A DNA stretch of 64,000 nt. It comes from Macrostomum lignano. Lineage: Eukaryota. Under the pieces are notes generated by a model that did no database searches, had not been told where the DNA came from, and saw nothing but the letters and a program-made list of their open reading frames with translations. Positions within the stretch are counted from its first letter, which is position 1, and every line of letters begins with the position of its first letter. Location: NCBI GenBank assembly GCA_002269645.1, contig NIVC01001600.1:197859-261858 (forward strand), read 5' to 3'. Of this stretch, positions 1 through 64,000 are shown piece after piece. Made by a program: the position numbers and the translations under genes.

Positions 1-257
1 GCGCAACAAAGACTCGAGAACGTTGAACTTTTGTTGATGGACAGGTTCAGCTTTTAGCAATGCTGGCTGCTGCTGCTGTTGTTGCTGCTCCAGAGGCTGG
101 TCCAGCACGCCATTGAATTGGTCAAACTCGCCCATGATCTGCTGGACAAATGTATCATCGAGCAGTGGATCGTGATCTGGTATCACGCCTGACATTAGGT
201 CAAAGTCGGTGCCAAGCTCATCTGTGCGCAGGTCGCTCAGGATGTCATCTAGAGGAT
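1..257 (-). CDS. Internal coding exon of an unidentified gene, probably a transcriptional regulator; runs off the window start
   Basis: Pyrimidine tract plus TAG acceptor at 260-258, then a frame open to position 1: (D)PLDDILSDLRTDELGTDFDLMSG...DQPLEQQQQQQQPALLKAEPVHQQKFNVLESLLR. Acidic segment, poly-Q, LKAE SUMO-type site, LESLL (LxxLL). No family assigned. Confidence 0.6.
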
Positions 258-1804
258 CTAGAGGAGAAGAGGTTGTTGGGAATAAGAAATGATGGGAAAA
301 AATTAATGACAAGAAAAACTAGTTTAAGATCTCAAATATTTTCAGGACTTAGAATATAGGTCAAATAAATAGATTTGATAAAGGATTTCTTATATTTTCT
401 GATATCTCTTCAACAATAAGTATCCCCTGGCAGTCTATTGACAGTCCCTTGATGGGCTTCTTACAGACACTTGATAGCAAATTTGTATACTTAGTTCTTA
501 GCTACAGATTTATATTACTGCATATTTTAAGTTAGTATTACTCTTGCTGTGATACAATGTAGATGAATGAAGGGTATACTTAGAAATAAATATTAGTAAC
601 AATACTTATGAAAATGTAAGTGCAAATAATGTTCCTTAGCATTCTTAAAATCACTCCTTATGCATTTATCACCTTTGGCTAATATATTGGTTTGCTACCT
701 TCCCTATGTATCTCTTTTGCTTCTAGCTAGGCTGGAGCTATCATTAGCTTTATTCCTTTAGTTTTATTATATACCACCTATTGCCATGCCAGCCTAGTAA
801 ATAAATGCAAATTTAAACAAAAGTTAGCCTCTATCAATTGTCATGAATATTGCCAATTTGACTCAAGTGTTATTTGAACATTAAATTTGATTGCCATCTA
901 TCAAAGTATTTGTATTGCTTCAAAAAGTTCTATCACTATACCCATACAAAAACTCTTTATACTAGGTCAATTGATAGGGACTCAAGTGAAATTTTGAAAG
1001 TTACTTTTTAGTATTTTTCGATTAGGTCTTTCAATTAATAATTTATAGAATTAGTGATTACTTGAAGGCATTTTGCTCTAACTTGTACTCGTTACATTAT
1101 TTACTTTGTTGGTTACAAAACTTCATATCAATTTTGTTGTGTTTTACTTCTTCATCTTGACAATCTTTTCTCAATTTTGTTTAACTTTACATGGACAATA
1201 CACTAAAAGACCTGATCCTGATTCCTGAATCCCAATCCCAATCCCGATCCCAAGAAAAAAATTATTCCCGATTCCGATCCCACCCAAAGATTTCAATCCC
1301 ATCCAACCTCTAGTCTCAACCTTATTACCAAAGCTAATAAATTGACCCACTGAATACAAATTGACAACCAACCCTTTCCCATAATAGACTAAACCTTTGG
1401 TTCTCCTGAATATTTTGAACCCATTGTAAATTGAGCCAATTGAGCTTCTTATTTGGAATACTATCTTTTTATGTTATTAATATGTTTTAAGACAATATCT
1501 AGAGATTGTGACTATCAAACACAACAATCTGTAAGTTACTATCAAGTGATTTGCATTATCAGGAAGTCAGTTGAATCTGCTACCTCAGTTATTTAGCTCT
1601 CAGTGATTATCAAAGTTATATATAGAGCCAAAGTAGTAAGAAACTAAAAGACTAATGATACTCAAGATAGAAAACAACAAACATCTAAAATAATCCACTA
1701 ATATAACTAGAATAACCAAAAACCTTTGCAACAATGTTTAAAAATTAGACCTAGATTTAAAATATAAATAGGATTATAAAAAAACATTTTTTACAATTTG
1801 GCTA

Positions 1805-2992
1805 TGTAGTGTGAGCATCTTTGCGTTTATTTTGTTGTAAATTGACTGCATTAGTTTCTATATTGTTATTGAATTGTTATTTTGCTTTAGTTTAGTCATG
1901 CGTTTTTTGTGTACTTTTTCTTGTTAGTTAGAATCTAAATTTGTAAACAGGTTAGAGTTAGACGCCATCTGTGACTCAGCGGAGGGTTGAGTTTTGTCTG
2001 CGAACCCCAGCTTTGCGCGGTCAGCCAATCAGAACCGGCCTGGACCCTGGCACGCGGCAAGTTTCAGTTCTACCCGGCGCCGCGGGCACAGTGCAAATCG
2101 GCTTAGCAAGCGGCCGGCCAGACGACCACCACCCGGCTTGAGGGGGTTTTGAGGGGTTGACTCTGACTATATATGAAGGTGTGTTTTGGCAATCGGATCT
2201 CACTTTTTTTCCTTCTCTCCTTTTCCCCGGTTTGTCTTGTCCAGTTCCCGGCCGGTGGCCCGACTTTTCCTCCCCTTGTTGGTTCGCGCTTTGAGGCGTT
2301 TTGATTTCATCACCCCCGGTCCATATCTTTGTTCCCGCCCAACCGCAGTAGTCTTGTGGCGTAACGTCTACGGCAAATTCCTGTCTGAAGTCGTCGCTAT
2401 CAAGCGCGGTTAGATAGAGACTGTCGGATCTGATCAAGTACGCGGCCTCGACCCCGAGGGCCCCAGTGTTACACTGAAGGGCAGTGCCGATAGAACTTAG
2501 TCGGTACTCCGTTGAACGGTCGGTTCGGCAGGGCTCTCGTTTGAGAGTAGGTTCTGGCTTAGGCCAGGGGTTAGGAGTCTTCTCCGTGGTCCTGTGTTCG
2601 GTGCCTCCTCCTTCTTCTTCAGCTGAGATCCGCTTGTCAGTGCGTGTATAATCATTATTTATTAACCGTTGTTGTCGTTTTGTCAACTCTAGTTATCTGC
2701 GCCGTTTGCTTGAATCTTGTAACTCAGCTAATCAAATTAAACCGTCAATCAAGTTAGTTATTCTTGAAATAGGATTATCACTCTCTAAATCTTTCGGTTT
2801 GTGTTCCCTCGTGTTCTTTCTTTTCTTGTACTGTACCTGCGGCTATTGGAGAAAGACTGGTAGGACTCGCCGACCGGCGATAGGCGATTAGGATTAATAG
2901 CTTTAAAATCTTCGAACGCTCCAAGTAGGTTTGTCTAGGGCCTAAATAATTGCTCACCGTGCATGCTATTATCTAATTGCCTATTTATCACA
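1805..2992 (+). repeat. 5' LTR
   Basis: Starts TGTAGTGTGAG, ends TATCACA; matches 11820-13007. CCAAT at 2025-2029 and TATATA at 2168-2173 are candidate U3 promoter elements. Confidence 0.97.
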
Positions 2993-3012
2993 AGTGGAGC
3001 CCCTGGGATTCC
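2993..3012 (+). promoter_or_regulatory. Candidate primer-binding site
   Basis: AGTGGAGCCCCTGGGATTCC directly after the 5' LTR, with TGG 2 nt from the LTR end. Resembles the complement of a tRNA 3' end (TGGAG..., Thr/Gln-like) but the tRNA cannot be assigned by eye. Confidence 0.5.
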
Positions 3013-3518
3013 AATAGTTAGCAGGCGGCAGTTTATTGGTAGGCGCTCTAAGTGAGCAAGCTTAGACTAAAATTCAACGAGTCTGTTCCAGGCTCGTAGC
3101 GGCTATTTCGTCAACCACGCAGTGTGCAGCAATTCCGCATTAGGTGTGGTTTTGCGGTTGGCCAGTTACCCCAAAATACTGAATAGGATTTAGGAGTGGG
3201 AAAAATAAAATTGACCTTCTAAAACTAAAATTAGTACTTTAATAGAAACTTGCGTGTGAAAGTAGATTTTGTTTACAGTTGAAAATTTCATTAGTGTTTA
3301 TCAGCATAGTCTGCGAGTGCGCGCACTAGAGAGTACACCGGTTGAATTTGTCTCAGTGTACATTCAGTTTTCTTATCAGTTATTGCCAGTGCGAGCGAGG
3401 CGACCGATTCCGCTCAGTAGATAAAATAGAAAACTAGATTATTGAAATTGTTATAGCCTTACAAGTTGTACTTTCTGAAGTTGCAGTAATAGAAATTCCA
3501 ATTGGTTGAAACTTAGCA

Positions 3519-4751
3519 ATGGCGCAGGACGGAGAAAATAGTCAAGAATCGAAGTCAGCTGAGATTAGGAACGAAGGCGAAATAGATGAGGCCGAACATT
3601 TGAGAACAGTAGTGAGAGAACTGCAGGATCGCATAAGAAGAATGGAAACCGAAAATCCCGAACCTAGAGTGATTTTGAAGTCGCATAACAGCGTAGCAAA
3701 GCCAAAGCCATACCGACTTGGCTCAGATTTCGAATTGTTTCTAAGAATCTTCAACAACTACTGTCAAGGCAACAGTATAGACGAATCGGCTAAAGTGTAT
3801 CAACTATTGTCGCTCCTAGACGAAGACGCCTACAAGGTTTACATTAACTTAGGCCTAGCGAGCACCGAATCATTTGAAAGCATCGAAAAGACTTTAAAGG
3901 ACAAATTTAAGCCCGTAGGACAGAAGGAAGAAGCGAAGCTAGAGCTGATGAACCGCAGGCAGAAGGAAGACGAATCGTTAGAAGAATTTTACGACGCGCT
4001 AGTTGAATTAGTTAGGAAAGCAGGACTAGAGAGTCAGGCTAGAGAGCGAGTTTCTGAACGATTTGAAGCCGGCATAGCAAATTATAAAGTCAGGCGCGCA
4101 GTTATTGCCTATCGCAGAACGCATGAATCGAAATACCAGACGCAAGATTTACTGACTGCAGCAAAGAACGAGGAGATCCTCGAAGAACTCGCAAATCCAG
4201 GCAGTCAAAAGAATAGGAGGAAGCAGGAGGGCTCAAATACTTTGACAGCTCAAGTAGAAAAAGAGCAGAAAAAGCCAGCACCCAGCGCGGACCAAGGCCA
4301 CCAGTCATTTGGACCTCAGTTTGCTTCCCCGAGCAATTATCCTTCGCAGTACCAACCGTACCAGAATTATCAGCCTCAGTTCGACTACAGGCAATGGCAA
4401 CCTAGGTTCGCCCATAGACAAATGAACCCAAGCTATAGGCCACAGGCACCAGTGCAGCCTCCGAATAGCTTTCGGCCACAGCATCACATGAGCAGTTACT
4501 CGAGACCCTATAATAGGCAGTCTTCGCCATTTGTCAGGCCCGCCATGACACGCCCGTCACGCTTTGGTCACGAGGCCGGAGGGGCCAATGACAGGTTCAC
4601 ACCTTCGGGGGCGAACGCGCCAAATGCGAGAAAGGCCTGTTATGAGTGCGGCGAAGAAACTCACCTGGCTAGAGACTGCCCAGTTAGACGAAATTCTTTA
4701 AACTACCGACGGGGCGGCACCAAGGGAGGGCCAACCGCCCCCAGCCATTAA
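3519..4751 (+). CDS. gag: Gag, 410 aa, with C-terminal CCHC zinc knuckle
   Basis: ATG ORF; capsid-like RRQKEDESLEEFYDAL segment; CYECGEETHLARDC (CX2CX4HX4C) at 4638-4679. Confidence 0.93.
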   Translation: MAQDGENSQESKSAEIRNEGEIDEAEHLRTVVRELQDRIRRMETENPEPRVILKSHNSVAKPKPYRLGSDFELFLRIFNNYCQGNSIDESAKVYQLLSLLDEDAYKVYINLGLASTESFESIEKTLKDKFKPVGQKEEAKLELMNRRQKEDESLEEFYDALVELVRKAGLESQARERVSERFEAGIANYKVRRAVIAYRRTHESKYQTQDLLTAAKNEEILEELANPGSQKNRRKQEGSNTLTAQVEKEQKKPAPSADQGHQSFGPQFASPSNYPSQYQPYQNYQPQFDYRQWQPRFAHRQMNPSYRPQAPVQPPNSFRPQHHMSSYSRPYNRQSSPFVRPAMTRPSRFGHEAGGANDRFTPSGANAPNARKACYECGEETHLARDCPVRRNSLNYRRGGTKGGPTAPSH

Positions 4752-4765
4752 ACCGATTCACTCCC
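4697..4765 (+). promoter_or_regulatory. -1 programmed ribosomal frameshift signal (gag to pol)
   Basis: T TTA AAC heptamer (4697-4703) in the gag frame; 7 nt spacer; stem GGGGCGG (4711-4717)/CCGCCCC (4735-4741); loop GGGAG (4724-4728) complementary to CTCCC (4761-4765). The pol frame is -1 and open from 4688. Confidence 0.85.
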
Positions 4766-7700
4766 AATAGAAGAGCTGCAGCAGTAGAGGACCAGCAAGA
4801 CAGCTCAGTCAATGTAGAATATGGCAACTTAGTTTGGTACAATTATTACAGAGGCTACGGATTTCTGCGAGATAGCGATAATAGAGATATATTCTTTCAT
4901 GTGACTAATACTAATATAGCAACTGATTACGAAATTATGCATTTTCTGCGCCAGAGGGCGACAGTAAAATTTATTCGCACTAACGATACTACTCATAGTA
5001 GGAAACAGAGAGCGGTCAATGTTAAAATTTGCTCAAGCGAGGAACGCAGATTAGCAGAAATTAACAAACAGAAGTCAGCGAGCTTAGCTAGACAGTCAGA
5101 GCAATTGAAAGAAGAATTAGAGAAGCGAAGCGAAGCTGCGGCAGCTCAGAGAAGCGCATTGAATAGCATAGACTTGAGACTCAGTGAGGTGGAAGGCAAG
5201 AAAGCTTCATCAGACGAACCGAAAGTAGTAAAAGAATTGTCAGAACTTAGAACCGAACTGAAGGACTTACGCCAATGCTTGGTAGGAAAAGTCCAAGAAG
5301 AGCCAGCGAAAGTAGTATTAGACAGTAGTGCAACGACAACAGAACTTAGAGCTGAACTTAGGGAAATGAAGCAGGAATTAAGGAAGTTAGAGACAGCCAT
5401 CCAGCGAGATGTGGCAGCTGAAAAGAAAGCAACAGAGAAGCGAGAGAAGACCGTAGAAGCAGACATATCTAGCCAATTAGTGAATTCAGGATTATTCCTC
5501 GATAGCCAGATTAACGGACTAAGCGAAAAAATATTAGTTGATACCGGCGCCTCAAATTGCCTAATTGATAATAAATTATATCAACGCCTCTATCCAGCCA
5601 ATCATAGTCTGAAGCCATGCTCAGTGAATATGCGATCCGCCAATGGCCAGACTTCAAATTTATTAGGCCAAGTAGCATTGCGTGTTAGATTTGGGGACTG
5701 CGAGATTACGCACCCATTCTATGTTGCTGAAGGCTTACTAACATCATCAATAATAGGCATCGATTTGTTAACCAGGCATAAAATTAAATTAGATATAGCA
5801 GGAAAATCCTTAGAATTTAGTGATCGCAGAATTCCGCTTGTAACAACGAGTGATGAAACGCGTTGCGTCCTACTGCAAGTAGTCAAGAAAGTATCTATAG
5901 CACCGATGAGCGAAATTTATGTCAAGGCTAAATGTAAAGATACTCCAGAAACTGCAGAACTCGGCTTCATTTCAGGCCGCAGTCAAATTAGCGAGAAAGA
6001 TGAGCCATTAGTAGCTAAAGCTATTACTAGATTGGACGAATTCGGCGAAACTTACGTTAGATTAATGAACCTGACAGAAGAGGCACAGACAATTCATAAG
6101 GATGAGGTAGTTGCGCAGTATCAACCGATGAAGGAGGAAGTAGAACTTTTCGCAATGTCAGAAACTGATTTAGAAGTAAGTGCGCAGAAGCAATCGAAGG
6201 CAGCAATTACGGTGCAAGAAGCTGATAGACTTAGGGAGCAATTCCGCTTAAACGAGACCGATTTAAGTGAGGCTCAGAAGAGAAAAGTAATTGAATTATT
6301 ACATCGTTATCAAAATATAGTTTCGAAGGATCAGTGGGATATCGGCAAGACCCAGATGGGCGAATTCAAGATTGAGACTACCGATGAAATTCCAGTCAGA
6401 ATTCCCCTGCGCAAGCAAAGCCCTGAGCAACGAGAATTTGTTAGCGGACATGTGCAGCAGCTGTTAGAGCACGATTTGATTGAGCCCTCAGAATCTGAGT
6501 GGAGTTGCCCTATAGTTCTCGCCCGGAAGAAGTCCGGAGAATTCAGATTTTGCTGTGATTTTAGACAACTAAATAATAAGACTAAGAAGGACAGTTTTCC
6601 GTTACCGCTAATTCAAGAATCGCTGGAATCCCTGGCAGGCAACATGTACTTTAGCACCCTAGACATGGTCGGCGCTTATTGGTCAGTGAAGGTCAGAGAG
6701 ACTGACCGCGAGAAATTAGCGTTTCGAACCCATGATGGCCTGTTCCAGTGGAAAGTTTTGCCTTTCGGAGTCACGAATGGACCCGCTTGCTTTCAGCGCA
6801 TAATGCAGAAGATCTTAGGCGATTACGCTTATAAGTTCGCTTTACTCTACCTAGATGATGTTATTTGCACAGGCAAGAATTTCGAAGCAATGCTAAGTAA
6901 TTTAGAATTAATTTTCTCTCGATTAGCAGATGCTGGTATGAAAATCAAGCCAGAGAAGACCTTTCTGTTTCGGAAAGAAGTCACCTTCCTAGGGCACACC
7001 GTCTGCCAGCACGGTATCTATACCAGCAAAGATAAGATAGAAAAAGTCCAAACATGGCCCCGGCCAGAGAATATCTCTGAGCTGCGCGGATTCTTAGGCT
7101 TAGCCGGCTACTATCGCAGATTTATTAAAGACTTTGCGCGAATAAGTGAGCCCTTGAATAATTTAACTAGAAAAGATGTCAAGTATAAGTGGGATGACAG
7201 TTGCCAGAAGGCATTCGATCTATTAAAGCAGAAGCTAGTAAGCGCACCTGTACTGAGCTACCCCAGGTTCGATAGCGACGCGGGACCGTTCATCCTCGAT
7301 GTCGACGCCTGTGACGTAGCTATAGGTGGAAATTTATTACAAGAGCAAGATGGTGAAGAAAAAGTGATAGCCTATGCTTCGCATCCGTTAAATGAGCATC
7401 AGTTGAATTACTGCACTACGATGAAGGAAATGTTTGCGCTGATATATTTCTTAGAACATTACCGGCCTTATCTGGTCGGCCGTCGTTTCAAGGTCAGGAC
7501 AGACCACGCGGCCCTCCAATGGCTACGCAAGTGCCACGGTGCAAAAGGCATGCTAGGCAGATGGAATATGATTCTTGAGCAGTTTGATCAATTTGAAGTA
7601 ATTCGAGAATGGAGGAATATGACTTTGCAATTCAGTACCGCCAAGGGATTGCCCATGGTAACGCAGACGCCCTGAGTCGCAGACCTCAGCGGGATGGTCC

Positions 7701-9475
7701 CCCGAAACGCTACCATGAGGAATGCCCCACTTGCAGTGCGACGAAGACAGCAACAGTCCACTGCGGTGCAATTAATATCGATACGCCAGCAGGAATTGTA
7801 GAACTGCAGGAGAGCCAGCCAGAGTTGCTGCTGCTCAAGCAAAAGCTCAGACAGGGAGAGCCCTGTCCACCCAAGAATGAATGGGTTGGAATGAGCCGCA
7901 GTTATAAGTCATTATTTAGCGATTATGAGCAGCTATTAGTGAAAAATGACATAATTTACAGGAATTGGATAGATTCCGAAGGCCGAAAATTTGAGCAGAT
8001 TGTACTGCCGGAAAATCAAGCCCTGGAGCAGCAGTTGTTTCGAGCTTACCACGATCAAATGGCTCACGGCGGTATTTCGAAGACAAAAGATTTGATTCGA
8101 CAGAGATTTTGGTGGCCAAACTATTCAACGAACTTAGATAGATATATTAAGACTTGTACTGAGTGTCAGACAAGAAAGAAATACGGGCCGAAGCCACGAG
8201 CGCCCTTAGAGCCAGAAGTCAGCAGTTACATGGGCGAGAAAGTACATATAGATTTCGCCGGTCCGTTTAACGCCACAGCACGGGGGAACAAGTACCTCCT
8301 GCTGATGGTTGATCACTTTACGGGTGGCTAGAGGTAAAAGCGCTTAGAGATTGTACAGCTGAGAGAACAGCTTGGGCCCTGTACACAGAGTGGATCACTC
8401 GGCATGGTGCCCCTGAAGCATTCATATCAGACAGAGGAACATCATTTACTGCAGAATTAGTGAAGTCATTAACCGAAAATTTCCGAATAGATTTGCGCCA
8501 TACTACTAGCTACCATCCGCAGGCAAACGGTCGCTGCGAGCGCATGGTCAGAGTAGTGAAAGATGGAATCAGATTAGCTCAGGTGAACTCAGTTTGGCAT
8601 GGGATGAGGTGCTTCCGCACGCTTTGATGGTTCAGCGAAGCACGGTCAGTGAAAGCAATAAATTTAGTCCGTTCGAATTAGTCTATGGTCGAAAGATGCG
8701 GCTACCGGTTGATGCTGAGCTTGGATTGCCTTCGCCGGAGCGCAAGACCCGTGATAAACATTTACATGATCTGTATAAGAAGTGCATGGAATCGTATAGA
8801 ATCGCCAGAGAAAAGCAGCAAATATCAGTCAGGCGGCAGAAATCTAATTATGACACGAAAGTATTCCAGCAGTATTATCAGCCAGGTGACCTGGTCTGGA
8901 TAGCGAATACGCAGAATTGTTATGATACGAATAGGAAGTGGGTAGGTCCGTATCGAGTGCTTGAAGTAAGAAATAATGGAAAAAATTTAAAAATTGAACC
9001 CGGTCCAAAGGTTGACCGAATAGAGCAACCCGTCAGAATTCATGACGTAGTGACAGTAGACAGAACAAAGCCCTGCTACTTGTCAGAAGAAAAGTTGCGT
9101 CAATATCGAGAAGAGGAAGCTGGAAGTGCTAGTGATGACGGCTCGGAGGAGTCAGAAAGAGTCCAAGTGGAGATTCAGAGACCAGAGAGAATTAGATTTT
9201 TGCAACGTGAGAGAGCTCACGAAGCTACTGGAAGTAATAAAGATAGAACAGTGGAAAATACTCAGACAGCGGGCAATGCAAACCAGCAGGCGCAGGCGAG
9301 TCCTGCGGGGTCTCAGGCCAGGCAGAGTCCTGTGCGCACTCCACCGAATTTAATGCATCTGAGCCCGGTGCACAGTACGCCCCCGCAGCGGGCAGGCATG
9401 AATAATGTTAGCTGGATACCGCGGCTGCGGAACCGCGCGGCGATTAGACCCCCGGAACGATACGGTTATCATTGA
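4703..9475 (+). CDS. pol: Pol: cold-shock domain, coiled coil, protease, RT, RNase H, integrase; three apparent 1-nt deletions
   Basis: CSD 4814-5029; protease LVDTGA (DTG 5540-5548); RT YLDD 6848-6859; RNase H DACDVAIGG and TDHAAL; IN H-H-C-C (YHDQMAH, CTEC), HIDFAGP, SDRGTSF, NGRCERM, GPY. Frame changes near 7608, 8323 and 8593. Confidence 0.93.
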
Positions 9476-10044
9476 ATGGAGTCTATAGAAACGAAAGGCA
9501 CTGTCGAGACGAAAATTTCAATTGTATTACTAATAGTAACTTGTCGAGACATACGCGAGAAAATTGTAGAACGCAAAAATGGAACCAGAGAAAAATAGTC
9601 AATAGAAAAAATAATAAAGACTTGCAAGTGCTGATGTTGACACTGCAGTTGCAGGAGTTGAAGACTAACTGCTCGAGCTGCCACACCTGGTAGATTCCAG
9701 GACGCTAATGAAAGAGAAATACCATAGACGACCATAGAAAGTGTATGAAACGATTGGAAGTTGCAAATAGAAATTGAAATTGAATTGAGCCCAGATTGAA
9801 GTCGTCTGCGGTTCCATCGGCCAGTATATTCGGAATTATTATAATGAGAAATTATTAAGGAATAAATATTATTATAAATGTTATTAAAAAAAACAGTCTT
9901 GCAGTAGAACTGACATGCGTGAATATTCGATACAAACATAAAAAATTGTAAAAGCTTCATAAAACAACACAAAAATATTATTCAAATTGCTTGAGTCAGA
10001 ACACTGCTTGACACAAAAATATTAAAAACTTACAGCTAACCGAC

Positions 10045-10662
10045 ATGTTACATGTTGCAGCTGAAATGGCTGAGCGAGAGGAAGGGGAGATTCCCGACGG
10101 CGCTACTGCGGTCCCGGAGGTGGACGTATTGGATGTGTGCGCCGCCGTCGACGACCTGGGTATGTCGGAGGCGACGGCGAAGCCATCACGAGCTGAACGG
10201 CGGCGAGAGCGGGCTCAGAGGCATTACGAACAACGACGTGCCGTGCGCCGCGCTGAACGCGAACTTGAGACATCGACGGCGCTGACGCGGCCTCAGGTTT
10301 TTTCGGCCCTGAAGCGCTACATTAGGAACGACTGGAGCCGGAATCCGTCGGTTGATACGCTTCGCGCAAAGCTCCGGCACGTGCGGCTTGCTGGTCAGCA
10401 AGGCGGCATTCCGATGCCCGAGTTGTTCGACGCGATGGCGACGGCCGTGTCGGTGGCCATTGCTTTCACACCGCGCCAGCGAATGCCTGACACTAGTATC
10501 GACGACATCCGCACGGCCTGTCAGGCGGAAGGGCTCGCCTTGAAGGGTCGCAACGGCACTGGGTCCGCGTCGACATCGATGGGGGCGTTCTGCCCGCTGG
10601 CCGCTGCGAGTCATTGTTCGGCGCCGGTTACCGCCGCCAGCTGGAAGAGGACGGTTCAGTAA
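10045..10662 (+). CDS. Accessory ORF3 of the retrotransposon (non-env, unknown function); may extend to 10766
   Basis: GC-rich 205 aa sense ORF between pol and the 3' LTR. Second Met at 10066 follows a branch-point-like CTAAC and a TTGCAG acceptor. Another frame (HWVRVDIDGG...RAKRDP*) runs to 10766 if one C is restored near 10557. Confidence 0.65.
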   Translation: MLHVAAEMAEREEGEIPDGATAVPEVDVLDVCAAVDDLGMSEATAKPSRAERRRERAQRHYEQRRAVRRAERELETSTALTRPQVFSALKRYIRNDWSRNPSVDTLRAKLRHVRLAGQQGGIPMPELFDAMATAVSVAIAFTPRQRMPDTSIDDIRTACQAEGLALKGRNGTGSASTSMGAFCPLAAASHCSAPVTAASWKRTVQ

Positions 10663-11807
10663 CGGTTCGCAGCGTGGCGCGTTTTCGAGTCGACACCCAC
10701 GCGGCTGCTGACAGGTTTGAGTGCTTGTATATGCGCACCCCACCACGTGCTAAGCGGGACCCGTAGTTGGTGAGCGACTGTTGTTGATGGTTGACTAGGC
10801 TTTAGTCGTCATTGGTTGTACGGTTCCGCGGGGTCGTCTCGTCAGGTTGTCGTTCGGGCAGCGGGTCAAGTTGAGTAGTTGGGCTGCGAATCGGGGCGCC
10901 GTCTGAGCCTCGTTGGGCGCTTAAATAGTTTTGTCCTGGGCACGACAGAAAACTGCAGCCATTGGGCGGTGAATTTCGCCACGGGGATTGGTCCTGGGCA
11001 AGACCATAAACTGCAGCCAATGGGCGATAGTTTTCGCGCGCTGAGTGTTAGTCCGCCACGGGAGCGTGGGTGGAACTTAATTATCGTCGAGGCATCCAAT
11101 TAGAGATAAGCGTCGTGGTTTATTGCGATAAGAATTCCGCTGTGGAGACAGTGAGGGTCGTAGCGCCCACCCTACCTTTTTTAGGAGGGGGGAGGTGCGG
11201 ATAGTTAAATCAGCGAGTAATAAAATTTTGCCAGCCGATAAGGTTCATCGTAGCACGTCGAGAAGGAGTAATTTAATTAATTTGTGTAAAATGCGTCAAC
11301 GCGTTATTTGTTCTTGGTGATGGGTAGCATGCGTTTCTTTTTGTTTCATTATGTTTCAAGTGCGCGAGGTTTTTGCTTTAGTTCTTTGCCGCGGGAAAGT
11401 CGTGCCATAGTTTGCGTAAACGTTGCGTTCTGTCGCGATTTGTTTCGATTTATTTATTGATTTGCTTGTGTTTTGTCTTGTCGCGTATTGAATAGTAACT
11501 TTGCTTATGTATTTGATTGCGTTTTGCCGTGTCATAGAATTGTATTTGTGTTCTTGTTTGCGTTTCATTGTCGTGTCATGTTTCGCATAGTGAATTACGT
11601 TGTGTTCCCATTTGCGTTTTTTTCCCAGTTGCTATAGTTATACCCTTGTTATAGTGCTCTTGTTCTTGAATTTTGAATTTTGCTTTCCGCGAATGCGTTC
11701 CGTGCTGTACTGTACCAACTTGCTTACTAGGAGTAGTATGTCGTGAATATGACGCAAATTTTCATTTGTTGTAAAAGTTTTTTCTTCTTTTGTACTCTAT
11801 TTCTTTT

Positions 11808-11819
11808 AGGAGGGGGGAG
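11808..11819 (+). promoter_or_regulatory. 3' polypurine tract
   Basis: AGGAGGGGGGAG immediately before the TG of the 3' LTR, preceded by a T run. Confidence 0.9.
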
Positions 11820-13007
11820 TGTAGTGTGAGCATCTTTGCGTTTATTTTGTTGTAAATTGACTGCATTAGTTTCTATATTGTTATTGAATTGTTATTTTGC
11901 TTTAGTTTAGTCATGCGTTTTTTGTGTACTTTTTCTTGTTAGTTAGAATCTAAATTTGTAAACAGGTTAGAGTTAGACGCCATCTGTGACTCAGCGGAGG
12001 GTTGAGTTTTGTCTGCGAACCCCAGCTTTGCGCGGTCAGCCAATCAGAACCGGCCTGGACCCTGGCACGCGGCAAGTTTCAGTTCTACCCGGCGCCGCGG
12101 GCACAGTGCAAATCGGCTTAGCAAGCGGCCGGCCAGACGACCACCACCCGGCTTGAGGGGGTTTTGAGGGGTTGACTCTGACTATATATGAAGGTGTGTT
12201 TTGGCAATCGGATCTCACTTTTTTTCCTTCTCTCCTTTTCCCCGGTTTGTCTTGTCCAGTTCCCGGCCGGTGGCCCGACTTTTCCTCCCCTTGTTGGTTC
12301 GCGCTTTGAGGCGTTTTGATTTCATCACCCCCGGTCCATATCTTTGTTCCCGCCCAACCGCAGTAGTCTTGTGGCGTAACGTCTACGGCAAATTCCTGTC
12401 TGAAGTCGTCGCTATCAAGCGCGGTTAGATAGAGACTGTCGGATCTGATCAAGTACGCGGCCTCGACCCCGAGGGCCCCAGTGTTACACTGAAGGGCAGT
12501 GCCGATAGAACTTAGTCGGTACTCCGTTGAACGGTCGGTTCGGCAGGGCTCTCGTTTGAGAGTAGGTTCTGGCTTAGGCCAGGGGTTAGGAGTCTTCTCC
12601 GTGGTCCTGTGTTCGGTGCCTCCTCCTTCTTCTTCAGCTGAGATCCGCTTGTCAGTGCGTGTATAATCATTATTTATTAACCGTTGTTGTCGTTTTGTCA
12701 ACTCTAGTTATCTGCGCCGTTTGCTTGAATCTTGTAACTCAGCTAATCAAATTAAACCGTCAATCAAGTTAGTTATTCTTGAAATAGGATTATCACTCTC
12801 TAAATCTTTCGGTTTGTGTTCCCTCGTGTTCTTTCTTTTCTTGTACTGTACCTGCGGCTATTGGAGAAAGACTGGTAGGACTCGCCGACCGGCGATAGGC
12901 GATTAGGATTAATAGCTTTAAAATCTTCGAACGCTCCAAGTAGGTTTGTCTAGGGCCTAAATAATTGCTCACCGTGCATGCTATTATCTAATTGCCTATT
13001 TATCACA
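11820..13007 (+). repeat. 3' LTR
   Basis: Direct repeat of 1805-2992; the ORF-track translations of both copies are identical. Confidence 0.97.
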
Positions 13008-13839
13008 GCTACAACAAATGCTTTGTTGCAAATATAATTTAACATTTTAAGTTATTTTTTTCTAGGGACAACAAAGGCAAAGCTAACCTTTTGAAAAAAT
13101 AAAAACAATATCAATGAGAATTTTGTTAATTCTTTAGCATATCTAATTTAAAAAATAGTTTATTATATTAGCTTTATATTTTATTCTAGAAATGACTTTT
13201 CATGCTAGAAATTTCCATTTTAAAAAAATACAAAAATAGAGGCCTCTTTGTATCTTGTACATTATAGTTTTTTTAAAAGCCATTTCTATGCAAAAGATAA
13301 CATAGTTTGCTATTACTCTATACCCTATCATCCTAACAAAATATAAGAAGAATGTTTTAGATAATAAACATTTTTTAAGTTTTTTTTTCAAAGATAACTT
13401 GTATTTTTTCTTTTATCTAATATATATTTGCTTTTTATTCTATGTATATATAAGTTATTTTATGTAATAATATTATAAATGTATATAATGTACCCCATGT
13501 AATATACCATTGCATTTAAAAGTTACCTATAAACCTGCAATATTTCATTTGAATTTTCAATGAAAAAAGTATAAATAGTAAAGCAATATATTGTAAAAAT
13601 GGCAAAAAGGTCAATTTTTATAAATATGATAGTTTTTTAGTATACTTTTATTTAGAACTTTAGATAAAAAATTATTTTTAGTTACATTTTTCAACTATAA
13701 TTTAATATTTAAGTATCAAATTGCATAAGTTTAAACTTGAGCAAGATATAACACAAAGTATTAAAATTGAAGTACAAAATTATTCTATTTTTGAACAAGC
13801 TTTTCAAAGCTTTGGCTTATATTGAAAGACATAATGGCT

Positions 13840-14464
13840 GGCAGTAGGCTAGCTTGGAAAAAAGATCAAAATATTTCTAGGCTAGCCTAGGAAAAGATCT
13901 GGCTATCCTGCAGAATCATTGATTTTGTTAAACTCACTGTATATATATTTTTTAGCCATTGATATAAAACTTGCCAAAAATGAGTATTTTCATTATGCCA
14001 ATATTTTGGAAGTGTTTTGGCATTAAAATTCCATTTGTGGGTTTTTTGTCTGGTTTAACAAATGATTCTGCAGGATAGCCAAGGATCTTCTATTTATCTT
14101 TCTTATATAGACCCTATGTTGCCTGGAAAAAGATCATCTTTGACTAAATGAATTAAATATCAAAGTGTCAATGTAGAAAATAAGCAAAACACATATTTGC
14201 TTATGTTTGGTATTCACTTAAAAATGACAAGAAGTTTAAATTGAATTTTTTCTCCCAATTTAAATTACATGAATTATAAATTTATAAACTTCTTGTTTTT
14301 TATTATATCATATTATATATATAATATTATATATATTATAATTTATTTATAAATTGAATTATATAATTTGAATGAATGTATATAAGCAAGATCAACAGAA
14401 TATCTTTTCCCAGGCTAGCCTGGAGATATTTTGATCTTTTTTTCCAGGCTAGCCTACTACTGCC
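13840..14464. mobile_element. Foldback/MITE-like element with nested inverted repeats
   Basis: Outer imperfect IR of about 60 bp (13840-13898 / 14402-14464); inner IR 13901-13933 / 14053-14080; palindromic sub-motif AGGCTAGCCT recurs in the arms. No clear TSD. Confidence 0.55.
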
Positions 14465-15891
14465 GTAGGGTGCACCATTGAAAAGAAAAAATGTTTGTAC
14501 TTACACGACATTGTGCTCTAGATCAGCCAAAAGTAAGTGTACTTTTGGAACTCTAGCAGCACTGAAGGCGTCGAACAATGAATACCGGAGTCTCTATATG
14601 ACTATTTTGTCGGACTATAGAAAAACTTTAGTACAGATTAAGTTTAGTTATATAGCTAATGCGTACAATACAAACAAACGAACGAAACATGAGACCATGA
14701 GTTAAAAAGCTTTCGTTCAAATCTGTTAAATTAGCGCTAAACAAAAGTCACACCACTTTTATAACATTAAAACAAACTTATGATTAGAAGAATCTTTAAA
14801 ATAAAGCAGATTGTAGATAAGTCAGTTCAAAGACAAACAAAGTAAATATTTATACTACAACTGGGTCAGTTTACATTTTAACTATATTTCATTTGTCGCA
14901 GTGATCACGCGATTTTCCTGACCAATTGTTTCGACTAACTAGGCCAAGGGCCAAGAAATTTGTTGAGGGAGCGGATTCTGAAGGGTTAAAACCGGGGGGC
15001 GGAGAGGGTGCGGCTCTGTATTTTGGCGAAAATTCGCTTGGTCCTTCCTCCCTTTGATTTTTTTCTGGTCTCCGCCTAAGAGGGGGGTGACCACCCTCCA
15101 CCCCCCCTAGTTGCGCCACTGGGCAAACTACGTCTTATGCTAATCAGTGGCTCGATCCACCGACGACAAATAAGGCCAAATTTCATGTTATCACCTAACT
15201 TATAACATCAAATATTCCTTTCGGTCGTGCGATTTGATTGAACAAGTGTGAATGGAGCCAATTAAAGCCAAAAATCATGTCAATACATGTCATTTTAATC
15301 GGCGGATGACTGGATCTAAATGGGCAATTTTCACATTTTCAAGGGGCAATTTTTAATTGCACTTTAGAATGCTATCAATAATAAAGGTATAGGCTTTCAT
15401 GTTTTTAATTCAGATCCAATTCCGCCTGTCGATCGTGCCCGGCCTCGATCCTGCTTGTACACTGTAATCGGTGCGGTGGAACTCTACGCCGATTCGTTGA
15501 CTTAAAAGTCTGAACGGCAAAACAGATCGTTTGAAAGTGCTTCAGGCTTATAGTTCGACCAGCAGGTCCTAATCGACAATTAACAAGCGTTATTCGAACG
15601 CTAAAGAACAATTACTGTTACGTGTACAAATGCAAATTTTACGAGGCAATAATTGCATGCACTTGTACATTAATGTACATGTATTCGGCAGTAAATCTTT
15701 GACATTTAGTTTGTTTTCGGGATGTTCAATATTATATTCTTTTATAACTTAAATATGGATGGGCACAAGCTGGAGACGCATTTAAGTGGAGAAGATGTTT
15801 GTAAAGTACAAACATCTGTTTCTCAGGTTGTGAAGTTCATTCTTCCAGTTTCATTGAAATTCAAACAGCGCCGCTAGAGTTGACTCGTCGA

Positions 15892-17823
15892 TCAGCCGCA
15901 GCTGGTTGATGCGAACCTGACGGACACGAAGCCCTGATCGCCAGTGCAGCTGCTGCTGGAGACGCAGCCGTCCAGGCAGAAGGAGCCACCGCCGCCGCCG
16001 ATGTGACTGCGGCCGACACCCGCGCCGCCGCCACTGAAGCCTCCGCCTCCGCCAGCAGCGCCTTTGATCGAGCCGCGCATGCAGCCGCAGCCGCCGCCGC
16101 CGCCGAAGCCGCCGTGGCAGGCGCTGCCACCACCGGCGCTGCCGCCGACCCAGCCTTGGGCCCGACTGCCGCCTCGTTCGCCATCCCAGGAGCTCCGCCT
16201 AGGGTTGACTGCCCTGCCAAGCCAGCCGGCGCCGCAGCCTCCGTGGTCAGAGTTTGATGGGGTGCCACTCGGATTGTTGGAGCCCGGCTGGCCGTTGATG
16301 CCGCCGAAGCCTTTGTTGTTCTCAGCTCCGATGCTGTCCGAGCCGTTAGTTCCCACTTGTCCTGGCCTTCCTGCAGTTTTTTGTATTACTATCGTACAGA
16401 GAACTATTATAGCACGATGCACAATAGTTACGGAAACTTAATGCCCTGTAGAAACCACAATTAGTTATACCGACATATCAATATCAAACTATAATACGGT
16501 TTTGGAAAGTTTTTATCAGACAGTCCAGTTTTTACCGAAAATATATACATTACGGAGATAAGAGCTGCATGTTTTCATGCTATCAGCACAAAATTTATTA
16601 ATGCTTTGAATGGCAGGCAGATCCAATTTTCATCTTATTATTGATATGTCTTGCCTTTCTTTTGTATAGCTCTATTGATATTCTTAGAGCCTTTTGTTTA
16701 CGTCCTGTGCCTAAACATCATAAAAAATGGCACAACTTGATTCATTAATTTTATGAATCTTTTTTATCATGCTTTGCTCATTGACAGTAACGAAATGAAT
16801 TTTTTTTAAGCTGCAGTTATTAAGCATTCAAACAAATGGGACAGGCTTTTAAATAAATATGGCTTATTGGACTAATTTATCAAAAAAACCTGCCTCCTTA
16901 AAAGTTCGAGAAACATTCTTGCTCACCATCGTGTCCTATACCGGCGCCACCGCCCCCGCCGGCAGCCAGCAGCAGCAGCTGGTCGTTCGTCCGGTACACG
17001 AAGCTGCCGCCGCCTCCGCCGCCTCCTTCGCTGCTCAGGGAGGTCGAGCCGCCTGTCTGGCCCACAACGATGCTCAGCTGGGTGCCGGCCGTCAGGTTGA
17101 CTCTGGCGCTCACCTGGGCTCCGGGGCCTCCGAAGTTCATCAGGGCGTTGTTGCCTCCTCTGGCACCGGCTGCCTCAATGAGGTAGCAGCCGCTAGCGGG
17201 AGCCGTGAAGGTTTCGATCGATCCGTTTCTGCCCGAGCTGCTGTCTGTGGGAGTTTATGATGAAGCTTTGACTGCAACAATTGTCGCACAGACATTTTCA
17301 AACAATTCCATATCTCGTGACTCACTTCTCAGCAGCACTTCAGCTGACGTCAAACTCATAAGGTTTTGGTCAAACTCTTCCGCTTTCCACAAAGTCACAG
17401 CGCTATCGTCGGGCGAGCCGAGCTGTATCGTCACGTGACTTCCGTTTGGACCGGCGGGCTGCCCCAATGACTCATTGTTGATGCTGACTGTCCGACAGAC
17501 TCTGGCGGTCTTGTTCAGCTCGACGACAGCGCAGCCTCTGAGCTGGCACAGCAGCAGGCAATGACTTTCCTGAGCGACATCGTTATTGACGAACAAGCTG
17601 ATCACAGAATCAATCAGCTCAACGGAGCTGCTGGTGACGAATCGATTGAAGCGTTTGACGCTCAGAACGTTTTTCACTGAAATTCGAGCGAGTATAAAAA
17701 GCAGTTCACACATGCACATCCGCATGCACTCTCGTAGGAGTAGCAGGGGAGGCACGAAGCAACTAGACCGTACTCACCGCTTACTTGAATAAGCACAATG
17801 GCGAAAATTACCCAGAATTTCAT
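15892..17823 (-). CDS. Secreted protein, about 397 aa: signal peptide, PAN/apple-like domain, ALK/LTK-type glycine-rich domain
   Basis: GT-AG exons, all phase 1: 17823-17778 (MKFWVIFAIVLIQVS), 17676-17326 (CLLLCQLRGCAVVELNKTARVC), 17244-16927 (FTAPASGCYLIEAAGARGG...LSIVVGQ...GGGGSFV...LLAAGGGGG), 16370-15892 (GGFGGGG...GGGGGFSGG...GGGGSF...GFVSV). No TM helix or kinase. Confidence 0.8.
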
Positions 17824-18536
17824 AGTCTACGACAAGATTGTAAGCTTTTAGCCTGTTAATGCTATTCAGATTGATGGTGTGCGGGGAAATGGGAAGCAGG
17901 TATATAGATCTGCTTTATACAATTTATACCGTTTGGAGCGCAAGCTGCAGCCAATCCGTGATGAAGGACGGAAGCTGGGAGATAGGAGCTCTCAGTCTCA
18001 GCTGTCGCCACCCTGTAAGTCTAACAAAGAAGCTAGCTCCATCTCAAACCGCCCCCTAAAAAAAATTTCGGCTGCCACATCTAGTCTTCATCACATGCCA
18101 CCGCCTGCTGAGTAGTGATTCTCATTTTACTTCAGTAGTTAGTAACTGACGGGTTAGCGGGTTGAAGAAAACTGCAGAGCTGGATGCATGTAGAAGCAAA
18201 TTATTGCTTCTTTTGGTTTTCTGCTTTTAATGAGAGCCACCCATACCGGCTATACGGGCTAACAACTAGAGTATAAAATATGCGTTTGCATAGCCATTTG
18301 AGAACAATAGCGTATGACGCATGTCAAGACGATGAACAATGCTTCAATTCTACTATTTGCTGTCGCCCTATGATGTTCGCACTTTGCAGCTCTCGCAGGA
18401 AAACCGGCGGGAAGTACCCAATTTGTCGCATGGTAGAGAAAGGAAGGCACTTGCATGTCTTTCGTGACTAAGATAGATCAATTATGCATACCACGTGGCT
18501 GCCGCAGACATTACTTAGTCGCCATGCACCCGATGC

Positions 18537-19090
<554 letters not shown>

Positions 19091-19546
19091 ACGAAGCTCT
19101 GAGACGATTCATGATTACTAGTCATTTCAGCGTATTAGAATATAGGCAAAAGAATCGATCCTTTTTACTGGTGGTTCACTCTTGATCAGCCCATTTTGCA
19201 TACTTCAACCCTACCTACACCAAACCCCAACCCTCCCCCCACTGACGACTCTTCAAAGCAGCTGCAGAGGCAGATCTGCCTATTGTGCCTTCTTCAGTCC
19301 GAATCGCTATTGTGTGGCGCCAAAGCCTTTGAGACCCCACTGCGCCACTGCTCTTCCTAAATGGTTGCTGCTGCAGCTCCAACTAATAGCTTTAGGTATA
19401 CAGTATCTTCTGCGAATACCAATGCCTCCCTTCCCCCTTGAGTCGCCTTGCCCATTCGAACAAGGAGTTGAGCCCAGGGAAAAAGCTGCTGGTAATTATG
19501 GCTGGGAGAAACCTGTTTCCGCGTGGGGTGGTCAACGCCGTGTCGA

Positions 19547-19575
19547 TCTAGGCTATATAATCTACCAGCATAGCT
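19547..19575 (+). promoter_or_regulatory. TATA-box cassette upstream of the micro-exon gene
   Basis: TCTAGGCTATATAATCTACC about 100 bp before the ATG at 19654; repeated near 25427-25446. Confidence 0.55.
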
Positions 19576-19653
19576 CCCTCCGCTTCCTCGCTCACTTGTC
19601 AAAAATTGAAGACTGAATTTTGAACTTGAGTTAAGCTTTCTACACACGAGGCG

Positions 19654-21098
19654 ATGTCTATCCTGAGCAAAGCTACTCTCGGAGCCGTCTTGTTGGGTCT
19701 GGTGCTGTGCTGCAGCGTTAGCGCCATCCCAGTATACAAACCCAGATGTAAGTTAACACGCCTCGACTTATTGTTGACTGAAACTGACCTTTGGAATAAA
19801 TGAATTTTTATAACCCGCAGTTGCTGACTCCGGCAGTTCCGGTTCCGGAAGCTCCGAGCCTCCAATGCCTCCTCCGATGCCAACTGGTGAGGCTCCGGGT
19901 GAGTGGCTCAGAAATTTGACAGTATTCTTCCTAGCTATAAAGATGCATATAAGTGATTTGACAATTAATTGACGCCTTCTTTACAGCCAGCGAAGCCCCA
20001 CCACCGTTCATCCCAGGCGTCGGAATCCGTGAGTTTCTTTGGAGCTAAGTTTTATAGTTGCTCCTAAACAATCAAGTGTTCTAAAACGTTATAAAGTTAT
20101 TTTGACAATTATATTTATTGACTTATTATACTTGCAGCCAGCGACGAGCCGCCAACTTATTCCCCAGACATCGGAATCGGTAAGTCTTTCGAAGCTGATA
20201 TTCTTAGCTGTTCCTTTACAATCATGCGTTTTTAACATGCAAAGCTGTTTTGACGATTGGACCTAATTACTACTTAATTACAGCTAGCAATGCGCCGCCA
20301 CCGTTCATCCCAGGCGTCAGAATCCGTGAGTTTCTTTAGAGCTGAGGTTCACAGTTTTTTCCTGAACAATCAAGTGTTCTAAAACGTTATGAAAGTATCT
20401 TACTAGTTGTGAAGTTTGCTAACTGTAATATGTTTTTGACAATTGCATTGATTGACTTGCTTACAGCCAGCGAAGAGCCGCCAACTTCTTTCCCAGGATT
20501 CGGAAGTCGTAAGTTTATCGGAACTGATTTTTGAAGTTGTTACTGAACAATAAAGTGTTCTAACATGTTTTTAACACGTTAGTTTTTGACAATTGCATTG
20601 ATTAACTTGCTTACAGCCAGCGAAGAGCCGCCAACTTCTTTCCCAGGATTCGGAAGTCGTAAGTTTATCGGAACTGATTTTTGAAGTTGTTACTGAACAA
20701 TAAAGTGTTTAGCACATGTTTTCAACACGTTAGTTTTTGACAATTGGATTTATTGACTACATTCTTACAGCAAGCGAAGAGCCGCCAACTTCTATCCCTG
20801 TTGTGCCGTACGGAGGAAATGGTGAGTTTCTAAGAGCAAACCACGAGTATGAAAGGTTTCTGACATTCATGCTGGATTGAATCCGAACTTCGAGGCCTAT
20901 CAAGCGTAGATAATCCGTTTCCACCGAATTCACATTGCCAAATAATCCGCAGCCATGAACGAAGAGCCGACTTCTCCGCCAGGTGCTGGATTTGGAAGTA
21001 AGTGCTAAAGCAGTTAATTTTATATATGATAGACAGCAACAGACTTTGTGCATGACACTCCGTTATCCGCAGCTCCACTGCCGGTAGTCCGCGGCTGA
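19654..21098 (+). CDS. Secreted Pro-rich micro-exon protein, 10 exons, about 167 aa
   Basis: Exons 19654-19747 (signal peptide MSILSKATLGAVLLGLVLCCSVSA), 19821-19898, 19987-20028, 20138-20179, 20284-20325, 20467-20508, 20617-20658, 20771-20821, 20953-20997, 21073-21098. All introns GT-AG, all phase 1; internal exons 78, 42 (x5), 51 and 45 nt; continuous frame ending TPLPVVRG*. Confidence 0.85.
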
Positions 21099-22700
21099 AG
21101 GCCTGACCTGGCAGAACCTGTCGCAGCGATTGTGAAGCTTGACGCGACACCGAATGAAGACAACAATTTCTAAGACGAGAATTAAGCAACTCTCAAAATA
21201 AAGACATTTAACTACCTAACCATTTTGGAAGTTTTTTTTCATTTTCCTTTTGCCTAAGTGCATGTTTATCCACACACCTCTTGTCAGTTCCTTTTTGAGA
21301 AGCGGTGGAAAGTTGAATAATATAAAAGTGACATTTATCGGTTGAGAAGACAATAAAAAATTCTTGAAACCCAAGACTGTTTATCATGGACAACTGAAGT
21401 ATCATATTCAAGGATGCTAGAAGTTATCTAGCAAAAGAATTGTGGGGTGAGTTCACTAATTCAAAAGTAGCCATCCCTCTACTGAAGTTGTCCACGCTCT
21501 TTATCTTTATTCTCATTTATCTTGGTTGTTTCATCTGAGCAAAGTTAATAAAATGACAGCTAGCCTTTTGATTTTTGTTCGGAAATTTCATTTGAAACTG
21601 CGTTAGATGCATTGAATGGGACGTAGCACCGTCCGTCGCAGAGGTCAAACGTACATGCATGGTAACTGCAGTACCACTAAAGCTCAAAATGGAGTTGAAA
21701 CCGTTTTGCGTGGCTTAACAATGGAGTTTACTTCATTACGCTCGTAAAAACGCTTGTGCATACACAATCAAACTTCAACAACAGTTGTACACAAATGCTG
21801 TTATGAACAAACAGTATTGTCTCGTTTTACAAATTTGCTACGATAAAACAAAGGCAAAATCGACTGACAGCAATGTGGATTTTCAATAGATACTGGCCAT
21901 TGAGCATTGACGCATTGGTTGATTTACTGATCTATCAGTGAACTTCAAGTCTCCATGCCATGTCTATTTAAGGCTTTTTAGCTTATCTACCAGCCTTAGT
22001 TTATATAGTTTATATTGTAAAACACCTTCCTAGAGCTCCAGGTCGTCACCAAAATATCACAGGAATCAGAAGGACAATTGATAGCTGGAACCGCGGATGA
22101 CGGTGCATTGGAATACAGGTGTATGTGCACTACTGAATCAATAAAAAATACCTTTAAAAATGCATTTCAAGAATGTTGATTTGTATCGAGGTGATAGTTT
22201 GACATTCTCTAGTCTTGCTATTCCAAAAATCATCTCCTTTAGTTTCTTTTGAGAAAGTTTAGATACAGGCTTCGCATTTACATGCCAGATGTAATTAGTC
22301 AAAATTTGAGCTCGGTATTACATACATTGAGAGGCATGCGATGATCGTATTAGAGCAAAGAGGCAATGCAATTGCTTGGACGATATTCAAAATAGGACTA
22401 TTCAATAAGGACTGCTCTAACTTAAAAGTCGATTATTTGCAATTTTACTCTGCTCGCTGCTCTCAATAAAAATGATCAATATCATTTTTGGGGAGTTGCT
22501 CTGCTTTCTATAGCCTCCGTAAGTTCTCTACACCATTTTAATGTGCAGCCAGCTAAGAGTATCGACCAGGAGCTTCTGCGCATGCACGCCATGCATGATT
22601 CGATATGCTGTCTTGTCTTCGCCAGCACGAGGCTTCCTCATGCTGCTACTTTAAGAGCCACATTCAAGAGTCGCACCACCCCAACACTTCCAACTCTAAC
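21060..22700 (+). repeat. Segmental duplication, copy 1 (paralog at about 26288-27695)
   Basis: Colinear shared blocks, e.g. CGTTATCCGCAGCTCCACTGCCGG, GTTCCTTTTTGAGA, CCGCGGATGACGGTGCATTGGAATACAGGTGTATG, AGAGCCACATTCAAGAG. Confidence 0.9.
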
Positions 22701-22748
22701 AATCACAACTCCTGCTGGTAGTTTAAACTCACTTCGTATTGATCCATA

Positions 22749-22756
22749 CACACACA

Positions 22757-22814
<58 letters not shown>
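22749..22814. repeat. Compound (CA)n(GA)n microsatellite
   Basis: Read directly from the sequence. Confidence 0.95.
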
Positions 22815-22815
<1 letters not shown>

Positions 22816-24039
22816 GGAGAGGGAGTCAGCTTTTGGCCACGGCCGGCCGGTTTTGCTTAGCAGCTGTCTCGCTTCTCTATTATAATGTCTCGCTCTAAGG
22901 TCAATGTCTTTTTTCAAATGCGACCTGCCATTTGAGTCGTCATGTTGAGGCCCATCTTTTAATGCGTCTTGCCTTTTTTATAGCCCATTGATATTCAAAG
23001 AAAATCGAATTCTACGTTAATTTTTATTCTGGCCTACGTACAATCGTACATTTCTTATGACTCGTTCGTAGCTGACTTAAGGCTAGCATTGACCTGTCAT
23101 CCAAACTAAAAAAGTGTGCTACACGAATCCTGCTCACAAACCACATAAATTCACTGACTCTGAGTCGATCACCTTGCTCTGTAGCACATCAGGTCTGACG
23201 TGAACATCTTCTGCATGGAAGTAGCTGTTGATTACGTGACGGTCCATGATCATGGAAGTCTCGCCGGCCACAGTCACGTGACGGCCGATTGGCAGCCAAT
23301 CAAAGTACACGCATACCTTTTTATTTTGCGATATCTGCGGCTGTGCAGGGTGGGAACAACAACAGAAAGGAGTTGTCGCAGACGTCAGCGAGCTGCATGG
23401 GCCGCTGCGATAGCGTCATGGATAGCGTCATGGACTGCCGGGCAGGCCGTGGCGAGGATGAAGGTGTCGGTTTTTAAGTTTTTTTAAGTATTTCTGCTAG
23501 CCGCGGAACAGGCAGAACGGCTGGGAGAAGCCGCGTCTGATCACATCTTTCAGATCGCGGATGGGCTTCGTGTGCGTCTGCGGAGGGAAAAGCTGGAGGG
23601 TATAACCGATGCGGAGGGTGAAGCGGGTGTGGAGGGTAAAGCGGGTGTGGAGGGTAAAGGGGGTGCGAAGAATCTCCTGCGCAACTTTTGGGTGGCAATT
23701 GGTAGATGAACTTGAAGATTATTTCTAAATTTATGAAGTTCAGGGGCAGTGCCCTTGATGACAAAAAAGTTAACTTTAGATTTTGGCTATAAAAAACTAA
23801 GAACTGCAATGGGGACCCATCTAGGGGGTCAAGTCAAGATAGTCAAGCTTGATCACCCATGAAAAATGAAAGTTCTGTGCCAACATATCAATAAAATCTC
23901 ACCTGAGATGCTAAAATTGGCTTCAAATCTGCTTTGAGTGTAATTTGTAGGTTGCCTTGTACTCTGTAGCGTACTACATGTACATGTAACCGTGTACTAA
24001 CCGTGGCCAGCCCTGCTTAACCTGGCATTGCAGACCGCC

Positions 24040-25070
24040 TGGACGCCGTGCACGATTGTCGATGCCGATAAGCATCCGCCGGTCAGCTTCCAGCATCGCG
24101 TGGTGGATTCGTCGATATTATGGTTGGCCGCGCCTTGGTGAGCACTAGCGGCTTTCTCCGGCTTGAATTTTTTGTCCTCGCAGATGCAGACCACGCCTCA
24201 CCGTGGTGGCTGAAAGCATTCAAAGCTCTTGCAATCTCTAAAACGATTGCCGACAACTTCACGGCCTTGTGTGGACTGAATACACTTGAGAAGCTAACTC
24301 GCATCATTGTTTTGAGACGCTGCCATTCTAAGAGAAGGAATCTGCTATCGTCAATTATATGAAGCCCAAGAAGTCTTCAAGAGAGCACGAGATTTTTTGG
24401 TCCTTCGCCAAGCAGCTGGTGAGGAGTCCATCACGGATGTTCTATCCCGCCTGAGGTCACCGCAGGAATCAGCAACCCAGAAGTTCAGAGGCGGGTGCTG
24501 GGTGCGATTCAGACCTCGTCTGGCGTGTCTGGCCCAGAAGAACAAAGGCAAAAGAAGGAACTGCCAATGTCGGATATTGTCGACCTCGTCAGGAACATTG
24601 AACAGGTATCGTCAGGTAGACAATGATTCGGTTCATTTTGCCAAAGATAGTCGATCATCTCTGGAGGCATCTCCATTGCAAGGAACTGTGAGTTTTGTTG
24701 CAAGTCTCATCCTGTCGGCAAATGCCTGGCTTACACCAAAGCTGTAATTCGGAAAGCGCAACCATTGTTGCCTCAGTTTGTCGCTAGGCCGGAGTGAAAG
24801 CAGTGCATCACTCGGATGTCCGACCTGATGAGACCAGTGATGGTAATATACCTGAAGTTCTTCATCTTACGGACACGGATACCGTTCAAGCTATATCTGA
24901 AGCATTAGAGGACATCATAGTCAATGATACTAAAGTGCCCATGCAGCTTGACACTGGTGCTTGCTTTCAAGCAAAATCTGAAAGGCCCTAGATTGTCCCG
25001 TTCAATTGCTGCATGTCATCGCAAGCTCGAGGCCTGTGACGGACACGAAATTTGCGTAAAATGCTCGGGA
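24040..25070 (+). mobile_element. Decayed Ty3/gypsy gag-protease fragment (a different family from 1805-13007)
   Basis: Across frames: YMKPKK..ERARDFLVLRQAAGEESITDVLSRLR, a degenerate double knuckle CEFCCKSH...GKRNH..ASVCR, and protease IIVNDTKVPMQLDTGA; several stops and frameshifts. Confidence 0.7.
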
Positions 25071-25098
25071 AGCTTTCCAAGACCGTCTAAATGAGAGG

Positions 25099-25099
<1 letters not shown>

Positions 25100-25151
<52 letters not shown>

Positions 25152-25155
25152 GCTG

Positions 25156-25203
<48 letters not shown>

Positions 25204-25250
25204 GCTGACTAACTAACTAACTAACTAACTAACTAACAAACTACTAACTA
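25100..25250. repeat. (CTAA)n microsatellite
   Basis: Tetranucleotide array with CTAGCTGA variants. Confidence 0.95.
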
Positions 25251-25563
25251 GCTCTATCCAGTCAAAGCTCTTCCCAATGTAGCTAGCAGCATCTTTTGCG
25301 GACATGAATGCCTCACTTCCCTTTTTGAGTGGTCATTATCATTCGAACAAGAATTAAGTCCAGAAAAAAGCAGGTGCTGAAAATTATTTTTGGTTATTTC
25401 GGCTTGGTGTGATCCCGCCCTCTCGGTCTAGGCTATATAATCTACCGGCATGGCTCGCGTGACATTTAGCGCCGACAACACAATCTTCACTTGATGTTTC
25501 ACAACTAGAAATAGGTCTCTTGCTGCTAAACATTATCATTCACCATTTGAATTGAATCCACAG

Positions 25564-26155
25564 AAAAGCTCAGCTTCAACAAGTGCTTCCAGACCTCGGT
25601 GGGCTGGAACGGAGTCTGCAAGCGAGCCATGGACGGAAACAAAAGCCAGGACTACTGGAAGCACTCCTGCAGCCACACTAATAACTTCAAGGGATTCAAG
25701 AGCTTTACTAAACCTGTTCATATAAAGGAGGTCGTCATCTACAACAGGCAACCAGCTGTCTCTGAGCCAGTGCTCTCAGAGCTCTGTTGGCTGGGATGTC
25801 GTCTGCGGCAGAGCCATCGATGGAAACACCAACCAGTACTACTGGGGACACTCGTGCACTCACACAAATCTGGAGAAGGGCTGGTGGATGGCCAAGACTG
25901 CGAAGCTGGCTCACATCAGAGGTCAAGATCTTCAACAGACTCGACTGCTGTTCTAAAAGACTCACAAACTTTGTGGTTACGGCGGACGGTCACGTGCGCG
26001 CCTCGTACAACTCTAAAAGCGCTTTCAATGTGAAGACGTTCAGTTGCAACAGACTAGGCAGGGTAGTGAAGATCACCAATCGCAAAAAAGCTTTCCTGAC
26101 CCTATGCTAAGTTCAGGTGTTCGGCTTTTGCGGAAATCGGTGTACGGGGCAGTAA
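25564..26155 (+). pseudogene. F-type lectin (fucolectin) tandem-domain pseudogene
   Basis: Domain 1 (RAMDGN...CSHT...VVIYNR) is internally deleted. Domain 2 reads QSSVGW..RAIDGN...CTHT..GWW..EVKIFNRLDCCSKRL...LTLC*VQVFG, with a frameshift near 25920 and TAA at 26108-26110 where a Glu codon is expected. Confidence 0.85.
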
Positions 26156-26287
26156 GTTGATAAGTCTTTCTGCGTTGCCTTCGAAGACATTGCTAGGCTA
26201 AATTGTCTCGTGAAAAATTCACTAAGCCAAACTTCAAATGAGTGCTAAAGAATGCAGTTTAACATATTATACATAGTAACAGACGCT

Positions 26288-27695
26288 CCGTTATCCGCAG
26301 CTCCACTGCCGGTTGTCGACGGTGTTGTGAGGCTTGACGACACCGAATGAAGAGTAGAGTTCGATCTAATAGTTCTAAGACGGAGAGGATTGAGCAACTC
26401 TCAAAATAATACTTTTAATTAGCTAACAATTGTGGACGTTTTTTTCATTTTCCTTTCGAGCAGGTTTATTTAAACAAATTTTGTCAGTTCCTTTTTGAGA
26501 CGCGGTGGAAAGTTTTTTATACAAAACATTTATCGGTTGAGTAGACAATATAAAAATTCACGCACGAAACCCAAAAAAATATTTATCATGGACAACTAAA
26601 GTATCATGTACAAGGATGCCAGAAACTACTTTTCTTTCTTTTCATTTATAGCTTGGTGCTTTCATCTGAGCAAAGTTAATAAAATGACAGCCTTTTGATT
26701 TTTGTTCGGAAACTTCATTTGTAACGTTCATTAAAGTTCAAAATGGAGTTGAAATCGCTTTACGTGGCTTAATAATGGAATTTAATTCAATAAAACAAAA
26801 TACATGCGCTTACATAATCAAGCTTAAACAATAAATTTGTACACAAATACTGTTATAACCAAACAGTATTGTCTCGTTTTACTAATTTGCTACGATAAAA
26901 CAAAGGAATAAATCGACTGACAGCAATGTGGATTTTCACGAGCCATCGGCCACATGGGCATAAACGAATGGGTCGACTGATCTATCCGTGAAATTTGAGT
27001 CTCCTTGACTGATCTATTTAAGTTTTTAAAATTTATTTACCTGCTTCTATAGTAGAACACCTTCCGTCAGTACTGGAGCATCAATTGGCATCAATACAAA
27101 ATCACAGGAATCAGGACAATTGGTTACCGAACCGCGGATGACGGTGCATTGGAATACAGGTGTATGCGCACTACTGAATCAGTAAGAATATCAGTAAGAA
27201 TGCATTTTAAGAATGATGATTTGCATCGGTGATACATGTAGTTCTACATTTTTTGTCTTGCTAATCGTAAACACGTACCAGCATTTACCTGCAAAAATTG
27301 AGTTCGTATCACATTACACACATTTGAGAGGATGTCAAGGGGTTTACCTAAGCTAAGCTTTCATATTTGATATTTCCTAGCAACTACATGTAGGAACATG
27401 GTCTGCATGCCCCAATAAGAAATAGAAAAGCTTATTGTTCTTATTTTCTGGCACAATATTCAACTTGTGAGGAGTATGATAGAGAAGGACTGTTCCAATT
27501 TTGATGTCTCTAGTTTAGCAGTAGCTTTCTTGGAGTTGCTTCGCTTCCTATACAGTAGCTGATAGACGACTTTCTACACCATTTTAATTTTCAGTCAGCC
27601 AGGAGTATCGACCAAAACCACAAGTTTCCTCAAGCAGTTGCTGCAGAGCCACATTCAAGAGTTGCTGTGGCACCAACCCCAACACTTTACAACTG
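26288..27695 (+). repeat. Segmental duplication, copy 2
   Basis: Homologous to 21060-22700, including the terminal-exon sequence, which here reads TPLPVVDGVVRLDDTE*. Confidence 0.9.
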
Positions 27696-28339
27696 GTCCA
27701 CTGTAGCATGTAGACACGATCTAACAGAAACTGAATTTTTTTTCAGTTTTGTTATAAGTCTGCTGGTTTAAACTTACTTTGTACTGATAAATACGCAGAA
27801 TTAAGTCATAGCTGGATTGTTTTTCGGTTGCGCCTGACTGTCTGACTATGAGAAAGTCCGGATCGCTGCATGTACACTCTGAATGTACATGACCGGTTTA
27901 AGATTATTGCATAAACTCAAACAGAATAAACCACTACGAGTAGAAGTTGATAGGCTGAATCAAGAATTTTTTAGAGTCTAATTAAATTATTATTAATCAG
28001 TTAGCTACGTTAAAAGCACAATACTGACTTTCACCAAGCAATGCAAAAATTATTCCAAAGTTCGTAAGTGATAAAAAATTAGCTATAGTTATTACGAATG
28101 ATTAGTAATGACACACCTTGCTCAAAAGAATCACGGCTCCAAAATTGAAAAGTCCCATAATTTGCTAACAACAGCGTGGACTAAACATCAGCTTGTTGCA
28201 AAATGACTAAAAATTCGATAGCAAAGAGTCACTGAGCTCACAGCTGATAGGCAGCAAGTCAGCAGCAATAGCAATGCATTTAATTGGGAAAAACAACTCA
28301 AAAAATGGGTACTCTCCGGAGTGAGATGAAAGCATTTAT

Positions 28340-29385
28340 GAAAGTGGGAAAGGACGAGTAGGGAGACAGTGAATGAGTAGGGGAGAGAGCAGATGAGTAG
28401 GGGAGAGAGTGGATGAGTAGGGGGGAGCGGATAAGTAGGGGGAGCGGATGAGTAGGGGGAGCGGATGAGTAGGGGAGCGGATGAGTAGGGGGAGCGGATG
28501 AGTAGGGGAGCGGATGAGTAGGGGGTGGATGAGTAGGGGGTGGATGAGTAGGGGGAGCGGATGAGTAGGGGGAGCGGATGAGTAGGGGGTGGATGAGTAG
28601 GGGGGAGCGGATGAGTAGGGGTGGATGAGTAGGGGGAGCGGATGAGTAGGGGGCGGATGAGTAGGGGGGAGCGGATGAGTAGGGGGAGCGGATGAGTAGG
28701 TGGAGCGGATGAGTAGGGGGAGCGGATGAGTAGGGGCGGATGAGTGGAGAGCGGATGAGTAGGGGGAGCGGATGAGTAGGGGGTGGATGAGTAGGGGGAG
28801 CGGATGAGTAGGGGGCGGATGAGTAGGGAGGAGCGGATGAGTAGGGGGAGCGGATGAGTAGGTGGAGCGGATGAGTAGGGGGAGCGGATGAGTAGGGGGC
28901 GGATGAGTGGAGAGCGGATGAGTAGGGGGAGCGTATGAGTAGGGGGGCGGATGAGTAGGGGGCGGATGAGTAGGGGGCGGATGAGTAGAGGGGAGCGGAT
29001 GAGTAGGGGGGAGCGGATGAGTAGAGGGGAGCGGATGAGTAGGGGGGAGCGGATGAGTAGGGGGAGCGGATGAGTAGAGGGGAGCGGATGAGTAGGGGGG
29101 AGCGGATGAGTAGGGAGAGCGGATGAGTAGGGGGGAGCGGATGAGTAGGGGGAGCGGATGAGTAGGTGGAGCGGATGAGTAGGGGGAGCGGATGAGTAGG
29201 GGGCGGATGAGTAGGGGGGCGGATGAGTAGGGGGAGCGGATGAGTAGGGGAGCGGATGAGTAGGGGGAGCGGATGAGTAGGGGGGCGGATGAGTAGGGGG
29301 CGGATGAGTAGGGGGGAGCGGATGAGTAGGGGGAGCGGATGAGTAGGGGGGAGCGGATGAGTAGAAGAGTGGATGAGGAGGGAAA
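28340..29385. repeat. G-rich minisatellite, unit about GGATGAGTAGGGGGAGC (16-19 bp)
   Basis: Tandem array just downstream of the SFXN5 stop codon. Confidence 0.95.
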
Positions 29386-29549
29386 GAGCGGTTTGGATGC
29401 AAAATTGTTAAAATAATTAGACAGGCAAACATTATGACGGCTCAATGCACGTCAGGGCAATGCAATGCTTAGCAAAAAAGCTTTAAAACAATTCAGCCAC
29501 CATTAAAACCATGAAAACTAAAAGCACAGCAAAAGTTATTCGGGTTGGT

Positions 29550-33384
<3,835 letters not shown>

Positions 33385-34154
33385 CTGTAGACGCCAGGAA
33401 GGTCGTGCATGCAGATGAAAATGCAGGTACAGATCCTTACTTACACTGCACATTGGCTGCCTAAGACACCTTGAATTAAAGCTACCAAAGTACATAGATC
33501 AGGAGTCAGACAACTCCGGCTCGCAGTCTCACTATCCGGCCCTGGGGTCCTTGGAAACTTGACAATATTAATCCGACAGCTCAAGATTCGTGTCTCTGCT
33601 CAGCGCTCTTCACTCCCCACTTCCCTACTCTCCCCTTCCCTACTCTCTCCTCTTCTCTACTCTCTCAAAGTTTGCTGACCCCTATAATAGATTTTAAAAA
33701 TCTTCAAGATCCAAAAAGTAAAACAAACAAACCAGAATTACGCTGTAACTATAAAAATTAATAACTTTTATTTGGACGGACGTAATCCTATAATATTTTC
33801 GTGATTTTTTAGTTTTGAAAAAATGAAAACACTGACGTGCAACAAAACGTTTTGAAAGAGAGTCCCAGCTCAGAAATCGAACGGGAACTCAAAAAAAGAC
33901 TGCACAGCAGGGAGCAAATGGAATGTAAGACAAAAAGTGCGAGCCTGAAAAATTTACGGAAACAATTTACATTAAACCTACTGTTAGTAGCAACATTTAG
34001 TAGTTTACTTAGATTTAAATTGATACAATGTAAAGAACGAAGATTGATTGAAAATTTCGATTTGGGGGGTTGTCTTACATCCATGAGGGCCAATCCCCAA
34101 ATCCACAGAAAGTCGTTAAAAAGGTCGTTAAAAAAGTCACAAGAGTCGGCTAAG

Positions 34155-34275
34155 ATGTGTGCAACCGACAGCTCAGCCGCAGCTATTGTCCAAGGACTGG
34201 GAGGGGTCGCCACACACACACCCTGAATTATCCCAGCTAATGCTGGCACACATTTTACAGCTGGGTGAACTGAAG
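34155..34275 (-). mobile_element. 5'-truncated copy of the SINE at 46590-46830
   Basis: Shares GCAACCGACAGCTCAGCCGCAGC and CCCAGCTAATGCTGGCAC.CATTTTACAGCTGGGTGAA with 46600-46720. Confidence 0.75.
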
Positions 34276-34445
34276 CAATGCAGAGTTACAAATCTTATCA
34301 AGTAGGTCGAAAATCGATTTTTCTAACTACTAAAGCTACAACCCATTTTGTTTGATGATAAACCAATGAAAAGACACAACGTACTTTTACAGCTAAATAG
34401 TTTATTTTTTAAAACTAAAACCAGCTAAGTTTACGATGCTAACAA

Positions 34446-37400
34446 TCAGGCGCTAGAGGCGTCGAAGCTATCAGCGTAGCTGTACGCCCCTCCGCCGCTG
34501 CGCCCCGTGTCGCCGACGTCCTCCTCTTCGATTTCCTCCTCAAATTCCTGAGCAGCGTCCTCAGCCTCCAGCTGTTGCGACGGCGGCGACAGCACAGGAG
34601 GCGGCGGCGGAGTTATCGACTGCGCGGCCGCCGCCGCCGCTGCCGACGGGCCCCTGGAGGCGGCGTCTTCATCCTCAGCGTCGGAGTCTGGGAAATCGTT
34701 GAACTGCAGCTGGTGCCGCTGTTGAAAGGCGTCGCCGGAGTCTGCAGTTGGTTGATGTTGCTGCCGCTCGGCGACAACGGCGGAATCAGCTGCCGCTGCC
34801 GACGATGGTGCAGCAGGCTGGAGCAGCGGCTGCTGACCGGATGGCCCCAGGTCCTGCAGCACCTGGTCACCTGGGTTGGCGGGCGGGACAGGAAAGCTGA
34901 GCTCTGGGACACCTGGTGCAAACCAGCACCAGATAGGCAACTGGTTCCAACCCAGAGACACCCAGTCCCAACCCAGAGACACCCAGTCCCAACCCAGAGA
35001 CACCCAGTCCCAACCCAGAGACACACCCAGTCCCAACCCAGAGACACACCCAGTCCCAACCCAGAGACACACCCAGTCGCAACCCAGAGACACCCAGTCC
35101 CAACCAAGAGACACCTAGTCCAACCCAGAGACACACCCAGTCCCAACCAAGAGACACCTAGTCCAACCCAGAGACACCCAGTCCCAACCCAGAGACATCC
35201 AGTTCCAACCCAGAGACATCCGGTCCCAACCCAGAGACACACCCAGTCCCAACCCAGAGACATCCGGTCCCAACCCAGAGACATCCGGTCCCAACCCAGA
35301 GACACCCAGTCCCAACCCAGAGACACACCCAGTCCCAACCCAGAGACACACCCAGTCCCAACCCAGAGACACACCCAGTCGCAACCCAGAGACACCCAGT
35401 CCCAACCCAGAGACACACCCAGTCCCAACCAAGAGACACCTAGTCCAACCCAGAGACACACCCAGTCCCAACCAAGAGACACCCAGTCCCAACCAAGAGA
35501 CACCTAGTCCAACCCAGAGACACACCCAGTCCCAACCCAGAGACACACCCAGTCCCAACCCAGAGACACACCCAGTCGCAACCCAGAGACACCCAGTCCC
35601 AACCAAGAGACACCTAGTCCAACCCAGAGACACACTCAGTCCCAACCAAGAGACACCTAGTCCAACCCAGAGACACCCAGTCCCAACCCAGAGACATCCA
35701 GTTCCAACCCAGAGACATCCGGTCCCAACCCAGAGACACCCAGTCCCAACCCAGAGACACCCAGTCCCAACCCAGAGACACACCCAGTCCCAACCCAGAG
35801 ACACCCAGTCCCAACCCAGAGACACCCAGTCCCAACCCAGAGACACACCCAGTCCCAACCCAGAGACACACCCAGTCGCAACCCAGAGACACCCAGTCCC
35901 AACCCAGAGACACACCCAGTCCCAACCCAGAGACACACCCAGTCCCAACCCAGAGACACACCCAGTCCCAACCCAGAGACACACCCAGTCCAGTCCCAAC
36001 CCAGAGACACACCCAGTCCCAACCCAGAGACACACCCAGTCCCAACCCAGAGACACACCCAGTCCCAACCCAGAGACACACCCAGTCGCAACCCAGAGAC
36101 ACCCAGTCCCAACCAAGAGACACCTAGTCCAACCCAGAGACACACCCAGTCCCAACCCAGAGACATCCGGTCCCAACCCAGAGACACACCCAGTCCCAAC
36201 CCAGAGACACACCCAGTCCCAACCCAGAGACACCCAGTCCCAACCCAGAGACACACCCAGTCCCAACCCAGAGACACACCCAGTCCCAACCCAGAGACAA
36301 CCCAAGCAGCTCACCAGTCAGCAGCTCCTGATCCCTAGCCAGCTGCAGGTGCCTCCTCAGCCGGTCATATGTCTGATCGGCATCCCGCTTAACCCTGGTA
36401 GCCCTGCTGTACATCTCGTCCCCGTTAGCGTCGTCAAACTGCAAGGAGTCGGCGCCAACAGCTGCGGAATTCGTATCGACGAGATTGTCAGCATTTCTCG
36501 ACTGTTGCCGCTTCTGCTGTTGCTGAGGCTTCTTGCTACGAGCAGCGGGTGAAGGGTTCTTGGCCGCTGGTCTGCCACGAGGAGGCTGACGTTGCTGCTG
36601 CTGCTGCTGACTCTGTCCAGGGGACTCCAAGGCAGCGGCACTTGGACCGGCGCCAGTCGAAACAGCTCTGTCAGCCAAATTGAGTCCACTTGGTAAATTG
36701 TCCATGCCTGCGGCTGTGACCACTCTGCCTAGGCCTGCGGAGACAGGGATTGGCTTTGTTGAGCTGGCGGTTCTGTCTGATATCTAACCCTATCTGTCTG
36801 ATATCTAACCCTATCTGTCTGATATCTAACCCTGATATCTAACCCTATCTGTCTGATATCTAACCCTATCTGTCTGATATCTAAACTTGATATCTAACCC
36901 TATCTGTCTGATATCTAACCCTGATATCTAACCCTATCTATCTGATATCTAACCCTATCTGTCTGATATCTAACCCTGATATCTAACCCTATCTATCTGA
37001 TATCTAACCCTATCTGTCTGATATCTAACCCTATCTGTCTGATATCTAACCCTATCTGTCTGATATCTAACCCTATCTGTCTGATATCTAATCCTATCTG
37101 TCTGATATCTAACCCTATCTGTCTGACATCTAACCCTGATATCTAACCCTTTCTGTCTGATATCTAACCCTGATATCTAACCCTATCTGTCTGATATCTA
37201 ACCCTATCTGTCTGATATCTAACCCTTTCTGTCTGATATCTAACCCTGATATCTAACCCTATCTGTCTGATATCTAACCCTATCTGTCAGATATCCTATA
37301 TACTAAAAATGAAATGTCTGTAACTAACTAGCTATGCGATAGATTTCAAAAAAAATGGCTCAACCGATTTTCTTTAAACTTGCACCATTCGATCAGAAAT

Positions 37401-40400
37401 GTTCCTGGGACGGTACATGCATCTTGGCTAAGAAATTGCTCAATGTTAAAGGGATTAAATATTCGAAAAACATGCTTTTTTGCAAAGGTCAAGCAAAATT
37501 TTTGACTTGAAATGCATTGTAAGAATGCTAGAGAAAAAACTGACTGGCTGAATTACGATTGTGATAAAGATTGCATCACAACAAGTTGAAAACAGTGCCA
37601 CAGAAACGCACACAAGACTTCATTTAAATTGCGTAACCATATTGCTAACTTAAATTCAGACTGATACTGGCTGACTGAGAAATTGATTATGTCATAACTT
37701 TTTACTCTAACCGACTTGCTATAAGTATTGAATTATAAGGGCCACAAGTCATGTTCTCCAATTGAAAAGAGATAGCCGGATGCAAACAGACTGGAATGCT
37801 AATGTAGCGACCTTGGTTCGAATCTTAGTAGTAAAAAATGTTTTTTTTATTAAAACACCTTAAAAAACACAAAATTCTAAACATTAAAGAGCCACCATTT
37901 CAAACCTAAAAGAGCCACCATGTCAAACATTAAAGAGCCACCATTTCAAACCTAAAAGAGCCACCATGTCGAACATTAAAGAGCCACCATGTCGAACATA
38001 AAAGAGCCACCATATCAAACATTAAAGAGCCACCATTTCAAACATTAAAGAGCCGCCATGTCAAACATTAAAGAGCCACCATTTCAAACCTAAAAGAGCC
38101 ACCATGTCGAACATTAAAGAGCCACCATGTCGAACATAAAAGAATTACCATGTCAAACATTAAAGAGCCACCATATCAAACATAAAAGAATTACCATGTC
38201 AAACATTAAAGAGCCACCATGTCGAACATTAAAGAGCCACAATGTCAAACATTAAAGAGCCACCATTTCAAACCTAAAAGAGCCACCATGTCGAACATTA
38301 AAAAGCCACCATGTCAAACATTAAAGAGCCACAATGGCAAACATTAAAGAGACACCATTAAGAACATTAAAGAGCCACCATGTCAAACATAAAACAGCCA
38401 CCATTTCGAAAATTAAAGAGCCACCATTTTAAACATTAAAGAGCCACCTTGTCAAATATTAAAGAGCCACAATGTCAAACATTAAAGAGCCACCTTATCA
38501 AACATTAAAGAGCCACCATGTCGAACATAAAAGAGCCACAATGTAGAACATAAAAGAGTCACCATGTCAAACAGTAAAGAGCCACCATGTAAAACATTAA
38601 AGAGCCACCATGTCGAACATAAAAGAGGTACCATGTCAAACATTAATGACCCACCAGGTCAAACATGAAAGTGCCACCATGTCAAATATTAAAAAGCCAC
38701 CATGTCAAACATTAAAGAGCCACCAGGTCAAACATGAAAGTGCCACCATATAAAACATTAAAGAGCCACCATGTCAAACATTAAAGAGCCACCAGGTCAA
38801 ACATATACATGACTTCATGTCAAACATTAAAGAGCCACCATGTCGAACATAAAAGGGCCACCATGTCAAATATTAAAGAGCCACCATGTCAAACATTAAA
38901 GAGCAACCAGGTCAAACATGAAAGTGCCACCATGTAACACATTAAAGAGCCACCATGTCGAACATTTAAGAACCACCATGTCAAACATAAAATAGCCACC
39001 ATGTGAAACATATAGGTGACTCCATGTAAAACATTAAAGAGCTACCATATCAGACATATACATGACTCCATGTCAAACATATACGTGACTCCATGTTAGA
39101 CATTAAAGAGCCACCATGTCGAACATTAAAGATCCAACGTATTAAAAATACAAGAGCCACCATGTCAAACATATACATGACTCCATGTCAAACATTGAAG
39201 AGACACCATGTCGAACATAAAAGAGCCACCATGCAAAACATAAAAGAGCCACCATGTCTAACATTAAAGAGCCACCATGGCAAACATATACATGACTCTA
39301 TGTCGAACAATCAAGAGCCACCATGTCAAACATATACATGACTCCATGTCAAACGTTAAAGAGACACCATGTCAAACATTAAAGAGCCACCATGTCAAAC
39401 ATTTAAGAGCCACCAGGTCAAACATGAAAGTGCCACCATGTAAAACATTAAAGAGCCACCATGTAAAACATATACGTAACTCCATGTCAAATATTGAAGA
39501 GACCCCATGTCAAACATTAAAGAGCCACCACGTCGAACATAAAAGAGCCACCATGTAAAACATATACGTAACTCCATGTCAAACATTGAAGCGACACCAT
39601 GTCGAACATAAAAGAGCCACCATGTCGAACATTAAAGAGCCACCATGTCGAACATAAAAGAGCTACCATGTCAAACATTAAAGAGCCACCATGTTAAACA
39701 TAAAAGAGCCATCATGTCAAACATATAAGTGACTTTATGTCGAACATTAAAGAGCCACCATTTCTAACATTAAAGAGCCACCATGTCCAACATTAAAGAG
39801 TCACCATGTCAAAAATTAAAGAGCCACCATGTCTATCATTAAAGAGCCATCATGTCAAACATTAAAGAGCTACTTTGTCTAACATTGAATAGCCACCATG
39901 TCAAACATTAAAGAGCCACCATGTCAAACATTAAAGAGCCACCATGTCAAACATAAAAGAGCCACCTTTTTGAACATTAAAGAGCCACCATTTCGAACAT
40001 TAAAGAGCCACCATGTCAAACATAATAGAGCCCCCATGTCAAACATAGAAGAGCCCCCATGTCAAACATAGAAGAGCCCCATGTCAAACATTAAAGAGCC
40101 ACCATGTCCAACATATACATGACTCCATGTTGAACATTCAAGAGCTACCATGTCAAACATATACATGACGCCATGTCGAACATAAAAGAGCCACCATGTC
40201 GAACATTAAAAAGCCACCATGTCAAACATTAAAGAGCCACCATTTCAAACCTAAAAGAGCCACCATGTCGAACATTGAAGAGCCACCATGTCGAACATTA
40301 AAGGGCCAGCATGTCAAATATTAAAGGGCCACCATGTCAAATATTAAGGAGCCACCATGTCAAACATTAAAGAGCCACCAGGTCAAACATGAAAGTGCCA

Positions 40401-43400
40401 CCATGTCTAACATTAAAGAGCCACCATGGCAAACATATACATGACTCTATGTCGAACATTCAAGAGCTACCATGTCAAACATATACATGACTCCATGTCA
40501 AACATTAAAGAGACACTATGTCAAACATTAAAGAGCCACCAGGTCAAACATGAAAGTGCCACCATGTAACACATTAAAGAGCCACCATGTCGAACATTTA
40601 AGAACCACCATGTCAAACATATACGTGACTCCATGTAAAACATTAAAGAGCTACCATATCAGACATATACATGACTCCATGTCAAACATATACGTGACTC
40701 CATGTTAGACATTAAAGAGCCACCATGTCGAACATTAAAGAGCCAACATGTTAAAAATACAAGAGCCACCATGTCAAACATATACATGACTCCATGTCAA
40801 ACATTGAAGAGACACCATGTCGAACATAAAAGAGCCACCATGTCAAACATTAAAGAGCCACCATGTCAAACATAAAAGAGCCACCTTTTTGAACATTAAA
40901 GAGCCACCATTTCGAACATTAAAGAGCCACCATGTCAAACATAATAGAGCCCCCATGTCAAACATAGAAGAGCCCCCATTTCAAACATAGAAGAGCCCCC
41001 ATGTCAAACATAGAAGAGCCCCCATGTCAAACATTAAAGAGCCACCATGTCCAACATATACATGACTCCATGTTGAACATTCAAGAGCTACCATATCAAA
41101 CATATACATGACGCCATGTCGAACATAAAAGAGCCACCATGTCGAACATTAAAAAGCCACCATGTCAAACATTAAAGAGCCACCATTTCAAACCTAAAAG
41201 AGCCACCATGTCGAACATTGAAGAGCCACCATGTCGAACATTAAAGGGCCACCATGTCAAATATTAAAGGGCCACCATGTCAAATATTAAGGAGCCACCA
41301 TGTCAAACATTAAAGAGCCACCAGGTCAAACATGAAAGTGCCACCATGTCTAACATTCAAGAGCTACCATGTCAAACATATACATGACTCCATGTCAAAC
41401 ATTAAAGAGACACTATGTCAAACATTAAAGAGCCACCAGGTCAAACATGAAAGTGCCACCATGTAACACATTAAAGAGCCACCATGTCGAACATTTAAGA
41501 ACCACCATGTCAAACATATACGTGACTCCATGTAAAACATTAAAGAGCTACCATATCAGACATATACATGACTCCATGTCAAACATATACGTGACTCCAT
41601 GTTAGACATTAAAGAGCCACCATGTCGAACATTAAAGAGCCAACATGTTAAAAATACAAGAGCCACCATGTCAAACATATACATGACTCCATGTCAAACA
41701 TTGAAGAGACACCATGTCGAACATAAAAGAGCCACCATGTCAAACATTAAAGAGCCACCATGTCAAACATAAAAGAGCCACCTTTTTGAACATTAAAGAG
41801 CCACCATTTCGAACATTAAAGAGCCACCATGTCAAACATAATAGAGCCCCCATGTCAAACATAGAAGAGCCCCATGTCAAACATAGAAGAGCCCCCATGT
41901 CAAACATAGAAGAGCCACTATGTCAGACATTGAAAAGCCACCGTATCAAACATAAAAGATACACAATTTCAAACGTAAAAGTAAGCGAATTTAAAGGAGC
42001 CGCTATAATGCTAAGGAAATTGTCGCACTAGCTACTTATTGTCTGGTGGATGCTTGCTATTTGGGGATGCTATCTATCTCGGGGATGCTTGCTATCTGGG
42101 GGATGCTTGCTATCTTGGGGATGCTTGCAATCTGGGGGATGCTTGCTATCTGGGGGATGCTTGCTATCTGGGGGATGCTTGCTATCTGGGGGATGCTTGC
42201 TATCTTGGGGGATGCTTGCTATCTGGGGGATGCTTGCAATCTGGGGGATGCTTGCTATCTTGGGGATGCTTGCAATCTGGGGTGATGCTTGCTATCTGGG
42301 GGATGCTTGCTATCTGGGGGATGCTTGCTATCTGGGGATGCTTGCTATCTGGGGGATGCTTGCTATCTGGGGGATGCTTGCTATCTGGTGGATGCTTGCT
42401 ATCTGGGGGATGCTTGCTATCTGGGGGATGCTTGCCATCTTGGGGATGCTTGCTATCTGGTGGATGCTTGCAGTCTTGGGATGATTTCTTTTTGCAATGC
42501 ACTTCATTTGAGCAGTTTGTCTGTTGTCTTTTTGAAGGATTTTTGGCTGTCTTTTTGTTACTTGTAGAAAACAGAGATTCTATCCAGATGTCCCCCATCG
42601 GGGGGCGAAGATTGCTAGTCTAACCCTATCTGTCTTATATCTAACCCTATCTGTCTGATATCTAACCCTATCTGTCTGATATCTAACCCTTTCTGTCTGA
42701 TATCTAAGCATGATATCTAACTCTATCTGTCTGATATCTAACCCTATCTGTCTGATATCTAACCCTATCTGTCTGATATCTAACCCTATCTGTCTGATAT
42801 CTAACCCTATCTGTCTGATATCTAACCCTTTCTGTCTGATATCTAACCCTGATATCTAACCCTATCTGTCTGATATCTAACCCTATCTGTCTGATATCTA
42901 AACCTATCTGTCTGATATCTAACCCTATCTGTCTGATATCTAACCCTATCTGTCTGATATCTAACCCTATCTGTCTTATATCTAACCCTATCTGTCTGAT
43001 ATCTAACCCTATCTGTCTGATATCTAACCCTATCTGTCTGATATCTAACCCTATCTGTCTGATATCTAACCCTATCTGTCTGATATCTAACCCTTTCTGT
43101 CTGATATCTAACCCTGATATCTAACCCTATCTGTCTGATATCTAACCCTATCCCTTTGACATCCGCTTTAATGACAGTCCTTTAAATGACGTCAGCACAT
43201 CTCATCCATCTATCCCCATCGCCTGCACTCACCCGCATCCCTCAATATATCCAGAAATTTATGAAACCTCCTAAAAGAAGTCTCAATGCTCTCCAACAGT
43301 TCCTCATCCTGCAGGAGGCTGGCTCCGCCGCCCCTGCCAGCCTCCCGGATCCGCTGCTCAAGCTGACGTTTCAACGCCGAATTCTCCGCCCGAAGTCGGC

Positions 43401-46400
43401 GAGCCTCTTCGTCGGCACGCTGTCGACAGGCCGACTCGCGACGGAGCCGTCGGCGCTGATTAGCCAGCTCGATTTTCAGCGCCTTGATGGCGCTAGGCGC
43501 CGGCGGCGCCTCCTCCATCTCCTTGACCAGCGGGGACACCACCGTGGCGTCCTCCTCGTCGCCTGACTGCTCATCGTCGATGTCTACAAAATTGTCGTCC
43601 TCATCGACAATCTGCTGGCGAGGTCGGAGAGGCTCGTCCAAATCGGCTGCAGTTCTGGGCGTGGCCATGGGGCTGGTCTTCTCCTCCAGATGGCTCTTGC
43701 CCGGCGTGTGGTTGCTGGGGTAGCCTGGGATGGGAAAGTTGATGATGAAGAACTCACGATTCTCAGATTTTCAGGGCACGGATACTGTATGGAGGCACAT
43801 AGTCGATCGTACGGCCCACGTAGCTACAATTGAAATCGTGTGAAACCCATGTGAAATCGAATTAAAATAAGCAACCGGAAGTAGGAAATAAACTAAGCAA
43901 CCGGAGGTAGAAACTAAACTAAGCAACCGGAAGTAGGAACAAATTTAAGCAACCGAAAGTAGAACTAAGCTAAGCAACCGGAAGTAGGAACCAATCTAAG
44001 CAATCGGAAGTAGGAACCAATCTAAGCAACCGGAATTAAGAACCAATCTAAGCAATCGGAAGTAGGAACCAATCTTAACAATCGGAAGTAGGAACCAATC
44101 TAAGCAATCGGAAGTAGGAACCAATCTAAGCAATCGGAAGTAGGAACAAAACTAAGCAACCAAAAGTAGGAACCAATCTAAGCAATCGGAAGTAGGATCG
44201 AAGCAGCCGGAAGTAGGAACAAAACTAAGCAACCGGAAGTAGGAACCAATCTAAGCAATAGGACGTAGGAACCAATCTAAGCAACCGGAAGTAGGAACTA
44301 AACTAAGCAACCGGAAGTAGGAACCAATACAAGCAATCGGACGTAGGAACCAATCTAAGCAACCGGAAGTAGGAACAAAACTAAGCAACCGGAAGTAGGA
44401 ACCAATCTAAGCAACCGGAGGAAGAAACTAAACTAAGCAACCGGAAGTAGGAAAAAATTCAAGCAACCGGAAGTAGAACTAAACTAAGTAGCCGGAAGTA
44501 GGAAATAAACTAAGCAATCAGAAGTAGGAACCAATCTAAGCAACCGGAAGTAGGAACTAAACTAAGCAACCGGAAGTAGGAACCAATCTAAGCAACCGGA
44601 AGTAGGAACCAATCTAAGCGACAGGAGGTAGGAACCGGCTTCCTAATTAACGCGCGAAGAACAGGAAAAATGAGAACCAGCAGACGAGAACCAGAAGTAA
44701 AAGAGCGCTCACCCTTGTAGCGCGAGGCACGCTGCGCCGTGCGCCACGGAATACCGACACGCCTGCCGCTAGAGGCGCCGCCGCCTCTGTGCCCGTCAGC
44801 GGTAGGCCAAAAGGCCTCCGAGCCGCCATAGTAGCCTTCGCCTCCGCGCGGCTCAGCGCTGCGACTTCGCAGTCTGCTGACGCCCGCCGGACGGAAAGCT
44901 GGCCGGCCGGGCCGGACAGAGCGACTCGTCTGCGGCATTTGATGTCGCCGCCGCCTGCCTTGAAGATCAAAAGACGCCGCCGATGCGCCATTCTGAGCCG
45001 ACGATTCCACAGGCTCCAATTTCTGCCATTTGAATTCGGAGTCTTTTCCGTCGCCGTTAACAATTACCTGAGCGCGGCAGGTGTTGGGGAACAATTACGT
45101 GTCATCACAGGTGCTAATTGGAGGTTGTAAAAAAGTAATTAATTACGAGCTAATAATTAAAAGGTTGTAAAGATAACAGGAACAAAGTTTGAGAGTCAAT
45201 TAAAATACTTAATTTCACAAACCTTATCCAATTTATAGACACAAACTTGAACACTTAATAAACCAACCTAAACAGATTGATAACCACAAACTTCAAACCG
45301 ATTGATAAACACAGACTTCAAACCGATTGATAAACAGAAACTTCAAACCAATTGATAAACACAAGCTTCAAACCGATTGATAAACACAAACTTCAAACAG
45401 ATTGATAAACACAGACTTCAAACCGATTGATAAACAGAAACTTCAAACCAATTGATAAACACAAGCTTCGAACAGATTGATAAACACAAACTTCGAACAG
45501 ATTGATAGACACAAGCTTCAAACCGATTGATAAACACAAACTTCAAACAGATTGATAAACACAAGCTTCGAACAGATTGATAAACACAAACTTCGAACAG
45601 ATTGATAGACACAAGCTTCAAACCGATTGATAAACACAAGCTTCAAACCGATTGATAAACACAAACTTCAAACCGATTGATAAACACAAGCTTCAAACCG
45701 ATTGATAAACACAAGCTTCAAACCGATTGATAAACACAAGCTTCAAACAGATTGATAAACACAAAATTCGAACAGATTGATAGACACAAGCTTCAAACCG
45801 ACTGATAAACACAAGCTTCAAACAGATTGATCAACACAAACTTCAAACAGATTGATAAACACAAACTTCGAACAGATTGATAAACACAAACTTCGAACAG
45901 ATTGATAGACACAAGCTTCAAACCGATTGATAAACACAAACTTCAAACCGATTGATAAACACAAGCTTCAAACCGATTGATAAACACAAGCTTCAAACCG
46001 ATTGATAAACAAAAGCTTCAAACAGATTGATAAACACAAGCTTCAAACAGATTGATAAACACAAACTTCGAACAGATTGATAAACACAAATTCAAACCAA
46101 TTGAGAAACACAAACTAAACCGATTGATAAACACAAACACAGAGAACGATAAACTTCAGGCAGCTAATAAACAAATCAAGTGTTTCGGCTTCACCCTCAC
46201 CTGCTCAGTGAGAGCATGCAGCAGATCCTTATCAATAAGGTGATTCCGTCGCAAGTCCAGCACCACCAGAGTCGTATTCAATTTGAGCACAGCCAGCAGA
46301 CTCTTGGCTCCCGCATTTCCAATGCCGCAGCCCTGCAAGTCGATCGCTTTGACCCACAGGTCGTCTTTAAGTGCGTCGGCCAACACCTGAGCGCCCTGGT

Positions 46401-47493
46401 CGTCAATTAACGGATTATTGTTCAACGCGATTCGTCTCAGGCCGTGCATGCTGTCGAAATTCGGTCGTCGGTAGCGAAGGCTGTCGCGCCAGGCCTCGTT
46501 GTGCCGACTGGTGGCCTGCGGTTGAGAAGTGCAAAGTGGGCGTGTTAGCTGTACATGTGCATAAAAAATGATTATTACAGGCAGCTATAATGCGCAGATG
46601 TGCAACCGACAGCTCAGCCGCAGCCATTGCGCGGCGCATCTGAAGGCTGCGTACGGCACCAACAACCCCCAATTACCCCAGCTAATGCTGGCACCCATTT
46701 TACAGCTGGGTGAATTGAAGCGAAGCAAGAGTTAGGTGTCTTGCTCGAGGACACAAATTGTTCCGAGTGGTTCAAGAATCGAGCCTCCGACCTTCCAGTT
46801 GTGAGTCCGACGCTCTAACCTCTAGGCTCCATTCCTCAAATGAAATGTCAGCAATTCATTACGATAAACACGACAAAGACAACAAAAAACTACCTGAAAG
46901 CCAATAAGTCTGCCCAGTTCGTCCACAGCGCGCCAGGTAAGACCATTGCCGGACAGATTCAAGAAAGCCACATTGCCCGCGTGACGCAACGCCCTGCACA
47001 GGTGTTCAACACCAATATCGCCGATCTTAGCTGACTCCAAGGACAGACTTTTTAGCGTGGAATTTGCGGCAATGCCGCGACCCAGAGCTGCCGCGTCGCG
47101 TTCTCGAAGTCGGATGCCTTCGAGTTCCAGACAGCCGAGAGCCTGCGTGCCCGACAGACAGTCGCGCAGGCTTAAGCAGAGTCGGTAGCTGATCTCCTTG
47201 CTGCAGACTGCCGGTTGCTTTCGCGATGCTCTCTGCTGCTGCTGCTGCTGCTGATGGTGATATTGACTACGAAAAGCAACGAATTCAAGGCTGCGATTGA
47301 GTCGCAGAGCCGACAGAACTGGCGCCCAATCGGCGTGGCGGATTCTGTCGGCGTTGATGTCGATGACGCCTTCGGCTAGGTGAGCTTTCACGGAGGGTAG
47401 CGGGGCGCTGCTCTGCAGAGCGCAGAGGTTGTCATAGTAACCAGAGAAATCTACAGCAGCCTGCTGGCGTCGGACTACAGACTGGATTACCAT
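34446..47493 (-). CDS. CEP78: Centrosomal protein CEP78, 6 exons, about 882 aa
   Basis: Exons 47493-46894, 46515-46201, 45067-44713, 43724-43233, 36734-36315, 34912-34446 with consistent phases. Motifs DFSGYYDNLCALQ, INADRIRHADWAPVL, LRYRRPNFDSMHGLRRIALNNN, LKDDLWVKAIDLQGC, LESIETSFRRFHKFLDILRDAGLG. Confidence 0.93.
34945..36302. repeat. 21-23 bp minisatellite CCCAGTCCCAACCCAGAGACA(CA) in CEP78 intron 5
   Basis: Tandem array; explains the GWDWVSL-type ORFs. Confidence 0.97.
36772..37293. repeat. 21 bp minisatellite ATCTAACCCTATCTGTCTGAT, left part
   Basis: Continues at 42619-43150 after the Helitron insertion. Confidence 0.95.
37880..41960. repeat. 23 bp satellite AAACATTAAAGAGCCACCATGTC, about 4 kb, inside the Helitron
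   Basis: Tandem array with variant monomers. Confidence 0.97.
42040..42480. repeat. 18 bp minisatellite GGGGGATGCTTGCTATCT inside the Helitron
   Basis: Tandem array. Confidence 0.95.
42619..43150. repeat. 21 bp minisatellite, right part
   Basis: Same unit and orientation as 36772-37293. Confidence 0.95.
43868..44635. repeat. 26 bp minisatellite AAGCAACCGGAAGTAGGAACCAATCT in CEP78 intron 3
   Basis: Tandem array. Confidence 0.95.
45250..46140. repeat. About 25 bp minisatellite AAACCGATTGATAAACACAAGCTTC in CEP78 intron 2
   Basis: Tandem array. Confidence 0.95.
46590..46830 (-). mobile_element. tRNA-derived SINE with CORE-like central domain, in CEP78 intron 1
   Basis: Minus strand: A-box-like GCCTAGAGGTTAGAGCG, B-box-like GGCTCGATTC, CORE-like TGTGTCCTCGAGCAAGACACCTAACTC, then CACCCAGCTGTAAAATGGGTGCC. 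Second partial copy at 34155-34275. Confidence 0.8.
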
Positions 47494-48617
47494 TGGGAAC
47501 TGGGGCTGTTGGGGATGTACAGGAATGGGCACAACAATTTTGGATGCAAATCATATTGAAAATAAAAAAGTTTGTTTTGCTAAATGAATATGCTTAGGTT
47601 ATTTGTTACATTTTGATATTTACCTAATAGATTTTTTAAAGTTTAAATTAGATAAAGGTATAAATATTAAGATTAGGCTCTCAAAAAAAAGAAAAAAAAT
47701 TGAGTCAGTCCAAAATATGCTCATCAACTTTATAATATACTTTTTCAACTTGATTCTGTTAATATTGCTTCAATATTTTCTTATTCCTAAATAATTTCAG
47801 ATAATTTTAATGTATATCTTTGAATTAAAATGCATATTAAAATTTCTGCATATAATGATATAATACCATGGTATTACAGTAAATAGAACATTTCTACTAC
47901 TATGGCTTATGCGTCATAGCCAAAAAATATTTTTTAATAGTTTATCAGATCAGAGCACTTAATTATATACATTATGAGAATTTGTTGTTTAGACAATAAA
48001 TCTATATTTATTATGCGCTTCTTTACAACTGAAGACACTACTAGATTTGGATTAGCAAACAAAATACTTCAGACTGTAATTTATTTTGTATGAAAATACA
48101 TTTTCGCTATACAGAGATTTCTCTAAAAAGTGTCTATTCAAACTTAGCTAAATAGCTAATTACAAGCAATCGTAAAAAGGCACAATTCTTTACTCTACAA
48201 ACATACTTTTTATTTAATATGACGAACACAGCACTTAAAACCAGCCTAGAACTGCATACTAAAATATACTTTGACTGGTAAAAAATTATCATAAATAATA
48301 TAGGAATTCGCAAGAGGATTGAAAATGAATACTGATACAATTCTTAGACAAAACTAATATATTTACTATACTTCTTTAATTTACGAGCTATAAATAAAAT
48401 GTTTAAACTGGCATAACTAACAAAAACAAAAGTTAAAAAACTGTTAAAAAGTTTGAATTTGTTTTTCTCAGTCAAAGCTAGCGATATTTTTTAACGTTTA
48501 TTTAGAAATTACATTTTTCCAAGACACAACTTCCCTCTTATAGGATTTTTTCTGCCAGTGAATCGTCTAAATTATTATATAATATTTCTAATTATTCTAC
48601 TTAAAGGGGTTTTTGAA

Positions 48618-49632
48618 ATGTCTGACCAGAAGCCAATTTTGCCTCCAAAACCAGGTGAGTTTTCAATATTTTGCGTTAAGTTCATTGCAATTTAATCGAA
48701 GCAAACAATGAACAAAATATCATTTACGAATTCCAATAAACTGAGTCAGAGTCGTGCATATTTAAAAAAAAGTATTTCGTACGATTCTGTCGGGTGTGTA
48801 ATATTTAAAAATTGTTATTAGGTGAGAAATATTTTTAGTTAAGTGCCCTTATTCTAATGTTTAACATATTATATTTCAACATTTTCCATTTGTGTTATCG
48901 GCTGATCTATTTATATCTAAAGGCAGCGTAAAATTCCATTTTAATTTTAGGCCAAGTTCGTGTCATCAAAGCCCTATACAATTATGCTGCTCAAGCTGTA
49001 TGTATTTCTAATACTTTCAACATTTCATTATTATAAAATGATAGCTTAATGTCATAGTGATAATAAAACAATTAATTAAAAAAATGTTACCTTGATTTTG
49101 TGGCCCATTTCAGAAAGATGAACTGTCATTTGATGCAGGAGATATTTTGTACCTAGTAGATAGCACTAACAAGGACTGGTACACAGCTAGGTGTGGCTCC
49201 TCTGTAGGCCTCATTCCTAGCAACTATGGTAAGTTTTGACATTTCTTTAATTGCAATTTTGAGTAAAGAATATAGATCTCAGCATCAAGTATGTACTTTT
49301 GCCATTGGAAGATGCATCATAGTATGCCAGTGAATGGAATGGAAATACAAGAATAGGATAAAAGTAACTAAAAGTAGAGTAAAAGTAAAGTTTAAAAAAT
49401 AAAAATTAAAAGTAATTTTGTAACTGTAGGGTAGTCAATAAGTGGCTAATAAATATTGTAAAAAAAATTCATGATCTTCAGTTGAAGAGCAGACAGAGGC
49501 AGTGCCGCAGCCGATGCACTCTGCTTGCCAATATGGAAACCTGACTTTCCTTGCCGAACTAATCGATAACAAGGTAATAATTATAAATTAATTGTATTTT
49601 ACTTTGTAAAATTGTCTTTTATCTATCGCATG

Positions 49633-49685
<53 letters not shown>

Positions 49686-50818
49686 TAGGTGTCTGTCAAC
49701 GGACTGGACGCTGCTGGCAACACGGCGCTGCACTGGGCTAGCAGGGGCGGTCACGCCGAATGCGTCAGGCTGCTGCTGATGGCTAAATGCGATGCCAACG
49801 CTCAGGTGAGAAGGTGTGGGAACACTGAGGAGGGTGTGGGAACACTGAGGAGGGTGTGGGAACACTGAGGAGGGTGTGGGAACACTGAGGAGGGTGTGGG
49901 AACACTGAGGAGGGTGTGGGAACACTGAGGAGGGTGTGGGAACACTGAGGAGGGTGTGGGAACACTGAGGAGGGTGTGGGAACACTGAGGAGGGTGTGGG
50001 AACACTGAGGAGGGTGTGGGAACACTGAGGAGGGTGTGGGAACACTGAGGAGGGTGTGGGAACACTGAGGAGGGTGTGGGAACACGGAAGAGGGTGTGGG
50101 GACACTGAAGAGGGAGTGGGAGCACTGAGGAGGGTGTAGGGACACTGAGGAGGGTGTGGGGACACTGAGGAGGGTGTGGAGACACTGAAGAGGGTGTGGG
50201 GACACTGAGGGGGGTGTGGAGACACTGAGGAGGGTGTGGAGACACTGAGGAGGGTGTGGGGACACTGAGGGGGGTGTGGAGACACTGAGGAGGGTGTGGA
50301 GACACTGAAGAGGGTGTGGGGACACTGAGGGGGGTGTGGGACACCGAGGAGGGTATGGAGACACTGAAGAGGGTGTGGGGACACTGAGGGGGGGTGTGGA
50401 GACACTGAGGAGGGTATGGAGACACTGAAGAGGGTGTGGGGACACTGAGGGGGGTGTGGGACACTGAGGAGGGTGTGAGAACACTGAGCGTGTGTCGATA
50501 TTAGAAATTTACTTACAAATGCCAACAAAACACCGCTGTCAGAACAAATCTGGGGACACAGCCCTGCACCTGGCCGCCTGGAAGAGTCACTCCGCCGTAG
50601 TCGAACTCCTGCTGTTCGGCGACGGAGCCCAGGTCCGCACTGGCGTAGCCAATGCCAGCTTGTCGGTGAAGAATCGGCAGGGTGAGACGCCTTTAGCCAT
50701 GGCCAAAGACGCCGAGGTTAAAGCGGCACTGCTGAGGGCGGCCAGGCTGCTGGGGAGAACTACCTCAGCCACCGAGGTGACCTATAGCGACTCAGACGAT
50801 GGAGGCGACTCAGATTAA
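48618..50818 (+). CDS. OSTF1: Osteoclast-stimulating factor 1 (SH3 plus ankyrin repeats), 6 exons
   Basis: Exons 48618-48654, 48951-48997, 49114-49228, 49482-49573, 49689-49805, 50543-50818. PPKPGQVRVIKALYNY, DELSFDAGDILY, GLIPSNYVEEQ, VNGLDAAGNTALHWA, NKSGDTALHLAAWK, acidic C-terminus DSD*. Confidence 0.95.
49633..49685. repeat. (ATCA)n microsatellite in OSTF1 intron 4
   Basis: Read directly from the sequence. Confidence 0.95.
49808..50487. repeat. 20 bp minisatellite GAGGAGGGTGTGGGAACACT in OSTF1 intron 5
   Basis: Tandem array starting a few nt after the donor site. Confidence 0.97.
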
Positions 50819-51171
50819 GGATCTATCATTCTCAAGGAAAGTGACTATAGTTTTGCTAATCTATATTAACAAAAATCACGAGATGTTGCTTCTTCAACAT
50901 ACTACTGTTCAGTAGGAATGCGAGAATTTTTTTAATAACGAAAACTTCTCTCTGTCAATACTTTTTATTAATCGAATCTGTTGTTTATTTAACTCTTGTA
51001 TTTATTCATGAATTGTGTCTTAATGCGCAATGAGATTATAGATATAATTAATTTTTGACGGGATATCGCCATTTCACTGCCAGAAATTCGAGTGCAAGGG
51101 ACATTTTATCTTCGGACGATAAATAGAGTTAGGCTATGGTTAACAGTTAAGTTGTGATAGTGAAAAAGGTG

Positions 51172-51918
51172 ACAGTCCAATGTCACTGACAGTCCAATGT
51201 CACTGGCAGTCAAATGTCACTGGCAGTCAAATGTCACTGGCAGTCCAATGTCACTGGCAGTCAAATGTCACTGGCAGTCCAATGTCACTGGCAGTCCAAT
51301 GTCACTGGCAGTCCAATGTCACTGGCAGTCAAATGTCACTGAATGTCAGACTTCACTGACGTCAAATGTCACTGAATGTCAGACTTCACTGACGTCAAAT
51401 GTCACTGACGGTCAAATTTCACTAACTTTCGAATGTCACTGACTGTCAGACTTCACTGACGTCAAATGTCACTGATAGCAAAATGTCACTGACGGTCAAA
51501 TGTCACTGACAGTCCAATGTCACTGAATGTCAGACTTCACTGACAGCCAAATATCACTGACGGTCAAATGTCACTGACAGCCAAATATCACTGACGGTCA
51601 AATGTCACTGACAGTCCAATGTCACTGAATGTCAGACTTCACTGACAGCCAAATGTCACTGACTGTCAAATGTCACTGACTGTCAAGTGTCACTGACGGT
51701 CAAATGTCACTGACTGCCAAATGTCACTGACGGTCAAATGTCACTGACAGCCAAATGTCACTGACGGTCAAATGTCACTGACAGTCCAATGTCACTGAAT
51801 GTCAGACTTCACTGACAGCCAAATATCACTGACGGTCAAATGTCACTGACGGTCAAATGTCACTGACCGTCAGACTTCACTGACTGTCAAGTGCCACTGT
51901 CAGTCAAATGTCACTGCT
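51172..51918. repeat. 17 bp minisatellite, about AATGTCACTGACAGTCA
   Basis: Intergenic tandem array. Confidence 0.95.
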
Positions 51919-52469
51919 AATTTAACTGTGTACGCTTTAAATCATCTCTAAATGTTTATTTCAGTATGAATGCCTGCCAATAATAATTAATTTTTGTCAC
52001 TGTTCCCAGGAAACTGTGTCCTAGAACACAGTGTCACAGGTGAACACTAGTGTCCTAATGTTCACCTTAGAATCGTAATCTTTGAGCGCGAAGAAAAAAA
52101 ACTATCTTTCAAAAAATTATTCAATAAGCAGTGTACAAATGATCCTACTTACAATAGTAGTCTCGGTGGATCGTTAAGCTGTTGAGTATTTATTTGAGAA
52201 ATTGCCTTGATACTTGATTTTATAACCCGATGTATGGTAGGTCATTTTTAAGCAAATTTTCTTTTTTATCCTCATTGTCACTGCCATTAGATATTTTTTA
52301 AGGCAAATTTGCACTATTCGTAATAGAAAAAATAATTCGTTATGCAGAATAAACTGTGCTTCCTTCTCTCGAGCTGTGAATTGTGCTTTAGTTAAAAATT
52401 TTTTATTCAGAAGCCGTGTGAAAAGTTTTGAATAAAATTTTCATCTGGTGCTGTCTTAGTTCTACTCTA

Positions 52470-52695
52470 TATTCTACTTCCACTTCTACTCTATCTTCTT
52501 CTCTCACTTATACTCTCCCTTCTACTCTCCCTTCTACTCTCACTTCTACTCTCACTTCTACTCTCACATCTACTCTCACTTCTACTCTCACTTCTAATCT
52601 CACTCCAACTCTCACTTCTACTCTCACCTCTACTCTCACATCTACTCTTACTCCAACTCTCACTCCAACTCTCAATTCTACTCTAAATTCTACTC
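52470..52695. repeat. 12 bp minisatellite CTCTCACTTCTA
   Basis: Tandem array. Confidence 0.9.
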
Positions 52696-53629
52696 TCCTT
52701 CTGAAAATTAGATTTTTGAAAACTTCTGAAAACTTCTGAAGATTTCTGAAAACTCTTTCTTTTACTCTTACTTCTAGTCTCCCTTCTACAATATTTTGTA
52801 TTACTCATTTTTCTGCTAATTTTCTCAGCCCACTGCCGATGCCTCACTCACAGTTTTTCATTTCCACCTAGAGACAACTCCGTCGTTTAGCGAGGCACAT
52901 CGCTGCAAACTAATTAATAAATCAGATAGCTAAGCCCAGGCTAGGGCTATGGAATAAAACATAGCAGGGCATAAAAAGCTAATTTAATTAACGAAGAACA
53001 CACAGTTTTGGACAGGTAAAGTGAGTGGATGCGTGACCTCAATGCTTCCGTTCTATGAATTTGTTATAATGAGAAAGTTGGCTTAAGGAAGTCCATGTCC
53101 AACGCGTTCCAGTGCGTCTTTTGATTTGACGGAATTCTCATGAACTTGTAATTTTTTTAAAGCGAGGGCTTTTACTGGTAAAACAGCTCGTAAGAGTCAG
53201 CTCATCAGCGAACTTCAGTGAGGTATTAAAATCGTAATAATTAACGCGCAATATCAAAATAATTTCTAGAAAGCAAGGATTCTATGAGCTACTCGGGTTG
53301 TAATTGGGAATATTTCTTTATACAATCATATTATTTGGAAAAACTTCAGCAATATGGTTAACAATATTGCCATAAAGGTGCCATTGCTGTAAGGGATGGA
53401 ACCACTACGTTACAAAATCTAAGCTACACGAGCAGAATATCGTACTACATATGTAGATAATACAGGGAATTCGAATCGGCTGACCACATGTTTTTATCAA
53501 TTTTTTCGATGCGATTAGATGACGTGATATAACTTTTTGTGTCCGCGTCACACTCCGCTAGGAAAAGAAATTTTAGTCTTGTGGACACATTCATTCTTGG
53601 TGGGCGACGCAACTCAGCGACCAGCAAGG

Positions 53630-55942
53630 CTAGATGGCGGTGTTCTCCTTCGAGCTGAAGCCGCTGTTCACGTGACTCCGTCGAGCTGTGCCGTCCGATT
53701 GGGCGTCGCTGCTGGGGCCTTCGCCGATGGCAAACTGAACGGCTCCCAGGCCGATGGCTGGCTGCTGTCGATGCTGATGCTGCTGGAGGCTCAACTCGTG
53801 CTGCGCCGGCGACTCCGAGGTTCGACGCTGGAAGACGCCGGGCGACTCGCGAACGTTCGCCGAACTGCCGCCGCTTCCGTCGGCCCCGTCGCCCAGCCGG
53901 TCCAGCCGGTGGCCCTGGGACGCGCCGCGGTGCAGCAGCCGGATGCCCCTGGCCAGCCTGGATTGCATGTCGTGCAGCCTTCGCGTCATGTCCGCGTCCG
54001 AGTTCAACGACTTCGTCAGGCCGGCGTGCACCTGGGCGGAGGCGCGGCGCGCCTGATGATCGATCACGCGGCGAACCTCGCTCGGACCCATCGAGGAAAT
54101 ATTGCCAGTTGATGCGCCAAGCGCAGTCAGGTCAGGGAACGACGGACCGGCTCCGCCGAGGTCCTGCATCGAGGCCACGGAGGCGACACGTCGGGCGAGG
54201 CCGGGAGCCAGGGCGGACAAGTGGTGCGTGGACTTCTTCTGGTCGGTCTCCAGGCTGGCGTAGTGCATCTTCAGAGCTACTTTGCGGTACACATCGACAA
54301 TCTTCTCTGTCTGGGTGCGCGGATCGCGCTGCAGAATCCGGCGGAAGATCCGACTATCGAGTCGGTCGAAGCACTCGCGCATCCGGTAGTCGCCGCGTCT
54401 GCCGCAGATTCCCTCGATGCCGGCATTCAGATGGTCGACGGTGTGCGTCACCACCTCGTGGAAGACGCTGGTCAGAGGACGCTTGCGCAGCCGGATGTGG
54501 AGACACTTGACCAGCGGCTTGATGATCACTCCGACGATAATGCAGGTGAACATGATGATGAACAGAGTTGTGGTCAGGAGCCGTTCGCGCATCAACGGAT
54601 CGCCATCAGCCTTCAACAGGTCCTTATTCTCGACTAGGGTGGCCAATGCAAATGCGACGGCACCTCGGAGGCCGCCGAACGAGATGATGAGCTGCTCAGT
54701 GAGGCTGATGGGCGTCTTCCTGCCGAGCCGGTTCAGAGCGGCGCTGGACACGAAAGTGATGATGAATCGAGCAGCGAGGCAGAGCGCCAGAGACCACAGA
54801 GCGAAGCCCCAGTGCCAGACGTGAGTCTTCTTCACCAGCTCGATGCCCAGGTAGACAAAGATGATGGACTCGCTAACGCTGGCAACCATTTTAGTGAAGT
54901 ACTTAATTGTAATCAGAGACTTTCTCGACACATTGTGAAACGCGTAGGCGGCTTGCACGATGCCGCAGCTGATGATGGCGATGAGGCCGGACCAGCCAAC
55001 CATGTCCGCGATCATGTAGCTCAGGTAAGCCACCGACAGCATGACTAGGGGCTCCACAACCCGCTCGCTGAAGGTAAATCGAGTGATGAAACAGCAGATG
55101 ATGCCGCAGATCACGCCAATAAGCAGACCGCCCAGACTGATGGTGAAGAAGCTGACAATGCCCAACAAGATATCTGAGCCGCTAGCAGTTTCCAGGGGCA
55201 TGAAAGCGTTCATGGTCTTGTAGAGAACCACTGTCACAGCGTCGTTCAGTAGCGACTCGCCGAACACCAGATAGTAGAGACCCTGCTCAACTCCGACGTC
55301 CTGGAAGATGGCCAGCACAGCGACTGGATCGACGGCCACGATGTACGAGCCGAACAGCAGGCAGGTCTTGAGCGACACTCGCAGGGCGCCCATCGCCCCG
55401 GCGGCACTCAGGCCGTACAGAGCGAAGCCGATGATGAAAAATGCGAAAACTGTGCCAACCACGGCGAAGTACAAAATCGAGCCGAGGTTCTCGCCGAAGT
55501 TTCGATCGTAGAGCGAATAGGCAGCTTCGAGCATGATTGGCGGTAGGAGGATGTAGAAGAAGAGGCTGGGCGTTAGGTCCCAGTAGTAGCGCTCGGTATC
55601 CGAGTATACGGTGAAGAACACAATGATCCCGATGCCTACGCCCAAGAAGATGAGCACAATTGACTCGGGCACGAGTTCGGACAGCCAGTGGATGTGGTGG
55701 AACAGCGCCTTCAGAATGGAAACCACCACGATGAACAGGGAGATCACTATGTACACCTTGACGCTGTCCCAGTGCCAGTCAGCCACCTTGATACCGGTAC
55801 TGTGACCGCCTCCGTGGTCGCCGCCAGTGCTACTATTGGCACCGGTACTACCTGTACTGGAACCGCCGCCTCCACCGCTTAACGAGGTCGATGCCGAAAG
55901 CAACAACAAAAGCAACAAAAAGAATTGCTTGTTGACTGCCAT
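53630..55942 (-). CDS. Na+/H+ exchanger (SLC9A/NHE family, plasma-membrane type), single-exon ORF, 770 aa
   Basis: Motifs VPES, FFYILLPPIMLEAAY, AVDPVAVLAIF, LVFGESLLNDAVTVVLY, SFGGLRGAVAFAL; N-terminal signal-like hydrophobic segment. Paralog not assignable. Confidence 0.95.
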   Translation of the reverse strand: MAVNKQFFLLLLLLLSASTSLSGGGGGSSTGSTGANSSTGGDHGGGHSTGIKVADWHWDSVKVYIVISLFIVVVSILKALFHHIHWLSELVPESIVLIFLGVGIGIIVFFTVYSDTERYYWDLTPSLFFYILLPPIMLEAAYSLYDRNFGENLGSILYFAVVGTVFAFFIIGFALYGLSAAGAMGALRVSLKTCLLFGSYIVAVDPVAVLAIFQDVGVEQGLYYLVFGESLLNDAVTVVLYKTMNAFMPLETASGSDILLGIVSFFTISLGGLLIGVICGIICCFITRFTFSERVVEPLVMLSVAYLSYMIADMVGWSGLIAIISCGIVQAAYAFHNVSRKSLITIKYFTKMVASVSESIIFVYLGIELVKKTHVWHWGFALWSLALCLAARFIITFVSSAALNRLGRKTPISLTEQLIISFGGLRGAVAFALATLVENKDLLKADGDPLMRERLLTTTLFIIMFTCIIVGVIIKPLVKCLHIRLRKRPLTSVFHEVVTHTVDHLNAGIEGICGRRGDYRMRECFDRLDSRIFRRILQRDPRTQTEKIVDVYRKVALKMHYASLETDQKKSTHHLSALAPGLARRVASVASMQDLGGAGPSFPDLTALGASTGNISSMGPSEVRRVIDHQARRASAQVHAGLTKSLNSDADMTRRLHDMQSRLARGIRLLHRGASQGHRLDRLGDGADGSGGSSANVRESPGVFQRRTSESPAQHELSLQQHQHRQQPAIGLGAVQFAIGEGPSSDAQSDGTARRSHVNSGFSSKENTAI

Positions 55943-56633
55943 TTAAAGTTTCTTGAATAGTTGAACCAATACAGACAAACTGTTCTTCCAAGGCCGAACT
56001 GCATGCTTTTATAGCGCAATTTCGGCGTGAAAACTGCACCGCAGATAATTGGATCCCCTGGTGCGCTCTGCGCAGGAGAGCTCTGAAACTCCAGTTCGAT
56101 CTGGCATGGCAAACTTTCTGTCTCAAAACTTGGAGTTCCTGCAGACATTTACGAGCTACATGTCTTGCAGTGTCCGCGGTGCCTTTTGTCAAATTAAAAG
56201 TGCAAATCAGTTAGGTAGGCGCTCTAGGACTCTCATGGCTAAGTATTGCTCTAAAATGCAGAAAACATTTAGGCAGAACTACCGCTGTTTTGAAGAATGC
56301 AGTCAATTCCGATTATATATATATATATATTTTTTTAGACTCATTCATCATCATAATTGAGTCAAGGAGGCTAGAATTCTCATCGATACCAATGAGACAA
56401 TAAAACAAAGCCAAGTTCTTTTTTGTTAAGAGTTTTGGGTATTTTGTCTATTTCTTGAAGAAGGTGGACATCTTAAAAGTTGGGCATGCATGCCCTTATT
56501 TTGTAGGTGGGCATTGGGAATCGAAAAGTACAACTCGGATTTGAGTTGGAAAATAGTTAGTAATAATCGTGTTTTTAAGTTTTCATCCAATTTTTCTGTA
56601 ACCAAATGGTATTTCCACCTCTCTCTGAATCAG

Positions 56634-58226
56634 TCACCACGGCATCATCTCTCGGACAGCCTGACGATATTTCTTACACCTGGCCATCAGAATGATCCAA
56701 TTGACAGCCTGACCTGTCATGGCCAGCTGCTTCAGGCTGAAAATAAAGTTGCTCAGCATTCGGGCAGTCCGAATGCCAGCCTGACGGTCTGCCGTATACT
56801 TCGTCACCAACTGCACTGCCCACTCGACGGCTAACAGCGGCAAGTTGAACCCCAGCGTGACACACGACATCGCCATGACAATAGTCGCACTGCTTAGACT
56901 CTGCCGGTCGACGCCAGATTCGGTAGCAGTATTATTCGATAAATGACGCCTTTTAGCGGCTAGTCTAGCAATCCTGATCAATAGAGCCACGTTGCACAAC
57001 AGCACCAACAGCAGAGGGATGGTTGGTGGAGAGATAAACAAAGTGTCGTACGTGAGCGCAAAGTTGTGCTGACTGGGAGCGAAGTAACACACAATGCTGA
57101 AAAAGCCGACGCCGTCAAAAATGGCGTAACGTGTTACCAGGAGAAGTCGAGGAACGGTGAGGCCCAGGGTGACCAGTGTGGCGGCTAGTACTGACCTGTG
57201 TACAGACCGATTGCACAGTGAATAAATATTCTGTACAAAGTGCACGAAGTAGTGTTTGATCGTTAATCTTTAATCGAGTCGCAACCCAAGAAACTGATCG
57301 ATCAAGAAACTCGTTAGCCAATAAAGCATGTCGAAAACAAAGTAAACTAGCAACTCGACAAAAAACAAATCGACAACCAATCAACTCCACAACCAAACAA
57401 ATCGACAACCAAGCAACTCCACAACCAAACAAATCGACAACCAAGCAACTCCACAACCAAACAAATCGACAACCAAGCAACTCCACAACCAAACAGCTCG
57501 ACAACCAAGCAACTTGACAATCAAGAAAACTAGTCAACCAAGCAATTCATCACTAAAGCTATGAACTACTTACTGCATGACAAATTTGCAACCATCAGGT
57601 CATACTTGCACGAGTGTACAAGTAAGACACACTGTCACAAAAGGGTCATTAAATGACAGCTCCGTAACTGCATAGGAGCGCCTCAAGTCTGATAAGCAAG
57701 TAAATTCTGGATCTTACCTGAAAGCAATGCCAGACCCCACCTGTTGAAGCCTCATGGGCATCAGAAAGGCCAGCAGCCTGTCTGTCACCATCACCAACAG
57801 CAGCATAGCGGGCAGTAGCTGACACAGACTGCCAATTATCCAATGAGCTTTACAACCAATTTCTCCGCGATTGCTCAACAGAAAACCCAGCCGACCACCC
57901 GAGATCCAGGGCAGGCCGCGGTTCAAGAAGCCGTGAAGCATGCCCAACAGCGGCACCGTAACGCAGTCGACAAGAGCAACGCAACCGTAGAAAGCATTCT
58001 GTCTGGTCAATGGGCGCCACTTAAACAGGGCCAAGTAGCCAGTCAGGCCGTTGCCAAAGAAACTGAGGCAGGCAAGAAATGGCGAGATAAACGCACAGAA
58101 AATGCCGCTAATTGTGGCGGTGATGCAGCCAGCCCTCAAGGCCTCTAAGCCGCTTCTGCAGTCGACCAGCAGGTACGAAAATGTGTCAAAATTGTAGCTC
58201 AGGCGACCGCTAGACGAATCGTTCAT
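56634..58226 (-). CDS. Orphan class A (rhodopsin-like) GPCR, 2 exons, about 356 aa
   Basis: Exons 58226-57718 and 57195-56634 (phase 2). TM1 FFGNGLT, TM2 VALVD, Cys before TM3, TDRLLAFLMP (DRY variant), TM5 PLLLVLLCN, TM6 GFNLP, TM7 AVNWIILMARCKKYR. Confidence 0.8.
57355..57525. repeat. 32 bp minisatellite in the GPCR intron
   Basis: Unit about CAACCAAGCAACTCCACAACCAAACAAATCGA. Confidence 0.9.
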
Positions 58227-58779
58227 TCTAATTTGCCAGAATCAGAGGTGCCTCTGAAACTAATTGATTTGGTTGTTACACCTGTTCGCAGAAAATGTTC
58301 TTAACAGACTATCCATCCAAACTTACCTTAAAAATCAAAAATCAAACTTGGATTTTGTTCTTACGACTTCAACAATCATTCACCATCGTCGATACCTCGT
58401 CAGTTGAGCAGTTAGGTTAGAAGACAAGATACTCGTCGAAATTTTAGTGGGAGGATTTCCTATTGCATATTTATAGCCAGCTACACTCGTGCCAATTAGA
58501 TTGGAGATCATTAATTATAGCTCGTACGATATCTGCAGTCACTGAGAAGTGCCACGCCCCAGGACTGCGTGAATAGCAAAAGAGGAAATTATAAAATGCT
58601 CAATGGATTCAGTCAATCGTGAAAAAATAATTATCACGTTAAGCTTTGATCTGAAAATAATTGCCTTGAATTCCACTCGCATGCAATGCGCTGTTCAGAT
58701 TCATCAGCAATTAAACTGAGCTCCATACTGGCTCTGGTTTTCAAGATTGCAAATTTCACGAGATTAGAATCCTGAACTC

Positions 58780-60195
58780 GCCTATGATTAGCATCTCACA
58801 CCTGTCTGTAATTAGCATCTCACACCTGTCTGTGATTAGCATCTCACACCTGTCTGTGATTAGCATCTCACACCTGTCTGTGATTAGCATCTCACATCCA
58901 TCTGTGATTAGCATCTCATACCTGTCTGTGATTAGCATCTCACATCCATCTGTGATTAGCATCTCATACCTGTCTGTGATTAGCATCTCACACCCATCTG
59001 TGATTAGCATCTCATACCTGTCTGTGATTAGCATCTCATACCCATCTGTGATTAGCATCTCACACCCATCTGTGATTAGCATCTCATACCTGTCTGTGAT
59101 TAGCATCTCATACCCATCTGTGTATAGCATCTCATACCCATCTGTGATTAGCATCTCACACCCATCTGTGATTAGCATCTCACACCCATCTGTGATTAGC
59201 ATCTCATACCTGTCTGTGATTAGCATCTCATACCCATCTGTGATTAGCATCTCACACCCATCTGTGATTAGCATCTCATACCTGTCTGTGATCAGCATCT
59301 CATACCTGTCTATAATTAGCATCTCATACCTGTCTGTGATTAGCATCTCACACCCATCTGTGATTAGCATCTCATACCTGTCTGTGATTAGCATCTCACA
59401 CCCATCTGTGATTAGCATCTCATACCTGTCTATAATTAGCATCTCATACCTGTCTGTGATTAGCATCTCATACCTGTCTGTGATTAGCATCTCACACCCA
59501 TCTGTGATTAGCATCTCATACCTGTCTGTGATTAGCAACTCACCCATCTGTGATTAGCATCTCATACCTGTCTATAATTAGCATCTCATACCTGTCTGTG
59601 ATTAGCATCTCACACCCATCTGTGATTAGCATCTCATACCTGTCTGTGATTAGCATCTTATACCCATCTGTGATTAGCATCTCATACCTGTCTGTGATTA
59701 GCATCTCACACCCATCTGTGATTAGCATCTCATACCTGTCTATAATTAGCATCTCATACCTGTCTGTGATTAGCATCTCATACCTGTCTGTGATTAGCAA
59801 CTCACCCATCTGTGATTAGCATCTCATACCTGTCTGTGATTAGCATCTCATACCTGTCTGTGATTAGCATCTCACACCCATCTGCGATTAGCATCTCATA
59901 CCTGTCTGTGATTAGCATCTCACACCCATCTGTGATTAGCATCTCATACCTGTCTGTGATTAGCATCTCATACCTGTCTGTGATTAGCATCTCATACCTG
60001 TCTGTGATTAGCATCTCATACCTGTCTGTGATTAGCATCTCATACCTGTCTGTGATTAGCATCTCATACTTGTCTGTGATTAGCATCTCATACCTGTCTG
60101 TGATTAGCATCTCATACCTGTCTGTGATTAGCATCTCATACCTGTCTGTGATTAGCATCTCATACCTGTCTCAGGCCGTCTCCAATTAGCATCTC
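58780..60195. repeat. 24 bp minisatellite GATTAGCATCTCATACCTGTCTGT
   Basis: About 1.4 kb array; explains the MLITDRYE ORFs. Confidence 0.97.
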
Positions 60196-60833
60196 ACACA
60201 CCGATACTGTATAGGTACGATAGTCCCATAATTAAATAAAGTGAATAAATCTAGCAGAGCCAAAAATAAATCAGTTTAAAAGCTTACAAATAATAATAAT
60301 TAATAATAGATTTGCGTCGACCACAGTGGCGGCCCAAACCGACAGCATTTATTATTAAACCATAAACTGCTTCGCACATTTTTTAATCCTTCAAACTTGG
60401 CTTGTCACACAGAGTGAACTCTTTCGCGCAACTAAAGGAGGGGGAAGGCCGGACAGACCTGCGAATGTGGGTCTAAAAAGAGCATATTTATCAGGTCTCT
60501 CAGGGGCGCAGGCAAGCAAACAAAAACACCCACTGGACACGTAGCAAAGTATGTGACAGAACACAGACACCCAATTAAACTTCGGACAACTTCAGGCTGT
60601 TTATTAAAAAATTTCGGATTATCAGCCAGCTTAAAGTTGTACGGTTTACCTAGCGTGACCTTGTTGTAAACAAAAATTTTAATCAACTGAAGCCGAAACA
60701 AACAAACAAACAGAATTTGAAACAATTTTTAAACAAACTGAAGTGATTTTAACCAATATTTGTCTGGGGGGAAAGAAAATAGAGACAAACTTTTGTTAAT
60801 ATTTTTAGCCCAAGCAACGGACCCCCTCTTAGC

Positions 60834-62198
60834 CTAGTCCCATATCGGCTCCTCTTGACTCTTCCGCACGCAACGGGCCACGCGTTTCTTAAAGCTGGCG
60901 GGGTTCTCGCGAAACTCCTTGGCCGCGTCCACATTGGCCGGGCTGTCCGGATTCGGTTCGGACAGCATCGTGATGACGGACATGACAATGGATTCTACAG
61001 AGTGAATTGGTAGCCAGCGCTCCTCTGGTCGCTCGTAGCCCCACTTGTCCTCACCTGGACGGGTAGACGAAGGCGATGAAAGTTGTGTAGCTAAATAGCT
61101 TGTTAAATATTCCCCAGGAGCTAAATCCATTCTAAATCTAATCCATTAAATTTCTGATTTAATTTGAGAAATCAAAAGATGGAGATTTAAAAGGATTCAG
61201 AAACCTCAAATTGAGGATGTAAAGACAAGGAACTCAAAATTAAGGATCTGAAATCATAATTTTTAAATTGGGGAACTAAAATCATAATCCTTCAATTGGG
61301 GATCTGAAATCATAATCCATTAATGGGGGACCCGGGGAATCATAAGCCATAAATTGGGGATCTGAGGAATCATAATCCATAAATTGAGGGTCTGAGGAAC
61401 TATAATCCATAAATTGGGTATCTGAGGAATCATAATCCATAAATTGAGAATCTGAGGAATCATAATCCATAAATTGAGGAATTGAGGAATCATAATCCAT
61501 AAATTGAGGAGTTGAGGAATCATAATCCATAAATTGGGGATCTGAGGAACCATAATCCATAAATTGGGGGTATGAGGAATCATAATATATAAACTGGGGG
61601 TATGAGGAATCATAATCCATAAATTGGGGATCTGAGGAATCATAATCCATAAATTGGGGATCTGAGGAACCATAATCCATAAATTGGGGATCTGAGGAAT
61701 CATAATCCATAAATTGGGGATCTGAGGAACCATAATCCATAAATTGGGGATCTGAGGAACCATAATCCATAAATTGGGGATCTGAGGAATCATAATCCAT
61801 AAATTGGGGGTATGAGGAATTATAACCCATAAATTGGGGATCTGAGAAATCATAATCCATAAATTGGGGGTATGAGGAATTATAATCCATAAATTGGGAT
61901 CTGAGAAATCAATCAAAAAATCTCACTTAACTCAACCAAACAAAAGACTCACCAGGCTCGTGCAGAATGGAGATGCACACGGAGCCATCAGACTCAACAT
62001 TGGGATGCCAGATCTCGGTGAGGAATTTCATTTTAGGCGGCCTATTCGGATAGTCCTTGGGGAAGCGCAGCTCAGCAACAAACAGGCCACCCTCATAAAG
62101 AGTGCCAGACGGCCCAAAGATGGTCACGCGCCAGATGTAGGGGTCATTGTCATCTAGTAGGCCAGCTGAGAAACAATCAGAGCCTTGCTTGCGGAGAT
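60834..62198 (-). CDS. UBE2G1: Ubiquitin-conjugating enzyme E2 G1-like (partial; first exon not located)
   Basis: Exons 62198-61953 (FSAGLLDDND...PKDYPNRPPKMKFLTEIWHPNV..DGSVCISILHEP) and 61054-60834 (GEDKWGYERPEERWLPIHSVESI...DSPANVDAAKEFRE), both phase 1. Confidence 0.93.
61235..61910. repeat. 30 bp minisatellite GAGGAATCATAATCCATAAATTGGGGATCT in the UBE2G1 intron
   Basis: Tandem array; explains the MDYDSSDPQF ORF. Confidence 0.96.
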
Positions 62199-64000
62199 CT
62201 ATTAGTTAGGAAAAAACAAAAAAGAATAATAAGTAATTGAGACTACTCAAATCAGTAGTAGATATTATATTTTATTATAATTTATATTATCTAAATAACC
62301 ATTTCTTAGAATTTTATGTGCTTGACTGAGAGTTTAAAAGGGATAATGTTTTTTTATAAAGAAATCACTGCTTAGATAGAGAGCTTATCTAGGAAATAAG
62401 TTCATTAGGTTTACATTTTGGATTACAATCACAATATACTAATAAGGCAAGATTTATCATGTTTTAGCCAATTGTGAAAGTGGTTATAGTTTCATTAAAT
62501 TAGTGCAAAAAAGAATATGTTTGTTATAATATGAAAAATATTTTCTGTCTATAAAATTTGTTAAAATATACACAAACTTGCTAAGTATAAATAGAACTAG
62601 AATTCAGTCTTAGACCTATAAGTATTACTTATAAATTTGCAATAAAAGAGATTGAAAAAATTCACTAATAGAAGGATTGGGAGAAATATTTGATTGCAAA
62701 GCCATAATAAGAGTAAAGCTGTGACTTTCCAAATCCCAATAATGCCAAGATTGAAAATAATACATGTAACCAGTAAGACCACTCAGGCCTAACAGAACTA
62801 TACTAATAACTACCAGATTTATATAGGGCAAAGTAGGGTTTAATGATCCAGTACACTTTGTGATAGGACAAAAAGCACTGTTAAAAATTGGTGCCGACTA
62901 TTTGGAATTGAAGTACAAGCCCTGGGACACAGTTAAGCATAAGTTAAGTGATAATAAGCTAAAAACTATGCTATAATAGTGTTGTCCAAGTTAATAAATA
63001 AAAAATAATATTAAAATAGAATAAATTATTTAGCTCATATTAGAGCATATGAATAATGAATGATCTGCTAGTACTAGTACTAGTACTAAACCATGACTTG
63101 AACTTTGATTTGATTTTTAATTTTAAATCAATAAAATTACATTTATTAAGCTGGATACCATTTCAGTTCAATTCTTTATTTTTGACACCTAATACTTAAT
63201 TTATCATTGCTTATATTTATATAAAACCTCCAGTACCTTGTCCTAAATATCATAAAATGGCATGGTTTAACTCATTGGTTTATGAACCTATAAGCTTGTA
63301 TTTTATTATTGTTACATAATTTTTGTTACATAATTGTTACATAAGTTAGCTAAAATGATGACAGCAATTTATAAAATGAGCAAGACAATATACATGCACA
63401 ACCTCTAAAATTATGTTAGCCATGCAACTTAGTTTTGACCAAAAATGTGACTTAGTTTTGCAACTTAGTTGCTCTTGTTGCAACTTAATTTGCTTCTGTT
63501 GCAACTTGCTTTTCTTCTGCTTGACCATTTTTAATTCTTTGTACTACTTTTCTGTCTTTCCTCTTGCCTTTTCTTTCTTTCTTGGTTCTTAGCTTTTTTG
63601 TTTTTGGTCAATTCAATTTTGCAACTTGTTTTATCAAGGTATATCTGCACTGCTTAGCCATCTTAGGCTTTTAGTCAGTGCACCTGTCACCACTTTTCCC
63701 CCTTTGGTTGTTTATGCAGTTGTGTATATGCCACCCAACCCATTGCCTGTCTGGGCCAGCCAGCTTTGGCTAGCTGCACCCCTTGCTTGTCCCGCAATTG
63801 GCTAGTGGCCCAGCCAATCAATTAGGTTGCTATTTTTCTCCAATCATAACCCTATTGCATTCTATAAGTTGTGAATTTATAATTTTGGCTAGCTGGGTCT
63901 AGGGTAGCAATACCCTTGGGGCCTAACTAGCTAGTGCAAATATATGTATATATATATATAATATATATATGTTGGCACATGTGGGGGTATGGGAGACAAC

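What the first reader, a model, noticed from the sequence alone, without database searches (positions are those of the whole stretch)
10045..10766. Non-env accessory ORF3 with an EEGEI (ARS2-recruitment-like) motif and an Arg-rich helix: a possible Rev-like RNA-fate factor
Seen: a sense ORF in the env position with no signal peptide, furin site or TM helix. It starts MAEREEGEIPD (EEGEI at 10078-10092), followed by AERRRERAQRHYEQRRAVRRAER. CTAAC...TTGCAG at about 10036-10060 looks like a splice acceptor, and a donor-like AA/GTGAGC lies in the leader at 3052. Gag also has NEGEI near its N-terminus. Established: E[DE]GE[IL] motifs in Red1/ZFC3H1, ZC3H18, ZC3H4 and NCBP3 bind ARS2 of the cap-binding complex, which routes transcripts to termination, decay or export. 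Arg-rich motifs are the RNA-binding elements of Rev, Tat and Rex. Inference: ORF3 may bridge the element RNA to CBC-ARS2, or act as a decoy against exosome targeting. With the CSD, the element would carry two RNA-handling modules. A 5 aa motif can occur by chance.
Basis: partly seen in the sequence, partly recalled or inferred. Interest (0 to 1): 0.72.

Follow-up and report, generated by a model that had tools for sequence, protein, structure and literature searches.

The report
Retrotransposon accessory gene shared with Polintons
A young jumping gene of a flatworm carries a conserved extra gene, also present in the worm's virus-like Polinton elements, next to short repeats predicted to fold like the RNA knots that plant viruses use to stop RNA-degrading enzymes; together they likely protect the element's RNA, but the predicted link to the host protein ARS2 is untested.

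Summary
ORF3 is a real non-env gene of a young Ty3/gypsy family of Macrostomum lignano, under purifying selection (pN/pS 0.16-0.25 in 17 of 21 copy pairs). The window copy is frameshifted near 10580; four other copies read 233 aa to the stop at 10766. It matches no catalogued family, but its core is about 50% identical to a gene in the host's Polintons. E[DE]GEI is kept in all 7 distinct copies, and host ARS2 keeps its binding surface. However, the Polinton and outside homologs lack the motif, and binding was not tested. A strict Rev role is doubtful: 18 of 29 places lack ORF3, including young copies. There the slot holds 4-7 (ORF3 copies: up to 2) repeats predicted to form a pseudoknot resembling the coremin Xrn1-resistant RNA of plant viruses. 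My searches found no such element described in a retrotransposon. Best reading: an exchangeable 3' slot that shields element RNA from decay (0.4).

The parts
1805..2992 (+). 5' LTR (TG...CA), 4-bp target-site duplication GCTA at 1801-1804 and 13008-13011
   Evidence: 1188 bases identical to the 3' LTR; flanks
2995..3011 (+). primer-binding site (TGG start, complementary to a tRNA 3' end; tRNA identity not tested)
   Evidence: sequence
3050..3057 (+). donor-like site AA/GTGAGC in the leader; use not shown
   Evidence: kept in the 7 other copies printed, of 8 stretches examined
3519..4751 (+). gag with zinc knuckle; N-terminal NEGE[I/V/A]
   Evidence: Pfam Retrotrans_gag, zf-CCHC; I 15, V 13, A 1 of 29 copies printed from 30 loci
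4772..9475 (+). pol: cold-shock domain (about 4823-5026), protease, RT, RNase H, integrase; frameshifted in this copy near 7600, 8325 and 8580
   Evidence: Pfam; ORF list
10030..10060 (+). acceptor-like site before ORF3 (weak: no pyrimidine tract, CTAAC not conserved)
   Evidence: GCAG kept in 25 of 26 loci printed
10045..10766 (+). ORF3, accessory gene (ATGs at 10045 and 10066); this copy is frameshifted near 10580 and stops at 10662; four other copies read 233 aa to the stop matching 10766
   Evidence: GC 0.64 against 0.44-0.49 in gag and pol
10078..10092 (+). EEGEI, ARM-like motif in a predicted disordered N-terminus
   Evidence: 2 EEGEI and 5 EDGEI among 7 distinct copies; pLDDT below 50 for residues 1-37
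10123..10158 (+). acidic-hydrophobic motif (DVLDVCAAVDDL), conserved outside the family
   Evidence: aligns with the start of P0001 and loosely with P0006
10192..10260 (+). Arg-rich helix
   Evidence: helix 42-68; kept in P0001, absent in Polinton homologs
10288..10766 (+). core shared with Polintons: predicted four-helix bundle, then a low-confidence beta region and a basic tail (the latter two out of frame in this copy)
10931..10961 (+). coremin-like pseudoknot, unit 1 (predicted)
10989..11019 (+). coremin-like pseudoknot, unit 2 (predicted)
11808..11819 (+). polypurine tract (a second identical purine run at 11183-11194)
11820..13007 (+). 3' LTR

Best explanation
ORF3 is a selection-kept accessory gene of a young flatworm Ty3/gypsy family and belongs to an uncatalogued protein family also carried by the host's Polintons; it likely shields the element's RNA from host decay, its Arg-rich helix likely binding RNA and its E[DE]GEI motif predicted (untested) to occupy ARS2, while the repeats behind it are predicted to fold into coremin-like pseudoknots that would stall 5'-3' exonucleases. 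Shown: the gene, its selection, the Polinton homology, the two states of the slot (ORF3 with up to 2 units, or no ORF3 with 4-7 units), and pairing-preserving variation in the units. Inferred: RNA binding, ARS2 binding (about 0.35), Xrn1/Xrn2 resistance (about 0.6), action in trans on ORF3-less copies, and the idea that protein and longer array are alternative answers to the same problem.
For: Selection: pN/pS 0.16-0.25 in 17 of 21 pairs over codons 1-134; 16 synonymous and 0 replacement differences in codons 175-233 between C1568 and C859. Motif: it fits the ARM consensus (E/D)(D/E)GE(L/I/V) (bioRxiv 10.1101/2023.07.25.550453) and lies in a disordered N-terminus, N-terminal like the Red1 and PHAX motifs. 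Its codons carry synonymous changes at three positions plus one E/D exchange, and none breaks the motif. Shuffle chance is 0.2-0.6%. The host ARS2 zinc-finger region is intact over two exons. The Arg-rich helix is kept in P0001, 32% identical over 246 columns. Pseudoknot: 98.8% of 242 cells pair in 22 units, two outer pairs covary, and slid controls give 19-60%. A 2-nt bulge pairs 62 of 63 cells against 1, 22 and 24 for other bulges. Stem and spacer match the published coremin motif, AAAC-U is invariant and variation falls on positions that mutagenesis tolerated. The pattern gives 59 and 91 hits in the genome, all at places of this family, and 0 for the reversed control.
Against: The motif is absent from the Polinton homologs, P0001, P0003, P0004 and P0006. 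Its invariance is not beyond background: 8 of codons 2-33 vary, so four fixed positions stay fixed about 0.3 of the time (arithmetic). The conserved core is used by DNA elements, and their copies lack both the helix and the motif, so the core's job may be unrelated to RNA fate. The fold match is only generic HEAT/MIF4G/MA3-like, Z 6-7.6, in the range the tool calls common. The 8-nt loop breaks the YG..AD rule of classic coremin, the spacer differs at one essential position, and the bulged second stem is untested. The units are related by descent, so the shuffle controls overstate covariation. Swapping of ORF3 and extra units may only reflect a recombination-prone slot.
Confidence: 0.4

Rival explanations
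1. ORF3 is a transcription regulator: an acidic-hydrophobic N-terminus (activation domain) plus a basic helix and helical core that bind DNA or chromatin at the LTR, and at the Polinton termini; EEGEI is only part of an acidic tail.
For: The core is shared with DNA elements, near their terminus. The acidic-hydrophobic motif at 10123-10158 is conserved further than EEGEI. The C-terminal basic tail is kept in both element types. It could act in trans, fitting its absence in 18 of 29 places.
Against: No DNA-binding family or fold was matched. Polinton copies lack the basic helix and the acidic motif. This reading does not explain why extra pseudoknot units fill the slot when ORF3 is missing.
Confidence: 0.25
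2. ORF3 is a cytoplasmic counter-silencing or translation factor whose helical core mimics a MIF4G/MA3 pair and engages eIF4A-type helicases or small-RNA machinery, useful to any mobile element.
For: MIF4G, MA3 and W2 domains (mimivirus vIF4G Z 7.6, rmsd 2.2, 76 aligned; DAP5, Pdcd4, Paip1) recur among the best natural matches. A host-directed function would explain sharing between a retrotransposon and a Polinton.
Against: Z values are in the range of generic helical hairpins, identities are 2-15%, and designed repeats rank higher. The basic tail and Arg-rich helix suggest a nuclear protein (inference).
Confidence: 0.15
3. ORF3 is a strict Rev/CERV-like export adaptor that is needed to export unspliced genomic RNA, made from a spliced message and acting on a response element (possibly the repeats).
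For: Arg-rich helix, donor-like and acceptor-like sites kept across copies. The precedent CERV in Cer1 (PMC10309623). More repeat units in ORF3-less copies could catch protein made in trans.
Against: 18 of 29 places lack ORF3, and five of them tested have LTR pairs 99.5-100% identical. No Leu-rich export signal stands out: the loose pattern hits are Val/Ala-rich or lie in core helices. The core occurs in DNA elements.
Confidence: 0.1
4. EEGEI is a chance match in an acidic tail, the repeats act on their own, and ORF3 is cargo with a function unrelated to RNA handling.
For: The motif is confined to one family. Many short motifs could have been noticed, and the conservation test is weak.
Against: Low shuffle probability, and the only change is E/D at the degenerate position. 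The Arg-rich helix is deeply conserved.
Confidence: 0.1

Closest known systems
Non-env ORF3s of bdelloid rotifer LTR retrotransposons (PMC5408684; abstract and outline seen)
   Same: Extra gene in the env slot; the same ORF type is shared between very different mobile elements.
   Different: Those are recognisable enzymes (GDSL esterase, DEDDy exonuclease) shared among retroelements; this is an orphan fold shared with a DNA virus-like Polinton.
CERV of C. elegans Cer1 (PMC10309623; abstract and one Discussion section read) and retroviral Rev
   Same: Accessory protein of a Ty3/gypsy element proposed to govern genomic RNA fate; Arg-rich stretch as in Rev (Rev features partly recalled).
   Different: CERV is large, with G-like and Cys-rich domains, and is required for export. 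ORF3 is 233 aa, matches no known family, is missing from most copies and has no clear export signal.
ARS2-recruitment motif (ARM) proteins: Red1, ZFC3H1, FLASH, ZC3H18, NCBP3, PHAX (bioRxiv 10.1101/2022.01.19.476877 and 10.1101/2023.07.25.550453; passages read)
   Same: Exact consensus match in an acidic, disordered N-terminus; single motif as in PHAX and Red1.
   Different: All are host factors with measured binding. Here the motif is in a mobile-element protein, untested and limited to one family.
Coremin motif, xrRNA-C and its Watson-Crick variant xrRNA-WCC (PMC6546385 parts 1-2 of 4, PMC10520033 parts 1-3 of 6, PMC10321173 passages)
   Same: GUC/GAC stem, AAAC-U spacer, 3' UTR position, tandem copies, loop-to-3' pairing as in the WCC variant.
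   Different: 8-nt loop with a predicted 6-bp second stem broken by a 2-nt bulge; located in an animal LTR retrotransposon, not an RNA virus; resistance not tested.
Polintons / Alpha adintoviruses (PMC8502044; passages read)
   Same: The element at G000:C2529:17164-35936 has terminal inverted repeats, pPolB, rve integrase, packaging-ATPase-like, protease-like, PLA2 and pX-like genes and carries the ORF3 homolog.
   Different: The homolog is not a named adintovirus gene in the passages read; the paper's Adintoc gene sets in the supplements were not examined.

Membership tests
Ty3/gypsy LTR retrotransposon | LTRs with TG...CA, target-site duplication, PBS, PPT | tested here: met
Ty3/gypsy LTR retrotransposon | gag, then protease-RT-RNase H-integrase order | tested here: met
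env fusion protein | signal peptide and membrane anchor | tested here: not met
   acidic N-terminus; maximum 19-residue hydropathy 1.32 in a core helix
ARM-containing ARS2 partner | (E/D)(D/E)GE(L/I/V) in an accessible acidic region | tested here: met
   7 of 7 distinct copies; residues 1-37 disordered; consensus
ARM-containing ARS2 partner | motif conserved beyond its flanks and across distant homologs | tested here: not met
   absent in Polinton homologs and P0001, P0003, P0004, P0006; no excess over flanks
ARM-containing ARS2 partner | host ARS2 effector surface present | tested here: met
ARM-containing ARS2 partner | motif-dependent binding to ARS2 | not tested
Rev-like export adaptor | Arg-rich helical motif | tested here: met
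Rev-like export adaptor | Leu-rich nuclear export signal | tested here: inconclusive
   a loose pattern gives 7 overlapping hits, none Leu-rich and exposed
Rev-like export adaptor | made from a spliced message | tested here: inconclusive
   contigs of 8 runs cannot show absence of a junction; sites kept across copies
Rev-like export adaptor | required for export of unspliced genomic RNA | not testable with these tools
   indirect: 18 of 29 places lack ORF3, though supply in trans is possible
coremin xrRNA (C / WCC) | short first hairpin with GUC/GAC stem | tested here: met
   22 of 22 units; outer pairs covary
coremin xrRNA (C / WCC) | conserved AAAC-U-A-C spacer | tested here: inconclusive
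   AAAC-U invariant, next base G instead of A; A-to-U there abolishes stalling, and A-to-G was not among the tests in the parts read
coremin xrRNA-C (classic) | loop consensus YG(N)nAD | tested here: not met
   loop second base is U
coremin xrRNA-WCC | Watson-Crick pairing of loop with 3' spacer | tested here: met
   130 of 132 second-stem cells pair; bulge test
coremin xrRNA (C / WCC) | second hairpin downstream | tested here: inconclusive
   a 2-bp hairpin pairs in 82% of cells but competes with the pseudoknot for the same bases
coremin xrRNA (C / WCC) | stalls Xrn1 | not testable with these tools
   bench assay
Polinton (element at G000:C2529) | terminal inverted repeats, pPolB, rve integrase | tested here: met
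   196-nt repeat at 96%; Pfam DNA_pol_B_2, rve, Chromo
Polinton (element at G000:C2529) | packaging ATPase, protease, capsid proteins | tested here: inconclusive
   weak Pox_A32 (E 0.006) and Peptidase_C48 (E 0.05); PLA2 and Adeno_PX hits; the 470-codon frame in the capsid position has no Pfam hit
MIF4G / MA3 domain | fold match above generic helical hairpins | tested here: inconclusive
   Z 6-7.6, identity 2-15%

The most novel reading that the evidence does not exclude
An animal retrotransposon defends its RNA on two levels from one swappable slot: a protein that mimics host ARS2 partners to turn the cap-binding complex away from termination and exosome decay, and arrays of virus-type exonuclease-blocking pseudoknots that grow when the protein gene is dropped; the protein's core is traded with endogenous DNA viruses (Polintons).
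Probability: 0.2. Interest if true: 0.85.

Novelty: new variant of a known kind. Interest (0 to 1): 0.62.

Why it matters
How LTR retrotransposons without env or a known Rev keep long unspliced RNA from nuclear surveillance and 5'-3' decay is largely open. This family offers two directly testable parts: a 5-residue ARS2-type motif in a mobile-element protein, and about 30-nt coremin-like knots. My searches found such knots described only in RNA viruses, and the scan had noted them in phages and giant viruses. The genome holds young copies with and without the gene, which is a natural comparison. The gene also documents exchange of an accessory gene between a retrotransposon and a Polinton in one host.

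Tried and rejected
No family for ORF3: Pfam, PHROGs, PDB sequences, Foldseek PDB and viral libraries, none at E<=0.001. The word-based homolog search with ORF3 gave 0 of 3770 candidates; with alignment A3 it returned only P0003 and P0004. Of 4 profile hits, P0002 is a plant multicystatin and was dropped as a false hit. The metagenome scan for the context of P0006 found 313 pattern matches, none confirmed, so the setting of P0001, P0003, P0004 and P0006 is unknown. The viral-contig scan with A3 could not run and the ESM Atlas was unavailable. Complex prediction with ARS2 was not available: no verdict. The host ARS2 entry P0007 is a faulty gene model that lacks part of the zinc finger. Expression: no RNA holder listed on record; runs are 'RNA?' guesses kept as contigs. 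No joint from 3051 to 10061 was listed in 8 runs, which contigs cannot turn into absence. Rfam has no family for the repeat units or the viral look-alikes. Rejected: assembly error at the ORF3 break; CTAAC as a conserved branch point; gag NEGEI as an ARM (N at position 1); EDSEI in some Polinton copies as an ARM (no Gly, not conserved); a bZIP reading of the Arg-rich helix (pattern recalled; spacing off, no zipper). Literature searches without a prior description of this gene, of a mobile-element ARM or of an xrRNA in an LTR retrotransposon: (listings only, except the papers named). No supplements were read; those of PMC12801592 (family tables) and PMC8502044 (Adintoc genes) may bear on novelty.

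Full report
Setting. The finding lies in a Ty3/gypsy element at 1805-13007 with two identical 1188-nt LTRs and a 4-bp target-site duplication. It has gag, a cold-shock domain at the front of pol, protease, RT, RNase H and integrase. A host ARS2 exon is 98% identical to a UniRef entry labelled Macrostomum lignano, which names the host. The family is young: LTR pairs of 7 further copies are 99.5-100% identical over the parts compared. PMC12801592 (passages) lists many Ty3 families in this worm; its main text has no hit for 'ORF', 'cold shock' or 'splic'.

Observation. All listed features are present at the stated places. A DNA search gave 63 matches, of which the best 30 were fetched, covering 29 places. 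Eight places carry the ORF3 start (7 distinct sequences), three carry only its 3' half, and 18 lack it. Four copies read 233 aa from the second ATG to the stop matching 10766. The window copy is frameshifted at about 10580. Contigs of runs X1 and X3 cross that place with no difference, so the break is likely a real feature of this copy. One other copy is frameshifted earlier and two are cut off near 10518. Three copies (C251, C859, C538) have no gag-pol in the stretches fetched.

A real gene. Over codons 1-134, pN/pS is 0.16-0.25 in 17 of 21 pairs; the rest are 0.31, 0.36, 0.45 and 1.05, the last from four differences. Pairs are not independent. The extended C-terminus shows 16 synonymous and 0 replacement differences between C1568 and C859. 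GC is 0.64 against 0.44-0.49 in gag and pol. Contigs from seven runs guessed to be RNA cover ORF3, but none is on record as RNA, so transcription is not shown.

What it is related to. No catalogued family or fold matches. In the same genome, matches of 42-55% identity to residues 76 onward share terminal sequence with an 18.8-kb element at G000:C2529:17164-35936. That element has 196-nt terminal inverted repeats, pPolB, rve integrase with chromodomain, PLA2, pX-like, dNK, dUTPase and TBP-like genes, and weak ATPase and protease hits: a Polinton of the Alpha adintovirus type as described in PMC8502044 (passages). Its ORF3 homolog is an open 181-codon frame 0.8-1.4 kb from one end, lacking the motif and the Arg-rich helix. 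A profile search of 1.84 billion proteins gave 4 hits, one of them false. P0001 aligns over almost the whole length (32%) and keeps the acidic-hydrophobic motif and the Arg-rich helix but starts after the place of EEGEI; its contig is only 1041 nt, so an upstream exon is possible. In a 9-row tree the gypsy and Polinton proteins are sisters (99/99) with P0001 outside. The helix-bearing form is therefore likely the older one, but the direction of transfer is not settled.

Predicted build. Disordered residues 1-37, helix 42-68, four-helix core 75-154 (pLDDT about 80-90) and a low-confidence beta region with a basic tail (alignments of 8 and 11 rows). The core resembles HEAT/MIF4G/MA3 hairpins only at a generic level.

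The motif. The published consensus is (E/D)(D/E)GE(L/I/V), and human ARS2 binds the fission-yeast Red1 peptide. The 7 distinct copies have EEGEI (2) or EDGEI (5), with synonymous changes at three motif codons. Shuffle chance is 0.22-0.62% depending on pattern and region. The host zinc-finger surface is conserved across two exons. Against this: the motif is missing from every homolog outside the family, and with 8 of 32 N-terminal codons variable its constancy is unremarkable (about 0.3). Gag has NEGE[I 15, V 13, A 1] in 29 copies, off-consensus at position 1. Binding was not tested; I put it at about 0.35.

Rev-like? The Arg-rich helix is real and old, but no clear export signal was found. Eighteen of 29 places lack ORF3, five of them tested being as young as ORF3 copies. 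On a tree of the 1.1 kb upstream (19 rows) ORF3 presence needs 3 changes, with 0 of 200 bootstrap trees giving one, so the slot is swapped or lost repeatedly. CERV (PMC10309623, abstract and one section) shows that gypsy elements can have such a factor, but it is required, and it is large with G-like and Cys-rich domains that the ORF3 model lacks. The donor-like and acceptor-like sites persist across copies, in ORF3-less copies too; the CTAAC does not.

What fills the slot. ORF3-less copies leave the window's sequence at 10073 and rejoin near 10925-10940 through extra units of a roughly 56-nt repeat. The 8 ORF3-less loci counted have 4-7 units; the 8 ORF3-bearing ones have 2 (five loci), 1 (two) or 0 (one, cut off). 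Each unit starts with a hairpin whose outer pairs covary. Its loop can pair with the bases after AAAC, across a 2-nt bulge: 98.8% of 242 cells pair in 22 units chosen from 63 distinct ones, and only that bulge size works (62 of 63). I first recalled the likeness to the coremin motif, then checked it in print. Stem and spacer match the BNYVV motif except at one spacer base, and the two spacer bases that tolerate change are the ones that vary here (PMC6546385, PMC10520033). The loop breaks the classic rule but fits the Watson-Crick variant in kind (PMC10321173). Two patterns hit only this family in the genome (59 and 91 hits, controls 0). In IMG/VR the strict pattern gave at least 137 stretches, 80 fetched. 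Of 68 matches with an 8-nt loop, 62 pair 5 or 6 of 6 loop bases directly with the 3' strand, with compensatory changes, and 51 lie 20-35 nt before an ATG. Earlier notes of this scan describe the same knot in phages and giant viruses; I saw them after my own analysis and count them as leads only.

Mechanism and verdict. Most likely the 3' slot serves RNA survival. The knots would stall Xrn1/Xrn2, leaving a protected 3' fragment or blunting termination after cleavage at the AATAAA sites in the spacer (9613, 9861). ORF3 would bind element RNA by its basic helix and occupy ARS2 by its motif, acting in trans for copies without it. The gene, its selection, the Polinton link and the two slot states are shown; every functional step is inferred (0.4 overall). 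Rivals are a transcription regulator (0.25), a cytoplasmic counter-silencing or translation factor (0.15), a strict Rev (0.1) and a chance motif on unrelated cargo (0.1). Extra ORF3s shared among mobile elements are known (PMC5408684, abstract), so this is a new variant of a known kind. Copy counts may include duplicated haplotypes and are lower bounds. Interest 0.62.

Noticed in passing
window 10931-11019; L012-L030: Tandem coremin-like pseudoknots in the 3' untranslated region, more numerous in ORF3-less copies; may deserve a finding of its own.
   Followed up: yes
L191-L270 (IMG/VR): The same knot with an 8-nt loop and an unbroken second stem occurs in many large DNA-virus contigs, mostly 20-35 nt before a start codon; 4- and 6-nt loops are classic coremin. 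No Rfam family.
   Followed up: partly
G000:C2529:17164-35936 (L061, L062, L075): Apparently full-length Polinton with TBP-like, deoxynucleoside kinase and dUTPase genes; many shorter relatives share its terminus and the ORF3 homolog, some as inverted pairs (C1839, C3475, C1378).
   Followed up: partly
window 4697-4703 and 4823-5026: A TTTAAAC heptamer in the gag-pol overlap (resembles a -1 frameshift site, recalled), followed by a cold-shock domain and a long coiled-coil-like stretch before the protease.
   Followed up: partly
window 11183-11194: A second purine run identical to the polypurine tract, about 625 nt upstream of it; some copies lack the stretch between the two.
   Followed up: no
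L012-L030, start of the slot: ORF3-less copies keep the acceptor-like site and an ATG that opens a 9-codon frame ending inside the first repeat unit.
   Followed up: no
window 4663 and 8048: Contigs of runs X2, X3 and X5 join the same foreign sequence to these two places; perhaps another mobile element inserted in some copies.
   Followed up: no
window 37740-42000: Tandem array of a 23-nt unit, over 170 overlapping copies.
   Followed up: no
window 13853-14447: 46-nt inverted repeat (89%) around 503 nt, MITE-like.
   Followed up: no
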